64,000 nucleotides of DNA from contig CP064975.1 of assembly GCA_016699425.1 (NCBI GenBank), positions 194,979-258,978 of the forward strand. The letters run 5' to 3'. Source of the DNA: Candidatus Moraniibacteriota bacterium. GTDB lineage: Bacteria > Patescibacteriota > Minisyncoccia > Moranbacterales > UBA1568. This document shows, in pieces, positions 1-64,000 of the stretch. Made by a program: the position numbers and the translations under genes. The notes beneath the pieces were generated by a model. The model saw nothing but the letters and a program-made list of their open reading frames with translations. It had not been told where the DNA came from and searched no databases. How positions within the stretch are numbered: the stretch's first letter is position 1; every line of letters begins with the position of its first letter.

Positions 1-978
1 CGCACCGAGATTGGCATCGACGAGCATGAGGTAGTCATTGTTCCAGTCGGTATTGACCGTACCATCCCACTTCACGCCAGCGACGATATCTTGGAGCGCA
101 GTGTCTTTGAAGGAGAGCATGACATTTTTCTCTCCGAGCTCACGATGAGCGAACTCGATCATCTTGGGGATGTTCTCGACGGTGGCGAGGCGCTTCACCA
201 TCTCGGTGGCGAGGACTTTCATGATTGCCTTGCGGTTCTGCTTCAATTCGGCGGCGACATCATCCCCGAGATAGGCCTTTTCCACCACTTCCTCGAGCTT
301 CAGCGCACCACCGTCGGACGTGAAAGTAGTGGAGTAACCCGGTGGTGTGATCGGTCCGGTGATGACGAGCGCATGGTCGAAGACATTGGCATTGATCGCG
401 ATCACTCCATCGAATTTTTGACCACCACCAGCCAGTCGATAGAAATATTCAGCCTTGGCAGCGTTGGTCGGGAAATCCGGCGAAAAATTCGAATCGCGCA
501 TCTTCCAGCGTTTCAGCTGGAGCTTGCGGGTGAGGGGATAGGGCGGTGTAATTTTCACCGTGATGCGCTGGTCGAGCAAGTTGGCATCCTCGACGAAGGT
601 CGAGAGGACCTGACCGTCTTTCACCTTTACGATCGCGTACTGGCCGAGGAAGCCGCCGCCGGGGCGGAGCTCGTAATTATTCTGAAGCAGCACGAGATAA
701 GTGCGCTGAATTCCGTCCTTCTTCAGGAGCGCTTCGGCGAGCTGGTTGACGGCGGCAAGTTCTTTTTTCGTATCGGCTTCGAGGGGGAGGAATTTGGAGA
801 CTTTGGCGATGGCAGAGAGGCCGCCGAGAGCAAACTCTTGCTTATGATCCTTGGCGAAAAAAACCGTCGCACCGCCGGCCAGGATGATGATGAGAGTGAG
901 GGCGATAAAAAAACGCTTCCAAGTGAACCATGACACCTTTCCTGGCGAGTAGCGCTCCTGGCTGGAATGTATTGCCAT
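1..978 (-). CDS. DUF4012 domain protein (N-terminal part; C-terminus runs past window start)
   Basis: Minus-strand frame open from ATG at 978 (cat at 976-978) to the window edge. Translation MAIHSSQERYSPGKVSWFTWKRFFIALTLIIILAGG... (TM anchor) then LVLLQNNYELRPGGGFLGQYA, a DUF4012-like motif. ORF-track entries 91..933(+) and 842..1153(-) are shadow or partial frames of this gene. Confidence 0.65.
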   Translation of the reverse strand, partial: MAIHSSQERYSPGKVSWFTWKRFFIALTLIIILAGGATVFFAKDHKQEFALGGLSAIAKVSKFLPLEADTKKELAAVNQLAEALLKKDGIQRTYLVLLQNNYELRPGGGFLGQYAIVKVKDGQVLSTFVEDANLLDQRITVKITPPYPLTRKLQLKRWKMRDSNFSPDFPTNAAKAEYFYRLAGGGQKFDGVIAINANVFDHALVITGPITPPGYSTTFTSDGGALKLEEVVEKAYLGDDVAAELKQNRKAIMKVLATEMVKRLATVENIPKMIEFAHRELGEKNVMLSFKDTALQDIVAGVKWDGTVNTDWNNDYLMLVDANLGA

Positions 979-1311
979 AATGTTTGTTTGAGTTCTCTAT
1001 TTTTTCAAAGACAAAAGGTGCGGTGGTGAACCAAGTTGGTATGAGAGATGAGAAAAATCTATTTTGATACTCCCCAATGATACCAAGAAGTGCGGGCTTT
1101 GACGAACGCTTGATTTGCTCACGCGCATGAGCTATAAAGAGTGTGTTTCGCACTCTGATTGGTAATACGATCAGGGCGTCGAATCAGGCGAGATTAGCCC
1201 GCCCGCAGTGGTACGCGCAGTGTTTCGGGCATATATACTGTGTATAGTACCTGCCTACCGCAGCCATGCATGACCTTAATTAGATACGGCGAATCTTCGA
1301 GTTTCCAATTA

Positions 1312-1382
1312 GCGGGTATAGTATAGTGGTAATACGTGACCTTCCCAAGGTTAAGCGACGAGTTCGATTCTCGTTACCCGCT
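1312..1382 (+). tRNA. tRNA-Gly (anticodon CCC)
   Basis: Cloverleaf read by eye: acceptor GCGGGTA/TACCCGC, D-stem GTAT/ATAC, anticodon stem TGACC/GGTTA with loop TTCCCAA, T-arm ACGAG-TTCGATT-CTCGT, discriminator T. CCA is not encoded. The spurious ORF 1326..1592 overlaps it. Confidence 0.8.
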
Positions 1383-1482
1383 CAATGTTTTTTAGGTGAG
1401 GCATGGGTTCCCTGCCTGTCGGCGGCAGGGATTTACGTATCTCGCCTAGTACTGAACGGCAGTGGTATACTGGAGGAAATAT

Positions 1483-2253
1483 ATGGCGAACAAGAATTTC
1501 TCATTCGGCGAGGCGTTTGGGGCCGGCTGGGCGAAGCTGAAAGAGCACTGGGTGTTTCTCATCGTAGCCTACATGACGGTTCTCGTAGTTAGCGGCCTGT
1601 TCAGCGCGATCGCACAAGGGCCATACCAGGGCATCGAACCGACGAGTGGTCTGCTCGAACTCATCGGATTCCTGATCCGTATCTGGTTGAATTTCAACTT
1701 TCTCGTCATCACGATCCGCCTCTTCGACGATGTGAAACCAGCGTGGCGCGACCTCTTTGTCTGGCGCGAAGAAACTATTCCCTATGTCGGAGCCTCGATC
1801 CTCTATGTGTTGATCGTGTGCCTCGGTCTCATTGCCTTCATCATTCCAGGAATCTACTTCTCGGTGAAGTATAGCTTTTACGGGTTTCTCATTGCCGACA
1901 AGAAGATGGGAGCATTTGACGCCTTGAAGGCGAGTGGTCAGATGACAGACGGAGTGAAGTGGCTCCTCATCGGATTCGGCTTTGCCTCTGCGGGCGTCGT
2001 CCTCCTCGGCGCTTTGGCACTCGGTGTCGGGCTTCTGATCGCATTACCAGTCATTTCACTCGCGCTTGTCGCTGTCTACCGCTCACTCTATGATCAGACC
2101 TTTGATCTGGTGACGGCGACTCCGGGGACGGTCGTCACTACCTCACTCGCAGAGATGTTGGTTGTTCCCGATCCCGAGACTTCGGCTGCATCCAAGGCCA
2201 AGGTTCCAGAAGTCATGGTTACCCCAGCCCCCCAGACTTCAGAGAAACAGTAG
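1483..2253 (+). CDS. hypothetical integral membrane protein (multi-TM)
   Basis: GGAGG RBS 8 nt before ATG 1483 (internal M of ORF 1462..2253). Translation MANKNFSFGEAFGAGWAKLKEHWVFLIVAY... contains several hydrophobic helices and a Pro/Thr/Ser-rich C-terminus. Confidence 0.6.
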   Translation: MANKNFSFGEAFGAGWAKLKEHWVFLIVAYMTVLVVSGLFSAIAQGPYQGIEPTSGLLELIGFLIRIWLNFNFLVITIRLFDDVKPAWRDLFVWREETIPYVGASILYVLIVCLGLIAFIIPGIYFSVKYSFYGFLIADKKMGAFDALKASGQMTDGVKWLLIGFGFASAGVVLLGALALGVGLLIALPVISLALVAVYRSLYDQTFDLVTATPGTVVTTSLAEMLVVPDPETSAASKAKVPEVMVTPAPQTSEKQ

Positions 2254-2333
2254 GTGTTTCCCACGTGTGTTGGCGACTCCACACCATCTGCTGCGCCAGT
2301 GAGGTATGAGTACCGTCAGCGGTTCACCTCAGA

Positions 2334-4289
2334 CTATTCGGCCTCCTTCGTCGCGACCGATGACTCGGTTAGCCAATCGTTCAAGAATCCGTTCAAACTG
2401 CTCTGCCAGTTAGCGAGGAAATCGTCGCTTTCAAAGAGTTCGAATGGGAACAGGGAGAGTGGGAACGTCGCGCGGGAGAGATGAAGCTTCTGAAAGAGTA
2501 CCGAGAACTCAGAAGATGATTTGATGGATTCTTGCGCCGGGTCATGGGCTCCCTCAACTGGCAGGGGGACATCCTCTGGTCCCATCGTCTCGCTGGTAGG
2601 TGTCGGAGCAGCAGTTTCGTCCGACACATTCGTTGTTGCCTCGGTTTCTTCGCTTGGTGCGGTGCTGGGATCTTCAGCCGCGCTCTCCTCGATCGGTTCG
2701 GCTGGCGTCGTGATGGTGACGAGTGACTGACCCTTTTCCTTCCTCAACAGGGTATCGTCGGCTAAGCTTTTTTCGAACTTATATTTCAGGTGTTGAATGG
2801 CTTTGCCATCCGGGGTGCGCAGCTCGACATGGCCACGCTCATTACCAAGGGTGAAGAGCGAGTGCGCGCGGGTGAGCCGTCTCACGGATTTCGGTGGGAT
2901 GATGAAATCTTCGCGGATCGGGTGATTAGTGATGGATTTCTTCTTGGTTCCCGTCGCGATACTGAAACCTTTTAAATTGATTTCGCGTTTTTCCCGATTC
3001 TCGATCTCAATCCACTCTAAATCTGAGTCATTGCCCTTGGGATTCGGCAAGAGAGAAACAATGCGGACTTTCGGCGCGGCATATTTCTCGATCTTGATAT
3101 CAAACGTCTCTCGCGTCGTATCGATACCGTCATCGGTCGTCAATGTGATCGTGTAGCGTCCGGACTTCACATATTTGTGCGACGTATTTTCTTTGAAACT
3201 TTTGTGGCCATCGCCGAAGTCCCAGGTGAATTTCAACTTGTCGCCGTCCGTGTCCTTGCCGCGGGCACGGAATTCGATCGCGAAGTTGCGGTGGCCTTTT
3301 TTCGGGACGCGTTCCTTCGTCACTGGATCGGTATTCTCACTATTCGCCGCACCCGGTGTCGGTTTGCGCGCCCCACGGAGTACTCCTGCGACGAGATTGA
3401 GGGAGACGCCTTCTTTCGTTTTCTCATACTGTACCCGATGCACGAGCCGCTTCTGGCTGTCGCTGAGTGAGAGCGTTTCGTGGGAATTGTTTAGTGACAA
3501 GGAAAACTCTTTGTCTGTGATGACGAGATAACTGAGGGCGGAAAGCGTCGTCCCGTCGGGAAAGACATATTTCCCCGTCGTTGGAGCGTCACGGAGTTCC
3601 CAGCCGGAGAGGTCGATAGTTTCCATGCCGGGGTGGTAGAGCTCGATGAATTCGCCCGCGTCACCCTTTTCTTTTGGGTTCGGTAGGACCTCATTGATGA
3701 ATAACTGATAGAGACTGGGTTTCGTTCCGGTGCCCACGGTTTCATCGGTGACGACAAAGAGCTCACCTCTCGAGTTTGTCGGTGTCAGGCTGATCGTCTT
3801 GGACCATGTGAGTGCGACAGGATCACGGACGAAGCTTTCTTTCTCTGCGGGATTGCCAAATTGCGTCGGTGCAAAGGGAAGTGCGTGCCCGGTGCCCCAG
3901 GTGAGCGAATCGATGAGCGTATCGTCTTTGTCATACAGCGCGAGGCTGTTGTTGTCCGACAGGCTCGAGCCGGTTGTCGCATCGGCATGGTCCTTATACA
4001 TACTCGCACTGTTCGCCCAGAGGAAATATCCGTGAGCAGGGATGCTGTCAGTACTGCCAAACGATTTCAGTGAACTACCCGTAGCGGTCATATCGCTGAC
4101 GCTCTTCCGGCGCAGGCTCCAACCCGACAGATTCACGGCTGTGTCGCTGCTATTGTAGAGTTCGGCGAACTCGTCTGAGGCTTTCGCACCAGCGATCGCT
4201 ACTTCACTGAGTATCACCGTGGCGAATACCGGAGTCGGAGCGAGGAGGATGATGATGCTAAGGGCGAAGAAATAAGAGCGTACGGACAT
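2334..4289 (-). CDS. secreted cell-surface protein with two lamin-tail domains (LTD) and a PKD domain
   Basis: Internal start MSVRSYFFALSIIILLAPTPVFA gives a signal peptide. Two LTD-like motifs: INEVLPNPKEKGDAGEFIELYHPG...LSGWELRD and IVSLLPNPKGNDSDLEWIEIEN...LKGFSI. PKD-like motif FTWDFGDGHKS...YVKSGRYTITLTTDDG. ORF-track 2334..4394 has a 35-aa 5' extension with no signal-peptide logic. Confidence 0.7.
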   Translation of the reverse strand: MSVRSYFFALSIIILLAPTPVFATVILSEVAIAGAKASDEFAELYNSSDTAVNLSGWSLRRKSVSDMTATGSSLKSFGSTDSIPAHGYFLWANSASMYKDHADATTGSSLSDNNSLALYDKDDTLIDSLTWGTGHALPFAPTQFGNPAEKESFVRDPVALTWSKTISLTPTNSRGELFVVTDETVGTGTKPSLYQLFINEVLPNPKEKGDAGEFIELYHPGMETIDLSGWELRDAPTTGKYVFPDGTTLSALSYLVITDKEFSLSLNNSHETLSLSDSQKRLVHRVQYEKTKEGVSLNLVAGVLRGARKPTPGAANSENTDPVTKERVPKKGHRNFAIEFRARGKDTDGDKLKFTWDFGDGHKSFKENTSHKYVKSGRYTITLTTDDGIDTTRETFDIKIEKYAAPKVRIVSLLPNPKGNDSDLEWIEIENREKREINLKGFSIATGTKKKSITNHPIREDFIIPPKSVRRLTRAHSLFTLGNERGHVELRTPDGKAIQHLKYKFEKSLADDTLLRKEKGQSLVTITTPAEPIEESAAEDPSTAPSEETEATTNVSDETAAPTPTSETMGPEDVPLPVEGAHDPAQESIKSSSEFSVLFQKLHLSRATFPLSLFPFELFESDDFLANWQSSLNGFLNDWLTESSVATKEAE

Positions 4290-4352
4290 AACCGGATATG
4301 GGTAAAATTTCTGAACGCTCCAGCCTAGCAGATCCGCCAGCAATTTCCAGTC

Positions 4353-4381
4353 TTGACAAAAAATTTCATTCATAGTTAGAT
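4353..4381 (+). promoter_or_regulatory. sigma70-like promoter (TTGACA-17-TTAGAT) upstream of CDS 4451
   Basis: TTGACA at 4353-4358, 17-nt spacer, TTAGAT at 4376-4381. AGGAG RBS at 4434-4438, 7 nt before the ATG. Confidence 0.4.
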
Positions 4382-4450
4382 ACCAGTCTGCCAACCAACT
4401 GGTTTGTGCAGAAAACAGCCCTTCGACAACTTGACTATTAGGAGCAAGAA

Positions 4451-5146
4451 ATGGCCATGTCCAGAAATCAGCTCAACCGTGCTATGAACGGCCTCCGTCC
4501 CGGTGATGTGCTCACGAACCTGAACTGCGGTGGCTGCCAGAACCGCCAGATCCTGGTCTTGGCCCGTGCCGGCGATTATCGCTACGACTTCTCGGTCCGT
4601 GCCGACGAGGTCAAAATCATTCGCGATTCCAAGGGCCCGTGGCGCTGGGTCGAGCACGAGCAGGTCTTCCGCAACAGCGATGGCCTGGTGCACGACCACA
4701 TCGGCACCGAGATCGAGGTGCGCGAGGGCGCTGGCTTACGCGAACTGCAGTGGTACCGCGAACTCCCGAGCCCGGGGCTGGTGCGTTTCCACATCGATCC
4801 GCGGGGCGCACTCGGTTCCTTCCGGGATCCGTCGACCGAGGCCAAGCTCGAAGCCATCGTCAATCGTTCCGACGACAACGATGGCTTTGCTCGCGACTTG
4901 CAGCAAGCCGTCGAACTCATCTTTGCCGGGTCAACGGACGCGGTGGACGAACGCCGTATGCGCTATCTCGTCAGCCTCGTCCACGCTGTCGGGCAAAAGC
5001 TCGGCCGCGACCGTCAACCGGGCGCTGAAGACATCCTCATGTCTATCCTCATGGGAGGTGAGGGCTTTGCTGATTTGCTGGGCGCCGCCGGTCGGGCCGA
5101 ACGTCACCGCGCCGAATCCAATGGCGCTACCCGCCGGTCCGCGTAA
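4451..5146 (+). CDS. hypothetical protein in a high-GC island
   Basis: 231-aa ORF with a good AGGAG RBS. GC is about 63% with strong GC3 bias, versus ~53% in the flanks, and several overlapping shadow ORFs typical of high-GC coding DNA. No recognisable domain. Confidence 0.55.
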   Translation: MAMSRNQLNRAMNGLRPGDVLTNLNCGGCQNRQILVLARAGDYRYDFSVRADEVKIIRDSKGPWRWVEHEQVFRNSDGLVHDHIGTEIEVREGAGLRELQWYRELPSPGLVRFHIDPRGALGSFRDPSTEAKLEAIVNRSDDNDGFARDLQQAVELIFAGSTDAVDERRMRYLVSLVHAVGQKLGRDRQPGAEDILMSILMGGEGFADLLGAAGRAERHRAESNGATRRSA

Positions 5147-5297
5147 ACAGGACTAAATAGTCCGGCTGAGTTCATTTGCGTCCATCATTATGGACACTGC
5201 GTCACATGGCGACCCCGCCTTGTGACGTTTTTTCTTTTCTTAAGCCAGTCGCTTTCCCTGCCATAAAGACGCATTTGGATGTCTTACCGCGGAATAC

Positions 5298-5324
5298 TTG
5301 ACAGTAATTGATCGCTTCTATAAG
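5298..5324 (+). promoter_or_regulatory. candidate rRNA operon promoter (TTGACA-15-TATAAG)
   Basis: TTGACA 5298-5303 and TATAAG 5319-5324, about 530 nt upstream of the 23S 5' end. The intervening leader is non-coding. Confidence 0.4.
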
Positions 5325-6091
5325 ATAGAGAAACCGCTTTAGAAACGGCAAAACATTACTCAACTGTGGAACTCAACGGTAACTAAATACGGATCGATTG
5401 AGTAGGGTGTATACCGGCTCAGAACCGGATTTTTTTTTGAAAACAAGCTTGTTCGGAAAGAGAGAGGTTTGGGCTTGCCCCGTACCACACCTGCCGAGGT
5501 ATGGTTATGAGGCAAAAGTTTTTTCTCGCAGCATCTCTGATCTGTCGTGAGTAACGATAGAAGCCAGGTGTGGTGATGGGGTGAAACTTCCTCCAGGATT
5601 CATCTTTCCGCGCAAGAAATCTTAACAATCATTGAAGTCTTTGTGAGTACGCCGAATATTGTGCCGCATGCGCGGGGCTAGGGCGAGTATACTCAAAAGT
5701 CAACGTTGTAAGGTCGCTGTATCATGTTTCGTCAAGGGACATGGTATGGCAAGCAATAGAAGAAACGGTGAAGTCTGCGCAAACATTCTTCATCGTCAAC
5801 TGAAGTGTCCGTGAGTGTTCTAGCAATAGAGCATTGGCGGACATTCAAATGAAAGCAGGTTACCAACGCAGAGTGTGGATGCCTTGACTTATGCAAGCGA
5901 CGAAGGACGTAGGAGGCTGCGAAAAGCCCCGGGGAGCTGTCAACCAAGCTGTGATCCGAGGATATCCGAATGGGGCAACCCTCTGGTAGCAATACCGGAA
6001 CGATAGTCTGAATACATAGGGCTACCGAGCAAACCCAGTGAATTGAAACATCTTAGTAGCTGGAGGAAAAGAAATTAATAAAGATTCCGTC

Positions 6092-6125
<34 letters not shown>

Positions 6126-6421
6126 ACCATGTTTACATGAGTGGGGTTGCAGGGCTGATGGACTCGATTGATCGGGGTCCAGTACAATCGTTAGGAGAAG
6201 GTTCTGGAAAGGACCACCACAGGGGGTAATAGTCCCGTATCCGAAAACGATTTGTACTTGATGCATCAGTTCCTAAGTAGGGCGGGGCCGGAGAAACCCC
6301 GTTTGAATCTGGGAGCACTAACTTCCAAGGCTAAACATTGCATAAGATCGATAGCGAACTAGTACCGTGAGGGAAAGGTGAAAAGCATCCCGAAAGGGAG
6401 GTGAAATAGAACTGAAACTCT

Positions 6422-6810
6422 CTGCTAACAAAGAGTCGGAGCCGTGCCTCAATTCTGTTGAGTACGGAATGACCCGCGTAACCGCTGACCAAACAACACT
6501 CAGTTTCAATGACTGAAACTTCATGCATTTCATTGAGGAAAAAACGGCGCGTGTATAGCTCAGTTGGTAGAGCGCTTCCTTGCCAAGGAAGAGGTCACGA
6601 GTTCGAGACTCGTTACGCGCTCCACTCTCCCTAGCTAGAGTGGTTATTCCTCGAACGGTGAAGGTACAATGTATCCTCGCCTCCTCAATGAAGTGCATGA
6701 ATACTTTCGGAATTTGAAATTGATTGTTTGTATTCTTTTGGCGGATAGGTGGCATTCTGTAGTGGATAGAATTGAGGTACGGTGACGGCGTGCTTTTTGC
6801 AGCACGATCC
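6422..6810 (+). other. intervening sequence / expansion at 23S helix 25 (about E. coli positions 530-580) containing a tRNA gene
   Basis: 23S collinearity breaks after GAACTGAAAC (6412-6421) and resumes near TGTACGGTTTGTCTAAGGGATGACGAG...GTGAAAGCGAGCCTGAATAGGGCG (~6790-6860). An inverted repeat CTTCATGCATTTCATTGAGG (6524-6543) / CCTCAATGAAGTGCATGAAT (6683-6702) brackets the tRNA. Confidence 0.65.
6548..6623 (+). tRNA. tRNA-Gly (anticodon GCC) with encoded CCA, nested inside the 23S rRNA helix-25 intervening sequence
   Basis: Canonical cloverleaf. Acceptor GCGTGTA/TACGCGC (7 bp, one G-U), U8 A9, D-stem GCTC/GAGC with loop AGTTGGTA. Anticodon stem CTTCC/GGAAG with loop TTGCCAA, variable AGGTC, T-arm ACGAG-TTCGAGA-CTCGT, discriminator T, CCA at 6621-6623. 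Confidence 0.85.
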
Positions 6811-7939
6811 AACGAGTTTGTTCTGTACGGTTTGTCTAAGGGATGACGAGTTCCGGAGACATAGTGAAAGCGAGCCTGAATAGGGCGAAATTATAATCGT
6901 ATGGACAAGACCCGAAGCCGGGCGAGCTACACTTGAGCAGGGTGAAGCGTGGGTAAAACCACGTGGAGGCCCGAACCCACTCGCTGTGCAACACGAGGGG
7001 ATGACTTGAGTGTAGGGGAGAAATTCCAATCGAGCTCGGCAATAGCTGGTTCTCTCCGAAATAGCTTGAGGGCTAGCGTCCTGTGTATATTTATCCGAGG
7101 GGTAGAGCTACTGGATGAGACTCCGCGCGCAAGCGTAGGTGTCTCAACCAAACTCCGAATACTCGAGATAACGAACAGGGCAGTCAGTACTACGGGGCTA
7201 AGCTCGTAGCACAAAAGGGAAACAGCCCAGATCGTCAGCTAAGGTCCCTAAATCTATGCTAAGTGGGAAAGGAAGTGGAAACTCTCAGACACTGAGGAGG
7301 TTGGCTTAGAAGCAGCCATCCTTTAAAGAGTGCGTAATAGCTCACTCATCTAGAGATTCTGCGCCGACAATGTAACGGGGCTAAGCATAGTACCGAAGCT
7401 ACGGATTTCGTCGCAAGACGGAGTGGTAGGAGAGCGTCCCATGTGCACCGAAGCGGAAGGGCGACTGACCGTGGAGCGCATGGAAGTGAGAATGTTGGAA
7501 TGAGTAACCGCAATGTGAGTGAGATCCTCACACATCGAAAGTCCGAGGTTTCCTGGGCCATGGTGATCACCCCAGGGTTAGTCGGTCCTAAGGCGAGGCT
7601 GAAAGGCGTAGTCGATGGACATCAGGTTAATATTCCTGAACTAGGGTTTTATTCGAAGGAGTGACGCATCGTTGTATCGTTCGCCCCTTATTGGATTGGG
7701 GTCGTGTTTCTGAGGATGTCATGTAGGCAAATCCGCATGGCGCGTATCCGATGGAAATGGGCGTGGTCCCGCTTCGGCGGGACGAAGGGAAGAGAGCACG
7801 GTGCCAGGAAAAGCTTCTTAGTTATGTAAAACTCTATCCGTACCGCAAACCGACACAGGTGGACAGGGCGAGTAGCCTAAGATGAACGGGAGAGCATTCG
7901 TTAAGGAACTAGGCAAAAAAGCTAGACGTAAGTTCGCAA

Positions 7940-8446
7940 TATGTCTTCCCGGCTTTACATTCAGTTCTTCAGAATCATTGAAGAAGATGAGTCAATCGGG
8001 GAAGTCAAGGAGAAATAGGAATTTTTGGAACGAAGGTGGAACATGTGGTGTTGTATGGCTGTCGTCAGCTCCGTGTCGTGAGATGCTGGAGAGCGAGCGC
8101 AACCCCTTTGCTAGCTGCTCTTCTGCAATTCGAGAAGCGCGCAGCTGGGACTGCCGGTGACAAACCGGAGGAAGGTGGGGATGACGATCCAGTCCTCGTA
8201 GCCCATGAAGTGGCCCGGCGAACGCCGCGCCAGTAACCACAGCCGTGGCCAGCAGCCGCGGTAATCACGGTATTCGTTTCCAATTGGATCAGGCGGAGAG
8301 CGCTCCAAGGCAGGGATTAGATACCCCGTGCACGCGCTCACGCCCTCCGTAATTCCTACGTTTCTTTTTCCTTGGTCTTCCCCGACCAATTTCTTCTTCG
8401 TGAGGACTGAAGGTTTGAATGTAAAGTCGGGCGCAGCGAAAGTTTT
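7940..8446 (+). other. ~500-nt expansion in 23S helix 63 region composed of rearranged 16S rRNA-like segments
   Basis: Lies between 23S ...GGAACTAGGCAAAAAAGC...CGCAATATGTCTTCCCGGC and ...CAAGCAACTGTTTACCAAAAACACAA. It carries 16S-type motifs: GGAACATGTGGTGTTGTATGGCTGTCGTCAGCTCCGTGTCGTGAGATG, GAGCGCAACCCC, and GACTGCCGGTGACAAACCGGAGGAAGGTGGGGATGACG (8150-8187, 16S ~1175-1200). Then GTGGCCAGCAGCCGCGGTAAT (8246-8266, 16S ~515) and GGATTAGATACCCC (8314-8327, 16S ~790). Their order does not match 16S order. Confidence 0.6.
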
Positions 8447-8905
8447 TCAAGCAACTGTTTACCAAAAACACAACTCTCTGCAAACCCGCAAGGGGAAGTA
8501 TAGGGGGTGACACCTGACCAGTGCTGGAACGTTAACGGGAGCGGTTCACGCCAATCCCCGAAGCGCCAGTGAACGTCGGCGATAACTATAATCGTCCTAA
8601 GGTAGCGAAATTCCTTGTCAGGTAAGTTCTGACCCGCATGAAAGGTGTAATGACTTGAAAACTGTCTCAACGAACATCCCGGTGAAATTGCAATGACGGT
8701 AAAGATGCCGTCGACCTGCAGCAAGACGAAAAGACCCCATGGAGCTTTACTACAACTTGGTATTGACTTAGAGTTTTTGTTGCCGAGCATAGGTGGGAGA
8801 CGTTGAAGCGCGGGTTCAGGCCTGCGTGGAGTCAACACTGGAATACCACCCTGCAAGAATTCTAATTCTAACCTGCCACCATAATCTGGTGGGGGGACAG
8901 TGCCT

Positions 8906-8940
<35 letters not shown>

Positions 8941-9160
8941 AAGCAACGGAGGCGTTTACAAAGGTAGGCTAGGCCCGGATGGAAATCGGGCCGATAGCGC
9001 AAACGCACAAGCCTGCTTTACTGAAAGACTCATCAGTCGATCAGTCACGAAAGTGGAAGTTAGTGAACCGACCATCACTCGTAGGAGTGTGGAAGATCAT
9101 CAGATAAAAGTTACCCTGGGGATAACAGGCTGATCCTATCCAAGAGTCCATATCGACGAT

Positions 9161-9203
<43 letters not shown>

Positions 9204-9274
9204 GAGAAGCTCCCAAGGGTTTGGCTGTTCGCCAATTAAAGCGGTACGTGAGCTGGGTTCAAACCGTGAAGCAG

Positions 9275-9950
9275 CGAAGCTGCTTGACTGAGTAACCAAC
9301 AATAAACAACCTACAACAGAATTGGAATGCATTTTTGTTGTGAGTAGAAAGTTGTCGGTTGTCGGTTAAAGCATTTAGCTTTTTCACAGTTTGAATCCGA
9401 GGTAGAAGACATCAAAGGTATTTTCGTCTTTGAAACAACGATAAGAAATCAATCGCATCACGGCGGTCCTTTCTTTCACTTTACGGTGGAAAAAAGGAAC
9501 AAGCTGACTCATTTCGGTGGAGTCCGACATCTATCAAAGGTTGTCTGGATAATACCGAGGGAAGTAAAAGTTGTGAGTTTCGTAGAGAGTAATCTCAATG
9601 AATTAAGGTAACGTTCGACTGACGTCATGTGCACCATGAGCGTTAGTGTCTCGTAAGAGACTAGGACACATCAAGTCTGTTGTCGGTTAAGTCGTAAAGA
9701 CTGCGCGCAGCGCCGACAGTAAGTTGATGGACGCAGGGGAAGATCCTGTTGCCTTAATGAGATAAAGTTATGAACCTGAACCGGGTTCATGCTTTCTACG
9801 AAATTCATGATGAGTAACACCCGTAGAGACTAAACGTCAGCATGGATAGTGGTGATGATGAAGGGTTTGGAAATTCATCTAATTTCTAACATCTAACATC
9901 TATCATCTCTCCATAAGCTATAGTCCAATGCATCGAGCAATCGGTGGTAC
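9275..9950 (+). other. ~680-nt intron-like insertion in 23S at the I-CreI/I-CeuI homing-site position (E. coli ~2593), no intact ORF
   Basis: 23S reads GGTACGTGAGCTGGGTTCAAACCGTGAAG up to ~9270 and resumes ...GGTGGTACCATGCGTGAGACAGGTTGGTTTCCTATCTGC at ~9950. The equivalent E. coli sequence GGGTTTAGAACGTCGTGAGACAGTTCGG is contiguous. No ORF of 60 aa or more lies inside. Confidence 0.55.
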
Positions 9951-10098
9951 CATGCGTGAGACAGGTTGGTTTCCTATCTGCTGTAGGCGTTAAGTGACTT
10001 GAGAGAACTCTTTCCTAGTACGAGAGGACCGGAAAGAACGAACCTCTGGTGTGCCTGCTGTCCTGCCAAGGGCACCGCAGGGTAGCTATGTTCGGGCA

Positions 10099-10131
<33 letters not shown>

Positions 10132-10512
10132 GAGCTCAAGATAAGGTCACGTCCCTCACCAATTTTGTGCAGCGCAAGGCGCAAACAAAAACCTCGTTTA
10201 AATCTATTGAGATGACCGTCTCAATAACTGGACGAGAAGTGCATAACGGAAAAGTTATGGCGCAAAATTGGTGAGGGAGGAAGTCCTGGAAGATGACCAG
10301 GTTGATAGGTTGCAGGTGTACGCCCTGTGAGGGGTTCAGCCGAGCAATACTAATACGATTCCATACCACTTTCATTTGTATTCAGTTGGCGGTGAAGAGT
10401 GCTTGAAAAGCCCTCTCGTCTCCATTGCAGTCTTACAACTTTGCAGCTTCATTTCAAACCAGAGTTTCTGGCCCGCCTCGCGTCGATAAGCAGCGCGAGT
10501 CGAGGTGGGTGC

Positions 10513-10555
10513 CTCTAGCGACCGGGAAACACCCGATACCTTTCTGAACTCGATG
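10513..10555 (+). repeat. partial duplicate of 5S rRNA 5' half
   Basis: CTCTAGCGACCGGGAAACACCCGATACCTTTCTGAACTCGATG versus 5S CTTCTAGCGAAGTGGAAACACCCGATCCCTTTCCGAACTCGGCAG. Confidence 0.6.
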
Positions 10556-10565
10556 TTTGAAAAAA

Positions 10566-10681
10566 TAGTTCTCGGTGCTTCTAGCGAAGTGGAAACACCC
10601 GATCCCTTTCCGAACTCGGCAGTTAAGCACTTCAGCGCCGATGGTAGCCTCCGGGCAAGAGTAGGCCAGTGCCGAGAACTA
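10566..10681 (+). rRNA. rrf: 5S ribosomal RNA
   Basis: Helix I TAGTTCTCGGTGC / GTGCCGAGAACTA. Internal CCGAACTCGGCAGTTAAGCACTTCAGCGCCGATGGTAGCCTCCGGGCAAGAGTAGGCCAG matches 5S consensus (CCGAACUCAGAAGUGAAAC...GCGCCGAUGGUAGUG...GAGAGUAGG). Confidence 0.8.
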
Positions 10682-10710
10682 TTTTTTCAAAGTCAGCGTC
10701 CCGCCAGGGC

Positions 10711-10741
10711 GGGATAGCCTCCGGGCAAGAGTAGGTCGGCC
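10711..10741 (+). repeat. partial duplicate of 5S rRNA 3' half
   Basis: GGGATAGCCTCCGGGCAAGAGTAGGTCGGCC versus 5S CGATGGTAGCCTCCGGGCAAGAGTAGGCCAGTGCC. Confidence 0.6.
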
Positions 10742-11044
10742 TGTCCGAAACGCTTCGCGTAGCGATGCGGGCGGGTGCCAGTCTGCCTGCCGGTAGGCAG
10801 GGAACCCTGAGTTGAAATGAATCCGATCCTCCACGAAACAGGAATGCTGTGGTGAGGTGGGAGTGGACAGAAGTTTTGCTTGCAGCAGGCAGATCTTAAT
10901 TGCTTAGGGTCCGGTGAGATTCGACACCAACGGACCAAAGGCCCAGAGTAAGTGCCTGCCCATAATAGCGAAACGGATAGGCCCTCCCCCTCGCCTCTCC
11001 AGAGCATTTCTTCACAACACTGAGCCTCATTTCGATGGGGCTTT

Positions 11045-11055
11045 TGTGTTATAAT
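11045..11055 (+). promoter_or_regulatory. extended -10 promoter (TGtTATAAT)
   Basis: TGTGTTATAAT at 11045-11055, about 25 nt upstream of ATG 11080. Confidence 0.4.
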
Positions 11056-11079
11056 GGGCTTGATTTCGAATCTTTCCCC

Positions 11080-11931
11080 ATGTTGACCTTCACCCGCGAT
11101 ACCAAGCGTCTGACGATTGTCGTCGTGTATCTCCTCATCTTGCTCCTTATGGGTGCGGGGATATTTTTCATTTTCAAGCCGAAAGCGACCTGCTTTGATA
11201 GCGTGCAAAACCAGGACGAACAGGGTGTGGATTGCGGCGGTATCTGCACCAATGCGTGTGTTGCCCGGATCGTGGGCAATGACCTCCTTGTGCGAGAGAT
11301 TACGTTTATTCCAACCGATCGAGGCCGGTATGATGTTATCGCGCGCGTCTTTAATCCGAACAACGATATCGGCGCGTCGAGTTTCCAATATTCGCTCCTG
11401 TTGCGTGATGCAGCGGGCAAAGAGGTTGGTCGGGTGCAGGAGACGAGCTTTATCTTGCCGCAAGAAACGAAAACTTTGCTTGCGTTCAATCTCGAACCGG
11501 CGCAAGTCCCGACCAAGGCGGTCGTTGAACTGTCGGATTTCCAATGGGCGCGCCTGCGAGAACACCGGGCCAAGCCGGCCCTCAACATCTATGGTAAGCG
11601 CTATGTCGAACATCCGAATGAGGCTGCGTTCGGGGCGGTGATGGGGACACTCGTCAATGAGAGTACCTATGATCTCCGGAAGATCCAAATCAAGGTGGTG
11701 CTGCGTGATGCGGCGGGCACACCACTGGCCGCCAATCAGACCGAAATGCAGACAGTCAATGTTGGCCGCGAAATGGATATCATCCTGCCATTCCCACAGT
11801 CCTTCGCCGGCACCGTCGCTCAAGTGGATGCTGAGGTAGAAGCGGATATTTTCGATAGCGAAAATTTCATCCAGCGCTATGATGTCCCTGAAGACACTCC
11901 CTCGAGGACTCCTGGGGGGCAAGGCCTATGA
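11080..11931 (+). CDS. hypothetical membrane-anchored extracytoplasmic protein, translationally coupled to the downstream SEDS gene
   Basis: Internal ATG of ORF 11035..11931 lies downstream of the -10. N-terminal TM LTIVVVYLLILLLMGAGIFFIF, then a beta-rich soluble domain. Stop overlaps the next start (ATGA at 11928-11931). The long antisense ORF 10693..11922(-) is rejected. Confidence 0.6.
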   Translation: MLTFTRDTKRLTIVVVYLLILLLMGAGIFFIFKPKATCFDSVQNQDEQGVDCGGICTNACVARIVGNDLLVREITFIPTDRGRYDVIARVFNPNNDIGASSFQYSLLLRDAAGKEVGRVQETSFILPQETKTLLAFNLEPAQVPTKAVVELSDFQWARLREHRAKPALNIYGKRYVEHPNEAAFGAVMGTLVNESTYDLRKIQIKVVLRDAAGTPLAANQTEMQTVNVGREMDIILPFPQSFAGTVAQVDAEVEADIFDSENFIQRYDVPEDTPSRTPGGQGL

Positions 11932-13061
11932 GGAGTGCCCTCGCTCAACTCGCTCGCACGGATGCAGTCTTGGTATCGGCGGCCTTGCTCCTCACGAGCA
12001 TCGGACTGCTCGCTCTCTATAGTTTCTCGGAGACCGTGTCGGGCAATGTCTATTTCGGTAAGCAGCTCGCAGTGGCGGTCGTCGGCGTCGGACTAATGTT
12101 TTTCATCGGGACGCTTGATTATCGTCATTTTGCGCGGATGAGTACACTTCTGTACTTCGTGACGATCGCGGTTCTCCTTGTTGTGCTCTTCCTCGGAGCT
12201 GAGATTCGTGGTACGGTCGGCTGGCTCGCTCTCGGGGGCTTCCAGATCCAGCCAGTGGAATTCGCGAAACTCGTCTTGGTGGTTTTCCTTGCAAGCTTCA
12301 TCTCGAAGAAACACTCGGAACTCGGTGAGTGGACGAGGCTCATTGCATCACTGTTCCTCTCGGCGCTGCTCATCCTCCTCGTCTTGCGGCAACCCGATCT
12401 CGGATCGGGCCTTGTGTTGGCTTTCATCTGGTTATCCATGATCGTCGTCTCGGGTATCCGCTGGAAGCATGTGTTTGTGCTCGGCCTCCTCGGCTTGGCC
12501 CTCCTCGGCACGAGCTGGTTTTTCCTCGCGGACTACCAGAAAGCGCGACTCCAGACCTTCCTCGATCCGGAACTTGATCCAAAGGGGAGCGGCTACAATG
12601 TCCTCCAGTCGATGGTCGCTGTGGGGTCGGGTGGGCTTTCGGGAAAGGGTATCGGTCATGGATCGCAGTCACAGCTCAATTTCTTACCAGAAAGGCACAC
12701 TGACTTCATCTTTGCGGTTATTTCAGAGGAACTCGGACTCATTGGGGGTGGGCTGATTCTCTTCCTCTACGGACTCCTGCTCTATCGGATCATGCGGATT
12801 GCTCAGGTGGCGCGAGACAATACCGGGTACCTCATCGCGGTGGGGATACTCGCCCTCTTTTTCGTCCATATCCTCATCAATCTGGGTATGAATATGGGGT
12901 TTCTACCGGTCACGGGGTTGCCGGCCCCCTTCCTGTCGTATGGTGGGAGTGCTCTGTTAGCGTTTTTCCTGGAATTGGGTCTCCTCCTCTCGGTATACCG
13001 CTATCGTGAAGAACGCCCCGACCGTGTAGTCTCACTCGAATATCAAGGCCTCGATTTATAG
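11928..13061 (+). CDS. SEDS-family peptidoglycan glycosyltransferase (RodA/FtsW)
   Basis: Multi-TM protein with SEDS signatures GSGYNVLQSMVAVGSGGLSGKGIGHGSQSQLNFLPERHTDFIFAVISEELGLIGG. Confidence 0.85.
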   Translation: MRSALAQLARTDAVLVSAALLLTSIGLLALYSFSETVSGNVYFGKQLAVAVVGVGLMFFIGTLDYRHFARMSTLLYFVTIAVLLVVLFLGAEIRGTVGWLALGGFQIQPVEFAKLVLVVFLASFISKKHSELGEWTRLIASLFLSALLILLVLRQPDLGSGLVLAFIWLSMIVVSGIRWKHVFVLGLLGLALLGTSWFFLADYQKARLQTFLDPELDPKGSGYNVLQSMVAVGSGGLSGKGIGHGSQSQLNFLPERHTDFIFAVISEELGLIGGGLILFLYGLLLYRIMRIAQVARDNTGYLIAVGILALFFVHILINLGMNMGFLPVTGLPAPFLSYGGSALLAFFLELGLLLSVYRYREERPDRVVSLEYQGLDL

Positions 13062-13121
13062 CCTGACCAAGCCTTATTTCTCATCACGGATTGACTCAGA
13101 ATCGTATTTCTGATAGCATAG

Positions 13122-13148
13122 AAAGGCTTTAAAAAGCCTTTTTTGTAT
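13122..13148 (+). terminator. rho-independent terminator after SEDS gene
   Basis: AAAGGCTTTAAAAAGCCTTT hairpin followed by TTTTTTG. Confidence 0.55.
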
Positions 13149-13206
13149 TTCTCAATGGAGAAAGACAGTTGGCTAACATGATTTCGACCGCGTATATTCT
13201 TTCGCT

Positions 13207-13443
13207 ATGAGAGCATCACTCATCGCTCAGGCTGTGGTTGCTATTCTTCTTACGGTATCAATTCTTCTCCAGAACCGCGGTTCGGGACTGGGGAGTGCCT
13301 TCGGGAGTGATTTCGGTGGTTATTACACCAAACGTGGTTTTGAGCGTTTTCTGGTCTATGCGACCATCGGCTTGGCGGTAGCGTTTTTCGTCCTGGCCAT
13401 GATCAATGTCCGTCTCTCAACGGTTTCTTCTACTGGCCTCTAA
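13207..13443 (+). CDS. secG: preprotein translocase subunit SecG
   Basis: 78-aa two-TM protein. ILLQNRGSGLGSAFGSDFGG motif is typical of SecG. TTGGCT-18-TATATT promoter-like sequence upstream. Confidence 0.75.
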   Translation: MRASLIAQAVVAILLTVSILLQNRGSGLGSAFGSDFGGYYTKRGFERFLVYATIGLAVAFFVLAMINVRLSTVSSTGL

Positions 13444-13484
13444 TCTGTAACCATACGAGTATCTCACCCTTACTCCCTGTATCG

Positions 13485-15164
13485 TTGCGCCGTCTCGTAG
13501 CCTGGAAAGGGATCTACCATGCCCTTTCGACACGAGACCGGATCATTTTTTTTGTTCTCTCGGTAATGGCAACAGGCGCCTTCCTGTTCTGGCTTTGTGC
13601 TGGATACCTGGCCCTGACACAATCGGTGCCTGATTTCGGCGGACAGTACATTGAGGGAGTCGCCGCACAGCCGCGCTATATCAACCCGATCCTCTCACAG
13701 ACGAGTGACGCCGATGCCGATCTTGCTCAACTGCTCTATGCGGGCCTTTTCCGCGACGGTGATACGGGGAATGTCGAAAAGCATATCGCGAGTGATTATC
13801 AGGTGTCCGAGGACGGTCGGACGTACACGGTGTTCCTCCGCCCCGGGGTGCGTTTCCACGACGGCGAAGAACTTACCGCGGACGATGTCGTCTTCACCGT
13901 CCGCTCGATCCAGGATCCGGCATACAAGAGTCCGCTCCGGGCCAATTGGCAAGGAGTGGAGGCAGCCGCGACCGACCCGTATACCGTTGTTTTCACCCTG
14001 AAAAAGCCTTACTTTGGTTTTCTCGAGAACCTCACCGTCGGTATCCTCCCGAAGCATATCTGGGAAGATATCGCTCCAGACAATTTCACCCTTGCGGATT
14101 ACAACCTATCGCAGCCGATCGGATCGGGACCGTACCAGTTTGATGAGATAGACAAGGATTCGCAAGGGAATATCCTCTCGATCCGGCTCCGATCGAATGC
14201 GGAGTATTTTGCCGGGGTGCCCTATATCGATCGGGTGACCTTCCGTTTCTATTCGGATGAAGACAGCCTCATCGCGGCCTATGATCGCCAGGAAGTGATG
14301 GGGATGCATTCGGTGAGCTATGAACGAGCCCAAGCGGTGCTCGCCAAAAAGGCCACCCGGCTCTACGAATTTCCGCTCCCTCGATTGTTTGCGGTGTTCC
14401 TCAATACGAACAAGAGTGAAGCGCTCGCTTATGATGAGGTGCGTGAGGCATTGGCACTGGCGACAGATCGTCAGCACATCATGGCGGAAGCCCTCCAGGG
14501 GCATGGGATCGTGACATCAGGACCCTTCCCGCCGTTTGTTCAGGGGTATGGCGCGGCGGAGATCTCCTTCGATGTTACCCGGGCCAACGCATTGCTCGAC
14601 GAGCATGGCTGGAAACTCGAGGAAAATGGCATCCGCACGAAGAATGGGATCTCGCTCACGTTTGAATTGGCCGTGCCGGATTGGACTGAGCTCATGCGGA
14701 CAGCCGATATGCTGAGTGAGGGCTGGCAGGCGATCGGTGTCCGGGCAGAGGTGAAGGTCCTCTCGCAGGCAGATCTCCAGCAGGACATCGTCCGTCCGCG
14801 AGAGTATCAGGCACTCCTCTTCGGTCAGGGGAGTATGCTCGATCCGGATCCGTACTCGTTCTGGCATTCGAGTCAGAAGAATGATCCGGGACTGAATCTC
14901 GCCTTCTACGAGAACAAGGAAGTTGACGGATTGCTGACCGATGCCCGTGAGATGCTCGACCCGGAGCGACGGCGAGAGACCTTTCAGCGGTTCCAAGCGA
15001 TCATCGCAAGTGAGCACCCGGCGGTTTTCCTCTACAGTCCGAATTACCTGTATGTCGTTTCGGATGCCGTCCAAGGTATCGAGGTTCATCCGATCAATTT
15101 CTCCTCCTCTCGGCTCTCAGATATCACGACTTGGTATATCGAGACAAAGCGAGTGAAGAAATAA
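13485..15164 (+). CDS. ABC transporter substrate-binding protein, family 5 (oligopeptide/nickel type), membrane-anchored
   Basis: N-terminal TM, then SBP_bac_5-like motifs YTVFLRPGVRFHDGEELTADDVVFTVRS...YKSPLRANW...FTLKKPYFGFLENL. Confidence 0.8.
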   Translation: MRRLVAWKGIYHALSTRDRIIFFVLSVMATGAFLFWLCAGYLALTQSVPDFGGQYIEGVAAQPRYINPILSQTSDADADLAQLLYAGLFRDGDTGNVEKHIASDYQVSEDGRTYTVFLRPGVRFHDGEELTADDVVFTVRSIQDPAYKSPLRANWQGVEAAATDPYTVVFTLKKPYFGFLENLTVGILPKHIWEDIAPDNFTLADYNLSQPIGSGPYQFDEIDKDSQGNILSIRLRSNAEYFAGVPYIDRVTFRFYSDEDSLIAAYDRQEVMGMHSVSYERAQAVLAKKATRLYEFPLPRLFAVFLNTNKSEALAYDEVREALALATDRQHIMAEALQGHGIVTSGPFPPFVQGYGAAEISFDVTRANALLDEHGWKLEENGIRTKNGISLTFELAVPDWTELMRTADMLSEGWQAIGVRAEVKVLSQADLQQDIVRPREYQALLFGQGSMLDPDPYSFWHSSQKNDPGLNLAFYENKEVDGLLTDAREMLDPERRRETFQRFQAIIASEHPAVFLYSPNYLYVVSDAVQGIEVHPINFSSSRLSDITTWYIETKRVKK

Positions 15165-15278
15165 TTTTAAATCCCTAATCTCTAAACGATTTCCAAGGAT
15201 ACGATTAAAATTCTCAGACTGAAGAATCAAGTTATTGTTTGAGAATTGAAAATGTATCATTGCTAATTGGATGCCCCT

Positions 15279-16307
15279 ATGACACACCCTCTGGATACGA
15301 GCAATCTCCGACAGATGATCCTTGATGGCCCTGACCAGCTCCGGGCCGGTTTTGAGATCGCGAAAGACATCCGAGTCGAGGGGAAGTTTCGGTCGATTGA
15401 GATTTCTGGTATGGGAGGCTCGGCCTTGCCGGGCAATCTTTTCCGTGTCTACCTCAGCGACCTCGCCCGTCGAAAAAAGGAAATAACCCCCCGGCTCTCT
15501 ATTTTTCAAAATCGCTTTTATACACTTCCTCATGAGGCCTATGATGAGTGTCTGAATTTCTTCTGTTCTTATTCGGGGAATACCGAGGAAACCATCAGTT
15601 CTTTCGAGGAGGCTTTGGCACATGGACTACCCTGCATCGCTCTCTCGGGTGGCGGGAAGATTGAAGCCATGGCTCAGCAGTATGGAGTACCGCATGTGAA
15701 GCTCCCTGTTCCGTCAGAAAACTTTCAGCCACGGATGGGGACGGGGTACTTCTTTGGTGCGATGTTCCAAATCCTCGTCAATCAGGGGCTGGTGCCGGAT
15801 ATGACGAGTGAGCTCTTGGACGAAGCAGCCGCGGTCAAGCGGGCACTGGGATCGATCGAAGAACAGGGGAAAGCCTTGGCCTTGAAAATGGCGGGAAAAA
15901 CGCCGGTCATCTACACTTCGACGAGGTATAAGTCGGTGGCCATGATCTGGAAGATCAAGCTGAATGAGAATGCAAAAACACCCGCCTTCTGGAATTTCTT
16001 TCCTGAGTTGAATCACAACGAAATGGTGGGCTGGACTCTGCCGCAGGGTCAGTTCTACGTCCTCATGCTGCGCGACGTGGATGATCACCCGGCGAACCTG
16101 AAGCGCTTCGCGGTTACCGCCGACTTGCTCCGGAAGCAGGGGGTCGAAGTTGAAGTCCTTGACATGGATGGGGAAACCGTCTATACTAAGATGTTTCAGA
16201 GTATCGCGTTGGGCGACTTTACTTCGTACTATCTTGCCCTTGGATATGGCCAGGACCCCACTCCGGTGGAAATGGTCGAGAAGCTCAAGGGACTCTTGGT
16301 AGACTGA
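15279..16307 (+). CDS. bifunctional phosphoglucose/phosphomannose isomerase (archaeal-type SIS-domain PGI/PMI)
   Basis: SIEISGMGGSALPGNLF and a SIS-domain layout. ATG at 15279 (ORF-track start 15267 is TTG). Confidence 0.7.
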   Translation: MTHPLDTSNLRQMILDGPDQLRAGFEIAKDIRVEGKFRSIEISGMGGSALPGNLFRVYLSDLARRKKEITPRLSIFQNRFYTLPHEAYDECLNFFCSYSGNTEETISSFEEALAHGLPCIALSGGGKIEAMAQQYGVPHVKLPVPSENFQPRMGTGYFFGAMFQILVNQGLVPDMTSELLDEAAAVKRALGSIEEQGKALALKMAGKTPVIYTSTRYKSVAMIWKIKLNENAKTPAFWNFFPELNHNEMVGWTLPQGQFYVLMLRDVDDHPANLKRFAVTADLLRKQGVEVEVLDMDGETVYTKMFQSIALGDFTSYYLALGYGQDPTPVEMVEKLKGLLVD

Positions 16308-16323
16308 TTGCGTGAAATAGTCT

Positions 16324-17385
16324 ATGTACAGTGTTATCCTCTGTGGCGGATCCGGTACTCGGCTCTGGCCGCTTTCCCGGAAGAATCATCCGAAACAATT
16401 CCTGAAACTCTATAGTGAGCATTCGCTGCTCCAAGAGACTTATCTCCGCATGCGCAAGCTCATGCCGATGGAGCGGATTTGCTTTGTGACCAATCAGGAC
16501 GGCTTCTCCAACGTGTTGGAACAGATCCATGAGATCGATGCAACCTTCGAGGCAAGTCAGGTTATCATCGAACCGAAGAGTTTGAATACTGCTCCGGCGA
16601 TGGCCTGTGCGGTTAAATACCTCCAGTCTGAGAAAGGTATTGGGATGGACGAGAAGGTGCTGTTTCTCCCATCTGACCACTATATTGGAAATGTCGAGAG
16701 CTATCTCGCGACTCTCAAAACGGCCTTTGATAGCGTCGGGGAGAGCGTCGGGACGATTGGCATTCGAGCACTCACCCCCGAGACTGGGTATGGCTACATC
16801 AAGATTGGAGTGCCGGAGGATAGTCACTTCCACGTCGTTCAGTTCTGTGAGAAGCCCGACAAGGCGGTCGCCATGGAGTATGTGCAATCGGGTGAATATG
16901 TTTGGAATTCGGGGATGTACCTCATGAGTATCGAGACCTTCATCCGGGAGGTACAACAGCATGCTCCGGAAATCGCGGCTGGCATGACAGGGACGTGGGG
17001 CTCATTCGTCGAAGGCTTCGATAATTTGCCCTCCATCTCGTTCGATTATGCAGTTTCGGAAAAATCATCCTCGGTCATCGCCTTTGAAGGTGATTTCGGG
17101 TGGAGTGATATCGGATCATTTGACTCCTTGGCAGAGATCTCGGGCGGGACACGCGCTGAAACCCGACATATCGGTATTGATTCGGACAATGTCTTTGTCC
17201 ATAGTGCGAGCGATCGACTCGTCGCGACTATCGGTGTCGACAATCTGGCTATCATCGAGACTCCGGACAGCATCCTCGTCTGCCGTCGTGGACGGACAGA
17301 AGAGGTGCGGAAAATCGTCGAGACACTCAAGACGAGTGGCGCCCGCGAGATCGAATACACGCATGATGAGGACAAGTGTTGTTAG
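16324..17385 (+). CDS. mannose-1-phosphate guanylyltransferase (ManC/GDP-mannose pyrophosphorylase, nucleotidyltransferase domain only)
   Basis: N-terminus MYSVILCGGSGTRLWPLSRKNHPKQF is a classic ManC signature. Confidence 0.8.
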   Translation: MYSVILCGGSGTRLWPLSRKNHPKQFLKLYSEHSLLQETYLRMRKLMPMERICFVTNQDGFSNVLEQIHEIDATFEASQVIIEPKSLNTAPAMACAVKYLQSEKGIGMDEKVLFLPSDHYIGNVESYLATLKTAFDSVGESVGTIGIRALTPETGYGYIKIGVPEDSHFHVVQFCEKPDKAVAMEYVQSGEYVWNSGMYLMSIETFIREVQQHAPEIAAGMTGTWGSFVEGFDNLPSISFDYAVSEKSSSVIAFEGDFGWSDIGSFDSLAEISGGTRAETRHIGIDSDNVFVHSASDRLVATIGVDNLAIIETPDSILVCRRGRTEEVRKIVETLKTSGAREIEYTHDEDKCC

Positions 17386-17585
17386 TAGTCTGGAAAATGC
17401 TGTGCTGATTGGGAATAGTCGCGTTGTGTGCTACTATGATACGGATTGTGACTCTTCATTCAGGATTTCAGGTAGTACCGTAACGGATCGAGATCAGTTC
17501 CCTCGGGGCCAGGGTTCCTGGTAGGCAGAGGGGTTCTTCAATACAATATTTAGGTGTCGCCTCTTCGAACAGAAGGACGAAAGAG

Positions 17586-17669
17586 GCCGAGATGGCGGAA
17601 TTGGTAGACGCACTAGCTTCAGGTGCTAGCGCTCGCAAGAGCATGGAGGTTCGAGTCCTCTTCTCGGCA
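17586..17669 (+). tRNA. tRNA-Leu (anticodon CAG)
   Basis: GCCGAGA acceptor, D-loop GGAATTGGTAGAC, anticodon stem CTAGC/GCTAG with loop TTCAGGT, long variable arm, T-arm GGAGGTTCGAGTCCTC, acceptor 3' TCTCGGC, discriminator A. CCA not encoded. Confidence 0.8.
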
Positions 17670-17720
17670 CAGAAAAGGGTGCTCTCGTGAAAACGAAAGC
17701 CACCAAAACTTTTACAGAGT

Positions 17721-17750
17721 TTTTGCCCGCCTCGGGCGGGTGCACTTTTC
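17721..17750 (+). terminator. rho-independent terminator after tRNA-Leu
   Basis: GCCCGCCTCGGGCGGG hairpin followed by TGCACTTTTC. Confidence 0.5.
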
Positions 17751-17821
17751 AGTAATAATTTATTATCCTTTTAATTTGACAGCGGAAGACGTTTGTCTTC
17801 TCGTTGTCTCACTCATGCACT

Positions 17822-19846
17822 ATGCAAGAGAAGCATCATGACAAGCCATTGGGTTTGTCCAGTAGTCCGGCACCGATCGGCGCGTATGAGGGCATCGTCG
17901 CCCAGCGCCAGAATCCGCGCCGGCCAAAGCAGTCGCAGAAGCGATTTACTCGCCCGGCGGGACCGCGTCCTGAACGGACCGGTTCCACCTCGGTACCGGG
18001 TACATCGGCTGAGCCCAAACGGGCTAATCCGCGCGAAGGTGGCAAAGGCCGTCCGCAAGGTGGCGGAGGCAAGCATGGCGGCAAACGCGGTTTCGGCACC
18101 CAGCCGATCGTGCGCAATGTGAACGCCCGGAAGACCGGTGCGCCAGATGTCCCAGCGATCGAAGCTGGCAAACTCCGCATCATCCCGATTGGCGGCCAAG
18201 AAGAAGTCGGTCGCAACATGACGGTATTCGAATACGGTGAAGATATCATCATCATCGACATGGGTTTGCAATTCCCCGAGGAAGACATGCCGGGTATCGA
18301 CTATATCGTACCGAACGTCTCCTACCTCCGTGGTAAGGAAAAGAATATCCGTGGAGTGCTCTTCACTCACGGCCACCTCGATCACATCGGTGCCGCGCCG
18401 ATCCTTCTGAAACAGCTCAATTACCCGACTATCATCGGCCGTGACTTCACTCTCGCCCTCATCCAGCGCAAGTGTGAAGACGAAGAGAAGGGCTCGGCCA
18501 AGAAACTCAAAGCGATCCGAGTGAAATCGCTCACCGATCGGATCAAGCTCGGCATTTTCGAGATCCGCTTCTTTGAAGTCGAGCACTCGATCATGGACGC
18601 GATGGGTATCGCCATCGTCACACCGAATGGCTCGATCATCCACATGGGGGATTGGACGATCACGAACGATCCGATGGATTCGGCGGCGCCCGAAGTCAAT
18701 TACAATCATCTCGAGGAATTGCCGCAGCCGACCTTCCTTATGCTGGAGAGTCTCGGTGCTCTGAAAAAGGGTCTGCCGCCATCAGAGACGGAAGTCCACA
18801 CTAATCTCCAGAACCTCATCAAGAGCGCACCGGGGCGAATTATCATCGGCACGTTTGCTTCGCAGATTCGCCGGGTCGCCTACCTTATCGAGTATGCCGA
18901 ACGGCAGGGCAAGCGGGTCGCGCTCGAAGGCTACAGTATGAAGGTGAATATCGAAGTCGCTCAAGAACTCGGCTACTTGAAGGTGAAGAAGGAAACGTTG
19001 GTGCCCGTCGCAGATATCCACAAAGTGCCGAACAATCAGATCGTCGTCATCTGTACGGGCGCGCAGGGTGAACAGAACGCGGCGCTCTCGCGGATCGTCA
19101 CGGACAATCATCGTTTCATCAAACTGGAGAAATCCGACACCATCGTTTTCTCATCGTCCGTTATCCCGGGCAATGAACGCTCCATCCAGCGACTGAAGGA
19201 CAATCTCTACCGCAAGTGTGACAACGTGGTCCATTCGGACATCATGGAGATCCATATCGGTGGCCACGGCACTATCTGGGAGATCGAAGAGATCCTCCGT
19301 CAGGTGAAGGCCACCTATGTCTTGCCTGTCTATGCGAATCACTACTTTCTCAAGGAAGCCGCCCGGATCGCCTTCCGTCTCGGTTACCCGGAGAAAAATG
19401 TCTTCGTCCTCGACAATGGCGGCGTGCTCGAAGTCCCGAAATCAGGCGACGGTATGCCGAGTATCCGCAAGGAGAAAGCCGATGCGAGCTATGTCTTCGT
19501 CGACGGACTCGGTGTCGGGGACATCGGCCACGTCGTTCTCCGTGATCGCCAGATGCTGGCCCAAGACGGGATGCTCGCGGTGACGGTCGTCATCGACAGT
19601 CGGTCCAAGAAGGTGCTCGGCAATATCCAGATCACCTCACGCGGCTTCATCCATGTGAAGGAGAACTTCGACCTGGTGAACGAAGCGAAACGCAAGGTCC
19701 AGGATATCATCAAGAAGAATACCTCGAAGGACACCTCGCTCGATTGGGAATTGGTCCGCAATCAGATCCGCGAACAGATCGGTCAGTTCCTCTTCCAGAA
19801 GACGGAACGCCGACCGATGGTCTTGCCAGTAGTGGTCGAAGTGTAA
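17822..19846 (+). CDS. rnj: ribonuclease J (metallo-beta-lactamase/beta-CASP) with ~115-aa basic, low-complexity N-terminal extension
   Basis: KLRIIPIGGQEEVGRNMTVFEY...VLFTHGHLDHIGAAP...HIGGHG, RNase J signatures. First ATG in frame at 17822 (ORF-track start 17804 is TTG). The N-terminal ~115 aa are R/K/P/G-rich. Confidence 0.85.
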   Translation: MQEKHHDKPLGLSSSPAPIGAYEGIVAQRQNPRRPKQSQKRFTRPAGPRPERTGSTSVPGTSAEPKRANPREGGKGRPQGGGGKHGGKRGFGTQPIVRNVNARKTGAPDVPAIEAGKLRIIPIGGQEEVGRNMTVFEYGEDIIIIDMGLQFPEEDMPGIDYIVPNVSYLRGKEKNIRGVLFTHGHLDHIGAAPILLKQLNYPTIIGRDFTLALIQRKCEDEEKGSAKKLKAIRVKSLTDRIKLGIFEIRFFEVEHSIMDAMGIAIVTPNGSIIHMGDWTITNDPMDSAAPEVNYNHLEELPQPTFLMLESLGALKKGLPPSETEVHTNLQNLIKSAPGRIIIGTFASQIRRVAYLIEYAERQGKRVALEGYSMKVNIEVAQELGYLKVKKETLVPVADIHKVPNNQIVVICTGAQGEQNAALSRIVTDNHRFIKLEKSDTIVFSSSVIPGNERSIQRLKDNLYRKCDNVVHSDIMEIHIGGHGTIWEIEEILRQVKATYVLPVYANHYFLKEAARIAFRLGYPEKNVFVLDNGGVLEVPKSGDGMPSIRKEKADASYVFVDGLGVGDIGHVVLRDRQMLAQDGMLAVTVVIDSRSKKVLGNIQITSRGFIHVKENFDLVNEAKRKVQDIIKKNTSKDTSLDWELVRNQIREQIGQFLFQKTERRPMVLPVVVEV

Positions 19847-20107
19847 ACGAGAATCAAGAATCCGGAATCTTGAATCAAGAGAAAGCGGCCCGTGAAAAGG
19901 CTGCTTTTTTGATATCCAGAGGCAGTGATAGCTCCTCGGGACAAGGGGGAGGGTTGCCATTCTCGCCATCTCTTGCTATACCAGTAAGTCGGTGGTATCA
20001 GTCGGCCATCGGTTTTTGGTCTTTAACAGAAGAAAGTTCCGCCGGGTATCTCACTCGGCATTCCGCAATCGATGTCTATAGGGCATCGCAACGAAAAGGA
20101 GCAGCAA

Positions 20108-20608
20108 ATGGGCAAGAAGTCGATGCACGGTATCTCTCGCATGGACAATGATTCGAATCGGACGCATGGGTGGCTTGTCACGATTCAACGACGAGGGGAG
20201 ATCTATCGAATGCTTTTCAGTGACAAGAAACAAGGCGGGAAGAAGAAAGCGCTTACTGTCGCCAAAGCCTTCCGGGATGCGATCATCGCGGAGTATCCGC
20301 TGTTCTCGAAGCAGGAGCATGCCAATCTCAAGAAGCGCAGCAATCAATCTGGTATCGTCGGTGTCTGTCGTGTGGTGGCTTTTGAGACGAAGACCCTGCC
20401 ACCCGAGAAACAGCGCTGGAATTGGGTCGCGGCCTGGCCACTGCCGGATGGGCGGCGGAAGCGGGTGAAGTTCTCGGTTCAGAAGTTCGGAGAGGAACAG
20501 GCGCGTGCGTTGGCCATCAGAGCACGCGAGGAAGGTCTGAAGGCCCTCGAAGGGGATTTCGACCCGCACCGTGAACGCGTTCGCCGTGCTCGACTGCGTC
20601 AGAAGTGA
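20108..20608 (+). CDS. tandem AP2-like DNA-binding domain protein (two AP2/integrase-type domains)
   Basis: GGAG RBS 7 nt before ATG 20108. Two repeats: HGWLVTIQRRGEIYRMLF...ALTVAKAFRDA and SGIVGVCRVV...RWNWVAAWPLPDGRRKRVKFSVQKFGEEQARALAIRAREEG, of the AP2 form GV..R.RW.A.I...G...LG.F...EEA..AY. Confidence 0.5.
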   Translation: MGKKSMHGISRMDNDSNRTHGWLVTIQRRGEIYRMLFSDKKQGGKKKALTVAKAFRDAIIAEYPLFSKQEHANLKKRSNQSGIVGVCRVVAFETKTLPPEKQRWNWVAAWPLPDGRRKRVKFSVQKFGEEQARALAIRAREEGLKALEGDFDPHRERVRRARLRQK

Positions 20609-20629
20609 AGGGTCGATCGAGTTCGAGTC

Positions 20630-20668
20630 AGGCCGTGGAGGTATTTATCTCTGCGGCCGATTTTTTTC
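20630..20668 (+). terminator. terminator-like hairpin plus T-run after AP2 gene
   Basis: GGCCG...CGGCC stem with a 20-nt loop, followed by GATTTTTTT. Confidence 0.35.
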
Positions 20669-20670
20669 TG

Positions 20671-20679
20671 TGCTACAAT
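20671..20679 (+). promoter_or_regulatory. extended -10 element (TGcTACAAT) upstream of trpS
   Basis: TGCTACAAT ends 26 nt before ATG 20705. Confidence 0.35.
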
Positions 20680-20704
20680 GTATCCATTCTAACTCTTTTT
20701 GGCT

Positions 20705-21937
20705 ATGCAAAGACTTTTTTCGGGCATTCAGCCTTCCGGCAATCTGCATCTCGGCAATTACCTGGGGGCCATCAAACAGTGGCTCGCGTTGCAGGACGAA
20801 TACGAGGCGATTTTCTGCGTGGTGGATATGCATGCCATCACCGTGCCGCAGGATCCCTCGGAACTAAGGAAGAAGACGATCGAGATCGCCAAGATCTATC
20901 TGGCCGCCGGCATCGACCCGAAGAAGTCGACCCTCTTCATCCAATCACAGATTTCGGGTCATGCGCAGCTCGCGTGGGTACTGAATACGATTACACAGAA
21001 TGGTGATCTGATGCGGATGACTCAGTTTAAAAGTAAGTCTGGAGTTGATCTAGATAGGTTTCAAGAATTTTTTGATACTCTTTTCAAGGACAGAGAAGCG
21101 CTTGAAGAAGGAGCTGAAAATTATAAGAAATCGCTGGCTTCTCATAAGTCTACATTAAGCAAAAGAAGCAATTCTGAGGGAGATAAAGACTTGGATATCA
21201 TGGATCAGGTCCTGCTCTTGTCTAAGGAAATTTATAAGGATGGCGCGATGAATACCTTCAATGCTTTTAAGGAAGGATTTCAGGGCATGGTTAAAGAACC
21301 GTTTAACTCTATTGGCGTCGGTCTCTTTGACTACCCCGTGCTTATGGCGGCGGATATCTTGCTCTATGACGCGGCAGTGGTACCGGTCGGAGAGGATCAA
21401 AAGCAGCATGTGGAATTGACCCGCGATCTGGCGCAGCGGTTTAATTCACGCTTTGGCGAGACCTTCGTGGTGCCCGAACCGCTCATCCAGCGCGAGGGCG
21501 CCCGTATCATGGGGTTCGATGACCCGACGAAAAAGATGTCGAAATCAGCTGCGAGCGAATACAACTCTATCGCACTCAGTGATGATGCCGATACGATCCG
21601 GAAGAAAATTAAGAAAGCCGTGACGGACTCGGGTAGCGAAATCGTCTACCGCGACGACAAGCCGGCCCTCAAAAACCTCATCAATATCTATACGTTGCTG
21701 TCGGGAAAGAAAGTCGACGAGGTTGAAGCGATGTATGTCGGCCGTGGCTACGGTGATTTCAAGGCGGGCCTGGCCGAAGTGATCGTAGATTTTCTTGTAC
21801 CGTTTCAGGCTCGGCTCGCGGCGATCTCGGACGAGGCTGTGCTGGAAATACTGGCAGCGGGTCGTGAGAAAGCCAAAGCATTGGCGGTAGCGAAGATGCG
21901 TCAGGTGCACGAGCGAGTCGGTTTTATTCCGTACTAG
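20705..21937 (+). CDS. trpS: tryptophanyl-tRNA synthetase with ~90-aa AT-rich insertion
   Basis: RLFSGIQPSGNLHLGNYLGA (HIGH-type motif), VPVGEDQKQHVELTRDLAQRFN, KMSKS at KKMSKSAAS. The insertion between MTQFKSKSG and GLFDYPVLMAADI spans ~21040-21320 at about 38% GC. Confidence 0.9.
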   Translation: MQRLFSGIQPSGNLHLGNYLGAIKQWLALQDEYEAIFCVVDMHAITVPQDPSELRKKTIEIAKIYLAAGIDPKKSTLFIQSQISGHAQLAWVLNTITQNGDLMRMTQFKSKSGVDLDRFQEFFDTLFKDREALEEGAENYKKSLASHKSTLSKRSNSEGDKDLDIMDQVLLLSKEIYKDGAMNTFNAFKEGFQGMVKEPFNSIGVGLFDYPVLMAADILLYDAAVVPVGEDQKQHVELTRDLAQRFNSRFGETFVVPEPLIQREGARIMGFDDPTKKMSKSAASEYNSIALSDDADTIRKKIKKAVTDSGSEIVYRDDKPALKNLINIYTLLSGKKVDEVEAMYVGRGYGDFKAGLAEVIVDFLVPFQARLAAISDEAVLEILAAGREKAKALAVAKMRQVHERVGFIPY

Positions 21938-21979
21938 CACCGAGTCAGATAATATAGCAGGTTTCTCGTCGTCGGATTC

Positions 21980-22008
21980 TTGACAGCAGAAAAGAACAGC
22001 GGTATCTT
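21980..22008 (+). promoter_or_regulatory. sigma70-like promoter TTGACA-17-TATCTT
   Basis: Perfect -35 TTGACA at 21980-21985, 17-nt spacer, TATCTT at 22003-22008. It points into a non-coding region. Confidence 0.45.
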
Positions 22009-22014
22009 CATAAT

Positions 22015-22190
22015 ATATGGTTATTTGTGAGGACGAGGTGTTCTTTTGTGGCAGGGGTGCGAGATCCTACGACGGTGGGATGGCCAGCTCGCCTTCTCCC
22101 AAGCCCTGGCAAGGGTGATGCCTGGGAGCCTGCCGCCATGAGAACATCTCGCAACAAAGAACCCGCTCTCCAATTCTGGAGGCGGGTTTT
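22015..22190 (+). ncRNA. candidate small RNA (~175 nt) bounded by promoter and intrinsic terminator
   Basis: Promoter at 21980-22008. GC-rich structured sequence ending in hairpin AACCCGCTCTCC-AATTCT-GGAGGCGGGTT plus TTTT (22160-22190). I could not match it to RNase P, tmRNA, SRP or 6S conserved motifs. Overlapping ORFs 22027..22302(+) and 22008..22316(-) have no protein-like features. Confidence 0.35.
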
Positions 22191-22239
22191 CCCGTTGTGG
22201 GGCGTGAAGTTTGTGCCACGAGAGCCGTATTCTACGCTT

Positions 22240-22767
22240 CTACGCAGGAAACGTGACGTATTTTCTGAGCCACTCACCCAGGCCGAGTTCCTCGAATCCT
22301 GACTCATAACGGGCATGTTGGAAGAGGGCTTGCATCTCGCTGAGCTTTTCTTGGTTGAACTCAGAGACTTCTTCGGTCATAGGTGTCGGCGTGACGGTCA
22401 TCGGAGATATGCCACTGGCCGGGACTCGACGGTGTTTCTCGATGTACGCCATGAGTCCTTGGAGTGTGGGGAGCCCGGCTAGGGGATAGTCTTTGACGAG
22501 AGCGCCGTCGCACACCCCATCGAGGGGGATGGGGATGTTGTGATCGAGGAGGCGTCGAACCAGGGCTTGCTTCTCTTTGAGATGACGCTTCGCCTGTGCT
22601 TGTTGGCTGGTCGCCTCAAACCACCAGAACCGGGCCATCATGGCATAGCCGCGCGTCAGTCCATGAGCGATGTTCAGGCAATCCCACCTGCGCTTTTTCT
22701 TCATCTGCAGCTCTCCTTGGTGGAGAAGTGTCTCGGTCACCCTGGAGGCATCGTCTCGGCCGAACAT
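22240..22767 (-). CDS. hypothetical protein (start uncertain)
   Basis: ORF-track 22240..22974(-). Its first ~50 codons overlap the intrinsic terminator of the upstream PMM gene, so the start is likely the internal Met (MFGRDDASRV...) at 22767 or later. No recognisable domain. Confidence 0.4.
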   Translation of the reverse strand: MFGRDDASRVTETLLHQGELQMKKKRRWDCLNIAHGLTRGYAMMARFWWFEATSQQAQAKRHLKEKQALVRRLLDHNIPIPLDGVCDGALVKDYPLAGLPTLQGLMAYIEKHRRVPASGISPMTVTPTPMTEEVSEFNQEKLSEMQALFQHARYESGFEELGLGEWLRKYVTFPA

Positions 22768-22929
22768 TCCCGGCGGACCACCTTCGAAGGTGTTGAGAGC
22801 AGTGATGTAGAAATCCAGAGCGAACCGATACGCGGGGAAGTGGGCGCGGCACCATTGGCCGATGATGCGTGATATTTTCTGCACGGCTGAGATCCTTTCG
22901 AATGAGTTGATAATGAACCGCTGAGCCAG

Positions 22930-22954
22930 AAAAAAACCACGCCTTTCGGGGTGG
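22930..22954 (-). terminator. rho-independent terminator downstream of PMM/PGM gene (minus strand)
   Basis: Minus-strand hairpin CCACCCCGAAAGGCGTGG followed by TTTTTTT (plus-strand A-run at 22930-22936). Confidence 0.5.
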
Positions 22955-23040
22955 TCAGACCACGGTGGTCTCAAGTATTCGCTTGTTTTTCGTGTGGCTC
23001 ATTGTGAACCAGTATACTCGCCTCCGAAAAATCTGGCAAG

Positions 23041-24375
23041 TTACCCCCGGATGATTGCGAGGAGCTCATCGCGCTTTTCGATCATATGTGCCTCGGTGTC
23101 GGCTTCCATCGTGAGCCGAAGTAAGGGCTCGGTGTTGGACGGGCGGACATTGAACCACCAGTCGGGGTATTCGATTTTCAGTCCGTCGAGGTCATGCTGT
23201 TTACCATCAGCGTACTTTTCTCGGAGTCGCATGAGGACGGCGTCTTTGTCCTCGACCTCACTATTGATCTCGCCCGAGTGGACGTACCGGCGGAGCTCGC
23301 CCACAAGCTCGGAAAGCGTCCGACCCGTCTCAGCCATCAGGTTCAAGAGGTGGATGGCGACGAGGGTCGAGGCCTCGGCATAAGAGTTTTCGACAAAGTA
23401 GTAGTGGCCCGAGAGTTCGCCCGCAAAGATGGCACCATCATCACGCATCTGGCGTTTGATGAACGCATGACCGACACGACATTCGATGGCCCGGCCGCCC
23501 TTGGACTCGATGGCTTCTTTCACGGCGCGTGATGAACGCAGGTCGTACAGGATGGTCGCGCCGGGGTTTTTCTCCAGGACGATCTGCGCCACGAGCCCCG
23601 TGATCAGGTCCATCGGGATGACGACACCGTGCTCATCCACGAAGCCGATGCGGTCGGCATCGCCGTCGTAGGCGATCCCCATATCGGCGCCTTTTTCCTT
23701 CACCAGCGCGCACAGCTCGTCGAGGGTTTCGGTTTTGAGCGGGTTGGCTTCATGGGCCGAAAAAGGCTGGGACAGGTCGTTGTACAGGTTGTAGATGGTG
23801 AGGTTGTCTTTGAAGGCGTCATAGATGGGGAGCTCGACGATGCCCATCGCATTGGCTGTATCGATGGCGAGCGTGAAGCGCCGGTCGCCAAGTTTGCCAA
23901 AGGACGCAAAGAACGCATAGTAGGCAGGACGAATGTCTTCTTCGGTCAGCGTGCCGCGGGTCGTGCTTTCGGGAAAATTGTTGGCAAGGACCAGGTCACG
24001 GATGTCGGAGAGACCGGTTTTCTCACCGACCGGGATGGCGCCTTTCAAATCAACCTTGATGCCATTGTATTCTGGGGGATTGTGCGAGGCGGTGATAGCG
24101 ACGGCCAGGTCGACATCGAGCCGGCCCGCCGCGAAGTGCACCATGGGTGTCGTGACGACACCGAGGTCGACGACGTCCCCACCCTGGTCCATGACGCCCC
24201 GAGTGAAGGCTTCAAAGAGGGCAGGGGAGGAAGCACGGACGTCGCGGCCGACGGCGATTTTCGTTGCTTGGAAATGCACGATGAGCGCGCGGCCGATACG
24301 GTAGGCGGTTTCATCATCGATGTCAGGCCCGTACACACCGCGGATATCGTACGCTTTGAAGATGCCAGGATTCAT
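23041..24375 (-). CDS. phosphomannomutase/phosphoglucomutase (alpha-D-phosphohexomutase family)
   Basis: MNPGIFKAYDIRGVYG N-terminus, active-site TASHNPPEYNGIK, GGRAIECRVGHAF. With the PGI/PMI and ManC genes it completes a GDP-mannose route. Confidence 0.85.
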   Translation of the reverse strand: MNPGIFKAYDIRGVYGPDIDDETAYRIGRALIVHFQATKIAVGRDVRASSPALFEAFTRGVMDQGGDVVDLGVVTTPMVHFAAGRLDVDLAVAITASHNPPEYNGIKVDLKGAIPVGEKTGLSDIRDLVLANNFPESTTRGTLTEEDIRPAYYAFFASFGKLGDRRFTLAIDTANAMGIVELPIYDAFKDNLTIYNLYNDLSQPFSAHEANPLKTETLDELCALVKEKGADMGIAYDGDADRIGFVDEHGVVIPMDLITGLVAQIVLEKNPGATILYDLRSSRAVKEAIESKGGRAIECRVGHAFIKRQMRDDGAIFAGELSGHYYFVENSYAEASTLVAIHLLNLMAETGRTLSELVGELRRYVHSGEINSEVEDKDAVLMRLREKYADGKQHDLDGLKIEYPDWWFNVRPSNTEPLLRLTMEADTEAHMIEKRDELLAIIRG

Positions 24376-24719
24376 AGCGAAAAAATCGATGAAAATTATT
24401 GCTTGCAGTATATCATGCGGTCGCGAGAGGAAAAGGGCAGTGTGTCCTAGCTAAGTAAGCCAGTACGGTCGAAATAGTGTGCATCCGGACCGATTTGTTC
24501 TGACCCGACGTGGGCGGGGCATCGGCCCTTGACAGATTTTCTGGATGTGCTAGGATGTCTCGAACTGCCAGTTTGTTGCGAGGCCGACTCCCGAAGTGGG
24601 ATAAAAGCCTGCTTCGGCAGTTTGCACAGCCCTTTGACAAGAAACGGGACCGCACTTCAGTGCCGGCCCACCTTTGCTAGGGGTTGTTTTTTTTGTATCA
24701 CAACCTGAAAGGAAAGAGC

Positions 24720-25118
24720 ATGAAAAAGCAAATGAAGGTCGCCGCGTTGGTCATCGCCATCGGCTTCGGCGGTATCGCCCAGGCGGCCGAGTCCGGGCTG
24801 AACGGCTACATTGGCGGTTTCGCCAATGGTAGCGGCAGTGTCGGGTTCTCCGGCCAGTTCCAGGGTGCCGCCGGCACCAACTCGTGGATCGGCCAGACGG
24901 GCGTGAACGTATCGGGCTCGATCGACGGAAGCGGCTTCGGCAGGGGGGTAGATTTGTTCGGCACCAGCCAAGCAGCATCGATCGCGCAGATCAACCGTGG
25001 CGGAGCCTTCACGAGTGCGTCGTCCAGGACGTCCAGCTCGGTAACGGTCGAAGGCCCCGGGTCGGGCAACACCAATAGCAATTCGGCCACCGGCGGGAAC
25101 GCCCAGTTTCGCTGGTAA
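24720..25118 (+). CDS. secreted glycine/serine-rich small protein (high-GC island)
   Basis: GAAAGG RBS. MKKQMKVAALVIAIGFGGIAQA signal peptide. G/S/N-rich body. About 65% GC. Confidence 0.55.
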   Translation: MKKQMKVAALVIAIGFGGIAQAAESGLNGYIGGFANGSGSVGFSGQFQGAAGTNSWIGQTGVNVSGSIDGSGFGRGVDLFGTSQAASIAQINRGGAFTSASSRTSSSVTVEGPGSGNTNSNSATGGNAQFRW

Positions 25119-25261
25119 AGGTCGGCAAGCAGTACCGGTGCCGGGACAACACATCGTCCCGGTCCGGGCAACAAGCAAGACAAAAGGGTTCGAGGAAGAA
25201 GTTATTCCCCGGGCCCTTTTCACTACCTTTTTTTGAAACAAACAACATAGGAGTAGTAAAA

Positions 25262-26374
25262 ATGAAGAACCGCAAAAGTAGCATCATCGCGGCGTCGATT
25301 GCTGCGCTCACCACGTTTGCGCTGCCCATGGCGGCGCACGCGCAGTTGGCCGCAACCGGCACCGGGGTCTCGAGCTCCGCATCAAACGCCGCCGCCCAAG
25401 GCGGCCAAGGCGGCCAAGGCGGGCTGGGCGGAGTGGGCACGGGGACTGGCATCGGCAGCGCGGCGAGCAACTCCCAGGCGAGCTTGATAATCGGCAGTCC
25501 GCTGACCGCACCGGTCAGCGCTAGCGGTGGCTCGGCCGGAGCGTCCATCACGGGCGTCGACCTGAAGACGGGGGACGCCAGCGCCGGCGTCACTGTCGAC
25601 TTCAAGCCGTCGTCGACGACGGCTATGACGTTTGAGGCCTCAAAAATCCCGCTGCAGTCGGCGGGCATCCCGAGTGCCACACCTGGGCAGGCGCAACTGT
25701 TCATCTCGAACGGCGCCACCAACCCTCCTACGATCGCCGGGATCGCTCTCTCGCGCTGGGCGAGGCAGACCTGCAATCAGGTCGCAACGCGCACGCATCG
25801 TGGTTCGTCCGAGGTGGTCAAGGGTAGTTCGGGCGACACGACGATCCGCGCGACGTATTACGCGGACTTCGACAAACGGTTCGCGACCGATACCACCGCA
25901 CCGATGGTGTCGTTCGGACTCCCCGGGCCGAATACACCAGCTGTCTGTCTCGCGGTGCTTACCATTCAGGGCAAGAACGGAACGGTGGACATCAATACCA
26001 CCGACAATGACGCCGAGGCATTCGCTCTGGCCATGAGTGGATTCGAGCGGATCTACATCGTCTCCCCGGAATCGGCTATCGGCGGCGCGCTCGGCGTCGA
26101 GTCGGATGGCCGGGGTTTCGGTGTCGGCGCTTCGGGTGTCGGGTTGGCTGGTGCTGTTACCTCGGCTCTCGGCCTTTCGGGTGGCGTGAATAGTGGCACC
26201 ACGACACCGTCTACCCGGATCGGCAGTACCTACGTCCTCCTGGCGAAGCCGCAGGCACATGGCGCTTCGGCGGTCATGAGCATGAGTGACTTCGATGCGT
26301 ACCATGCCCGGATGATGGCACCGACGGCACCCGCTGGCGTCGGCGTGAGGGAAGCGGCCGGCGCAAGGAAGTAA
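25262..26374 (+). CDS. secreted Gly/Ala/Ser-rich protein (high-GC island)
   Basis: GGAG RBS. MKNRKSSIIAASIAALTTFALPMAAHA signal peptide. QGGQGGQGGLGG repeats. About 66% GC with many shadow ORFs. Confidence 0.55.
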   Translation: MKNRKSSIIAASIAALTTFALPMAAHAQLAATGTGVSSSASNAAAQGGQGGQGGLGGVGTGTGIGSAASNSQASLIIGSPLTAPVSASGGSAGASITGVDLKTGDASAGVTVDFKPSSTTAMTFEASKIPLQSAGIPSATPGQAQLFISNGATNPPTIAGIALSRWARQTCNQVATRTHRGSSEVVKGSSGDTTIRATYYADFDKRFATDTTAPMVSFGLPGPNTPAVCLAVLTIQGKNGTVDINTTDNDAEAFALAMSGFERIYIVSPESAIGGALGVESDGRGFGVGASGVGLAGAVTSALGLSGGVNSGTTTPSTRIGSTYVLLAKPQAHGASAVMSMSDFDAYHARMMAPTAPAGVGVREAAGARK

Positions 26375-26395
26375 CCACTTCAATCGCGGCAGCAA

Positions 26396-26461
26396 GGGAC
26401 TAGTTTCTCCATATACTCTCAACCGAGAGGACGTGGAGAGCTAGTCCCGTTTTTTTTTTTT
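26396..26461 (+). terminator. strong rho-independent terminator
   Basis: GGGACTAGTTTCTCCA...TGGAGAGCTAGTCCC stem followed by T12. Confidence 0.65.
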
Positions 26462-26565
26462 GACCAAAGCGGACTTTCCTGGAAGAATGGAGACTCCTTT
26501 TCGTTTTCTATTTTGATATTTGCCTTTTGATTCCTGCCCTGTGAAATATTGCAAATCCGGACTAT

Positions 26566-26820
26566 ATGTTCTATACCTATATACTGCTCAGTGAAAAAGA
26601 TGGGAAAATGTATACGGGGTATACGAAGGATTTGCAACTACGATTTGAGCACCACAGCAAAGGACTGGTTCCATCTACGAAAGATCGTCGACCGCTGAAG
26701 CTTGTTTATTACGAGGCATGTCTGAATCAGCAGGACGCTACACATAGAGAAAAGTATCTAAAAAGCTATAAAGGAAAGATGTTTTTGAGGAATAGGCTCA
26801 AATCGTATTTCACAGGGTAA
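26566..26820 (+). CDS. GIY-YIG nuclease-superfamily small protein
   Basis: MFYTYILLSEKDGKMYTGYTKDLQLRFEHH matches GIY-YIG (YVY.L....G..Y.G.T.N...R...H). 84 aa. Confidence 0.7.
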   Translation: MFYTYILLSEKDGKMYTGYTKDLQLRFEHHSKGLVPSTKDRRPLKLVYYEACLNQQDATHREKYLKSYKGKMFLRNRLKSYFTG

Positions 26821-26823
26821 ATT

Positions 26824-27876
26824 ATGTCACTCAAAGTCGGAATTGTTGGATTACCAAATGTAGGCAAATCGACTTTGTTCAAGGCGCTCACGCGGAAGAG
26901 TGTGGATATCAACAATTATCCGTTCTGCACGATCGAGCCCAATGTCGGTATCGTGGAGGTGCCGGACGAGCGGCTCGGCAAGCTCGCGGCGTTTTCCCAG
27001 ACGAAGAAAATCGTGCCGGCCGTCATCGAGTTCGTCGATATCGCAGGCTTGGTAAAAGGCGCGTCGGAGGGGGAGGGGCTCGGCAACAAGTTCCTGGCGA
27101 ATATCCGCGAGGTGGATGCGATCGTCGAGGTCGTGCGTGTCTTCCAGAACGACGACATCATCCATGTGCACAATCAGATCGATCCAGTGAGCGATATCGA
27201 AGTCATCAATACCGAGCTCATGCTGGCCGATCTGGAGACCGTGACGAAGCGGAAACTGAAGACGGTCAAGGAAACCAGGACCGGGAGTAAAGAGGCGATC
27301 GCCGAGCTCGCGCTCCTAGAACGTCTCGAAGCCGAGCTCGCGGCGGGCCGTCTCACACACGACTTAGTGGCGACGCTGACCGATGAGGCTGAAATCGCCA
27401 TCGCTCGGGGCCTGCAGCTCCTCACTGCCAAGCCGTTTCTCTATGCGTATAATGTCTCGGATATCGAGGCCGTGCTCCCGGCTGTGCTCGAAGAAAAACC
27501 GCACGTGTTGCTTGATATCAAGATCGAAGAAGAGCTGATCGAGCTCTCTCATGCGGAGGCAGCCGAAATGGGGCTCGTCTCGCACCTACCCGACCTGATC
27601 CGGCGGGCGTATGCCTTGCTCGGGCTGATGACGTACTTCACGACGGGTGAGGTGGAGACGCGGGCCTGGACGATACCTCAGGGTTCGACGGCACCCCAGG
27701 CGGGGGCGGCGATACACGGTGACTTCGAGGAGCGTTTCATCCGCGCCGAAGTCATCCACTGGGAGAAGCTCCTCGAAGCGGGGAGCTATGCGGCAGCCCG
27801 GGAACAGGGCCAGGTCCGGCTCGAAGGCAAGGAGTATATCGTGGCGGACGGTGACGTGATCATTTTCAAGATTTGA
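26824..27876 (+). CDS. ychF: ribosome-binding ATPase YchF (Obg-like)
   Basis: [23 protein letters not shown]...[12 protein letters not shown]...C-terminal TGS-like domain [12 protein letters not shown]. Confidence 0.93.
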
Positions 27877-28053
27877 CAGGATGTTTTTTCTCTGGCGACA
27901 TCCGTGGTATACTTTTTGCAAGTAGCTGACTGCGGCGGCATAGCCTCCTAGTTATTGTTTGTGAGTTGTCGCATTTTCCATATTCATCAAACCGCTTTTC
28001 TCACGCCGTGGTCGTGAGGGAGCGTAAACAAAGAAAAAATAAACAAAAATAGT

Positions 28054-31000
28054 ATGCTGGCGAAATTTTTCCTGGGAGTAGCGTTTGTCCTCGCGCTTCC
28101 ATTGACGGGGGTGATAGCGGCCGAACCCGCTGCCGAGGTCGCGGCCACGGAAATCACGGATGCAAAGATGGCCGATACCGAGGTCACCGTGACCGCTTTT
28201 GATATCCTGGAAAACGATACCGTCGAGATCGGTTTTGAGCTCGAAAATCGATCGAGTGCGGCGGTGGACCTCCGCTATCGGCTCGAAGTCGTGGCGACCG
28301 GTGACGCTGGCTCGCAGGGCGCGACCGACGTGACCGAGTACAAGACGCTCCGGATCGCTCCGCATGGAGTCGTGCGTGAGCGTTTCAGCTATACGGCTCC
28401 GGTGTATGCTGATGGCCAGCAGGAACTCCACCTGACGGTCAAGTCGGCGGCGGGGTTCCCCTTGGCTGGTACGCTCGTCGGGACAGCATCGTTCACAGGC
28501 ACTCCGATTCCAGTGACCTTTGGGAATTGTCAGTTGATGGACGGAAAGTCGGGCATCACCGTCGCAGCAGGGTTGCCTTCGCTCATCACCTGTACGCTCC
28601 GGAGCACGGCTGAAGCGGACCAGACGATGCTCTTATCGGGTGACTTGTCGCTCTGGGGTGAGGAGACCGCGGATCGACCAGTGGTGACCACGGATGTAAA
28701 CCTCGAACCAGGAAAGGACACATCCGTCACGCTCGCTTTCCCGCCACTCACAGCAGCTGGCCGGTACGAAGGCCGGGTGTATCTCGGTAATCCATCTACG
28801 CGACTCTCGCCTGTCACGGACTTTGTGGTGCAAGTCGCGGGTGACAGCGCTCATATCACGCAGGTCACGCTCGACCGTGACGCCTATACTCCAGGTGAGA
28901 CAGCGACGGTGACGGCCACGATCCTCGCGACTTTGTCGGACCGGGAACACGCGACGGTGACCGCGACTCTGACCGATGAGTCAGGATCAGCCTGCGCCGC
29001 ACCTGTGACCCAGTCTTTGGGGAGTGGTATCGAGACCCTGGCGATCCCGGTCCAGGAGCGCTGTGTCAATCCGAAAGTAGCCCTCACGGTCGCTGCCTCA
29101 GACGGGACGACTCTGGATGAAGCGACAGCTACTCTGACGACTCCAGACTCGGGATCAGGATTTCCGACGGGGATGGCACTGGCCGCGCTCATCGTCGGCG
29201 TGCTCGGCCTCATCGCTCTCACTTGGTATCTCGTCTCGCGACAACGTCAGTCGTCACTGCCGCGCGGTTCGGCGCTCGTCCTCGCTCTCATGATCGCACT
29301 CGGCGGACTCCTATCGGCGGACATGGCCAAGGCGTCGACACTCTCTGGTGGTACCGGTATGCCGACGGACAATTTCCAGGTGAATGGAACGGGGACGGCT
29401 CTCATGTTCTATACTGGCAACTCCGGCATTTATAATGGGCAGATTACGATCTCGGGCCCGATGCGGGTCAATGGCTCTGTCGCGATGCCAACGGACAACT
29501 TCTCGATCATCGGGAGTGGGAACCGGATCAATTTCTATACCGGAAACTCCAGTAGCTTTGCTGGCGCACTCGTGGTGTCGGGCGGGACGGTCTCTGGATC
29601 TATCAGCTGTAATACGGATGCCTGGTCGACGACTGGCTCGAGCAATCGATGGAGTATAGCATGCAGTGGCCCTGGTGGAACGATCACCTTTACTGATACA
29701 GCACCGCCGGTGTGTGTGAATGGCGTCGGGCCGTATACGCCACCTCAGCCCCTCCCGAATGGGTATGACAATGCCTGGTGTCAGGCTCGGGGCTATGATG
29801 TATCGACCGATACCTGTCTCCCGGGTAACTGCGCTTGTACGCCCCCGCGGGTGTGGAATGGCACGATCTGTGCTGTACCGCCAGTGGGTATCGTGAATGG
29901 TGCATGTAGCATCAATTCAGCCCAGGTGACTCCCAACTTGACATTGCCGAGTCCGCCGGCTCCGCTGCTCCTCTGTAGTAGTGGCGCACCGTCATCGGTG
30001 ACATCGGGTACCCTTGAGGTCTATCCGCCAACTGGAGCATTCGCGCCGACCTTTTCATGGAGTTGTGTCGGATCGGGTGGCGGTACGAGCGCGGCTTGTT
30101 ATATGTTTCGGACATCGGCGATTCCGAACCCGGTGACGACCTTTACCGGGAGTTATGCTGGGCCACCAGCTGTGTCTGGTGCATCGGCACTCTATCTCCC
30201 GAGTGGTGGAGGCACGGTCACCCTCAATTGGAATGTGACCAATGCGGCTGGCGGGAGCTGTACTGGGTACTCATCGACAAATCTGCCAGGGTGGAGTTCG
30301 ACTGGGACGGCCGGCAAGCCAATCACGGGGTCGGCGACACTCACCGTCAATGCAATGACCCGTTTCGACCTCGACTGTCGGAATAGTTCCGGGACGATGG
30401 CGACGAGGAAAACCGTGAATGTGATGATTTACTCCGATGCCATCTGTCCGGCGAGTGCGACGCTCAATGTCGGGGATCCAGTGCTCCAGCTCAACTACTG
30501 GCGCCGATTGGATGGAGCACCCATTGACTGTACCAATCCGACCAGCCCAGCCGGTGCGAGCAATCTGACAGCCGATGCGAATGCGTCGTGGTCGAGCAGT
30601 CTCCCGGCGGTTGCGACGGTCACCACTGTAGCGCCCAAGGGGCGGGTGACGGCTGTCAGCGGCGGCGCGACGACGGTCTCAGTGACAGTTGCCGGGCGTG
30701 GTGTCGTGGCCTCGGCTCCGATCACCGTGAATGCCGCAGCAGCGCCACGGTATGTGATCTGCCCCAATGGCTCGACGTTGACGGTCGGAACGACCCAGCA
30801 GTTCCAACTCTGGAGGCATCCGACGACTGCGATAAACTGTAGCAACCTCGCAGGAGCGAGTGACATCACGAGCGCTGCGACGACACTCTGGAGGGAAGTA
30901 CCATTCGGGACTCCGATCATTACAGTGAATGATGGTGGGACCAAAGGGCTCGTTCGAGGTAACCAGGGTGGATCCTCGGCGGACGTCAGTGTGACGGATA

Positions 31001-31497
31001 GTGCGAGTCCGGCGGGCTCGGCCACGGTCACGGTGAGTGCGGCCCCAGCAGCGACCTATGCGATCTGTCCATCGGGCTCTCTAGCACTCAATACTACTTC
31101 CACGACGACAGTTCAACTCCGCCTCTGGCGTCGCGCCAATGGTACTCCTGTCACCTGCGTCGATACAACAGGAGCGACGGATATCACATCCAGCGGGACG
31201 ACGGGCTGGAGTAGCAGTAGCGGAAGTGTTGCCACGGTCAATAGCGGCGGGCTCGTCACTGCGGTAGCTGGCGGTGGCTCGACGATCTCAGCGACCGATA
31301 ATGGTGCGCCAGCCGGATCAGTCACGGTTACGGTGGTCGGCTGTACTGCGTACATCTGCACGACGCTCCCATCATCGGTGACGGATACGTACTGTCCGGG
31401 CGAATCCTTCACGACGAGTGACAACTGTAGCGGCACGATCTCTTGTTCAAATGGCACCCGATTGTGTGACTTCAATTGGAAGGAAGTCCAACAGTAA
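28054..31497 (+). CDS. large cell-surface protein: signal peptide, beta-rich N-domain, two internal TM segments, duplicated 'MPTDNF' module, Cys-rich region, three bacterial Ig-like (Big_2-type) repeats
   Basis: 1147 aa. MLAKFFLGVAFVLALPLTGVIAAEP signal. TM ALAALIVGVLGLIALTWYLV and LVLALMIALGGLL. Module ASTLSGGTGMPTDNFQVNG...SVAMPTDNFSIIG...FYTGNS is paralogous to CDS 31712..32749. Three repeats ICP.GS.L..G...Q..LW.R. Confidence 0.65.
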   Translation: MLAKFFLGVAFVLALPLTGVIAAEPAAEVAATEITDAKMADTEVTVTAFDILENDTVEIGFELENRSSAAVDLRYRLEVVATGDAGSQGATDVTEYKTLRIAPHGVVRERFSYTAPVYADGQQELHLTVKSAAGFPLAGTLVGTASFTGTPIPVTFGNCQLMDGKSGITVAAGLPSLITCTLRSTAEADQTMLLSGDLSLWGEETADRPVVTTDVNLEPGKDTSVTLAFPPLTAAGRYEGRVYLGNPSTRLSPVTDFVVQVAGDSAHITQVTLDRDAYTPGETATVTATILATLSDREHATVTATLTDESGSACAAPVTQSLGSGIETLAIPVQERCVNPKVALTVAASDGTTLDEATATLTTPDSGSGFPTGMALAALIVGVLGLIALTWYLVSRQRQSSLPRGSALVLALMIALGGLLSADMAKASTLSGGTGMPTDNFQVNGTGTALMFYTGNSGIYNGQITISGPMRVNGSVAMPTDNFSIIGSGNRINFYTGNSSSFAGALVVSGGTVSGSISCNTDAWSTTGSSNRWSIACSGPGGTITFTDTAPPVCVNGVGPYTPPQPLPNGYDNAWCQARGYDVSTDTCLPGNCACTPPRVWNGTICAVPPVGIVNGACSINSAQVTPNLTLPSPPAPLLLCSSGAPSSVTSGTLEVYPPTGAFAPTFSWSCVGSGGGTSAACYMFRTSAIPNPVTTFTGSYAGPPAVSGASALYLPSGGGTVTLNWNVTNAAGGSCTGYSSTNLPGWSSTGTAGKPITGSATLTVNAMTRFDLDCRNSSGTMATRKTVNVMIYSDAICPASATLNVGDPVLQLNYWRRLDGAPIDCTNPTSPAGASNLTADANASWSSSLPAVATVTTVAPKGRVTAVSGGATTVSVTVAGRGVVASAPITVNAAAAPRYVICPNGSTLTVGTTQQFQLWRHPTTAINCSNLAGASDITSAATTLWREVPFGTPIITVNDGGTKGLVRGNQGGSSADVSVTDSASPAGSATVTVSAAPAATYAICPSGSLALNTTSTTTVQLRLWRRANGTPVTCVDTTGATDITSSGTTGWSSSSGSVATVNSGGLVTAVAGGGSTISATDNGAPAGSVTVTVVGCTAYICTTLPSSVTDTYCPGESFTTSDNCSGTISCSNGTRLCDFNWKEVQQ

Positions 31498-31711
31498 GTT
31501 TAAGTCGCAACCAGAGTGAAGCGGCATTCCGCAGTGCTGCCTCACTCAGTGGCTGGGCCCGACCACGCTGATGACTGGCCCAAGTCTGTATCGGACCAAG
31601 CACTGGGAACTATGCCTGTATAGATTCGCCACACAGTTTGTCATTGCGAGGGAGTCAGCGACCGTGGCAATCTTGAACCATGATGACAATGTACTCAAAG
31701 GCGTGAGCCCA

Positions 31712-32749
31712 ATGATGATGAAAACTCTGTCCTTGAAAACTAGCCTGATCGCGGTTGGCCTCATCCTGTGGAGTAGTGTCGCTATCGTCGATACGGCGTT
31801 TGCCTCGACTCTGTCTGGGGGGCCTTTGGTCATGCCGACGGACAACTTCCGGGTGGATGGCGTGGGCAACGGTCTCAATTTCTTCACGCACAATGTTGGG
31901 AATTATGTCGGGACGATTGCCCTCTCGGGCGCGATGCAGGTATATGGTTCGGTCGCGATGCCGACGGACAATTTCCGAATCTCCACTAACTCGAATCAAA
32001 TCGATTTCTATACGGGGAATTCCTTTAACTACGCAGGATCCTTATTTGTGACTGGGGGGACTGTCTCGGGATCTGCAACGTGCAATACCGACCAGTGGTA
32101 CGTGTCAGGGACGGGGACACATCTCATTGTCTCTTGTGATAGTGGCCCGGGTGGGGCGATGACGTTCACCGATACGCCGCCCATCTGCACTGATCCTCCC
32201 GGCGGACCGTACGACGATGCGTGGTGCCAGGGGTTGGGGTACGACTATTCGACGGATTCATGTCTTGGCTACTGTGCCTGTACAGCACCAAACGTGTGGG
32301 ATGGGGCGGACTGTGTCGCGGCCACGGGTCCGGTCCCCCCAGTGGTCGATCTGAAAGTGAATGGCTCGAACGGCCCCCTCAGTCTGGTCAGTGGTGCTAT
32401 GCGCAACTTCTCTTGGACTTCGGCCAATGCGACCAGTTGTACTGCCACCTCGGGCGATGGTTGGTCCGGTGCCAAGGCTACTTCTGGCGCTGAATCACTA
32501 CCCGCCAACGTTACTACTAGTCACATCTTGACCTGTACCGGTCCCGGCGGGATAAACTCCGACAGCGTCCAGGTCAATATCGCCTGCGTGCCCACCACCG
32601 GGGCGTATGGCGTCTGCAATTGCGCCACCGAGACTAAGTCTCGGACCAATACCAATGCGGCCTGTTTCCCGTGGACCGAGACGACAGCCTGTAGTGCCAG
32701 CGAGAAGGACCAGTGCCGCAATATCAACTGGCGGGAAGTCGAACAATAA
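31712..32749 (+). CDS. paralogous secreted/anchored protein sharing the 'MPTDNF' module and Cys-rich C-terminal part
   Basis: Internal start MMMKTLSLKTSLIAVGLILWSSVAIVDTAFA (signal/anchor). ASTLSGGPLVMPTDNFRVDG...SVAMPTDNFRIST...FYTGNS...CNTDQW...CSGPGG..TFTDT...AWCQGLGYDYSTDSC...C-terminal C..NWREVEQ, versus CDFNWKEVQQ in 28054..31497. Confidence 0.6.
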   Translation: MMMKTLSLKTSLIAVGLILWSSVAIVDTAFASTLSGGPLVMPTDNFRVDGVGNGLNFFTHNVGNYVGTIALSGAMQVYGSVAMPTDNFRISTNSNQIDFYTGNSFNYAGSLFVTGGTVSGSATCNTDQWYVSGTGTHLIVSCDSGPGGAMTFTDTPPICTDPPGGPYDDAWCQGLGYDYSTDSCLGYCACTAPNVWDGADCVAATGPVPPVVDLKVNGSNGPLSLVSGAMRNFSWTSANATSCTATSGDGWSGAKATSGAESLPANVTTSHILTCTGPGGINSDSVQVNIACVPTTGAYGVCNCATETKSRTNTNAACFPWTETTACSASEKDQCRNINWREVEQ

Positions 32750-32784
32750 CTGCCTGTTTACGCCGGAGCTTCGAACCACCTCAT

Positions 32785-32843
32785 CCACCTGACTGAGAGC
32801 CTATCGGGATAGGCGCTTAGAAAGACAGGTGGATTTATTTTTT
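32785..32843 (+). terminator. rho-independent terminator (compound hairpin plus T-run)
   Basis: CCACCTG...CAGGTGG outer stem with inner GCCTATCGGGATAGGC hairpin, followed by ATTTATTTTTT. Confidence 0.45.
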
Positions 32844-32978
32844 AGTGTGGTTTTTCGCCCGTCCGCGTGATAAAATGAAAGCAGATATCCGGTGGTAACA
32901 GCGCCCGGAAGTGTTGTGTTAGCGTGTACTTTGGTCATGGCCCGATCCCGAAAAAAAACAAACAAAATACGATCATAC

Positions 32979-35900
32979 ATGGCTGCCCTCTGGCGGAAGC
33001 AGATTGTCATCGCCAAGTGGCAGTTCAATGCTGTCAGTGTGTTCTTTCTCGGGCTCGGGGCATTGGCTGGGTTCTACTTGACGCTCTCGGGTGTCATCCC
33101 AAAGATCTTGGCGGCTGACACAACCGACACCTGGAATTTCACCGTCAGCGGTGACTATACTCCGTCGGATGCTGGTTTGGTAGAGGTTGCATCCTCGACC
33201 GGACGGCTGAAGGTGCGGAACTACGCTACGGATGGCAATACCGCTGCGCTGTATCATCTCGATGAGTCGAGCGGCAATGCCGCTGATAGTTCAGGGAACA
33301 ACAATACTGGGACAGTCGCCAACGGGACGTATGCGGCGGGCAGTCTGAACAATGCACTCGGGTTCAATGGTTCAACCTCGCTTTTCACGGCGGCCGATTC
33401 CAGCTCGCTTTCGCTTACCGGCAATTTCACCGTTGAGGCGTGGACGAAATTTGATTCGGCATTCAGTTCGACTTCGAATCGTAACCGCCAGGGAGTGCTC
33501 GATAAAGGGCCGTACCGATTGTATTACGATCATGAGACCGGAAAAGCGGTATTTGAGATGGCGCCATCGTCGGCCAATGATTGGGCTCAGGTCGCTGGCC
33601 CGGATATGCTCAATACCAACGGCGTGTCGATCAATGCCGAGATCAATAAAAGCTGGGATGCGAACAGTAAGAACTTTGTCTGGAAGCAGGTGGTCGTCGG
33701 GAGCGATATCTATGTCGCACTCGGCAGTGCGACGACCGGGACGACCGTGACGGGTGATGCGGAAGTCTGGAAGTGTACGGCGTGCGCGACGAGTCCGGTC
33801 TGGTCGAAAATCGGCGGTGATGGAATCAATTCGAGCTGGGCCGACGGTTTGTACGAAGACGCTTCATCAATCGTAACCGATGGAACAAATATCTATACCG
33901 GTATCGGTAATAGCTCGGGCGAAGCGGAAGTCTGGCGTTATGACGGTACGAACTGGACGAAGGTCGGTGGCGATACGGTCAACTCGAGTTGGCTCATCGC
34001 CGCCCCGGGTCCATATGAGCGTGTAACTTCGATGGTGGCGGACGGAACAACGATTTATGCGGGACTTGGAACCACAGCCAATGATGCTGAGGTCTGGCGG
34101 TGTACGAATTGTGATAGTAGTCCAACTTGGGCGAAGATTGGTGGTGATGGGACGGGTGCAGGTGGCCAATCATGGCCGGCTGGCTACGAAGACGTTACGG
34201 AACTTGCTATTGTCAATGGAACGATACTTGCGGTCGGACTTGGAACGACAGGAAACGACGGTGAACTTTGGACCTGTGCCACTTCTTCGTGCACCGTGAC
34301 GAGTGGTTGGACGAAACGCGGAGGAGACGCGAGTGGTTCTGGAGGGCAGTCTTGGACGAATACGATTGAAGAGGTTCGTTCAATAACCTCGAGTGGGACG
34401 GTCATTTATGTTGGCACGGGCTTTAGTGCTGGAGAAGCTGATGTCTGGCGCTGCGATCTCGGCGGTACCTGTACGACGACATCCGGCTGGACACAGGTCG
34501 GCGGTGATGGCTTGAATTCAGGCTGGGCAGCGAGCACCTATGAGCGTGTTTGGTCACTTCTGGCGAGTGGAACGACGGTCTATGCTGGACTTGGTGACAC
34601 AGCAGCCGATGCTGAAGTCTGGAGCTGTGCCAATTGTGCGACGACTCCGGTCTGGAGCAAACTCGGCGGCGACGGCACAGGCATCAGCGGCCAATCCTGG
34701 GGCAATACGTCCGGTGCATCATTCCTGTACGCATCCAGCCTTTCCCTTATCGGTACCAACCTGTTTGTCGGGGCGAGTTCGGGTGCGGGCACATCCGGTG
34801 CCGAGGTCTGGACCTGTGATACGGGTGCGACCTGCACCAATACCGCTGGCTGGACCCGAGTGGCGGGCAATTATCTGAACAAGAGCTGGGGGACATTCAA
34901 TCTCAACAGCGTTGAGAGTATGACCACAATCGGTGGCAAGCTCTATGCCGGGACGGGGTACGATACCGGTGCTGCGACCGCGAACGGTAATGCGCTGGTC
35001 TGGGAGTATGATGGAACAAACTGGACGATGATCGGTGGCCAAGGCATCAACAGCTCCTGGACCTACGGGCATCCGACGCTGACGACCGTGACGTATCGCT
35101 CGATCACATCGATGACGGGCTATAATGGCACGCTCATCGTGGGGCTTGGCGGCGGCACGAACGGCGATGCGGAAGTCTGGAGCTGGAACGGCACTACCTG
35201 GATCAAGATCGGCGGCGACGGGACTGGAACCGGCGGACAGAGCTGGGCGGCAGGGACGAAACGATCGGTGCCGGCGATGATGGTTGTCGGTTCGGTACTT
35301 TACGCGGGTCTCCAGGGAACAGCGGCAGGCGATGGCGAAATGTGGACCTGTGACTTGGCGGCGACGTGTACGACCACGGCTGGTTGGACGTTTCGGGGTG
35401 GCGATGCCACCGGCGCCGGCGGACAGAGCTGGAACAATACTACATTCGAAGCAGTGTGGAGTATGACCGCACGTGGCACGAACCTATATATCGGATTGGG
35501 GACGAGTGCAAATGATGCTGAAGTGTGGACTTGTGATACAGGAGCGACATGTACCCAAACAGTCGGTTGGACAAAGATCGGTGGAGACAGTATCAATTCT
35601 GGTTGGACTACGAATTATGAGGAGGTGTCAGCCTTGTCTTGGTACCGAGGCGAACTCTACGCAGGACTTGGTGCGAGTACGGGTGATGCCGAACTCTGGA
35701 AATGGAACGGGACGAATTGGGGTGGAGCACCGGTGGCGGGAGATGGATTGAACGGAGCTTGGTCAGACGCTCTCTACGAACGCGTGAAAGGGATCGTCAG
35801 TTATAACGGTGATCTGATCGTGGCACTCGGTGATAGCGCTGCCGGAGAGGGGGAGGTTTGGAAATTCGATACTACGACCTGGTCCCGTATCGGCGGCGAC

Positions 35901-38900
35901 GGATCAAATTCGGGTTGGACGAACATCGTAGAACGTATCAATGCGCTGCAGGTCTACAAGGGGAAATTGTATGCGGGGACCGGCTTTACCGCCAATAGTG
36001 ATGCGACGATATGGGCGTATGGGGATAACATCCGGCTTGAATCGACGACGACGAGTCAAGACACGAACTGGCATCATCTCGCGGTAGCCTATGACGGCAG
36101 TTCGATCGAGCTCTATATCGATGGCGTTCTGGATACTTCGATATCGACCAGTGCGACGATGCTTGATACGGTGCACCCACTGCTCCTTGGTTCTTTGTCG
36201 GGAAATAGTGGGGCTGAGAGAATCGCCGCTGGATTTAACGGCATGATCGACGAGGTGCGGATCAGTAATATTGCCCGCAGCTCATTCAATACGACACCAT
36301 ACACGAACACGCGCGTTGCCGTCCAGCCGTCCGCTGCTGTCCGTCTAGTCGGTACGCAGTCTTGGGATACTTTTTCAACAACAGAAACGGCGAATGGGGG
36401 GACAATCACGTATCGGCTGTCGGATGATGGCGGGACCACTTGGAAATACTGGGACGGTGCGGCTTGGGTCGCTTCTTCTGGATTCACTCAGGCCAATGAC
36501 GAAACGACCGTCAATACGAATATATCGACTTTTCCAGTCACTGAAGACGGTTTCCTCTGGCAGGCGGTCTTCTTGGGCGATGGGAATCAGCGCGTGACGT
36601 TGAATGAAGTGATCCTGGAATCCACCTCGGACCTCGTGGTGCCGGTCGAACCGAATGCACTCACGGCACTCGATCAATTCGGCGGGGCCGTGAACCTGAC
36701 GACGAATACTTGGTACACGTACACGGCGCCGTATTTCAGCTGGACAGGGGCGAGTGATGCCGGGTCCGGCATCGGTGGCTACTATGTGTATTTCGGTACC
36801 GACAATACGGCCGATCCGCAGACCGCCGGGACGTTTCAGCCAGCGAGCACCTTTACGCCCTCGGGCCTGACCAGTGGCACGACGTACTATCTCCGCATCC
36901 GGGCGCGGGACAATGCACAAAACGTCAGCCCGATTTACGCTGCGTTCATCTATCGGCTCGATACAACCGGGCCACAGAACCCGACCGGTGTAACAGTCGC
37001 TCCAACCGGTTACTCTTCGACCAATGACTTTACTTTTTTCTGGACGAATACGGCGAGTGATCCTGCCTCGGGCGTCGCGGGATATCAGTACCAAGTCGGC
37101 GCTACGGCCGCTCCTGGGAGCTGGTCTACGACTATCACGGCGACGAGCCTAAATCTCCCCGGTGCCGCCTATCAGACCGGCGAAAATCTCTTCCACCTGC
37201 GTACCATCGACTACGCCGGTAATGTCTCGAGCGTGAATGTCCAGGTGGCGTTCTATTATGCCGGAACAGGACCGACCGCACCGCAGAATGTCGACGTGTC
37301 GCCCGCATCAAACAGCCTCAACTCATTTGCGTTCTCTTGGGATGCACCGTCGAGTTACTCTGGCGATGCGAATGATCTCACCTACTGCTATACGGTGAAT
37401 ACGCTCCCATCAGAGATCACCTGCAGCTTCACGTCGGCAGGGGCGACGTCTCTCTCGGCGGCTGCGTTTGCGACGCAGGTTGGGACGAACACGTTCTATG
37501 TCGTCGCCAAAAATGCTGATGTCGTCGGCGGCGCAATCAATTATGGCGCCTATGGCAGCGTTTCATTCACGGCGAATACGAGCGCTCCGGGCATCCCGCT
37601 CAATGTCGAGATCGCGGATGTCTCGGTAAAGAGCACGAGCTCGTGGAAGATCGCGCTCTCATGGGAGCCACCGTCGACGGGTGCTTCATCAGTTCAGGAT
37701 TACGAGATCTTCCGGTCGACCGATGGGACGACGTATGCTGATGTTGCCTCGACGACCGGTATCGCGTTTGTTGATACGGGACTTCTGCAGCAGACGTACT
37801 ATTACAAGATCCGGGCCTGCGACAATGTCCACAACTGCGGCACCTTCAGCACGGCGGTTGAGCTCTTACCGTCCGGCCGTTTCACTACGGCGGCGGAGCT
37901 TTCTGCAGAACCGAAGGTTTCACTCATCACGACGCGCTCCGCGACCATCGGCTGGAGCACGGATCGCGCATCGGACAGCAAAGTGCAGTACGGCAAGAGC
38001 GCCCGGTCGTATTTCAGTGAAGAGCCGAGCAATTCCGATCAGCTGACCGAACATGAGATCAAGCTCTCGAACCTTTCGCCCGGTACGCGGTACTACTTCA
38101 AGGCGAAGTGGACGGATGAGGATGGGAATACCGGCGTCTCGACGGAGACCTCTTTCGAGACCCTGCCTGCGCCGACGGTCACCGATCCGCAGGCCAAGTC
38201 AATCGGCCTCTCCAACGTCGTGTTGGAGTTCACTGCCGAGGACGCGAACTCGGTGAAGATCTATTACGGGACGACCGCATCATTCGGAAGCGTGAAGGAG
38301 ATTGCAACTTCCACGACGAAGACGACTTACAATGTGACACTCGATAATTTGCTCGACGGGACCAAGTATTACTACAAAGTTAACACGCTCGATAGTGAGG
38401 ACGAAGAGTACGACGGGAGTATCCTCTCGTTCGAGACGCTGCCTCGTCCGAAGATCTCGAATGTCCGTATCCAGCAGGTGCGCGGATCGGCCCAGACCGT
38501 GATGCTCGTCTCTTGGGCAACCAATACCGAGACCTCGTCGATTGTGACCTATTATCCAGAGGGCAAGCCCGAGGAAAGCCGCGATGAAGTGAACGTGAAG
38601 TTGCAGAAAGGAGAACACAAAGTCATCGTGCGGAATCTCATCCCGCAGACACCCTATGTGCTCGTTGTTCGGGGCCGTGACAAGGCGGGCAATGAGGCAG
38701 AGTCTGATCCGCAGCGCTTCACGACCGCGACCGACACGCGTCCGCCGCAGGTCATCGATGTCAATATCGAGGGGACGGTCTCGACACAAACGGGTGATAA
38801 CACGGACGAACAAGCTGAAGCGCAGATCGTTGTTTCGTGGACGACGGACGAACAGTCGACTTCTCAGGTTGAATACGGGGAAGGGACCGGCACGAGCTAT

Positions 38901-39116
38901 GCGCAGAAGACGCAGGAGGATGGGAATCCGGTTACGAACCATACGGTGGTTATTTCCGGCCTCTCGCCGTCGAAAGTCTATCACTTGCGCGTCATCACTC
39001 GGGACAAGGCCGGGAACGTCGGTAATTCGATCGATACGGTCGCCATCACTCCTAAGGCCACGGCGAACGCGCTCGATCTCGTGATCACGAGCCTTCGATC
39101 GATTCTCGGTCAATAA
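32979..39116 (+). CDS. 2046 aa cell-surface protein (ORF-track 32892..39116 = 2074 aa): N-terminal TM anchor, two LamG/ConA-like lectin domains, ~17 tandem ~55-aa repeats, multiple fibronectin type III domains
   Basis: Anchor WQFNAVSVFFLGLGALAGFYLTL. LamG-like LDESSGNAADSSGNNNTGTV...GNFTVEAWTKFD and NWHHLAVAYDGSSIELYIDGV...IDEVRISN. Repeats AEVW.C.......W.KIGGDG.NS.W. Fn3-like PYFSWTGASDAGSGIGGYYVYFGTD...TTYYLRIRARD repeated. Start may be an upstream GTG or Met. Confidence 0.7.
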   Translation: MAALWRKQIVIAKWQFNAVSVFFLGLGALAGFYLTLSGVIPKILAADTTDTWNFTVSGDYTPSDAGLVEVASSTGRLKVRNYATDGNTAALYHLDESSGNAADSSGNNNTGTVANGTYAAGSLNNALGFNGSTSLFTAADSSSLSLTGNFTVEAWTKFDSAFSSTSNRNRQGVLDKGPYRLYYDHETGKAVFEMAPSSANDWAQVAGPDMLNTNGVSINAEINKSWDANSKNFVWKQVVVGSDIYVALGSATTGTTVTGDAEVWKCTACATSPVWSKIGGDGINSSWADGLYEDASSIVTDGTNIYTGIGNSSGEAEVWRYDGTNWTKVGGDTVNSSWLIAAPGPYERVTSMVADGTTIYAGLGTTANDAEVWRCTNCDSSPTWAKIGGDGTGAGGQSWPAGYEDVTELAIVNGTILAVGLGTTGNDGELWTCATSSCTVTSGWTKRGGDASGSGGQSWTNTIEEVRSITSSGTVIYVGTGFSAGEADVWRCDLGGTCTTTSGWTQVGGDGLNSGWAASTYERVWSLLASGTTVYAGLGDTAADAEVWSCANCATTPVWSKLGGDGTGISGQSWGNTSGASFLYASSLSLIGTNLFVGASSGAGTSGAEVWTCDTGATCTNTAGWTRVAGNYLNKSWGTFNLNSVESMTTIGGKLYAGTGYDTGAATANGNALVWEYDGTNWTMIGGQGINSSWTYGHPTLTTVTYRSITSMTGYNGTLIVGLGGGTNGDAEVWSWNGTTWIKIGGDGTGTGGQSWAAGTKRSVPAMMVVGSVLYAGLQGTAAGDGEMWTCDLAATCTTTAGWTFRGGDATGAGGQSWNNTTFEAVWSMTARGTNLYIGLGTSANDAEVWTCDTGATCTQTVGWTKIGGDSINSGWTTNYEEVSALSWYRGELYAGLGASTGDAELWKWNGTNWGGAPVAGDGLNGAWSDALYERVKGIVSYNGDLIVALGDSAAGEGEVWKFDTTTWSRIGGDGSNSGWTNIVERINALQVYKGKLYAGTGFTANSDATIWAYGDNIRLESTTTSQDTNWHHLAVAYDGSSIELYIDGVLDTSISTSATMLDTVHPLLLGSLSGNSGAERIAAGFNGMIDEVRISNIARSSFNTTPYTNTRVAVQPSAAVRLVGTQSWDTFSTTETANGGTITYRLSDDGGTTWKYWDGAAWVASSGFTQANDETTVNTNISTFPVTEDGFLWQAVFLGDGNQRVTLNEVILESTSDLVVPVEPNALTALDQFGGAVNLTTNTWYTYTAPYFSWTGASDAGSGIGGYYVYFGTDNTADPQTAGTFQPASTFTPSGLTSGTTYYLRIRARDNAQNVSPIYAAFIYRLDTTGPQNPTGVTVAPTGYSSTNDFTFFWTNTASDPASGVAGYQYQVGATAAPGSWSTTITATSLNLPGAAYQTGENLFHLRTIDYAGNVSSVNVQVAFYYAGTGPTAPQNVDVSPASNSLNSFAFSWDAPSSYSGDANDLTYCYTVNTLPSEITCSFTSAGATSLSAAAFATQVGTNTFYVVAKNADVVGGAINYGAYGSVSFTANTSAPGIPLNVEIADVSVKSTSSWKIALSWEPPSTGASSVQDYEIFRSTDGTTYADVASTTGIAFVDTGLLQQTYYYKIRACDNVHNCGTFSTAVELLPSGRFTTAAELSAEPKVSLITTRSATIGWSTDRASDSKVQYGKSARSYFSEEPSNSDQLTEHEIKLSNLSPGTRYYFKAKWTDEDGNTGVSTETSFETLPAPTVTDPQAKSIGLSNVVLEFTAEDANSVKIYYGTTASFGSVKEIATSTTKTTYNVTLDNLLDGTKYYYKVNTLDSEDEEYDGSILSFETLPRPKISNVRIQQVRGSAQTVMLVSWATNTETSSIVTYYPEGKPEESRDEVNVKLQKGEHKVIVRNLIPQTPYVLVVRGRDKAGNEAESDPQRFTTATDTRPPQVIDVNIEGTVSTQTGDNTDEQAEAQIVVSWTTDEQSTSQVEYGEGTGTSYAQKTQEDGNPVTNHTVVISGLSPSKVYHLRVITRDKAGNVGNSIDTVAITPKATANALDLVITSLRSILGQ

Positions 39117-39131
39117 CCCCGGACTACAACC

Positions 39132-40313
39132 ATGCCGACACAAAAACCAACCAAGACAGGCGTATCGCGGAAGCGGCCGGTTCGTCGAGTGGCAGGGTCC
39201 GCGGTGAAACCGGAACGGGATCCCGCCGTCGTGCCCGAGAAGAAGACGGTGACGACTGTTCGTCGGCGGACTGTCCGTCGTGTGAGTTTGCCGGAAGTGC
39301 CGAATTTGGCCCCAGCACCGGCCAAGAAAGCTCCCAAACGAGCAGTGCGTCAGACGGCGCTGCCGGAAGCTAGTGTTTCCCTCTCGGCCGGTACGAAGGC
39401 GACTGCTGAGCCGTCAGTGCGTCGGAGTGTGCCGTCCGTGACCGCACCTGCCGCTTCGCCACAGCCTGCACCGGTGTCAACGCCGGCGTCGAACCCGTCT
39501 CCTCGACCGTCCGCTTTCAGTCTGCCTGCTGCACCTGCCGCACCTACGCCGCAGACGGGAGATGAGATTATCCGTGCCACAGATGTCTTCAAGGCTTTCG
39601 ATATCGGGACGCAAATGGTGCTCGTTTTGAAGGGTGTGACCTTCTCTGTGACTCGCGGGGATTTCATGGTGCTCTTCGGTGCTTCAGGTTGCGGCAAGTC
39701 AACACTGCTGCATATCCTCCTCGGACTCGAGCCACCGACGAAAGGTACGATCACCTTCCTCAATGAAGACATGTACGCGGGTCGCTCGGAGGATGACCGG
39801 GCGCAATTTCGCAAGTACCATATCGGTATGGTGTATCAGCAGTCGAACTGGGTGAAATCACTCACCGTCCTCGAAAATGTCGCGTTCCCGATGATGCTCT
39901 TGGGCGAAGACAAGACGAAAAGCTTGGAGAAAGCCTATGATACTCTCAAGGTGATGAAGATGGAGAATTGGGCGCACTACCATCCGATGGAATTGTCCGG
40001 CGGACAGCAGCAGCGCGTCGCAGTCGCCCGAGCGATCATCACTGATCCGGAAGTGCTGGTCGCGGATGAACCGACGGGAAACCTCGACTACGAGGCCGGA
40101 CAGAACCTGATGTACCTCCTCAATGACTTGAATCATATGGGCAAGACCATCATCATGGTGACGCATGACCTCGAGTACATCCAGTACTCCAAGACAGCCC
40201 TGAATATGAAGGATGGCCGGATCGAAGGTATCTACCGGGACAAAGAGAAAACGACACTCGAATCCAAACTGACATACAAGAAGGCGGATTTCAGTTCGCT
40301 TGAGAAAAAATAG
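39132..40313 (+). CDS. ABC transporter ATP-binding protein (MacB/FtsE-like) with ~140-aa Pro/Ala/Arg-rich N-terminal extension
   Basis: Walker [15 protein letters not shown], signature [14 protein letters not shown], Walker [12 protein letters not shown]. The conserved domain is preceded by low-complexity [12 protein letters not shown]... Confidence 0.85.
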
Positions 40314-40316
40314 CCT

Positions 40317-42446
40317 ATGTGGTTCAGGAAAAAGACAACCATCCCGTCCTCGCCCAGTCTGCCTTCGGACAGCGCGGTGCCGACGGGAAAGAAAATACCG
40401 AAGCACTGGGGTATAGTCGGCTGGGTCCGCTCTATCGCCTGGTTCTTCCGGCACAGCTTCATTCGGATCTTCGTCTTCATCCTGCTCATCCTCACCTATA
40501 TCCTTGCTAAGATTTCTTTCCATATCTGGTACTGGCGCGTGTTGTGGCGGGAGCGGCACAGCCGGGGGGACGGCACCGGGTCCGGCACGCCCTCAGAGAT
40601 TCTGTTTTCGCGCTATGCGGAGCGGCTGTTCCGGATATTCCACACCGCGAACGGCGAGAGTATCGACAAGATTAGTCTCATCGAGATCGCGATTCGTAAC
40701 ATGAAAGGAAAGAAGACTCGAACGGCTGTGACGATTGGCGGCATGGCGATCGGCATCGGATCGATTGTCTTTCTCGTTTCGATCGGCTATGGACTGCAGC
40801 GTCTCGTCATCTCCCAGGTTGCCAAGCTCGAAGAGATGCAGCAGGCTGATGTGTCACTCCAACCGGGTGGAAAGATCAAGATCCAGGATCGGACAATCGC
40901 TGATTTCACGCAGATCCCAAATATTGCCTCGGTTGATCCGCTCATCTCTGTCGTCGGGAGGGTGAATTATCAGAACTCGGTGTCGGACATGGCGGTGTAT
41001 GGTGTCACGACACAATACCTCGCACAATCGGCCCTCCGCCCAGTCCAAGGAGAGTTTTTTGAGAGCCACGAGATCGTGCTGCCTTCGGGTGCCGAGGCAG
41101 AGGCGGCCGTCCGAGAGAAACCGAAGCGGCAAGGTGAGATCGTCGAGAAAGTCGCATTTTCAACGACTGGCTTGAAGTGGGTTCGGCTCCGGGCAGAACC
41201 GAATGCGGATTCAGCTTTCCTCGGATACGGGAAGATTGAGGAGACGGAAGTGATGGGAGACATCGTCTGGGGCGGTTCTTATACTGCGAACGACACGTTC
41301 GGAAAGGCTGGTTTCGATGCCGATAATCAGCCGGTCGGGAAATGGGTGCGCGGGAATTTCTCGCTGTTTGAGGAGACGGCCTGTTCGACCGCTGAAGCTG
41401 ATTGCATCGGCGGGAAATACCTCTTGATGCGCGATGAGAGTGAGACGCCGATCGTCCGGCAGGCGTATCTCGCGGTGACAGATGACTGGCTAACCCTGCG
41501 CGTGCTCAACGCGGAAGAAAAGAGCACACTCGCTTCGGCCGAGGCACAGAACCCAACCTTCAATATCCGGGAATCCGGCGATGGCTGGGTGGAAGTGGAC
41601 GGCGAAGGCGAAGCGACCGTAACAGACAACACCGAACGGGTCGCTTTGGCGACAAGTGCGAAGCGCGAGGCAGTGGTGAGTCGTGCGATGCTCCGCGTCC
41701 TCTCGATTCCCGAAGGTGAAGCAGTCGGTAAAACATTCAATACGAGTTTCGTCGTGACCGGCAGCCTCCTCGCCGACTCACAGAAGAAGGTGGAGTCGGT
41801 TCCTGAAGACTATACGATTGTCGGTGTGATTCCTGAAGACAAGACCCCGATATTCTATGTTCCGTTCATCGATCTCCGAGGCCTTGGAATCGAATACTAC
41901 TCCCAGGCCAAGGTGACGGCGCGGAGCCAAGAGGTCCTGGCAGATGTGCGCAAGCAGGTCGAGAGCATGGGATTTGTGACGAACTCGGTCGCGGACACAG
42001 TGACGCAGATCAATTCGTTTTTTGCGAGTGCCCGGATCATTCTCGGCCTCCTCGGCATGGTCGCACTCGGTGTGGCGGCCTTGGGCATGTTCAATACCCT
42101 CACGGTATCCCTCCTCGAGCGTACTCGCGAAGTCGGTCTCATGAAAGCGATCGGGATGAAATCGGTCGAGGTCCAAGAACTCTTCCTGACAGAATCGATG
42201 GTGATGGCCTTCTTCGGTGGCATCCTTGGCCTCTTGGTCGGCCTCATCGGCGGCAAGGCACTTGGCGCGGGACTGTCGCTTCTCGCGATTTTCAAGGGTG
42301 CCGGCGCAATCGACGTATCGTATATCCCACCTTCTTTCGTTATTGCGATTCTGGTCTTCTCGTTGATTGTCGGCATTGTGACGGGTATCTATCCGGCTCG
42401 GCGCGCGACAAGTATCTCTGCTCTGAACGCTCTCCGGTATGAATAG
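40317..42446 (+). CDS. ABC transporter permease, FtsX/MacB family with large extracytoplasmic domain
   Basis: N-terminal TM, ~500-aa extracytoplasmic region, C-terminal FtsX-like TMs (LLGMVALGVAALGMFNTLTVSLLERTREVGLMKAIGMKS...). Starts 4 nt after the ATPase stop. Confidence 0.75.
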   Translation: MWFRKKTTIPSSPSLPSDSAVPTGKKIPKHWGIVGWVRSIAWFFRHSFIRIFVFILLILTYILAKISFHIWYWRVLWRERHSRGDGTGSGTPSEILFSRYAERLFRIFHTANGESIDKISLIEIAIRNMKGKKTRTAVTIGGMAIGIGSIVFLVSIGYGLQRLVISQVAKLEEMQQADVSLQPGGKIKIQDRTIADFTQIPNIASVDPLISVVGRVNYQNSVSDMAVYGVTTQYLAQSALRPVQGEFFESHEIVLPSGAEAEAAVREKPKRQGEIVEKVAFSTTGLKWVRLRAEPNADSAFLGYGKIEETEVMGDIVWGGSYTANDTFGKAGFDADNQPVGKWVRGNFSLFEETACSTAEADCIGGKYLLMRDESETPIVRQAYLAVTDDWLTLRVLNAEEKSTLASAEAQNPTFNIRESGDGWVEVDGEGEATVTDNTERVALATSAKREAVVSRAMLRVLSIPEGEAVGKTFNTSFVVTGSLLADSQKKVESVPEDYTIVGVIPEDKTPIFYVPFIDLRGLGIEYYSQAKVTARSQEVLADVRKQVESMGFVTNSVADTVTQINSFFASARIILGLLGMVALGVAALGMFNTLTVSLLERTREVGLMKAIGMKSVEVQELFLTESMVMAFFGGILGLLVGLIGGKALGAGLSLLAIFKGAGAIDVSYIPPSFVIAILVFSLIVGIVTGIYPARRATSISALNALRYE

Positions 42447-42492
42447 ACGGGGTGATGTTACAATAAATCAGTAAGCTCGATAATAATATCCT

Positions 42493-42933
42493 ATGCTCGT
42501 CAAAGAAATTATGACCACGGACATCATCTCCGTGAAGTCGGACAGTTCCGCACAAGCCGTGGCGGACCTGATCGTACAACACCAGATTCATGCTGTGCCT
42601 ATCGTGAACGAACTGTTTGAACTGCAAGGCATCGTGGCTGAAGGGGACTTCTTCTACCAGCATTCCGGTCCGGTGACGATGGCCGCATACCTGGTCAATC
42701 GTCTGACCAAGAAGAAGGCAGCTCCGGATGGCGCCAATCTGTCGGCTGTGTTGGTGAGCGATATTATGGCGAGTCCCTGCATCACGATCGCCCCGACGGC
42801 TACTGTCGAAGAGGCTGGTGCTATCTTGGTCGAGAAGAATTTCAATACATTGCCCGTGGTAAATGATACCAATACGCTTGTCGGGATCGTCACTGCTCAC
42901 GATGTACTGAAGTCATTGCTCGCGGCCAATTAA
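42493..42933 (+). CDS. CBS domain pair protein
   Basis: MLVKEIMTTDIISVK...HQIHAVPIVNE... and DIMASPCITIAP...FNTLPVVND..LVGIVTAHDVL, two CBS motifs. Confidence 0.75.
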   Translation: MLVKEIMTTDIISVKSDSSAQAVADLIVQHQIHAVPIVNELFELQGIVAEGDFFYQHSGPVTMAAYLVNRLTKKKAAPDGANLSAVLVSDIMASPCITIAPTATVEEAGAILVEKNFNTLPVVNDTNTLVGIVTAHDVLKSLLAAN

Positions 42934-42943
42934 GTCATTTGCT

Positions 42944-44395
42944 ATGGAAGCGTTGCCTGAAAATAAACACAAAAAGATGTTGTCTCTTCGAAACAAGACA
43001 CACCTTCTCCTACTCCTGGTAACGGCCGGGTTTCTGGCCGTCTCGTATGGTCTGGTGTGGCGGATTACGGCAGAGGAATTGCAGGGACTACAGCGGCATC
43101 ATGCCGAGGAACAGATATCGCTGGTTGAGCGACTGCTCAGCCAGGAGATGTCGAATTTGAGCGCGCGACAGGCCGATTGGGCACAATGGGATGATACGTA
43201 CAAATTCATCACTGACCGAAATGAGGAATACATCGAATCGAATCTCAACGACGAATCACTCGCTTTGATCCATGTCGATATCATGGCGTTCGTGAATAAT
43301 GCCGGTGATATTGTGTACGGGAAACAAGTTTATGATGGCGCACCGGCGGAACATTCGATTCCAGCGGAATTCTTGCGTTATTTCCAGAAAGGGAGCGATC
43401 TCTTGGACTTCAAGGAAGGTGTCTTGGTGAAAGAGGGTGTTCTGACAGTCTCAGATACAATGTTGCTCGTCTCCGCTCAGCCGATCACGATGAGCGACAG
43501 CCAAGGTGTCCGCCGAGGGACGCTTATCTTCGGCCGCTACCTCGACCAGGGTTTCAGCGAAGGACTGAGCTCTTTGTCGGGTATGGATGTCCAGCTGAAA
43601 CCATATGATTCCGACCGGTCTGTCGGGCATGATGCTCAGTCGGCATTGCTCCGGCCAGAAGCACGAACCGTCATTGAATCTACTTCGGATGAGACGATCG
43701 GCCTCCGGTTGTTGGACAATATCTTCGGGAATCCGTCGCTGGTTCTGCGAGTTGAATATCCCTCTCAGATCATCCGGGACGGCCGGTCATTCCTGTGGAA
43801 CGGGCTGTGGTATTCGCTCTTCGCACTGATCACTTATATCAGCCTGCTTATCGTGCTCATCGATTATTTCCTCCTGAGGCGAATCGAGAACATGCGTCGG
43901 ATCGCGCGCAAGGTGAGTGTCTTGCATGCTGGCGGATTACCGGAAGGCGATGTGGATGACTTCTCCTATCTGGCGTCGGTCATGATGGGCGCTATCAAGA
44001 ATATCCAGAATTCGAATGAGATTGCCGTCGGGAGCCGGGACGAGCTCGAGATGTTCAAGACGGCGCTCGATGAGAGTTTCGACCACATGATTATCACTGA
44101 TCCTGAGGGAAAGATCCTGCATGCGAATGTTGCGGCGGAAAAGCTTACCGGGTATACCCGCCAGGAAATGGTCGGCCAGACGCCGGCTCTTTGGGGGCGG
44201 CAGATGCCAGCCGAGTTCTATAAGGAACTTTGGGATACGATCCGACTCCACAAGCAGAGGTATGAGGGCGAGATTACGAATCGGACCAAGAAGGGTGCTC
44301 AGTACCGCGCGCAGATTCGCGTCGCACCGATTCTCGACCATAAGCGGCAGGTATTGTATTTCGTCGGTATCGAACGGCCGGCCGACAAAGGCTAA
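42944..44395 (+). CDS. membrane sensor protein: TM, extracytoplasmic sensor domain, TM, cytoplasmic PAS domain; no kinase or other output domain
   Basis: TM LLLLLVTAGFLAVSYGLVW, sensor region with DWAQWDDTYKF, second TM LWNGLWYSLFALITYISLLIVLI, PAS MIITDPEGKILHANVAAEKLTGYTRQEMVGQTPALWG...TNRTKKGAQY. The ORF stops right after the PAS domain. Confidence 0.6.
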   Translation: MEALPENKHKKMLSLRNKTHLLLLLVTAGFLAVSYGLVWRITAEELQGLQRHHAEEQISLVERLLSQEMSNLSARQADWAQWDDTYKFITDRNEEYIESNLNDESLALIHVDIMAFVNNAGDIVYGKQVYDGAPAEHSIPAEFLRYFQKGSDLLDFKEGVLVKEGVLTVSDTMLLVSAQPITMSDSQGVRRGTLIFGRYLDQGFSEGLSSLSGMDVQLKPYDSDRSVGHDAQSALLRPEARTVIESTSDETIGLRLLDNIFGNPSLVLRVEYPSQIIRDGRSFLWNGLWYSLFALITYISLLIVLIDYFLLRRIENMRRIARKVSVLHAGGLPEGDVDDFSYLASVMMGAIKNIQNSNEIAVGSRDELEMFKTALDESFDHMIITDPEGKILHANVAAEKLTGYTRQEMVGQTPALWGRQMPAEFYKELWDTIRLHKQRYEGEITNRTKKGAQYRAQIRVAPILDHKRQVLYFVGIERPADKG

Positions 44396-44414
44396 ACCCG
44401 TTCCAAATATGGGG

Positions 44415-44442
44415 TTGACGGTATTTTTTAGCAGTCTATAAT
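44415..44442 (+). promoter_or_regulatory. groEL promoter TTGACG-16-TATAAT
   Basis: TTGACG 44415-44420, TATAAT 44437-44442. Confidence 0.6.
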
Positions 44443-44454
44443 AGAGAGTGCTAA
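44428..44454 (+). promoter_or_regulatory. CIRCE inverted repeat (HrcA operator) overlapping the groEL -10
   Basis: TTAGCAGTC-N9-GAGTGCTAA versus consensus TTAGCACTC-N9-GAGTGCTAA (one mismatch). Confidence 0.75.
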
Positions 44455-44552
44455 TTGATTAACCATAGCCAACGACCTACAACTTGCCGACATACGGACT
44501 GAAGTCTTCGGTCGTTGGTGGTGTGTTGTGAGTTGATGGTTCGACAACATGT

Positions 44553-46229
44553 ATGGCGAAGCAAGTGATTTTTAGCGAGGATGCTCGCAAGCGCGTGAAA
44601 GCCGGTATCGACAAGGTGGCGAATGCAGTCCGCGTCACCATGGGTCCGAAGGGGAGGAATGTGCTCCTTGGTAAGGCATATGGTGGACCGACGATCACCA
44701 ATGACGGCGTGTCTATCGCCAAAGAGATTGAGCTCGCGGATCCGTTTGAAAACCTGGGAGCCGAGCTCATCAAGCAGGTCGCCGAAAAGACGAATGATGT
44801 CGCCGGGGACGGGACGACGACCGCGACAGTCATCACCCAGGCACTCGTCCGGGAAGGTCTGAAGTTCGTCGAGACGGGGATCAATCCGGTCGGCATCCGT
44901 CACGGTATGGAGGCCGCCAAAGACGATGTTATCGCACTCCTCGAAAAAAATTCGAAAAAAATCACTTCGAAGGAAGAGCAGGTGAATGTTGCAACTATCT
45001 CGGCTGAATCGCCCGAGATGGGTCGGATGATTGCCGATGTAATGGAGGATGTCGGGGAAGACGGCGTCGTCACGGTCGAACAGTCGCAGACTATGGGGCT
45101 CTCGAAAGAGGTCGTGACGGGGATGAATTTCGACAAGGGCTATATCTCCCAGTATATGATGACGGATGTGGCCAGTCAGACGGCCGAGATCAAGGACCCG
45201 TTCATCCTTATCACTGACAAGAAGATCTCTTCGATGCAGGAAATCCTGCCGGTGCTCGAGAAGATGGCTCAGGGCGGGAAGAAAGACGTCGTCATCATCG
45301 CCGACGATGTCGATGGTGAGGCGCTCGCGACCCTCGTGGTCAACCGTCTCCGTGGCGTCTTGAACGTGCTCGCCGTGAAGGCACCGGAATTCGGCGACAA
45401 CCGGAAGGCCGTGCTCGAAGACATCGCTATCCTGACGGGTGGGCAAGTCATCTCGTCGGACAAGGGAATGAAACTCGAATCGACCGAGCTCGCGATGCTC
45501 GGCCACGCAACCAAAGTCATCGCGACGAAGGACGAGACGACCATCGTCGGTGGCAAGGGGAAGAAGAAGGATATCGAAGGCCGGGTTACACAGCTCCGGG
45601 GTCTCATGGACAAGGAAACCAATCGCGGCCAGTACTCGGACTATGCACGGTTTCAGAAACGCATGGCCAAGCTCGCGGGTGGCGTGGCGGTTATCCGGGT
45701 CGGGGCAGCCACCGAGACTGAGCTGACCTATATGAAGCACAAGATGGAAGACGCGGTCGCGGCCACCAAAGCAGCCATCGCCGAGGGTATCGTCGCGGGT
45801 GGTGGAACGGCCTATGCCAAGGCTGCAGCAGCGATCGCCCTCCAGAAAAATAGCAAAGCGAAGACACTTCTCCACAACGACCATGAATTTTCGGCCGGGT
45901 ATACGGCTTTGCTCAAGTCGCTGTATGAGCCGCTCCGGCAGATTGCGATGAACGCCGGTGTCCAGGAAGAGGCCGTAGTCATGAATCGGGTTGTAGAGTC
46001 GAAGGGTGCGAATTTCGGCTACAACGCACTGACCGGCACGTATGAAGAGGATATGATCAAAGCGGGAATTATCGATCCTTTGAAAGTGACTCGGACGGCG
46101 CTCGAGAATGCCGTCTCGGTCGCTGCTCTCCTCCTGACGACCGAAGCTGCCGAGGTCGATCTCCCGGAAGAGAAAAAGGACGCGGCCGCAGGCATGCCCG
46201 GTATGGGGGGTATGGGCGGCATGATGTAG
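44553..46229 (+). CDS. groEL: chaperonin GroEL (Cpn60)
   Basis: MAKQVIFSEDARKRVKAGIDKVANAVRVTMGPKGRNVLL...AGDGTTTATV...C-terminal GGMGGMM. No groES reading frame lies between the CIRCE site and groEL. Confidence 0.97.
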   Translation: MAKQVIFSEDARKRVKAGIDKVANAVRVTMGPKGRNVLLGKAYGGPTITNDGVSIAKEIELADPFENLGAELIKQVAEKTNDVAGDGTTTATVITQALVREGLKFVETGINPVGIRHGMEAAKDDVIALLEKNSKKITSKEEQVNVATISAESPEMGRMIADVMEDVGEDGVVTVEQSQTMGLSKEVVTGMNFDKGYISQYMMTDVASQTAEIKDPFILITDKKISSMQEILPVLEKMAQGGKKDVVIIADDVDGEALATLVVNRLRGVLNVLAVKAPEFGDNRKAVLEDIAILTGGQVISSDKGMKLESTELAMLGHATKVIATKDETTIVGGKGKKKDIEGRVTQLRGLMDKETNRGQYSDYARFQKRMAKLAGGVAVIRVGAATETELTYMKHKMEDAVAATKAAIAEGIVAGGGTAYAKAAAAIALQKNSKAKTLLHNDHEFSAGYTALLKSLYEPLRQIAMNAGVQEEAVVMNRVVESKGANFGYNALTGTYEEDMIKAGIIDPLKVTRTALENAVSVAALLLTTEAAEVDLPEEKKDAAAGMPGMGGMGGMM

Positions 46230-46269
46230 GCTTTTCGGAGAGAATAGTGGGTTCACGGCGACTCGAGAG

Positions 46270-46300
46270 TCAGACGATAAAAAGGGGCCACGAGGGCCTC
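46270..46300 (+). terminator. terminator-like hairpin after groEL
   Basis: AAAAAGGGGCCACGAGGGCCTCTTTTTT. Confidence 0.4.
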
Positions 46301-46374
46301 TTTTTTGTGTCCCGCATGCCGTTGGTGGTAGCGTGTTGTATAATAAAGTCAAACGAAAATCAAGAAAAACTGTT

Positions 46375-48123
46375 ATGCGCATCAAACCCGGACAACTGCA
46401 GGAATTTCTCCTCGACTCGAACTTTATCTCGAAGGAAAAGCTCGAAGCCGCCATTAAAGAATGCGAGGGGGAGGGGAAGGAACTGGCTGCCTGCCTGCTA
46501 GAAAAGCACTATATCGAAGAGCCTGAGCTCCAGAAGGTCTACGCTTATGTGCTCGGCATCCCGTTTGTTGACCTCTCCAAAGAGACGATTCCCTTTGATA
46601 TTCTCTCCATCGTCCCGGAGCCAATCGCAAAAAAGTACAGTATCATCGCGTTCCAGAAATCGGGGACGAATCTGAAGGTCGCAATGCTCAATCCCGAAGA
46701 TATCCAGACGATCGACTTCATCAAGAAGAAAACGGGTTTGAAAATCGTGCCTTGTTTGACTTCTCGCGAGAGTATTCAGACGGTCCTTCGTCAGTATGAG
46801 AAGAGCTTGAAGGCCGAGTTCGGCGATATCCTCACCGATGAGGTCAATCAGAATCAAGAAGAGGAGAAGGACGGCGATCTCGAGAAGATCGCGGCCGGGC
46901 TCCCCATTATCCGCATCGTCGACACTCTTCTGAAGCATGCGATCCTGCAATCTGCCTCGGATATCCATATCGAACCGCTGGAGACCGAAGTTATTGTCCG
47001 CTATCGGATCGATGGTGTCTTGCATGATGCGATGACATTGCCCAAGGACGTCGCGCTCGGTCTTGTTGCTCGGATCAAGGTCCTGTCAAACCTAAAGCTC
47101 GATGAACACCGTCTTCCCCAGGATGGCCGTTTCAAAATCGAGAAGGAGGACTACAAAATCTCGTTCCGGGTGAGTATCCTGCCGATTTTCGACGGAGAAA
47201 AAATCGTGATGCGGCTTCTCGACGAGTCGTCGCATGGCCTCACGCTGGAGAAGATGGGGCTGGTCGGAGAGCCATTGGAAAAGGTGCGTCGGGAAATTGG
47301 GAAGCCGAACGGCATCATCCTCGTCACGGGACCGACTGGATCGGGGAAAACGACGACGCTCTACACGGCGATGGATATCTTGAATACGCCGGACGTCAAT
47401 ATTTCAACCGTTGAGGACCCAGTCGAGTATCGCATGCTCCGGGTCAATCAGACACAGATCAATCCCAAGGTCGGCATGACCTTTGCGGCAGCACTTCGAG
47501 CACTCTTGCGTCAGGATCCGGATATCATCATGGTGGGTGAGATCCGTGATGAAGAGACGCTCGAGATCGCCCTCCATGCGGCCATGACCGGTCACCTGGT
47601 GCTCTCGACGCTCCACACGAACTCAGCAGCTGCAACGCTGCCGCGCATGCTCGATATGGGGGCGGAACCATTTCTCATCGCTTCGACGGTGAACGTCATT
47701 ATCGCTCAGCGGTTGGTGCGCCGGCTCTGCGTCGAGTGCCGCAAGTCCTACACACTCGATGCGAAGGAGATTGAGTCGCTCAGGAAACTCTATACGCTCG
47801 ATGATATCCTGGCCGTTCTCAGACAGAATCCAATGTCAAAGAAATTTGTCGAAAAAGCGAAACAGTGGGAAGATATCGAACTCTACAAGGCAGTAGGTTG
47901 CGAACAGTGCAACAGCGAAGGCTATCGCGGCCGTATCGGGCTATACGAAGTACTCGCGATGGACACCGATATCCGGAAGCTGGTGACCCAGTCCGCGACG
48001 AGTGAGGAAATTGAAAATCAAGCACGGAAGAATGGTATGGAAACGATGGTCGAGGATGGTTTCATCAAAATCGTTCAGGGGATGACTTCGATTGAGGAAG
48101 TAATGCGCGCGACGAAGGAGTAG
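46375..48123 (+). CDS. type II secretion / type IV pilus assembly ATPase (GspE/PilB family)
   Basis: T2SE N-terminal domain, Walker A ILVTGPTGSGKTTTLY, Asp box, His box, C-terminal Zn motif CVECRKSY...CEQCNSEGYRGRIGLYE. TATAAT at 46339-46344 lies inside ORF-track start 46333 (GTG), so ATG 46375 is preferred. Confidence 0.85.
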   Translation: MRIKPGQLQEFLLDSNFISKEKLEAAIKECEGEGKELAACLLEKHYIEEPELQKVYAYVLGIPFVDLSKETIPFDILSIVPEPIAKKYSIIAFQKSGTNLKVAMLNPEDIQTIDFIKKKTGLKIVPCLTSRESIQTVLRQYEKSLKAEFGDILTDEVNQNQEEEKDGDLEKIAAGLPIIRIVDTLLKHAILQSASDIHIEPLETEVIVRYRIDGVLHDAMTLPKDVALGLVARIKVLSNLKLDEHRLPQDGRFKIEKEDYKISFRVSILPIFDGEKIVMRLLDESSHGLTLEKMGLVGEPLEKVRREIGKPNGIILVTGPTGSGKTTTLYTAMDILNTPDVNISTVEDPVEYRMLRVNQTQINPKVGMTFAAALRALLRQDPDIIMVGEIRDEETLEIALHAAMTGHLVLSTLHTNSAAATLPRMLDMGAEPFLIASTVNVIIAQRLVRRLCVECRKSYTLDAKEIESLRKLYTLDDILAVLRQNPMSKKFVEKAKQWEDIELYKAVGCEQCNSEGYRGRIGLYEVLAMDTDIRKLVTQSATSEEIENQARKNGMETMVEDGFIKIVQGMTSIEEVMRATKE

Positions 48124-48124
48124 C

Positions 48125-49624
48125 CTATTTGGCGAAGAGGCCGTCGTCTCGGAGTGCGCGGCGAATATGGGCCTTGGCAGTTGATGTCTTCACGAAATCC
48201 AGCCAGTCCCGGCTGGGTTTTTTCTTATTCTTTTCCGTGAGGATTTCGATCACCTGGCCATTGATGATCGGCTGGTCGAGGGGGATGATCTTGCTATCGG
48301 CCTTGGCACCGGTCGCCCGGTCGCCAATCTCACTGTGGATGGCGTAGGCGAAATCGATCGGTGTGGCATCTTCGGGGAGCTCGATGATATCGCCCTTTGG
48401 CGTGAATGCAAAGATATGATTCTTGAAGAAATCAATCTTTAGGCCGCGAAGAAACTCTTCATCGTCTCGGCCGATTTCTTTCTGCCATTCCTGGAGTTGG
48501 CGGACCCATTCGAGCCCGCGGGGTTCCTTGTCAATGATCTCCTTCTTCCGGGTGAAGAGATTCTTCCAGCTGCGTCGGTCGCGTTCGGTATAGATCCAGT
48601 GCGCAGCGATGCCGAACTCTGCTTCCGTGTGCATCTTTTCGGTCCGGATCTGTATTTCGAGGATACGGCCCTGCGGACCGAAGACAGTTGTATGGAGCGA
48701 TTGGTAGCCGTTCGGTTTAGGGAGTGAGATATAGTCCTTGATCCGGCCGACCATCGGGCGGTATTCCCGGTGGATGATGCCGAGTGCTTCGTAGCAATCA
48801 GCGATTTCAGGCACGATGATCCGGATAGCGATGAGGTCATAGATCCGGGTCACATCCATGTCGTGGCGCTCGAGTTTCTTGAAAAGCCGGTACAGGTACT
48901 TCATCCGGCCGCTGATATCGACCACTTTGATCTTCTCTTTTTCGAGCAGACGTCGGAAATGGATGACGGCATCGTCCATGTAAGTTTTTCCCTGATGGAG
49001 ATAGGTCTCTGCGATTTCTTTGGTGATGGCATAGTGCTCGGGGTCTAGGTATTGGAAACAGAGGTCTTCGAGTTCCCCCTTGATCTCACCGATGCCGAGC
49101 CGATTGGCGATCGGCCCGTATATCTCCATCGTTTCGCGGGCGATGCGCTCCTGCTTGGCAACGGGGACGAACTCGAGCGTGCGCATATTGTGGAGCCGGT
49201 CAGCGAGCTTGATGATGACGACTCGGATATCCCTGGCCATGGCGAGGAACATCTTCCGCAGGTTCTCGAGAAAGTATTCCTCATGTGAGCCGCGAAGCCG
49301 AATTTTCCCTAGCTTCGTGACGCCGTCGACGAGGTAGGCGACCTCTTCACCGAAACGAGACTCAATCTCGGAAAGTGGGACGGGAGTGTCTTCGGGTACA
49401 TCGTGTAGAATGCCCGCTGCGAGTGTCGTTGGGTCCATACCAATCTCAGCAAGGATCTTCGCGACTTGGAGTGTATGGGTGATATACGGTTTGCCTGATC
49501 GGCGGAGCTGGCCCGCATGGGCTTTTTCGGCGAAAACATAAGCATCACGAACCAGCTTTTCCTGATCGTTTTTGAGCGGGAAACGGCAGGCTCGGACGAC
49601 ATCATCAATAGTGATAGGGGTCAT
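48125..49624 (-). CDS. rel: (p)ppGpp synthetase/hydrolase Rel/SpoT homologue (HD hydrolase + synthetase + TGS, no ACT domain)
   Basis: HD motif HTLQVAKILAEIGMDPTTLAAGILHDVPEDT. Synthetase motif RIKDYISLPKPNGYQSLHTTVFGPQGRILEIQIRT. C-terminal TGS-like KADSKIIPLDQPIINGQVIEI. Confidence 0.88.
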   Translation of the reverse strand: MTPITIDDVVRACRFPLKNDQEKLVRDAYVFAEKAHAGQLRRSGKPYITHTLQVAKILAEIGMDPTTLAAGILHDVPEDTPVPLSEIESRFGEEVAYLVDGVTKLGKIRLRGSHEEYFLENLRKMFLAMARDIRVVIIKLADRLHNMRTLEFVPVAKQERIARETMEIYGPIANRLGIGEIKGELEDLCFQYLDPEHYAITKEIAETYLHQGKTYMDDAVIHFRRLLEKEKIKVVDISGRMKYLYRLFKKLERHDMDVTRIYDLIAIRIIVPEIADCYEALGIIHREYRPMVGRIKDYISLPKPNGYQSLHTTVFGPQGRILEIQIRTEKMHTEAEFGIAAHWIYTERDRRSWKNLFTRKKEIIDKEPRGLEWVRQLQEWQKEIGRDDEEFLRGLKIDFFKNHIFAFTPKGDIIELPEDATPIDFAYAIHSEIGDRATGAKADSKIIPLDQPIINGQVIEILTEKNKKKPSRDWLDFVKTSTAKAHIRRALRDDGLFAK

Positions 49625-49725
49625 ATGATTGGCACATCGGAAAGGCGAGGCAAACGCTTAATACGACTCAACGTGGTCATTTTGTCACGATTGGGCCTAG
49701 TCTTCAAGCGCAAGGTTGACGGGTA

Positions 49726-49754
49726 TTGACAACAGCAACTAAGTTGCTATTATT
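49726..49754 (+). promoter_or_regulatory. promoter TTGACA-17-TATTAT with embedded perfect 15-bp palindrome AGCAACTAAGTTGCT (candidate Fur/Zur-type operator); transcript probably leaderless
   Basis: TTGACA 49726-49731. Palindrome 49734-49748 fills the spacer. TATTAT 49749-49754. ATG of the Fur-family gene at 49762 lies ~7 nt after the -10. Confidence 0.5.
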
Positions 49755-49761
49755 ATAGCGT

Positions 49762-50193
49762 ATGCTCGATACTTGTTCAGAAAAACTCGCTGCCCGATCA
49801 TTGCGTCAAACCGACACGCGTCTGGTGCTTCTGGATATCCTCCACAAAGCGACCGGACCACTTGCCCCGCCCGAAATCGTGTCGCTGTGTCACAAGGCGG
49901 GGAGGAAGGCAAACAAGACAACCGTGTATCGCGACCTCGCCACGATGGAGGCGTCGGGTATCGTCCGGAAAGTGATCGTGAGTGACCGCAAGCAGTACTT
50001 TGAGCTGACGGAGCGCGGGCACCATCATCACCTGATCTGTATGGCCTGTGAACGAATTCAAGATATCGATTTGGAGGAAGGGGTTGTGCTCAAGAGAGCG
50101 GCCGAGATCAGTCAGAAAGTGGGTTTTGCTATTTCTTCCCATGCCGTCGAATTTTATGGACACTGTGCGAGTTGTCTTGCTGTGACCGCATAA
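49762..50193 (+). CDS. Fur-family metalloregulator (Zur-like by context)
   Basis: Winged-helix N-terminus RLVLLDILHKATGPLAPPEIV. Metal-site HHHHLICMACERIQD...HAVEFYGHCASC. Followed by a metal ABC transporter. Confidence 0.75.
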   Translation: MLDTCSEKLAARSLRQTDTRLVLLDILHKATGPLAPPEIVSLCHKAGRKANKTTVYRDLATMEASGIVRKVIVSDRKQYFELTERGHHHHLICMACERIQDIDLEEGVVLKRAAEISQKVGFAISSHAVEFYGHCASCLAVTA

Positions 50194-50205
50194 GTACACA
50201 CCTGT

Positions 50206-50973
50206 ATGACTGAAGCAAAATCGATCATCAAGGCCTCACACCTGTCGTTTTCGTATCGGACGGAACAGCCGATTTTGGACGATCTCTCGCTTTCAGTGGT
50301 GGCGGGGGATTATATCGGCCTTATCGGACCGAATGGTTCCGGCAAGAGTACCCTTCTCAAGCTCTTGCTCGGACTCATCCCTATACAACACGGTACGATC
50401 ACGCTCTTTGGCCAGCCAGTTCGGGCCTTTCGCGACTGGTCGAAGATCGGCTACGTGCCGCAGGTGGGGTTCCAGGGCGAATCGAACTTTCCCGCGACCG
50501 TGGCCGAGGTTGTTACGGCGGGTTCATTGTCGAAATCATTTTTCCTGAGCCGGAAAGATCGCCAAGCCTTGCGTGAGCGCGTCGATACGGTCGCCGATAT
50601 CGTTGGCATCCGTCATTTGCTCCAGCGTCGTATCGGAGAGCTTTCGGGCGGGGAGGAACAACGGGCTTTCATCGCTCAGGCACTTGTGTCCGATCCAGCA
50701 CTGCTCGTGCTCGATGAGCCGACTGCAGGTGTTGATTTGGCTACTGAAGAATCCTTTTATGCCTTGCTGCGTGATTTAAACGAAAAACATGGCAAGACAA
50801 TCCTCCTCGTCTCACATGATCTCGAGGCGCTTGCCCACAATACGAAAACAGCACTCTGCCTAAACAAAACCGTCGTGTATTTCGGTCCTGCCGAAGGCCT
50901 CCATAAGCGTCGCGTGATTGAAGCTGCCTTCGGTTCGCGGGCGTGGCATCCATCAGAAGACTCAACCCTATGA
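50206..50973 (+). CDS. metal (zinc/manganese-type) ABC transporter ATP-binding protein
   Basis: LIGPNGSGKSTLLKLLLGL, LSGGEEQRAFIAQAL, LVLDEPTAGVD. Confidence 0.8.
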   Translation: MTEAKSIIKASHLSFSYRTEQPILDDLSLSVVAGDYIGLIGPNGSGKSTLLKLLLGLIPIQHGTITLFGQPVRAFRDWSKIGYVPQVGFQGESNFPATVAEVVTAGSLSKSFFLSRKDRQALRERVDTVADIVGIRHLLQRRIGELSGGEEQRAFIAQALVSDPALLVLDEPTAGVDLATEESFYALLRDLNEKHGKTILLVSHDLEALAHNTKTALCLNKTVVYFGPAEGLHKRRVIEAAFGSRAWHPSEDSTL

Positions 50974-51779
50974 ATCCTGATATCCTCACTGCTCAATCCG
51001 TTTGGCCCATCTTGGGGACGGCTCTCCTGCTTGGATGGATTTCACCGATGATCGGCATTGTGCTTGTGATGCGGCGGTTCTCGCTTTTGGCCGATACACT
51101 GGCACATGTTTCCCTCTTCGGGGTCGCGGTCAGTTCCTGGTTTAGTCTTCCGATGGCCGTCGGAGCCTTTGCGAGCGCTGTGCTCGGGGGCGGTGGCATC
51201 GAGCTATTCCGCCGTTCGCGACGAGTGCTCTCAGAGGCGACCCTGGCGATATTCCTCTCGGGGAGTCTGGCGCTTGCCGTCATGCTGTTTGCCTTGCGTG
51301 GGGTCGAGGCAGAGGAGATAGAGGCGTACCTCTTCGGTAATCTCGCTTGGGTGAACATTCAGGATTTCTTCCTGGTCTTCGGTATTGCGAGCGTTGTGAC
51401 GTTATTTTTTGGCGCTTTCTATCGACAACTTTTTCTCGCCACGCTCGACGAAGATCTCGCGCGAGTGAATGGTGTTTCGGTTGATCGGTTGAATCTCGTC
51501 TTCATGCTCCTGGCATCGACGGTTGTAGCTGCGGCGATCAAAGTCGTCGGGGTTCTGCTCGTTAGCTCCCTGGTCGTGCTCCCAGTTATGGCGGCGCTCC
51601 AGTGGAGACTGGGTTTCAAGAAAACACTCTTGCTCAGTCTTATCCTCGCTGAGGGTTCGGCCAGCCTGGGGTTCTCGTTAGCGTTTATCGGCGGTCTGCC
51701 AAGTGGGGCGTCGATCGCGCTGGTGACGCTTATCGTTTTCGCTCTTTCCTATCTAGCCAATAGCCGAAAGACGGCTTAA
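50970..51779 (+). CDS. metal ABC transporter permease (ABC-3/ZnuB-like)
   Basis: ATGA overlap with the upstream stop. Multi-TM MNPDILTAQSVWPILGTALLLGW... typical of ABC-3 permeases. Confidence 0.75.
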   Translation: MNPDILTAQSVWPILGTALLLGWISPMIGIVLVMRRFSLLADTLAHVSLFGVAVSSWFSLPMAVGAFASAVLGGGGIELFRRSRRVLSEATLAIFLSGSLALAVMLFALRGVEAEEIEAYLFGNLAWVNIQDFFLVFGIASVVTLFFGAFYRQLFLATLDEDLARVNGVSVDRLNLVFMLLASTVVAAAIKVVGVLLVSSLVVLPVMAALQWRLGFKKTLLLSLILAEGSASLGFSLAFIGGLPSGASIALVTLIVFALSYLANSRKTA

Positions 51780-51954
51780 GCAAAGGAGTATAACTACTGT
51801 TTCTTCAGAAAAGCAGAAAGCTACAGTTTCTTGTTCTCGAGCTTGTGGGGATTATGATTGGGGCAGGTCTTATCGCTGCAGCGCTCAGGGATTGTTTTCG
51901 TACCTTCCTCGCCCGAAACGCTCCGAGAGCGAAGCATATCGGTGCGGGCGGGCA

Positions 51955-54144
51955 TCATGAGGACTTCTCTATTTTGTCGGGGCGATGATTAGGACACTCT
52001 TTCTTGCTGCAGCGTTCCGGGATGGTTTTGGTCCCTTCCATCATCAATGATTGACACAAGGGGCACAGGGTACCCGTCGGCTTGGCCTTGATCGCGTGCT
52101 TGCAATCGGGGTAGTTAGAACAACTGTAGAAAATGCCGAAGCGGCCGCGACGTTCGGCCATCTCGCCCTTCTCACAGACGGGACACTTCACACCAGTGGT
52201 TGGCAGATTCGCCGGATCATCTTTCTTCACGTATTTGCATTTCGGGTAGTTGTTGCAGGCGATGAATTTTCCGAAGCGGCCTTCGCGTTCAACGAGCTCA
52301 CCTTTTTCGCAGGAGGGACATTTTTCCCCCGTCGCTTTCGGTCCTTCGACCACTTTTCCTTCGAGTGTGAACGCACCGGTACACTCCGGGAAACGGCTAC
52401 AGCTGTAGAATTTTCCGCTTCGCCCCAGCTTGATGATCATATCACTCCCACATATTGGGCAGCGCATCTCGGCGGGTGCCGCGCCGAGATTGGACATCTT
52501 TTCAAGCTTGTCCTTGCTCTTCACGGCCTTGGAGAACGGGCCATAGAAGTCTTTTAGGGTCTTTGCGTATTCCCGGGTCCCGAGGGCAATCTCGTCGAGC
52601 TGATCCTCCATATCCGCTGTGAATGCATCCGAGAGGATTTCGGAAAAGTGGAGGGAGAGAAAATCATCGACGACTTCACCTGTTTCGGTCGGGATGAGGG
52701 TGCGGCCCTCTTTCTCGACATAGCCGCGGGCTTGAATAGTCTGGATGATCGACGCATAGGTCGACGGTCGGCCGATGCCGCGCTTCTCGAGCTCTTTCAC
52801 GAGCCCCGCTTCGGTGTAGCGCTTGGGTGGCTCAGTCCATTTCTCTTCGCTCGTCATTGATTGTAGTGTGAGCGTTTCACCAGCTGTTACTTTGGGGAGC
52901 TCGGTGTCTTCGCCGCGCGCCGCGGTGTCTTCGGCGAGCCAACCAGGGAAAACGACGATGGATCCTGTCATCGCAAAGACTGGTACCTGGGGGTCGCTCG
53001 CCCGTGCCGTGATCTTCGTCCGGAGGATCTCGGCATCGGCCATCTGCGAAGCAATCGTGCGGCTCCGGATCAGGGAATAGAGATGCTTTTCTTCCTCATT
53101 TTTTCCATACATCTTGGCGTCGATATGCGTTGGGCGGATCGCTTCATGAGCCTCTTGTGCGTTTTTGGAGCGCGTCTTGAAAACACGTGGCATGACGGAT
53201 TGTTTGCCATATGTTTTCTCGATGAGTGTGAGGATGGCGGTGACAGCGTCCTTGTTCAGATTCGTCGAGTCGGTGCGCATGTAGGTGATATGCCCCGCCT
53301 CATACAGCTTCTGAGCGACCTTCATGGTACGGCTTGGGGCAAAACCGAGGCGCGAGCTTGCAGCCTGCTGTAGAGTCGAGGTGGTAAAGGGGGCGTAGGG
53401 ACTTCGTTTGGCCGGGGTTTCCTTTACATCTTCGACGGTCCAAGTCGCTTGTTTCCCCTGTGTGATGATTCTGACGGCTTCCTCTTGAGCGGAGGCTTCA
53501 TCGGCTTTGGGTCGCGGCTCGGTGGTATGTGTGAGGGTGAGGGATTGGCCGAGCGGATTGGTGAACTGTCCGGTGAACTGGAAGAAAATCTCGGGGATGA
53601 AGGCGCGGATCTCTTTCTCGCGAAGGGTGAGGATGTGCAGCGCCGGTGACTGGACGCGTCCAGCTGACAGGCCATAGCGGAGCTTCTTCCAGATAAGGCC
53701 GGAGAGGTCATAGCCGACGAGACGGTCGAGAACACGGCGTGCCTCTTGAGCTCGGCGGAGATTTTCGTCGAGCGGGCGGGGATGGGCGATAGCTTCCTTT
53801 ACCGCGGCCGGCGTGATTTCATAAAACAGCACGCGGGCTGGTTTCTTAATCCCACACGTCTGGGCGACATGCCACGCGATGGCTTCACCTTCGCGGTCGG
53901 GGTCGGTGGCGAGGAGGACAGTTGAGCTTTTCTTGGCCAGTTTTTTAATCGACTCGACGACGTGTTCTTTGCCGGGTGAGATGACATACTGGGGGACAAA
54001 CCCCGCCTTGATATCGATGGCTGATTTGTTGCTTTTGGGGAGGTCGCGGACATGACCAACCGAAGCGACGACCTTATATTCGCCGTCGAGATATTTTTCA
54101 ATCGTCTTCGCTTTGGAAGGGGATTCGACGATGAGGAGTTTCAT
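51955..54144 (-). CDS. topA: DNA topoisomerase I with C-terminal zinc-ribbon repeats
   Basis: MKLLIVESPSKAKTIEKYL, Toprim, active-site region HITYMRTDST, three C4 zinc ribbons (CPICGSDMIIKL...CSRFPEC; CPSCEKGELVEREG...CNNYPKC; CPVCEKGEMAERRG...CSNYPDC). Confidence 0.93.
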   Translation of the reverse strand: MKLLIVESPSKAKTIEKYLDGEYKVVASVGHVRDLPKSNKSAIDIKAGFVPQYVISPGKEHVVESIKKLAKKSSTVLLATDPDREGEAIAWHVAQTCGIKKPARVLFYEITPAAVKEAIAHPRPLDENLRRAQEARRVLDRLVGYDLSGLIWKKLRYGLSAGRVQSPALHILTLREKEIRAFIPEIFFQFTGQFTNPLGQSLTLTHTTEPRPKADEASAQEEAVRIITQGKQATWTVEDVKETPAKRSPYAPFTTSTLQQAASSRLGFAPSRTMKVAQKLYEAGHITYMRTDSTNLNKDAVTAILTLIEKTYGKQSVMPRVFKTRSKNAQEAHEAIRPTHIDAKMYGKNEEEKHLYSLIRSRTIASQMADAEILRTKITARASDPQVPVFAMTGSIVVFPGWLAEDTAARGEDTELPKVTAGETLTLQSMTSEEKWTEPPKRYTEAGLVKELEKRGIGRPSTYASIIQTIQARGYVEKEGRTLIPTETGEVVDDFLSLHFSEILSDAFTADMEDQLDEIALGTREYAKTLKDFYGPFSKAVKSKDKLEKMSNLGAAPAEMRCPICGSDMIIKLGRSGKFYSCSRFPECTGAFTLEGKVVEGPKATGEKCPSCEKGELVEREGRFGKFIACNNYPKCKYVKKDDPANLPTTGVKCPVCEKGEMAERRGRFGIFYSCSNYPDCKHAIKAKPTGTLCPLCQSLMMEGTKTIPERCSKKECPNHRPDKIEKSS

Positions 54145-54233
54145 AAAATAACTAACAACTCACAACTTACAACCGACGACTGAGCCAGATGGTGTTTCAT
54201 TTTCATGGTAAGTAGTTGGTAGCAGGTTGTGGG

Positions 54234-55322
54234 TTACAGACGGATGTAATGCATGTTCCCGATATTTTTGGCAAGGCCGCGAAGCTCAAGTCTGGTCAGG
54301 GCCATATTCACGCGCGTTGCCTCTAGTCTAACGAGCACGGTGAGGTTGTCAATGTGAACACCCTCATGTGTGAGTCGTCCGTAGATATCCGCTTCGTCTG
54401 GATCGAGGTCCCCAGGTGTTGCGGTGTCAGTAGCCGATGCGGTACGTTGGCCGACAGGGACGAGCTCTTCAAGGATGTCCTGGATGCCCGTGACGAGCCG
54501 GGCTCCGTCTTTCAGGAGTCGATGCGTGCCGGTTGAAGCGGGTGAAAAGATCGAACCGGGGACAGCGAAGACTTCGCGGTCATAGTCGAGGGCGAGCCGG
54601 GCGGTGATGAGGCTGCCGGATTCTTCGGCGGCTTCGACGACGACGATGCCTTGGCACATCCCAGCCATGATGCGGTTTCGAGCGGGGAAAGTGCCGACGC
54701 TGGCATTTGTCCCTGGCGCGAGTTCGGAGAGGAGAGTGCCGCGCTCCATGACCGCCTGAGCCAATCGCAGATGTGACTGGGGCGAGATGCTCTGGTCATC
54801 GATACCACTGCCGAGGACAGCGAGGGTACAGCCATCGGCCTCCAAGGTCGCTTCATGAGCGATGGAGTCGATCCCGAAGGCCAGACCGGACACGATCACA
54901 TACCCGGCCTGTGAGAGGGCACGAGCGAGTTCGGTGGCGACTTGTTTGCCATAGGCGGTGAATTTCCGCGAGCCGACGATGGCGAGGAGCGGTTGCTCGT
55001 TCCAGGCACGGAAGTTTCCCCTGACATACAAGAGTGCCGGGGCATCTGGGATTTCGGCGAGGAGAGCGGGGAAACGGGGGTCGGTAAAGGGGATGACCTC
55101 GATGTGATTGTGCTCGAGGCTGTCTGTCTCGGTCTCGGGTGCCAGTGTGCTTCGCTTAGGCGCTAGAGCGGCGAGTCGGGGCTGGCCGAGCGCTGCCCAG
55201 GCCGGATCAGGTGCTTCCCAGGCTACCTGAGCCGATCCAAAAGCACCCACCAGAAAGCGGAGCGTCTTGGCGCCCACACCCGGGAGGCGGTTCAAGAGAT
55301 GGAAAGCGAGGGATTCATTCAT
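54234..55322 (-). CDS. dprA: DNA processing protein DprA (Smf)
   Basis: SAM-like N-terminus LLNRLPGVGAKTL. Rossmann core LAIVGSRKFTAYGKQVATELARALSQAGYVIVSGLAFGIDSIAHEATLEA. Confidence 0.85.
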   Translation of the reverse strand: MNESLAFHLLNRLPGVGAKTLRFLVGAFGSAQVAWEAPDPAWAALGQPRLAALAPKRSTLAPETETDSLEHNHIEVIPFTDPRFPALLAEIPDAPALLYVRGNFRAWNEQPLLAIVGSRKFTAYGKQVATELARALSQAGYVIVSGLAFGIDSIAHEATLEADGCTLAVLGSGIDDQSISPQSHLRLAQAVMERGTLLSELAPGTNASVGTFPARNRIMAGMCQGIVVVEAAEESGSLITARLALDYDREVFAVPGSIFSPASTGTHRLLKDGARLVTGIQDILEELVPVGQRTASATDTATPGDLDPDEADIYGRLTHEGVHIDNLTVLVRLEATRVNMALTRLELRGLAKNIGNMHYIRL

Positions 55323-55457
55323 ATTATATAGAGAACTATTCTAGGCGAAGGTTAGTTTTTGGGCAAATATTAGCGATGTATTAATGTTCGAAGCGAAGTT
55401 TAGCTAAAGCATCTGGTGAATCCTGAGTAGTGTATTTTGGGAATGCGGAATGTATGT

Positions 55458-55500
55458 AAAAAAGTTCAAGGGGCAGCTAGACATTTGCCTTGCTGCCCCT
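55458..55500 (-). terminator. rho-independent terminator (minus strand) downstream of CDS 55505..56230
   Basis: Minus-strand AAGGGGCAGC...GCTGCCCCTT hairpin followed by GAACTTTTTT. Confidence 0.55.
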
Positions 55501-55504
55501 GAAT

Positions 55505-56230
55505 TCAGATCCGATCGGTGTCGATGGAAAAGACGAAGACATCTCCTGGCAGGATCGTATTGGGTTCTCGTCCCAGTCGGGTCCAGAGGTACTCGGCCTC
55601 GGCAATGCCTTTGAAGCCAAGGTTGGCGTCCTGTGACACTAGTCCAACTAGTCTGGGCTTCTCTCCCTCAACACCTGTCGCGAAGCTAGTCCGGTTATCG
55701 TGGTTGCCTACTACAAACGTCCAGACGATCGGCGTCGGTGCCAACTCAAGCAGAGACTTACGCCTGTAAAAAGAACGATCATCTGTCTTCTCGGTTTCTA
55801 GCAGGAGGTTGCAGGCTGCTTCCCAGCTCGTTGCCTTACATCCTTCCATGAGGCCAATGTGGGCGATCGCGCTCGCCAGCGTAGCGTGCTTCACGGCCCG
55901 CGTTCGATCAAAGTCCATGGCACGGACGGGCAGCATGCGGAAGCACTCCTTCAATCCAGAGCATTGCTTAGGACCGCTTTTTCGTAAGAGCCCATCTGCC
56001 TTTCCTCCGACGGGTGATACGCTGAAGCCTGCATGAGAGAATTGCTCTAATAGGTTGCGAATGTTGCCTGCATTGCCAATCTCGAGCATGTAGAACTCTG
56101 TACTCGTACCGAGAAGAAAGCGTTTGATTGCCTGGAGCCACAGCCTTCCCCGGTGGCCGGCGAGTCGTTCGAAGAGGTCTTTGAGGAAACCGTGAGAATC
56201 CTCGTGCGTCAACTTTAACCGATCATCCAT
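55505..56230 (-). CDS. hypothetical protein
   Basis: AGGAAAGG RBS before internal Met MDDRLKLTHE (ORF-track 55505..56263). A GNHD tetrad is present, but the spacing does not fit metallophosphoesterase motifs. No confident domain call. Confidence 0.5.
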   Translation of the reverse strand: MDDRLKLTHEDSHGFLKDLFERLAGHRGRLWLQAIKRFLLGTSTEFYMLEIGNAGNIRNLLEQFSHAGFSVSPVGGKADGLLRKSGPKQCSGLKECFRMLPVRAMDFDRTRAVKHATLASAIAHIGLMEGCKATSWEAACNLLLETEKTDDRSFYRRKSLLELAPTPIVWTFVVGNHDNRTSFATGVEGEKPRLVGLVSQDANLGFKGIAEAEYLWTRLGREPNTILPGDVFVFSIDTDRI

Positions 56231-56396
56231 GATGTCAGCCTTTCCTGTAAGGAACATCCACAATCATCCCCATGACGAAAGTGGCACAGACATGTAAGCA
56301 TAAGTTGACTACTTCTGCAAGTATCGGTGATAGTAGGTTATGGGCCCGGGACTCTCGCATGAGACTCGGGCCCAAATTATTTTGTATACTGAAACT

Positions 56397-56903
56397 ATGA
56401 AACAACCAACCCTTCGACTTCGCTCAGGACAAGCTCTCGAGAGAGCAAAGCAATACTGGCTTCTGAAGAGCGAGCCGGGCGAATATTCGATCGATGATTT
56501 GAAGCGCGATGGTGAAGCGCCCTGGTATGGCGTACGGAATTATCAAACGCGGAACTTCATGCGTGACGGGATGCGACCGGGCGACGCGGTACTCTTTTAT
56601 CATTCGAGTTGTCCGGAGCTGGGGGTCGCTGGTCTGGCTGAAGTGGCGAGTGATCCGTATCCCGATGCGACCCAGTTCGATCCGAAAAGTGTGTACTACG
56701 ATCCAAAGGCAACAAAAGAAAAACCACGCTGGACTTTAGTGGATGTGAAATTCAAAAAGTGTCTCAAACGGGTTGTTTCGCTGGCAACACTGCGGGAAGA
56801 AAAACGACTTGCTGATCTTATTATCCTGCGCCCAGGAAACCGCTTGTCGATTACGCCGGTAACCGAGAAAGAGTTTGAAGTGATTGCTGCGCTGGCTGCT
56901 TAG
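56397..56903 (+). CDS. EVE (PUA-like) domain protein
   Basis: YWLLKSEPGEYSIDDL...WYGVRNYQTRNFMRD...GDAVLFYHS, EVE-domain signatures. Internal Met 56397 of ORF 56340..56903. Confidence 0.7.
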   Translation: MKQPTLRLRSGQALERAKQYWLLKSEPGEYSIDDLKRDGEAPWYGVRNYQTRNFMRDGMRPGDAVLFYHSSCPELGVAGLAEVASDPYPDATQFDPKSVYYDPKATKEKPRWTLVDVKFKKCLKRVVSLATLREEKRLADLIILRPGNRLSITPVTEKEFEVIAALAA

Positions 56904-57907
56904 TGGCCGCCGGGGACGATATTTTGGCAGGAGCCATCGACGAAGCAGGTGATGTTATCAACCGTGGTCTCGAGGATCCGATGGAGGGCTTCCTCGGAGT
57001 AGAAGGCGATGTGCGGCGTGTAGACGACATCGTCGCGGCCGAGGAGGATATGGTCTTTGACGAGTTCCTGGAGCTCTTGCGGGTCACGATTGGTGGCAAG
57101 GAGCTCTTTTTCTTCACGGATGAGGTGTTCACCCTCGATGACATCGAGACCGGCACCACGCAGGATCCCAGCATCCAGTCCATGGATGAGCGCGTCATTG
57201 TCCACGAGCTCGCCCCGCGCCGTATTGATGAGGATCGCCCCACGTTTTATCTGCTCGATGTTTTTCTCATTGATGAGGTGATGGGTCGCAGGGGTGTAGG
57301 GCGTGTGCAGGCTGATGATGTCGGATTCGGCCAAGAGCTGCTCGAAGGGAACGTACTGGAAATGGAGCACTTCCGAGAGAAAGGTATTCTGATAGTTGTC
57401 GAACGCGAGGACATTCATACCGAAACCACGAGCGATTCTGATGACATGGAGGCCGATCTTTCCGGCACCGACGACCCCCAGGGTCTTGCCTTTGAGGTCG
57501 AAACCCTTGAGTCCTTCGATGGAGAAGTTGTTGCGCAGGCGGCGGACATGCGAGCGGTGGACATTGCGTGAGAGCGCGAGGATGAGCGCGAAGGCGTGCT
57601 CGGCGACCGTGTTCTCGCCATACGAGGGGACATTGGCGACGATGATGCCGCGTTCCTTGGCGGCCGCGACGTCGATATGATCGAAACCAGTGGACCGTGT
57701 CGCGATGAGTTTGAGTTTGGGGAGCTTCTCAAGTATCTCTCGCGTGATACGGCTGTAGATAAAAATTGAGAGTACCTCACACTCGGCGAGCTCAGCCAGC
57801 TGACTTTCTTCGAGCGGTTGATCAAAAAATTGCAGAGTATGACCGGCCAGACGTTCTTCGAGCACTGGCTTCTCCCAATTCTGCATCTCAGTAAAGGCGA
57901 TACGCAT
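56900..57907 (-). CDS. D-isomer-specific 2-hydroxyacid dehydrogenase (D-lactate/phosphoglycerate dehydrogenase family)
   Basis: NAD-binding GVVGAGKIGLHVIRIARGFGMNVLAFD, catalytic ...TARGELVD...GAGLDVIEGEH. Its stop overlaps the EVE gene stop by 4 nt (convergent). Confidence 0.85.
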   Translation of the reverse strand: MRIAFTEMQNWEKPVLEERLAGHTLQFFDQPLEESQLAELAECEVLSIFIYSRITREILEKLPKLKLIATRSTGFDHIDVAAAKERGIIVANVPSYGENTVAEHAFALILALSRNVHRSHVRRLRNNFSIEGLKGFDLKGKTLGVVGAGKIGLHVIRIARGFGMNVLAFDNYQNTFLSEVLHFQYVPFEQLLAESDIISLHTPYTPATHHLINEKNIEQIKRGAILINTARGELVDNDALIHGLDAGILRGAGLDVIEGEHLIREEKELLATNRDPQELQELVKDHILLGRDDVVYTPHIAFYSEEALHRILETTVDNITCFVDGSCQNIVPGGH

Positions 57908-57996
57908 AGCAGTTCATCTCATGGATTGACAATGCTATTATACAATCTACCCGGGTAAAAGCGAATCATGACCACCCGGACCTCGCTCCCTCGCGT

Positions 57997-59043
57997 ATGC
58001 ATGCCAGTCTCACGTTTCCACTCTCAGACCACTCACTCCCCGGCAATATCCTCCTGACGGATGCTCTGGGCATTGCTCGCTATGCCAATGAAGGGATTGC
58101 CGAGCGGACTGGTTTTTCGGTGGCCGAAATCATTGACTCCAAGCCGGGGCAACTCTGGGGCGGACAGATGTCACGGTCGTTTTATGATCGCATGTGGCAG
58201 TCGCTCCGGACGGACTCTGTACCGTTCGTCGGTCGAGTGACGAATCGAACCAAGCAAGGTGAACGCTACGAAGAGCTGTTGGCAGTCACGCCGCTCATGC
58301 GTTCCGATGGGGCGGTCGCTTATCTCGCGCTGCGTCCCGCCCATCTCGGGGAACAGGATCGATTCCTCGAAGAATGGCGGGGTGTCTTCGCCTCGCGTGC
58401 GACGAGTGCCGCGAAGGCACTGCCCTGGCTGCAGCGCTGGTTTCCTGAGTCGGGAGCTACGGACGCAGAGCCGGGTGCGACTTTGGCAGACTGGATTGAG
58501 ACACAGTGGGTGAAGCCGATACGGGCGCGGTTTCAACGCCGCTCGGAGGATCGGGTGCTCGTTGAGCGTGCACAGCGGGATCCGAATCAGTTCCGTCAGC
58601 TCTATGACAAGTATCATATGACCGTTCAAAAATATTTCGTGCGGCATCTGCCCGGCCAAGACGATCAGATCTCGGACTTGACCCAGGATACATTCGTCCG
58701 AGCCTTTGAACGACTGGATGGCTATGAGACTCGTAATGCTGCCTACGGCACCTACCTCCTTCGGATCGCGCACAGTGTGCTCTTGAATACCTATCGGCAT
58801 CAGGCCATGCTGGAGCTCTCGCCAGACTATAGCGTGCCAGAGACAGTCCGTCCGGCTGAGATGGACTGGATCTGGGAGACGCCCGAACTCAATCCGCGAG
58901 AACAAGTTGTCCTCTCGGCATATTACCGCGAAGGCTTTTCGGTCCGGGAAATCAGTCGGGGACTTGGGATCTCTGAAAATGCGACCAAACTCCTCATGTC
59001 GCGCGCGAGGAAGAAGATTCGGCCACTCTTGGGTAGTGTCTGA
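57997..59043 (+). CDS. PAS-domain-fused ECF-type sigma-70 factor
   Basis: N-terminal PAS (ILLTDALGIARYANEGIAERTGFSVAEII...GQLWGGQMSRSFY...TNRTKQGERY). Sigma region 2 LYDKYHMTVQKYFVRHL...DLTQDTFVRAFERLDGY. Region 4 HTH LNPREQVVLSAYYREGFSVREISRGLGISENATKLLMSRARKKIR. Confidence 0.7.
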   Translation: MHASLTFPLSDHSLPGNILLTDALGIARYANEGIAERTGFSVAEIIDSKPGQLWGGQMSRSFYDRMWQSLRTDSVPFVGRVTNRTKQGERYEELLAVTPLMRSDGAVAYLALRPAHLGEQDRFLEEWRGVFASRATSAAKALPWLQRWFPESGATDAEPGATLADWIETQWVKPIRARFQRRSEDRVLVERAQRDPNQFRQLYDKYHMTVQKYFVRHLPGQDDQISDLTQDTFVRAFERLDGYETRNAAYGTYLLRIAHSVLLNTYRHQAMLELSPDYSVPETVRPAEMDWIWETPELNPREQVVLSAYYREGFSVREISRGLGISENATKLLMSRARKKIRPLLGSV

Positions 59044-59204
59044 TTATTTTGAAAAATACTACAGGTTGTGTTTATAGTGTTATTTGACACCTTTTTCCTT
59101 ATACCGTGTTTAGTAGAGTAGGTGCCAGTATTTCACTGGTGTCGTGGTCTGTAACGCTCCTTTCGTTTCCAGTCCAGTGCCCGATAATCCGAAACACAAA
59201 CACT

Positions 59205-61322
59205 ATGCCGCTCTACAAGATCCAGAAACGCAATGGGGCCATCGTCGATTTCGAGCCCGGAAAGATCGAACAAGCTATCCATAAGGCGCTCGCCGCTGTC
59301 CGTACGCCTGACTCCGACCAAGCCAAGATCCTCGCGGTGGATGTCGCGACGCTTGCCGAGGAGCGTTATGGGGAGAAGATCCCGAGCGTGGAGGATATCC
59401 AGGATATCGTCGAGGAGACACTCATCCGCTATGACTACGCTGATGTCGCCAAGGCGTATATCCTTTATCGCGAGAAGCGGCGCGAAGTACGAGAGGACCG
59501 AAATGTGGTTGTGGAAGTCGAAAAGACCATTCAGGAATATCTTGACAAGCTCGATTGGCGGGTGAATGAGAACGCCAACCAGGGCTATTCACTCGGTGGC
59601 ATGATTCTGAACACGTCGGGGAAAGTCATCGCCAACTACTGGCTCTCGCATATCTATCCGAAGGCAGTGGGAGACGCCCACCGCAATGGTGACTATCACA
59701 TCCATGACCTGAGTATGTTCTCCGGGTACTGCGCGGGCTGGAGCCTGCGAGTCTTGCTCGAGGAGGGGTTCAATGGCGTGCCGAATAAGATTGAGTCGGG
59801 TCCGCCCAAGCACCTGTCATCGGCTGTCGCGATGATGGTAAATTTTCTTGGCACGCTTCAGAACGAATGGGCCGGGGCGCAGGCGTTTTCGAGCTTTGAT
59901 ACCTATCTCGCGCCGTTCGTGAAGAAATACGAGCTGGAGCTGCGGGCTGATGCCGAGGGTTATGGTTTGAAATTCTCCTCCGAGGAAGCGCAGCAACGTT
60001 ATCTCACGGACAAGGTCTATGACTATGTCTATCAGAACGTGCAGTCGTTTGTCTTCAATCTGAATATCCCATCGCGCTGGGGGACGCAGACGCCGTTTAC
60101 CAATATCACACTGGATTGGGACTGTCCGGCCGACATGCGGGACAAGCGGCTCATCCTTGGCGGCAAGCCATTTGGCTACACCTTCGGCCAGCTTCAGGGG
60201 GAGATGGATATCATCAATCGAGCCTTCATCGCGGTGATGTCGACCGGCGATGCGAAGGGACGGACCTTCACCTTCCCGATCCCGACCTATAACGTGACGA
60301 AGGACTTTGAATGGGGGGACCCGAAGAATCTTCCGCTTTTCGAGATGACCGCCAAGTATGGTACGCCGTACTTTCAGAACTTCGTCAATTCCGACCTAAA
60401 CCCGAGTGACGTGCGTTCGATGTGCTGCCGCTTACAGCTCGATCTCCGCGAGCTCCGGAAGCGCGGGGGTGGATTGTTCGGTTCGGCAGAGATGACCGGA
60501 TCGATCGGTGTCGTGACGATCAACCTGGCGCGCATCGGCTACCTCTGCCAGGGCGACAAAGATGTCTTCTTGAAACGTCTCGAGCATCTCATGGAGCTCA
60601 GTAAGACCTCGCTGGAGATCAAACGCACCGAGATACAGAAGTGGATCGACCGCGGACTGTTTCCCTACACGAAGCGCTATCTCGGGTACTTGAAAAATCA
60701 TTTTTCAACGATCGGGATCAATGGCCTGAATGAAGCGGTTCGTAATTTCACGGGTGATGCAGAAAATATCACGACGCTCGCCGGACAGACCTTCGCGTTG
60801 GAAGTGCTCGATTTCATGCGCGAGCGGATCAAAGACTATCAGGAAGAGACAGGGAATTTCTTCAATCTCGAGGCGACACCAGCTGAAGGGACGACGACCC
60901 GGTTCGCTCGGGAGGACAAGAAACGGTTTCCTGCTATCCTGCAGGCCGGCACAGCGGAGGCTCCATACTACACAAATTCGTCTCAGCTCCCGGTCGGCTT
61001 TACGGATGATGTGTTTGAAGTCCTCGCGCTTCAGGACAAACTTCAGACCAAGTATACGGGTGGGACAGTCCTGCACTGCTACATGAATGAGCGAGTCAGT
61101 TCCGGTGAAGCCTGCCGTAGCCTGGTCCGGAACATCCTCTCGAACTTCCGCCTGCCCTATATCACGATCACGCCGACCTTTTCGATCTGTCCCAAACACG
61201 GCTACCTCGAAGGCGAACACGACTTCTGTCCGAAATGCGACGCCGAGCTCGGGATTACGGACGGCGAACGATGTGATGGAACATCGCGCAAGATGTACAC
61301 GAGTCCGCAGGCGGAAAAATAA
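59205..61322 (+). CDS. nrdD: anaerobic ribonucleoside-triphosphate reductase NrdD (class III), lacking the glycyl-radical C-terminal segment
   Basis: ATP-cone MPLYKIQKRNGAIVDFEPGKIEQAIHKA, class III RNR core, C-terminal Cys cluster CPKHGY...FCPKCD, then a stop at 61320-61322. Internal Met 59205 of ORF 59106..61322. Confidence 0.85.
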   Translation: MPLYKIQKRNGAIVDFEPGKIEQAIHKALAAVRTPDSDQAKILAVDVATLAEERYGEKIPSVEDIQDIVEETLIRYDYADVAKAYILYREKRREVREDRNVVVEVEKTIQEYLDKLDWRVNENANQGYSLGGMILNTSGKVIANYWLSHIYPKAVGDAHRNGDYHIHDLSMFSGYCAGWSLRVLLEEGFNGVPNKIESGPPKHLSSAVAMMVNFLGTLQNEWAGAQAFSSFDTYLAPFVKKYELELRADAEGYGLKFSSEEAQQRYLTDKVYDYVYQNVQSFVFNLNIPSRWGTQTPFTNITLDWDCPADMRDKRLILGGKPFGYTFGQLQGEMDIINRAFIAVMSTGDAKGRTFTFPIPTYNVTKDFEWGDPKNLPLFEMTAKYGTPYFQNFVNSDLNPSDVRSMCCRLQLDLRELRKRGGGLFGSAEMTGSIGVVTINLARIGYLCQGDKDVFLKRLEHLMELSKTSLEIKRTEIQKWIDRGLFPYTKRYLGYLKNHFSTIGINGLNEAVRNFTGDAENITTLAGQTFALEVLDFMRERIKDYQEETGNFFNLEATPAEGTTTRFAREDKKRFPAILQAGTAEAPYYTNSSQLPVGFTDDVFEVLALQDKLQTKYTGGTVLHCYMNERVSSGEACRSLVRNILSNFRLPYITITPTFSICPKHGYLEGEHDFCPKCDAELGITDGERCDGTSRKMYTSPQAEK

Positions 61323-61353
61323 TTGATAAAACGAACTGATAAAAAACAAACCT

Positions 61354-61572
61354 ATGAATCAGGTTTCAAGCAAAGAGAGCGGAGTGGGAGCGGAAGCGAA
61401 CGCAGGACGCACGCGCTGTGAGGTCTGGACGCGGGTGATGGGCTATCACCGGCCAGTGTCGCACTTCAATATCGGGAAAAAGTCCGAACACTACTCGCGC
61501 AAGCATTTCGAAGAATGTGTCGCAGATAATAGCCAGTTTATCGAACGCTATCCGGTAGCCAGCAAGGCATGA
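61354..61572 (+). CDS. NrdD C-terminal glycyl-radical domain encoded as a separate ORF (split gene or frameshift)
   Basis: RTRCEVWTRVMGYHRPVSHFNIGKKSEHYSRKH matches the class III RNR glycyl-radical motif (RV.GY..P...N.GK..E...R). In a different frame from nrdD, with a 31-nt gap. Confidence 0.6.
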   Translation: MNQVSSKESGVGAEANAGRTRCEVWTRVMGYHRPVSHFNIGKKSEHYSRKHFEECVADNSQFIERYPVASKA

Positions 61573-62273
61573 AACTTTCTGCGATCCAAAAGTTCACGTT
61601 GCTCGATTATCCCGGCAAGGTGGCCTGCATCGCGTTTACGCCGGGTTGTGATTTGCGCTGCAGATTCTGTCACAATCCCGAGTTTGTGTTACCGGAACGC
61701 CTGTGTGCTTTGGCGGCGAGTTTTATCTCCGAGGAGCACTTCTTCTGTTTCCTCGCTGAGCGCCGGGGTTTGCTCGAGGGAGTTGTGGTGACTGGGGGTG
61801 AACCGACCGTCTGGAAAGATTTGCCCGAATTCCTCGCTCAGATCAAAGCTCTCGGATTCGCTACCAAGCTTGATACCAATGGTAATAATCCGGTGGCGTT
61901 GGCTCGAGTGATCGATCGTGGTCTCGTCGATTATATCGCGATGGATGTTAAGACATCACTCGCCGACTATCCGGCACTCGTCGGATCGAACGTTCGGCCA
62001 GAACATATCCGAGAGAGCATTGCGCTCATTCGAGCAAGCGGCGTCGAGTACGAGTTTCGCACAACCCTCATTCGTGAGCACCATACGGAAGCGGTGCTCG
62101 AGGCGATGAGGGAACTTTTGTCGGGCGCGACACAGATCTATTTCCAGACATTTCGGCCAGAGCACACGCTCGACCCGGCCTACGCTGGGTTTCATGGCTT
62201 TTCCCTGACCGAGATGGAAGTGATCGCTGAGCGCTTTGGTTCTCCGGGCCAGCCAGCCGGCATCCGAGTCTGA
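61569..62273 (+). CDS. nrdG: anaerobic ribonucleotide reductase activating protein NrdG (radical SAM)
   Basis: PGCDLRCRFCHNPEF (C..C...C radical-SAM cluster). ATGA overlap with the preceding ORF. Confidence 0.85.
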   Translation: MKLSAIQKFTLLDYPGKVACIAFTPGCDLRCRFCHNPEFVLPERLCALAASFISEEHFFCFLAERRGLLEGVVVTGGEPTVWKDLPEFLAQIKALGFATKLDTNGNNPVALARVIDRGLVDYIAMDVKTSLADYPALVGSNVRPEHIRESIALIRASGVEYEFRTTLIREHHTEAVLEAMRELLSGATQIYFQTFRPEHTLDPAYAGFHGFSLTEMEVIAERFGSPGQPAGIRV

Positions 62274-62301
62274 TATAATCGTGAATAGAAGGAAAACAAC
62301 G

Positions 62302-63120
62302 ATGTCTGAATATAAACTCTCGAACTCGCGCGACTACTTCATCGCCGCACTGGTTAGTGTGGTTCTCACCGTGTTCCTGGGGGTCTACCTCTTGCTCCGC
62401 CGTGGATATGTTTTTGCGGCACCGGTTTCGGCGGGCGCGCTGTATGTCCCAAACAAGGTACTCGCCGGTGTGGCTGTCGTTCTCATCGGTCTCTCGTTCT
62501 TGGTCGGTCCGCTGACGCGCTACTTCAACCGCTTCGACAGTTGGCTCAACTATCGCAAAGAGATTGGGATTGTTGGTGGGTTGTTTGGTATCCTTCATGG
62601 ACTGGTCTCAGTGTTTCTGATTCCAGAAAAATTCACCCTCGAAGGCCTTTTCTCTTCCTATTCCTTCGGGACGACGATTGCTGGGCTCATCGCTCTTCTC
62701 ATCTTCGCTGCGCTTATCGTGATTTCATATCAAGCGATGATCAAGCGGATCGGCGGTGTCCGCTGGTGGTTCCTGCAGCGCTGGGGCATCCGGATCGGTG
62801 TCGCGGCCCTGGCCTATCACGTCATCGCGATGAAATGGGTGGGCTGGGTGAAATGGTTTCAGGTCGGCGTCCCGAAAACACCCGAACTTGCCAATCCGTG
62901 GATGGCACCAGCGAGCCTACTTGTCACGCTCTTTCTCGTCTGGGTGGTGCTCATCCGTCTCTATGAAGCCGTCTTTCTCTTCCGGAGCCTCGGCTGGTCA
63001 GGGACTCGGGAAATTTCAAACGATGTCAGTCTGCTCCGTCGCGGCCGACGATTTGTTCAGTATAGCCTGATGCTTCTCATTGGGGCGTACGCAGTAGTTG
63101 TGTTTCGTTGGATGGTCTAG
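62302..63120 (+). CDS. integral membrane protein, 6 predicted TM helices (possibly ferric-reductase-like/YedZ-type heme-binding TM domain)
   Basis: GAAGGAAA RBS before ATG 62302. Helices with conserved His (GILHGLVSVF, AYHVIAMKW). Domain assignment is tentative. Confidence 0.5.
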   Translation: MSEYKLSNSRDYFIAALVSVVLTVFLGVYLLLRRGYVFAAPVSAGALYVPNKVLAGVAVVLIGLSFLVGPLTRYFNRFDSWLNYRKEIGIVGGLFGILHGLVSVFLIPEKFTLEGLFSSYSFGTTIAGLIALLIFAALIVISYQAMIKRIGGVRWWFLQRWGIRIGVAALAYHVIAMKWVGWVKWFQVGVPKTPELANPWMAPASLLVTLFLVWVVLIRLYEAVFLFRSLGWSGTREISNDVSLLRRGRRFVQYSLMLLIGAYAVVVFRWMV

Positions 63121-63422
63121 GGCAGTAGATGTGCCATGAAGGGCACTCTCCTTTCGGACATAGGTCAAACACTCACGAAAGATGGTTTGATATCTCCGTA
63201 CATGAGAGGTCGAACTCAGATCTTGGGTGTGATGGGTTTCGGACTGCAATGAGGAGCCAGCCGACGAGCACTCCGAGCAGGAGCGAATGAAATATATCTT
63301 TCCAAGTAATGAGGTATTGTCGGGGCATATGTTGGAAGAATTATCAGAAATTGAAACCGGACTTGATTGCCTTGCCTGAGGAATGGTGCAAGTAGGCACT
63401 TTCTGCCATAATAGCAATATAT

Positions 63423-63836
63423 ATGGGGACACTCAAAACAAGATGGTTGTTGTTCGTACTCGTGGGCTTGGCCTTTTTTGGGCCTTTTGCGGCCGTCCTC
63501 ACGATCGAGAAGGCGAAACGAGCGGAGAAGCTTGCTCAGCAGCAGCAGGAGATTGCTATCGCCCAGCGGGATGCTGAGACCGCTCGGTATCAGTACTATT
63601 TGGAGTTGGCTGACCGGAAGAATAATCTCAGACAGGCCATGCAGGAAGCGAAGACACAGTATGAACAGCTTCTGAAGGAACAGCCGGCGCTCATCAAAGA
63701 AAAGCAGACCACAGTCACTCAGACTGTCATTCAGCCAGTGGTCACTCAGAAAGTGGTCGAGCAGGCCGTTCCGGCTTCGAGCTCCGCTCCGTCAACGAGC
63801 CAGCCAAAGGCTTCTGCAAAGACCAAGACCTCATAA
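63423..63836 (+). CDS. membrane-anchored coiled-coil protein
   Basis: TM WLLFVLVGLAFFGPFAAVL, then Q/E/K-rich heptad-like region and a P/S/T-rich tail. Confidence 0.5.
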   Translation: MGTLKTRWLLFVLVGLAFFGPFAAVLTIEKAKRAEKLAQQQQEIAIAQRDAETARYQYYLELADRKNNLRQAMQEAKTQYEQLLKEQPALIKEKQTTVTQTVIQPVVTQKVVEQAVPASSSAPSTSQPKASAKTKTS

Positions 63837-63841
63837 AGCCT

Positions 63842-64000
63842 ATGCGATATTTATTCCGAACACTTGCTCTCGCTTCCTTCTCCCTACCCGTCGTGTTTCT
63901 TGTCTCCAACATGGTTCCTCCCCGAGATGCTTCTCCGAACTCGGCGGCGTTCATGACTGCCTTGGCTGAACGCGATGAGGAAGAGCATGAAGACGAAGAA
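63842..64000 (+). CDS. hypothetical secreted protein (5' part; continues past window end)
   Basis: ATG 63842, MRYLFRTLALASFSLPVVFLVSN signal-like N-terminus, open to the window end. Confidence 0.4.
   Translation, partial: MRYLFRTLALASFSLPVVFLVSNMVPPRDASPNSAAFMTALAERDEEEHEDEE

Follow-up and report, generated by a model that had tools for sequence, protein, structure and literature searches.

The locus described here raises the question of whether a bacterial 23S rRNA gene can harbor a complete tRNA gene and, if so, whether that tRNA is matured from the rRNA precursor or only carried along with it. The whole stretch of DNA analyzed, 64,000 nucleotides of a Candidatus Moraniibacteriota bacterium, is referred to below as the window. 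ARAGORN called a tRNA-Gly(gcc) on its forward strand, and a scan of the whole window with Rfam matched the same gene to the tRNA family RF00005 over the full model (positions 1 to 71; gathering score, 29; E = 6.7e-13).

6549 to 6624, forward strand: tRNA-Gly(GCC) gene of 76 nt (ARAGORN; Rfam, 68.8 bits)

This is the top tRNA score among the three tRNAs of the window. On direct reading, the D, anticodon, and T stems are perfect, and the acceptor stem (GCGUGUA/UACGCGC) consists of Watson-Crick pairs apart from a single U4.G69 wobble. The T-loop is TTCGAGA, and the CCA end is gene encoded (6622 to 6624). All of the universal tertiary nucleotides are present (U8, A14, G18G19, U33, G53:C61, T54-Psi55-C56, and A58). 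By the established rules of glycine identity, the set of identity elements is likewise complete (G1:C72, C2:G71, G3:C70, U73, C35, and C36). The predictor call above curated thresholds, the GCC anticodon, and the identity set together place the gene among bacterial elongator tRNA-Gly(GCC) genes. A preliminary description of this DNA had already reported a canonical tRNA-Gly(GCC) with an encoded CCA, and both ARAGORN and RF00005 bear this out. Its coordinates for the gene (6548 to 6623) were off by one base, and its statement that all stems are perfect holds for the D, anticodon, and T stems but not for the acceptor stem.

The tRNA gene is surrounded by a 23S rRNA gene that is followed by a 5S rRNA gene, and no 16S gene lies upstream of the 23S gene.

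5298 to 5326, forward strand: promoter-like site TTGACA-17-TAAGAT, a candidate promoter of the 23S-5S operon (consensus scan; a consensus match only, 10/12)
5852 to 10362, forward strand: 23S rRNA gene with three large insertions (Rfam LSU model positions 1 to 2925, starting at 5852; rescan; blastn against E. coli rrlH)
10571 to 10677, forward strand: 5S rRNA gene in the same operon as the 23S gene (Rfam, 84 bits)

The homology between the window and its close relative L002 (described below) starts exactly at the promoter-like site, window position 5298 corresponding to L002 position 3482. The 3' part of the 23S gene was delimited by an Rfam rescan of 7850 to 10600, which carries the LSU match to 10362 (model position 2912), and by blastn, according to which the gene is collinear with E. 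coli rrlH up to E. coli position 2760 (window 10123). The first Rfam hit had placed the 3' end at 9384; this end was rejected as an alignment artifact, since the alignment had been misled by an intron-like insertion of 687 nt (9268 to 9954, at E. coli 2593/2594). The L002 copy of the insertion at this site matches Rfam Intron_gpI with 45.8 bits. Another insertion, of the stem type, occupies positions 7923 to 8450 and is present or absent among strains that are 98% to 99% identical, and its turnover is therefore fast. Universal 16S motifs form a mosaic in this second stem-type insertion. Judging from the numbering of the locus tags, the nested tRNA may lack an annotation in the deposited record, because two proteins, the 23S gene, and the 5S gene already take up the four tags between IPJ68_00965 and IPJ68_00990.

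The remaining large insertion is the one that contains the tRNA gene. The 23S collinearity with E. coli rrlH breaks after E. coli position 540 (window 6442) and resumes at about E. coli position 552 (window 6782), as determined by blastn and MAFFT, and in the Rfam LSU_rRNA_bacteria alignment a large insert begins after model position 583, within the 5' strand of the helix-25 (H25) stem. All three alignments thus agree with the earlier placement of the tRNA in an H25 insert of the 23S gene. The insert had been described as ~390 nt long and as starting from E. coli 520; the location in H25 stands, whereas the size is ~340 nt and the start lies after E. coli 540. The insert, an intervening sequence (IVS), is built as follows.

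6443 to 6781, forward strand: H25 IVS of ~340 nt in place of the H25 apex, E. coli ~540 to 552 (Rfam LSU, blastn, MAFFT)
6442 to 6471, forward strand: 5' arm of the basal stem, pairing with 6753 to 6782 (inverted repeat I1, 30 nt, 80% complementary)
6495 to 6518, forward strand: 5' arm of the middle stem, pairing with 6705 to 6728 (inverted repeat I3, 24 nt, 75% complementary; in the minimum-free-energy [MFE] stem)
6520 to 6539, forward strand: 5' arm TTCATGCATTTCATTGAGGA of the innermost 20-bp stem, pairing with 6682 to 6701 (inverted repeat I2, 95% complementary)
6540 to 6548, forward strand: A-rich leader AAAAACGGC, between the innermost stem and tRNA position 1 (sequence, MFE fold)
6622 to 6643, forward strand: terminator-like 7-bp hairpin CCACTCT-CCCTAGCT-AGAGTGG followed by TTATT, overlapping the CCA end (terminator-like scan)
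6644 to 6681, forward strand: 3' linker with a small hairpin, from the cargo to the innermost stem, weakly alignable to the L002 allele (fold, alignment)
6682 to 6701, forward strand: 3' arm TCCTCAATGAAGTGCATGAA of the innermost 20-bp stem (inverted repeat I2)
6705 to 6728, forward strand: 3' arm of the middle stem (inverted repeat I3; in the MFE fold)
6753 to 6782, forward strand: 3' arm of the basal stem (inverted repeat I1; kept in L002 and L009)

The three inverted repeats nest into one long imperfect duplex of ~100 bp. The innermost duplex is the most RNase III-like of the stems in the insert; an inverted repeat had been noticed here before, at 6524 to 6543 and 6683 to 6702, and it exists, although with shifted coordinates. 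Folding of positions 6400 to 6840 gave an MFE of -191.5 kcal/mol versus -123.6 +/- 5.6 kcal/mol for shuffled sequences (z = -12.2). In the MFE fold, the duplex closes a multiloop that contains the A-rich leader, the cloverleaf at the tip, the 7-bp hairpin, and a further small hairpin. The A-rich part of the leader is unpaired in this fold, and its last base or two lengthen the acceptor stem. The unpaired leader of the model is as expected for an RNase P substrate, suggesting cleavage by this enzyme.

We searched the insert for signs of other element types. An E-value scan of positions 6430 to 6795 for introns or other Rfam families returned only the tRNA and chance-level matches, and the reading of the insert as a group I or group II intron was rejected since the covariance models detected no catalytic core. 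No ORF for an endonuclease (LAGLIDADG or other) was found in the insert, which has no credible forward-strand ORF; the longest such ORF within positions 6400 to 6830 is 45 amino acids. On the minus strand, an ORF of 164 amino acids runs antisense to the tRNA and the rRNA. No promoter-like site was detected inside the insert by a consensus scan. As in H25 IVSs, the insert lies at the H25 apex (E. coli ~533 to 560), its two ends pair with each other over a long duplex, and it is sporadic and varies between close relatives. The arrangement thus has every testable property of a tRNA-Gly(GCC) gene as well as of an IVS in H25 and lacks those of introns and endonuclease elements.

An assembly or binning artifact, in which the tRNA would not be physically located in the 23S gene, has to be considered, as rRNA regions are hard to assemble and, in this population, the majority of short-read contigs end within the 23S gene. 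However, the antisense 164-amino-acid ORF, used as a protein query, led to a spurious gene call (P0011) on the ENA contig ERZ24875786 (NODE_35486; here L098), a short-read SPAdes contig of 1436 nt from a sample different from that of the window. L098 is collinear with window positions 5952 to 7387 (99.0% identity, 14 substitutions, 0 gaps). It runs without a gap from the 23S sequence through one arm, the tRNA, and the other arm back into the 23S sequence and contains this tRNA-Gly(GCC), bracketed by the same IVS arms. In addition, the two flanks of the tRNA can pair with one another, and both are homologous to IVS arms in relatives, which is not expected of a chimera. The window proteins QQR78835.1, QQR78836.1, QQR78838.1, and QQR78839.1 are located on a Candidatus Moranbacteria metagenome-assembled genome (MAG) contig of 1,217,328 bp, which is consistent with a closed long-read MAG. 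Whether the tRNA is physically within the 23S gene had been left as a question by the preliminary description, and the linkage holds in this second, independent assembly. Because the independent contig has the same arrangement, misassembly is very unlikely and an artifact barely credible; the tRNA inside the H25 insert of the 23S gene is almost certainly real.

Five of the substitutions between the window and L098 are inside the insert (6468, 6656, 6664, 6706, and 6708), and none is in the tRNA. At 1% divergence, ~0.8 substitutions are expected over 76 nt, and the lack of any difference between the tRNAs of these strains is therefore uninformative and not statistically meaningful.

The closest genomes, identified via FtsW, belong to Candidatus Moranbacteria/Moraniibacteriota. 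The window itself comes from an uncultured, ultra-small member of Candidatus Moranbacteria and hence of the CPR, a placement that the preliminary description had presumed. They share the gene order 23S-5S-hypothetical-FtsW, and all of them have a long-stem insert in H25, but the tips of these inserts differ. The loci compared with the window were as follows.

L009: sister species (FtsW 83% identical); H25 tip with the same basal stem and a plain hairpin of ~190 nt
L002 (GCA_049645545.1): 97% identical through the operon; H25 with the same three stems and 215 nt instead of window positions 6540 to 6673
L011 (CP064994.1): more distant; H25 insert of ~420 nt with another small ORF preceded by a Shine-Dalgarno (SD) sequence
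L099: another CPR 23S gene; H25 insert of ~210 nt, no tRNA

The tip of L002 has a small ORF with a ribosome-binding site (AAAGGAG-ATG) and a hydrophobic tail. Both the length and the tip of the insert differ across the window, L002, L009, L011, and L099, and no tRNA was found in the H25 inserts of these four relatives; among the loci compared, only the window strain and L098 carry it. By contrast, the stem is retained. The 5' arm of the basal stem (6442 to 6471) is identical in L002 and L009, and the ends of the H25 insert form an extended duplex in L009 and L011 also. When the 95 stem pairs of the window were compared with L002, 69 were unchanged, 6 had changed on one side, and 4 had undergone compensatory changes, and the innermost stem is kept in L002 by two adjacent compensatory pairs (GC/CG to AT/AT). 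Since the stem is maintained with compensatory changes while the tips differ among relatives, the comparison indicates that the stem is the conserved, selected part of the insert and the tip a variable slot for cargo.

Related CPR genomes had been proposed as the place in which to look for the same arrangement, and the absence of the tRNA from L002, L009, L011, and L099 indicates that it is not conserved in the lineage. As the window strain and L098 alone have the tRNA and the relatives have other cargo or none, the tRNA appears to be a recent strain-level acquisition in an IVS tip that swaps its cargo. Its absence from L002 and L009 means that the lineage does not require it, and the H25 tRNA is probably dispensable or duplicated. 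This tempers the earlier idea of a strict stoichiometric coupling between the tRNA and the rRNA.

Further searches yielded no third assembly. The contigs obtained via FtsW and its neighbor end inside the 23S gene before H25, and those obtained via the upstream DUF975 gene stop short of the 23S gene because the relatives have ~9 kb of extra genes there. Exact-pattern scans of the JGI metagenome collection with the tRNA core and the lineage-specific base of the H25 stem gave 0 matches; this collection is without the genus, so the result says nothing about prevalence. No exact record was found on look-up of the upstream 231-amino-acid ORF or of the full antisense ORF.

The strain-specific distribution and the presence of other cargo at the same tip in L002, L009, and L011 could also be explained if the tRNA were a passenger, recently recombined into the tip, degraded with the IVS or redundant, not under selection, and due to decay or to be swapped. 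The fast turnover of the second stem-type insertion between strains that are 98% to 99% identical would agree with this, as would the fact that no significance attaches to the unchanged tRNA sequence. However, the tRNA is flawless, is the best scoring one in the window, and has kept every glycine identity element, and in the predicted fold it is situated in an unpaired multiloop, preceded by a leader that is mostly single stranded. Moreover, transcription from the rRNA promoter would make the tRNA abundant, and nothing visible blocks its maturation by RNase P. Taking these points together, we regard a passenger as possible but rather unlikely.

The tRNA itself gives some indication of where the cargo came from. 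It has 6/7 acceptor pairs, the entire T-stem (ACGAG/CTCGU), and U73 in common with the genome's own tRNA-Gly(CCC) gene (1312 to 1383), and for this reason it looks native rather than foreign. A scan of viral contigs for the nested tRNA gave 0 matches, and blastn of the insert against phage genomes revealed only generic tRNA-Gly similarity (77% to 84%), with no sign of a phage origin. A tRNA-Gly(GCC) that is ~90% similar to the nested one was found in a nine-tRNA array on a Logan contig (P0014/L100), but its acceptor stem and T-stem are different, so the match is uninformative on origin and a foreign source via this array was set aside.

The allele-specific segment is ~100 nt long and comprises the 9-nt leader, the tRNA, and an 18-nt terminator-like hairpin but not the IVS backbone; in the alignment, the hairpin at 6622 to 6643 is specific to the tRNA-bearing allele. 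Because the 9 nt upstream and the 18-nt hairpin downstream come together with the tRNA, the cargo fits the recent capture of a DNA segment, consisting of a tRNA gene and its terminator, by a tip that exchanges its cargo. A retro-copy of a mature tRNA was also considered, as the nested gene encodes its CCA end, unlike the window's two other tRNA genes. This idea was weakened by the tRNA-Gly(CCC) gene of a relative, which encodes CCA where the window copy has CAA; encoded CCA is thus simply variable in the lineage. Within 10 kb upstream of the DUF975 gene, the relatives have tRNA-Gly(UCC) and tRNA-Gly(CCC), and no stand-alone tRNA-Gly(GCC) was captured in this region.

How might the nested tRNA be produced? 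As it has no promoter-like site of its own, it would be transcribed as part of the pre-23S RNA from the rRNA promoter. RNase III would then cut the long duplex, as in known H25 IVSs, and the insert would be removed, leaving a mature 23S rRNA of at least two pieces, a 5' piece of ~0.6 kb and the rest. Given the two further large insertions in the gene, there would be more than two pieces if both of the stem-type insertions were excised, that is, three if the insertion at 7923 to 8450 were removed also. In the excised RNA, RNase P would cut at G6549, and 3' trimming would proceed back to the encoded CCA. We put the probability of this complete reading, a tRNA-Gly(GCC) at the H25 tip that would be cotranscribed with the 23S rRNA, excised by RNase III, and matured by RNase P, at roughly 60%.

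Some features of the locus touch on the individual steps. Encoded CCA is an antideterminant for RNase Z; the encoded CCA, and the hairpin that pairs with it, could for this reason hinder RNase Z-type 3' processing of the nested tRNA. The terminator-like hairpin (6622 to 6643) would need to be read through. No RNase III or RNase P genes were seen among the window genes scanned.

The cell most likely has a stand-alone tRNA-Gly(GCC) gene that the nested tRNA supplements rather than replaces. A much stronger version can be formulated, according to which the nested gene would be the sole tRNA-Gly(GCC) of the cell, made only by excision from the 23S precursor and in a 1:1 ratio with ribosomes, and the IVS tips of the lineage would serve as an exchange platform for stable-RNA genes or their fragments and for small ORFs. 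We consider this version doubtful. Examples of what such a platform would exchange are the tRNA in H25, the mosaic of 16S motifs in the second insertion, and the small ORFs in relatives.

The extended duplex also bears on the possibility that the insert is retained on the mature 50S subunit as a bacterial counterpart of ES7L and that its tRNA-shaped tip could serve as a binding site for GlyRS or other tRNA-binding factors. The insert grows from H25, which is the ES7L site, as ES7L does in eukaryotes, and it is highly structured. Its near-perfect duplexes of 20 to 30 bp, however, are classic RNase III substrates; the cargo of a ribosome-binding site and an ORF in relatives fits excised IVS RNAs and not ribosome-bound segments; and the rapid turnover in presence and absence speaks against a structural role. 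Insertions in CPR rRNA genes were reportedly found by Brown and colleagues in 2015 to be absent from rRNA transcripts, which also counts against retention. We therefore regard a retained segment as highly improbable.

Excision could alternatively be directed by the tRNA, the cloverleaf acting as a punctuation signal that recruits RNase P or RNase Z to cut the insert out, with decoding being secondary or absent. The tRNA is situated exactly between two 23S parts, and there is an organellar precedent, since the LSU rRNA pieces of Tetrahymena mitochondria, according to PMC3318907, have a tRNA gene between them. Relatives that have the same stem but no tRNA (L009 and L002) must nevertheless process or tolerate the insert anyway, and the ~100-bp duplex by itself offers sites for RNase III, so that a signal function of this kind seems improbable. 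We thus continue to favor an IVS excised by RNase III, from which the tRNA would be released as a product.

If the nested tRNA is indeed matured, it would be the first known functional bacterial tRNA gene nested in an rRNA gene, and the removal of an internal rRNA segment and the biogenesis of a tRNA would be a single event. A textbook tRNA in a bacterial 23S gene would surprise specialists and provides an experimental handle on the processing of CPR IVSs. The locus could serve as a natural system for testing how a tRNA within a duplex of ~100 bp is acted on by RNase III, RNase P, and 3' trimming, as well as whether CPR ribosomes tolerate 23S fragmentation at H25. It also shows that the IVS tips of CPR rRNA genes turn over their cargo between strains that are 97% to 99% identical. 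For annotation, this is a warning: a tRNA hidden in an rRNA gene may be overlooked, and its genome would then be counted, incorrectly, as one without that tRNA. The patchy distribution of the arrangement limits what can be claimed for it.

The closest known systems are the H25 IVSs of bacterial 23S rRNA genes (Salmonella, Campylobacter, and others), which are excised by RNase III without religation. The insert described here resembles those of Salmonella and Campylobacter in its site at the H25 apex, in its ends that form a long duplex, and in its sporadic, strain-variable distribution. To our knowledge, known H25 IVSs are about 100 to 200 nt long and contain no stable-RNA gene, whereas the present insert is ~340 nt long and has a complete tRNA gene at its tip; its excision is predicted from this likeness. 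A second comparison is with the spacer tRNAs of rRNA operons. In E. coli-type operons, these are cotranscribed from the rRNA promoter and freed by RNase III, RNase P, and 3' processing. The processing logic would be the same here, but spacer tRNAs are located between genes (16S-tRNA-23S or distally, after 5S), and the nested tRNA is located within one, so that its release would be tied to the removal of an internal 23S segment. Group I and group II introns and homing-endonuclease insertions are found in the same rRNA genes and the same CPR lineages, but the H25 insert has neither an intron core nor an endonuclease ORF.

In the mitochondria of Tetrahymena pyriformis, a tRNA gene separates two LSU rRNA pieces (Heinonen et al. 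1987, cited by PMC3318907). As in the window, a tRNA gene is found between LSU parts, and the 5' piece is a few hundred nucleotides long (rnl_a, ~280 to 300 nt, in the same source). The mitochondrial case, however, concerns an organelle with rearranged pieces, is a fixed feature across ciliates, and is without a long enclosing IVS stem, whereas that of the window concerns a bacterium with collinear pieces, is strain specific, and is enclosed by a duplex of ~100 bp. The helix-45 IVS of Coxiella burnetii carries an S23p ORF, according to PMC4990558, and thus resembles the present insert in that a processing stem encloses a separate genetic cargo. The alleles of L002 and L011 have small-ORF cargo and SD-like sequences in common with Coxiella-type IVSs; the window differs in having a tRNA instead of an ORF as cargo and H25 instead of H45 as the site.

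The 23S genes of CPR bacteria are known to have short nonintron insertions at known IVS sites, and these have been read as RNase III-type IVSs (PMC11270868; PMC2801512). A systematic survey of CPR rRNA insertions (PMC11270868) makes no mention of a tRNA, nor does a recent study of introns in the tRNA genes of Patescibacteria mention one nested in 23S. A full-text literature search for bacterial 23S genes with a tRNA in them, whether in an IVS or in an expansion segment, gave no result, in line with the preliminary description, whose author was not aware of any IVS carrying a tRNA. The H25 insert thus represents a type of rRNA intervening sequence that is already known, carrying a cargo for which this search found no earlier report.

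The 23S rRNA gene of the window (5852-10362, forward strand) carries a second stem-enclosed insertion, within which the most conserved motifs of 16S rRNA form a mosaic and follow one another in a scrambled order.

Window 7923-8450: second stem-enclosed insertion, inside the 23S gene at about E. coli positions 1683-1769; fold z = -7.9
L002 6263-6708: insertion at the same 23S site in L002, a relative 97% identical through the rRNA operon

The motifs in the window insertion correspond, by order, to E. coli 16S positions 941-955, 1055-1071, 1103-1114, and 1156-1193, followed by 517-534 and 785-797, and positions 8047-8204 matched SSU rRNA in Rfam with 85 bits. The mosaic at the equivalent site of L002 is different and comprises 16S 1389-1400, 513-529, and 785-797. 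An insertion of this type is wholly missing from L090, L091, the sister species L009, and the more distant relative L011; in L091, the flanks of the site are 98-99% identical.

Another insertion was identified in domain V of the same gene.

Window 9268-9954: domain V insertion of 687 nt, at E. coli 23S position 2593/2594
L002 7525-8027: counterpart of the domain V insertion

The L002 copy scored 45.8 bits against Rfam Intron_gpI, slightly below the gathering score, and the Rfam search gave no intron match for the window copy. The latter includes an additional 300 nt (9519-9820), compared with 111 nt in L002 and L003. No ORF of endonuclease size was found in the 2593/2594 insertion. Because of these 687 nt, the default Rfam LSU match ends wrongly at 9384.

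In L002 and L011, the tips of the helix 25 insertions contain small ORFs with SD-like sequences ahead of them.

L002 4749-4901: helix 25-tip ORF; its 50-aa product has a hydrophobic tail at the C-terminus
L011 5067-5313: helix 25-tip ORFs for peptides of 45 aa (CPKCG) and 31 aa (CSDC)

The CPKCG and CSDC peptides jointly look like a split zinc ribbon.

The region upstream of the operon was compared using window positions 2254-5297, L101 10787-20786 (a relative's contig), and L002 1-3481. From the DUF975 gene to the rRNA promoter, the window strain is without ~9 kb of the relatives' genes, namely those for 318-aa, 453-aa, and 136-aa proteins, a 1,723-aa alpha-2-macroglobulin/Hint protein, and Memo. 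In their place is an ORF of 231 aa (4451-5146; 63% GC) with a good SD, the exact sequence of which was not found in a collection of 15 billion proteins. Homology to L002 restarts exactly at the promoter-like site, at window position 5298.

The rRNA operon is followed, 8 kb downstream, by an RNase J gene, the product of which may help to mature the ends of rRNAs and tRNAs in this organism.

Window 17804-19846: RNase J gene, with beta-CASP and RNase J C-terminal domains

Further glycine tRNA genes were identified in the window and on other contigs.

Window 1312-1383: tRNA-Gly(CCC); the nested tRNA-Gly(GCC) lies 5 kb downstream
L101 626-697 and 9830-9901; L102 400-471 and 9048-9121: tRNA-Gly(UCC)/tRNA-Gly(CCC) loci of relatives
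L100 7482-8375: nine-tRNA array on Logan contig SRR34217593 (Arg, two; Asp, two; Glu, three; Gly, two)

In the relatives, the UCC and CCC genes lie ~9 kb or less apart; if the UCC gene is positioned likewise in the window strain, a stretch of ~15 kb would contain the genes for all three Gly isoacceptors. The 3' end of tRNA-Gly(CCC) is an encoded CCA in L102 and CAA in the window and L101. The tRNA-Gly(GCC) of L100 and the nested tRNA share roughly 90% similarity, as judged by comparing the two sequences by eye. The L100 array resembles the tRNA arrays of phages or plasmids; adjacent to it are unannotated ORFs and a gene with a ProQ domain.

Follow-up and report, generated by a model that had tools for sequence, protein, structure and literature searches.

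The 23S rRNA gene in the window (the whole 64-kb stretch of Moraniibacteriota DNA analysed here) carries a 474-nt insertion in helix 63 (H63), in which a long double-stranded rod bears a branched tip made of 16S rRNA-like pieces. The insertion is genuine and not a product of misassembly, and most likely it is a dispensable intervening sequence (IVS) rather than a working part of the ribosome. We consider it probable that it belongs to the IVS type, sits in the H63 loop as a polymorphic and recombining element with 16S-templated cargo, and would be excised by RNase III.

The host gene lies on the plus strand at 5852 to ~10377 (~4.5 kb), with its start at the beginning of the LSU model match (5852; cmscan). 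A BLAST alignment to E. coli 23S reaches position 2884 at window 10354, and the LSU end in a second strain, L007 (8450), corresponds to window 10377; the LSU end given by cmscan at 9384 is an artefact, because an insert interrupts the gene at 2593. Four insertions were identified in this gene, at H25, H63, position 2593/2594 and H98, and a 5S gene follows at 10571-10677. No 16S gene was detected by cmscan in the 64-kb window, leaving a 23S-5S pair without 16S. Matches to the RodA protein carry the name Candidatus Moraniibacteriota, and the gene content of the window is CPR-like (DprA, a type IV pilus ATPase, giant surface proteins); neither a reverse transcriptase nor a homing endonuclease occurs among the genes near the 23S, and a look-up of the upstream genes (a 231-aa ORF and an LTD/PKD protein) gave no record. 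In a published survey, 82% of CPR 23S genes contain insertions, among them long, ORF-less, non-intron inserts of unexplained function (PMC11270868). A second study describes H63 as normally missing in CPR (PMC9297842), and rnc is retained in these bacteria (PMC12641178).

To either side of the insertion the 23S sequence is continuous with E. coli rrlH by BLAST (6782-7936 to 23S 553-1695, and 8451-9267 to 1770-2593), and the gap left between E. coli 1695 and 1770 therefore places extra sequence at H63. A preliminary description of this DNA had reported an expansion of ~500 nt at helix 63, and every motif that it quoted was present at its position; relatives with an empty site narrowed the borders to 7952-8425 (plus strand, 474 nt). 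Those relatives, L014 and L015 (96% RodA identity) and L019 (83%), keep a tiny H63 hairpin (CCCGAtcgcaagGTCGGG, which divides as TCTTCCCG-ATCGCAAG-GTCGGGCGCAGC). The insertion replaces the 8-nt loop of this reduced hairpin, CCCG-atcgcaag-GTCGGG in the relatives against CCCG-GCTTTACATT...GAATGTAAA-GTCGGG in the window, and leaves the base of the helix untouched.

An independent assembly of a 99%-identical strain (L007; GCA_049645545.1) carries the insertion with the same junctions, the same outer rod and the same 530 and 790 modules, and a third contig (L008) holds part of it, beginning with 21 nt inside the 3' arm. The element is thus sporadic among close relatives, as an IVS would be, and the rod it shares with L007 and the empty site in the relatives show that it is not a chimera, nor an expansion segment fixed long ago. 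For further relatives, sought through RodA homologues (P0014, P0006), the contigs all break at rRNA. Among GTDB representative genomes, all matches to the short-gap 530..790 pattern were either true 16S genes that carry deletions or junk contigs of low coverage, none in a 23S context. JGI metagenomes gave 0 matches both for the 790 motif at a fixed distance from the 23S flank and for a 530..790 pattern tolerating the L007 indel, and IMG/VR gave 0 matches for an h34 block lacking h37. The suggestion in the preliminary description that an ancient insertion now serves as an expansion segment does not agree with a site that is empty at 96% and 83% RodA identity, polymorphic at 99% identity, and without counterparts in the GTDB and JGI searches.

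In the predicted fold, the two ends of the insert come together in a long double-stranded stem, as is typical of an IVS. The 5' arm (7948-8034, plus strand) and the 3' arm (8351-8431, plus strand) form helices of 17, 7, 4, 8, 9, 11 and 8 bp, and the whole folds as a rod of ~80 bp with a branched 16S-like tip (MFE -227.7 kcal/mol; z = -8.4 in the window and -6.5 in L007). The innermost stretches of 6 and 4 bp (8025-8034) pair in the MFE fold with 8273-8283 in the tip, not with the 3' arm. Seven of the 82 predicted rod pairs are G-U; the antisense strand folds 24 kcal/mol worse, and the G-U pairs favour the sense strand. Bulges, including those of the 3' strand, and internal loops interrupt the rod, which also contains a stack of 9+11 bp. 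As no unbroken helix in it exceeds 17 bp, cutting by RNase III is plausible without being certain.

The tip resembles 16S rRNA in several separate pieces, in both sequence and structure, as expected of a 16S pseudogene. The Rfam model SSU_rRNA_bacteria (RF00177) matched 8047-8204 (plus strand; 85.4 bits, E 1.1e-22, model 1037-1201), exceeding the gathering score, with every aligned pair canonical and the universal h37 hairpin deleted. This covariance search had been proposed with the preliminary description and reproduced the partial 16S match expected there. The block corresponds to E. coli ~1047-1211 in the 3' major domain (h34, h35, h36, h38-h40) and was also recovered by BLAST (16S 1047-1210); model 1037-1201 (85 bits) is the only part of the SSU model found in the window, far from a full-length match. 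Adjoining it at 8035-8049 (plus strand), GGTGGAACATGTGGT agrees with E. coli 16S 941-955 at 14/15 positions (short-word BLAST); alone this likeness is not significant (p 0.135), and it takes its weight only from the h34 block, to which it is fused directly, so that h31-h33 are missing. The 955|1047 junction has GGTG as microhomology, read from the sequence.

Two further pieces follow, both on the plus strand. At 8199-8268, resembling 16S ~486-537, a partly duplicated 5' strand of h18 precedes a 530-loop hairpin: 8199-8248 aligned to 16S 486-530 with a score that beat 200/200 shuffles (local alignment), 8248-8265 is identical to E. coli 16S 517-534 (18/18; short-word BLAST), and the 530-loop sequence, GTGGCCAGCAGCCGCGGTAAT, has one surplus G. 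At 8286-8348 lies an h24-like hairpin with the 790 loop, in which GGATTAGATACCC (8314-8326) equals 16S 785-797 (13/13; short-word BLAST) and 8314-8335 aligns to 785-810 (p 0.04; local alignment). This hairpin lacks the central-domain helices between ~581 and ~764 and is closed by a short helix, GAGCGC/GCGCUC. The window has a single instance of the 530-to-790 short-gap pattern, against 0/100 shuffles. A likeness of 8275-8311 to 16S 549-586 was set aside as not significant (p 0.37). The insert also contains sites resembling the 515F and 806R primers, ~80 bp apart.

All pieces run in the sense orientation, in the order 941-955, 1047-1211, ~486-534, the weak 549-586 and 785-810, and the deletions of h31-33, h37 and h21-23 are clean in that they keep the folds. 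The RF00177 match (E 1.1e-22) and the BLAST matches to 517-534 and 785-797 bear out the earlier proposal of 16S-derived, rearranged cargo with deletions. The order had also been called scrambled; it is indeed rearranged relative to 16S, but the pieces follow the 16S order with a single wrap-around and with whole helices deleted, not as a free scramble, and because the blocks are so few a statistic on their order means nothing. The idea that an intact 16S is nested here together with its processing stem was rejected since the pieces lack colinearity. Also dropped was a simple dimer of 16S, head to tail and with deletions, which fits the window and fits the L007 order (486-500 / 1389-1411 / 511) poorly.

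Comparison of the window with L007 revealed a constant scaffold around exchangeable contents. The two are 100% identical across 7880-8003 and 8388-8480, and they differ in a central cassette (8037-8195, plus strand), which in the window comprises the 5' strand of 16S h30 and the h34-h40 block and in L007 consists of other 16S-derived sequence. The L007 cassette matches the 16S model at 237-283 (27.9 bits, E 2e-6), 16S 1389-1411 (p 0.005; local alignment) and 16S ~138-149 (12/12, not significant alone), and the 530-loop region of L007 matches model 502-529 at 9 bits. The point where the two cassettes rejoin has GATGACG as microhomology, again read from the sequence. Since the pieces in L007 run 138-283, possibly ~486-500, 1389-1411 and then 511 onward, more than simple deletions from one colinear copy is needed. 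Overall, the interiors of the alleles are ~17-25% diverged between genomes that are 99% identical.

Many of these differences keep the predicted pairing. Across the scaffold, 16 one-sided and 6 two-sided changes preserve pairs; the inner 3' arm of the rod shows A-U to G-U changes and one double compensatory change (8003/8378), and the 790-loop hairpin is kept in the two-allele consensus fold through 2 double compensatory and 3 G-U changes. The universal 16S cores have 0/31 substitutions between the alleles, as compared with 21/123 (17%) elsewhere (Fisher p 0.008; n = 2 alleles), and the core-conservation statistics as a whole (p 0.008-0.017) are drawn from two sequences, so that arguments from conservation are thin because only two full alleles exist. 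Each allele also has a private 1-nt indel in its 530 core, one extra G in the window and one G too few in L007. RNA-level constraint on the 16S-like loops is weakly suggested, and the conserved cores and compensated 790 hairpin hint at selection that a pure junk model would not foresee.

A second insert of the same design occupies H25 (6442-6782), whereas H63 is not among the canonical IVS sites, H25 and H45. Its rod (z -12.3) is common to the window and L007 and its tip cargo has been swapped, an intact tRNA-Gly(GCC) with encoded CCA at 6549-6624 in the window standing against unrelated sequence in L007, for which Rfam gave nothing credible. No 16S- or 23S-like pieces were found in the other inserts of the window 23S gene.

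We propose that illegitimate copying, guided by microhomology, brought the cargo from 16S rDNA or rRNA to a site that tolerates insertion, and that deletions and recombination between alleles may later have reshaped it. With interiors ~17-25% diverged in otherwise nearly identical genomes, the alleles would predate the split of the strains and would have been exchanged through the conserved 23S flanks. During 23S maturation the rod may be cut by RNase III, like the classical H25 and H45 intervening sequences, which would remove the 16S-like domain and leave the mature 23S fragmented at H63. The element would then be dispensable for the ribosome, neutral or selfish, with structural constraint serving mainly to keep it compact and harmless. 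Among the options raised in the preliminary description, a degraded 16S pseudogene comes closest; it needs amending in that the 16S sequence is the cargo of a CPR IVS-type insertion whose inner hairpins hint at some RNA-level constraint.

Several other explanations were weighed against this IVS-type reading. A chimeric assembly of 23S and 16S reads, also raised earlier, might be suspected from the difficulty of assembling rRNA regions, the relatives' contigs that break at rRNA, with L008 beginning inside the 3' arm, and a window cassette (8037-8195) known from one assembly only. It is hardly credible given the identical junctions, rod and 530/790 modules of the independent L007 assembly, the complementarity of the arms over ~80 bp, and cassette junctions that share 4-7 nt, far under the k-mer of any assembler. 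Moreover, real 16S never lacks h37, h31-33 or h21-23, and the absence of these helices together with the private indels means that the 16S-like parts cannot be reads of a functional 16S. It is very improbable that a decayed group I or II intron, or an element with a homing endonuclease, carried 16S exon flanks along into the 23S through ectopic homing. The 16S pieces flank known SSU intron sites (516, 788, 943/956, 1199 and 1389), and another insert of this 23S gene occupies the classical site at 2593. Such introns abound in CPR rRNA genes, and 16S ~1400 and 1498 are homing-endonuclease hot spots, according to the CPR survey (PMC11270868). Rfam intron families, however, gave no match at E<=1 in 5000-11500 and none at E<=10 in 7940-8446, and the ORF list of the insert shows no homing endonuclease, only short overlapping ORFs of <=92 aa; a 196-aa ORF (8356-8946, minus strand) is antisense 23S entering from the 3' flank. 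The concatenated six-frame translation of the insert matched nothing in the protein database, and an exact look-up of the 10 spurious ORFs overlapping it found 0 in the collection. H63 is a variable helix tip and not the highly conserved rRNA stretch in which group I and group II introns insert, and rods at the termini characterise IVSs rather than ribozymes.

Two readings would give the insert a function. As a retained expansion segment at the site of ES27L, with rod and tip staying in the mature 23S and protruding from the 50S, it would occupy the same helix, and its bulged rod, with no perfect helix beyond 17 bp, might escape RNase III; H63 is solvent-exposed and lost harmlessly in CPR (PMC9297842), and rRNAs tolerate insertions at such sites (PMC2441807). 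We think this rather unlikely, because the insert is polymorphic and missing in near relatives, unlike lineage-fixed segments, because CPR keep RNase III (PMC12641178), and because the H25 sister insert, with its intact tRNA and encoded CCA, argues that the rods are processing substrates. It is also improbable that the tip is a functional mimic of 16S. On this view its 530 loop, 790 loop, h34 and, in L007, 1400-region hairpins would be selected for decoying or docking some partner, and the mimic could remain on the 50S or be set free as an RNA about as abundant as rRNA. The partner might be a toxin or an antibiotic that targets 16S, a factor of initiation, hibernation or biogenesis, or those bridge surfaces of the 50S that touch the 790 loop and h44. 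The unsubstituted cores between otherwise diverged alleles speak for mimicry, as do the 790-loop pairing that survives 2 double and 3 single changes, the sense orientation of all pieces with clean truncations that preserve folds, and the decoding-site elements present in both alleles despite different cassettes. On the other hand, close relatives manage without the insert and the GTDB, JGI and IMG/VR searches found none outside one species-level lineage; the private indels of the 530 cores would be deleterious in a real 530 loop, the statistics come from two sequences, a 1:1 decoy is a weak sponge, and the ligand is purely hypothetical. The fullest form of this idea, a selected 'mini-30S' module of decoding-site and bridge hairpins (530 loop, 790 loop, h34, 1400 region) that is equimolar with the ribosome and acts as a molecular mimic, we regard as distinctly improbable. 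Under it, the module would either stay attached to the 50S, at the ES27 site, or be set free by RNase III, and might, for example, act as bait for a toxin or factor directed at 16S, or as a built-in anti-association element occupying 50S bridge surfaces. Were it true, cassettes would be swapped between strains like the alleles of defence loci, the H25 rod with tRNA-Gly would be a second case, and 23S helix tips would be expression platforms for small RNAs.

Returning to the IVS-type reading, insertions in CPR rRNA genes are well known and their non-intron, ORF-less members are unexplained; the present case demonstrates that a second rRNA can supply the material of one. On a constant rod scaffold, the cargo is exchangeable between near-identical strains, and the neighbouring H25 insert likewise carries a complete tRNA. 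In these bacteria, 23S helix tips thus appear as tolerant landing sites where structured RNA is captured, trimmed helix by helix and recombined, a natural small-scale experiment in how expansion segments may originate. SSU matches within LSU genes also break rRNA-annotation pipelines, and whether the 16S-like loops are selected as 30S mimics is a testable question. Our literature search found no 16S-derived sequence within 23S inserts, and the accessible text of the CPR surveys (Brown et al. 2015; Tsurumaki et al. 2024, PMC11270868) describes no 16S-derived or tRNA-bearing insertion. In the pipeline of one published CPR survey, partial 23S matches were merged only if the gap between them contained no other rRNA match, and a gene like the one in the window would therefore have been lost.

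Among known systems, the insert resembles the CPR rRNA insertions in its host and in sharing a 23S gene with several others, including one at 2593, and it fits the class of ORF-less, non-intron inserts of 500-1000 bp and unexplained function that the CPR surveys describe. With the 23S IVSs it shares the replacement of a helix-tip loop, ends that form an extended stem, sporadic occurrence among relatives, horizontal exchange and a non-essential character, and canonical H25 is occupied by another insert in the window gene. Such IVSs are found in helices 25 and 45 of Salmonella, Campylobacter, Coxiella, Leptospira and others, where RNase III excises them without religation. It differs from them in its H63 site, in its much longer rod (~80 bp; 474 nt in total), in its cargo, a 16S mosaic where IVSs have anonymous sequence or an S23p-type ORF, and in an excision that is known for the IVSs and presumed here. 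Further parallels are rRNA pseudogene fragments, the rRNA genes of some organelles, which are fragmented and scrambled, and engineered hybrid rRNA such as Ribo-T. As in these, SSU and LSU sequence is interleaved in one transcription unit, and an SSU-derived, order-permuted segment is grafted into the loop of an LSU helix. In the window insert, nothing points to a supply of functional SSU rRNA or to subunit tethering, and the 16S-derived part is too incomplete to make a 30S subunit, as it has only ~300 nt and lacks most helices. With eukaryotic ES27L, finally, the insert has in common the helix, H63, and a long rod-like extension; ES27L is fixed across its lineage, kept in the mature rRNA and not SSU-derived, whereas the window insert is absent from near relatives, polymorphic and probably removed.

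An Rfam search found a bacterial SSU rRNA match inside the LSU gene (8047–8204; 85.4 bits, E = 1.1e-22; model 1037–1201), in which the h34, h35, h36 and h38–h40 pairings are retained with no non-canonical pairs flagged and the universal h37 hairpin is missing. Short-word BLAST against E. coli 16S identified further pieces at 8035–8049 (16S 941–955, 14/15), 8248–8265 (16S 517–534, 18/18) and 8314–8326 (16S 785–797, 13/13), while in local alignments 8199–8248 resembled 16S 486–530 (scoring above 200/200 shuffles) and 8314–8335 resembled 16S 785–810 (p = 0.04, shuffle control). Motifs of the 16S 530 and 790 loops ~50 nt apart were found at a single place in the window and in no shuffle. A preliminary description had claimed a ~500-nt scrambled 16S-derived expansion at 23S helix 63 (H63). 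Since every motif it quoted was present, and the SSU covariance model match, the BLAST pieces, the alignment with E. coli rrlH and the shuffle controls agree, a 16S-derived insert at this helix is confirmed. Its order claim held in part: the pieces, all sense-oriented, run 941–955, 1047–1211, ~486–534 and 785–810, which is rearranged relative to 16S, but as a single wrap-around with whole helices missing (h31–33, h37, h21–23) rather than as a free scramble. A suspected 16S 549–586-like stretch was not significant (p = 0.37, local alignment with shuffles). A functional 16S was rejected, as the majority of the molecule is absent, and Rfam found no full 16S anywhere in the 64-kb window. At 8246–8330, sites that match universal primers of the 515F and 806R types almost perfectly lie ~80 bp apart, and 16S V4 amplicon surveys could pick up a short off-target product from them.

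Alignment with rrlH gave the anatomy of the 23S gene, which starts at 5852 (Rfam) and ends at ~10377, ahead of the 5S rRNA (10571–10677); Rfam placed three tRNAs in the window. Segments 5875–6442, 6782–7936, 8451–9267 and 9955–10159 correspond to E. coli 23S 24–540, 553–1695, 1770–2593 and 2594–2793, respectively, and are separated by a 340-nt H25 insert (6442–6782) holding tRNA-Gly(GCC) (6549–6624), the H63 insert region (~7936–8451, ~515 extra nt) and a 688-nt insert at 23S 2593/2594 (9267–9955). An LSU end at 9384 in cmscan was an artefact of the latter; the LSU match of the sister locus L007 (independent assembly GCA_049645545.1) extends to the equivalent of window 10377. The 688-nt insert is ORF-less, shares parts with the relative L019, has no Rfam intron match at E ≤ 1, and lies at a classical group I intron/LAGLIDADG site. 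A 119-nt insertion at H98 (10159–10278) compares with ~15 nt in L019. Another relative, L014, carries a 784-nt insertion (778–1562; equivalent to window 8604–8612) that is absent from the window, presumably at a known intron site (~E. coli 23S 1917–1931, placed by eye). No 16S- or 23S-like pieces were found in the gene's other inserts or in one relative's intron-sized insert.

Related loci were fetched via the RodA protein, encoded just downstream, and its homologues. RodA is 100% identical to an NCBI protein of a Candidatus Moraniibacteriota MAG (1.2-Mb contig), and the neighboring genes (DprA, type IV pilus ATPase, giant surface proteins, RelA/SpoT, NrdD) fit a genome of the candidate phyla radiation (CPR)/Patescibacteria; no reverse transcriptase, transposase or homing endonuclease was found among the surrounding genes. 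Upstream synteny (window 1–5298 vs L007 1–3482) differs, with a breakpoint near window 5298: DUF975 and an LTD/PKD surface protein precede the 23S gene in the window and L019, and an alpha-2-macroglobulin-like gene and Memo precede it in L007. L014 and L015 (RodA 96%) and L019 (RodA 83%) have just ~70 nt between the H63 flanks, reading ...TCTTCCCG-ATCGCAAG-GTCGGGCGCAGC..., where the window reads ...CCCG-[474 nt]-GTCGGG.... This comparison bounds the insertion proper at 7952–8425, where it takes the place of the loop in a minimal H63 hairpin. Such a minimal hairpin agrees with the general lack of H63 published for CPR bacteria (PMC9297842).

L007 carries the insert with exactly the same junctions and an outer part (window 7880–8003 and 8388–8480) that is 100% identical, while identity falls to just ~75–80% in the inner scaffold and in the 530 and 790 modules. 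In place of the window's 8037–8195, which comprises the 941–955 piece and the h34–h40 block, L007 has ~70 nt of other sequence. This matches SSU model 237–283 (h11/h12; 27.9 bits, E = 2e-6), adjoins a 12/12 match to 16S 138–149 (alone not significant), and is followed by CTTGTACACACCACCCTCCACAC, equal to 16S 1389–1411 (p = 0.005), so that the two alleles bear different 16S-derived cassettes on one common scaffold. The interiors are 17–25% divergent or non-homologous, as against ~1% between the genomes, a difference which argues that the alleles must predate the strain split and have moved by recombination; the abrupt switch from 100% to ~80% identity within the rod is the signature expected of a recombination breakpoint. 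L007 is 99% identical to the window across 10 kb of coding DNA, including that flanking the 23S region, versus 95.5–98% across the 23S region itself (window 5298–11500 vs L007 3482–9573), and 23S identity in L014 and L015 is mosaic (81–99%); together, the excess divergence and the mosaic suggest frequent rDNA recombination. A third assembly (L008) has a contig that begins inside the 3′ arm, 21 nt from its end, which fits assemblers breaking at this polymorphism.

The window insert is predicted to fold at −227.7 kcal/mol (shuffles −174.3 ± 6.3; z = −8.4; L007 insert, z = −6.5) into a rod of 82 pairs (helices of 17, 7, 4, 8, 9, 11 and 8 bp), interrupted by bulges and one 8/6 internal loop and ending in a multibranched tip. 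The rod includes seven G-U pairs, and folding of the antisense strand is less favorable by 24 kcal/mol; for these reasons the predicted pairing is a property of the rRNA strand at the RNA level, not of an inverted repeat in the DNA. When the alleles are compared at the MFE pairs, 16 one-sided and 6 two-sided changes preserve pairing, with 20 apparent pair breaks mostly within the non-homologous center. No intron family matched at E ≤ 1 in 5000–11500 or at E ≤ 10 in the insert (Rfam), and an intron was rejected on this basis. ORFs across the insert are short and overlapping only; neither their exact sequences nor a six-frame query matched protein collections, and no coding capacity was detected.

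Searches for the 530 and 790 motifs separated by a short gap returned, among GTDB species representatives, only junk contigs and true 16S genes that bear deletions; two patterns searched in JGI metagenome contigs and one searched in IMG/VR gave no matches. Across these collections the element appears confined to one species-level lineage. Low-coverage GTDB contigs of ~390–400 nt (L001, L002, L004–L006; Virgibacillus, Streptomyces, Serratia) hold partial 16S in which the 515F-type motif GCCAGCAGCCGCGGTAAT is repeated several times in tandem; they resemble artefacts of amplicons or primers remaining in public assemblies.

Two further structured-RNA copies lie in the same operon. The H25 insert is also a long rod with a tip (fold z = −12.3), here a complete tRNA-Gly(GCC) cloverleaf with discriminator U and encoded CCA; L007 has the same rod with an unrelated ~230-nt cargo without an Rfam match. 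H25 is a classical site of RNase III intervening sequences (IVSs), in which a nested tRNA gene is unusual, and the tRNA within the tip implies that this region is processed. In the 23S–5S spacer, directly upstream of the 5S gene, 10507–10553 is a ~47-nt copy of the 5S rRNA 5′ half (87% identical to 10573–10619) that is also found in the more distant relatives L019 and L018. Copies of structured RNA embedded in transcribed, non-mature parts of the operon are therefore a recurring theme.

An assembly chimera of 23S and 16S reads, an option raised in the preliminary description, is highly improbable: although the window cassette (8037–8195), and no other part, comes from a single assembly, the junctions, rod and 530/790 modules agree between two assemblies, the rod arms are mutually complementary, the 16S-like parts lack helices present in every real 16S, and the cassette junctions share just 4–7 nt (TGGA, GATGACG). 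It is also doubtful that the 16S-like loops are conserved for a selected role as mimics. The universal cores GCCAGCAGCCGCGGTAAT and GGATTAGATACCC carry 0/31 substitutions between the two sequences compared, versus 21/123 in the remaining shared region (Fisher p = 0.008; p = 0.017 with gaps), and folding the shared 3′ module as a consensus retains a hairpin presenting the 790 loop (two double compensatory changes, three G-C/A-U to G-U), which is suggestive of constraint; each allele, however, has a private 1-nt indel within the 530 core. Retention in mature rRNA as an ES27-like segment, rather than excision, is likewise unlikely.

We consider it reasonably probable that the H63 element is a polymorphic, dispensable IVS-type insertion with 16S-copied cargo, because it replaces a loop, has a terminal stem, is sporadically distributed and has no ribozyme or ORF. 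Illegitimate, microhomology-guided copying of 16S rDNA or rRNA would have supplied the cargo, which would then have been trimmed helix by helix; strains would exchange the element by recombination via the conserved rod and 23S flanks, RNase III probably cuts it out at the rod, and the element would be neutral. The rnc gene is retained in CPR (PMC12641178). A catalogue of CPR insertions (PMC11270868) places them at recurrent sites in 82% of 23S genes, and about half of them are group I introns, many of which hold LAGLIDADG genes; short insertions at H25 and H45 are regarded there as RNase III IVSs, and an ORF-less, non-intron class of up to 500–1000 bp is unexplained.

The composition of the element is surprising, paired as it is with a tRNA-bearing H25 insert; its interest is moderated by its occurrence in one lineage, its absence from close relatives and the putative nature of any function. 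No earlier account of a 23S insert with 16S-derived sequence emerged from our literature searches, nor does the portion of the catalogue covered here describe a 16S-derived or tRNA-bearing insertion; in its method, partial 23S hits were joined solely where the gap held no other rRNA hit, a rule that would hide cases such as this one (PMC11270868). With ES27L the element has the helix alone in common. Classical IVSs are alike in loop replacement, terminal stem, sporadic presence and lack of a ribozyme or ORF, but differ in site, in size and, above all, in lacking rRNA-derived cargo.
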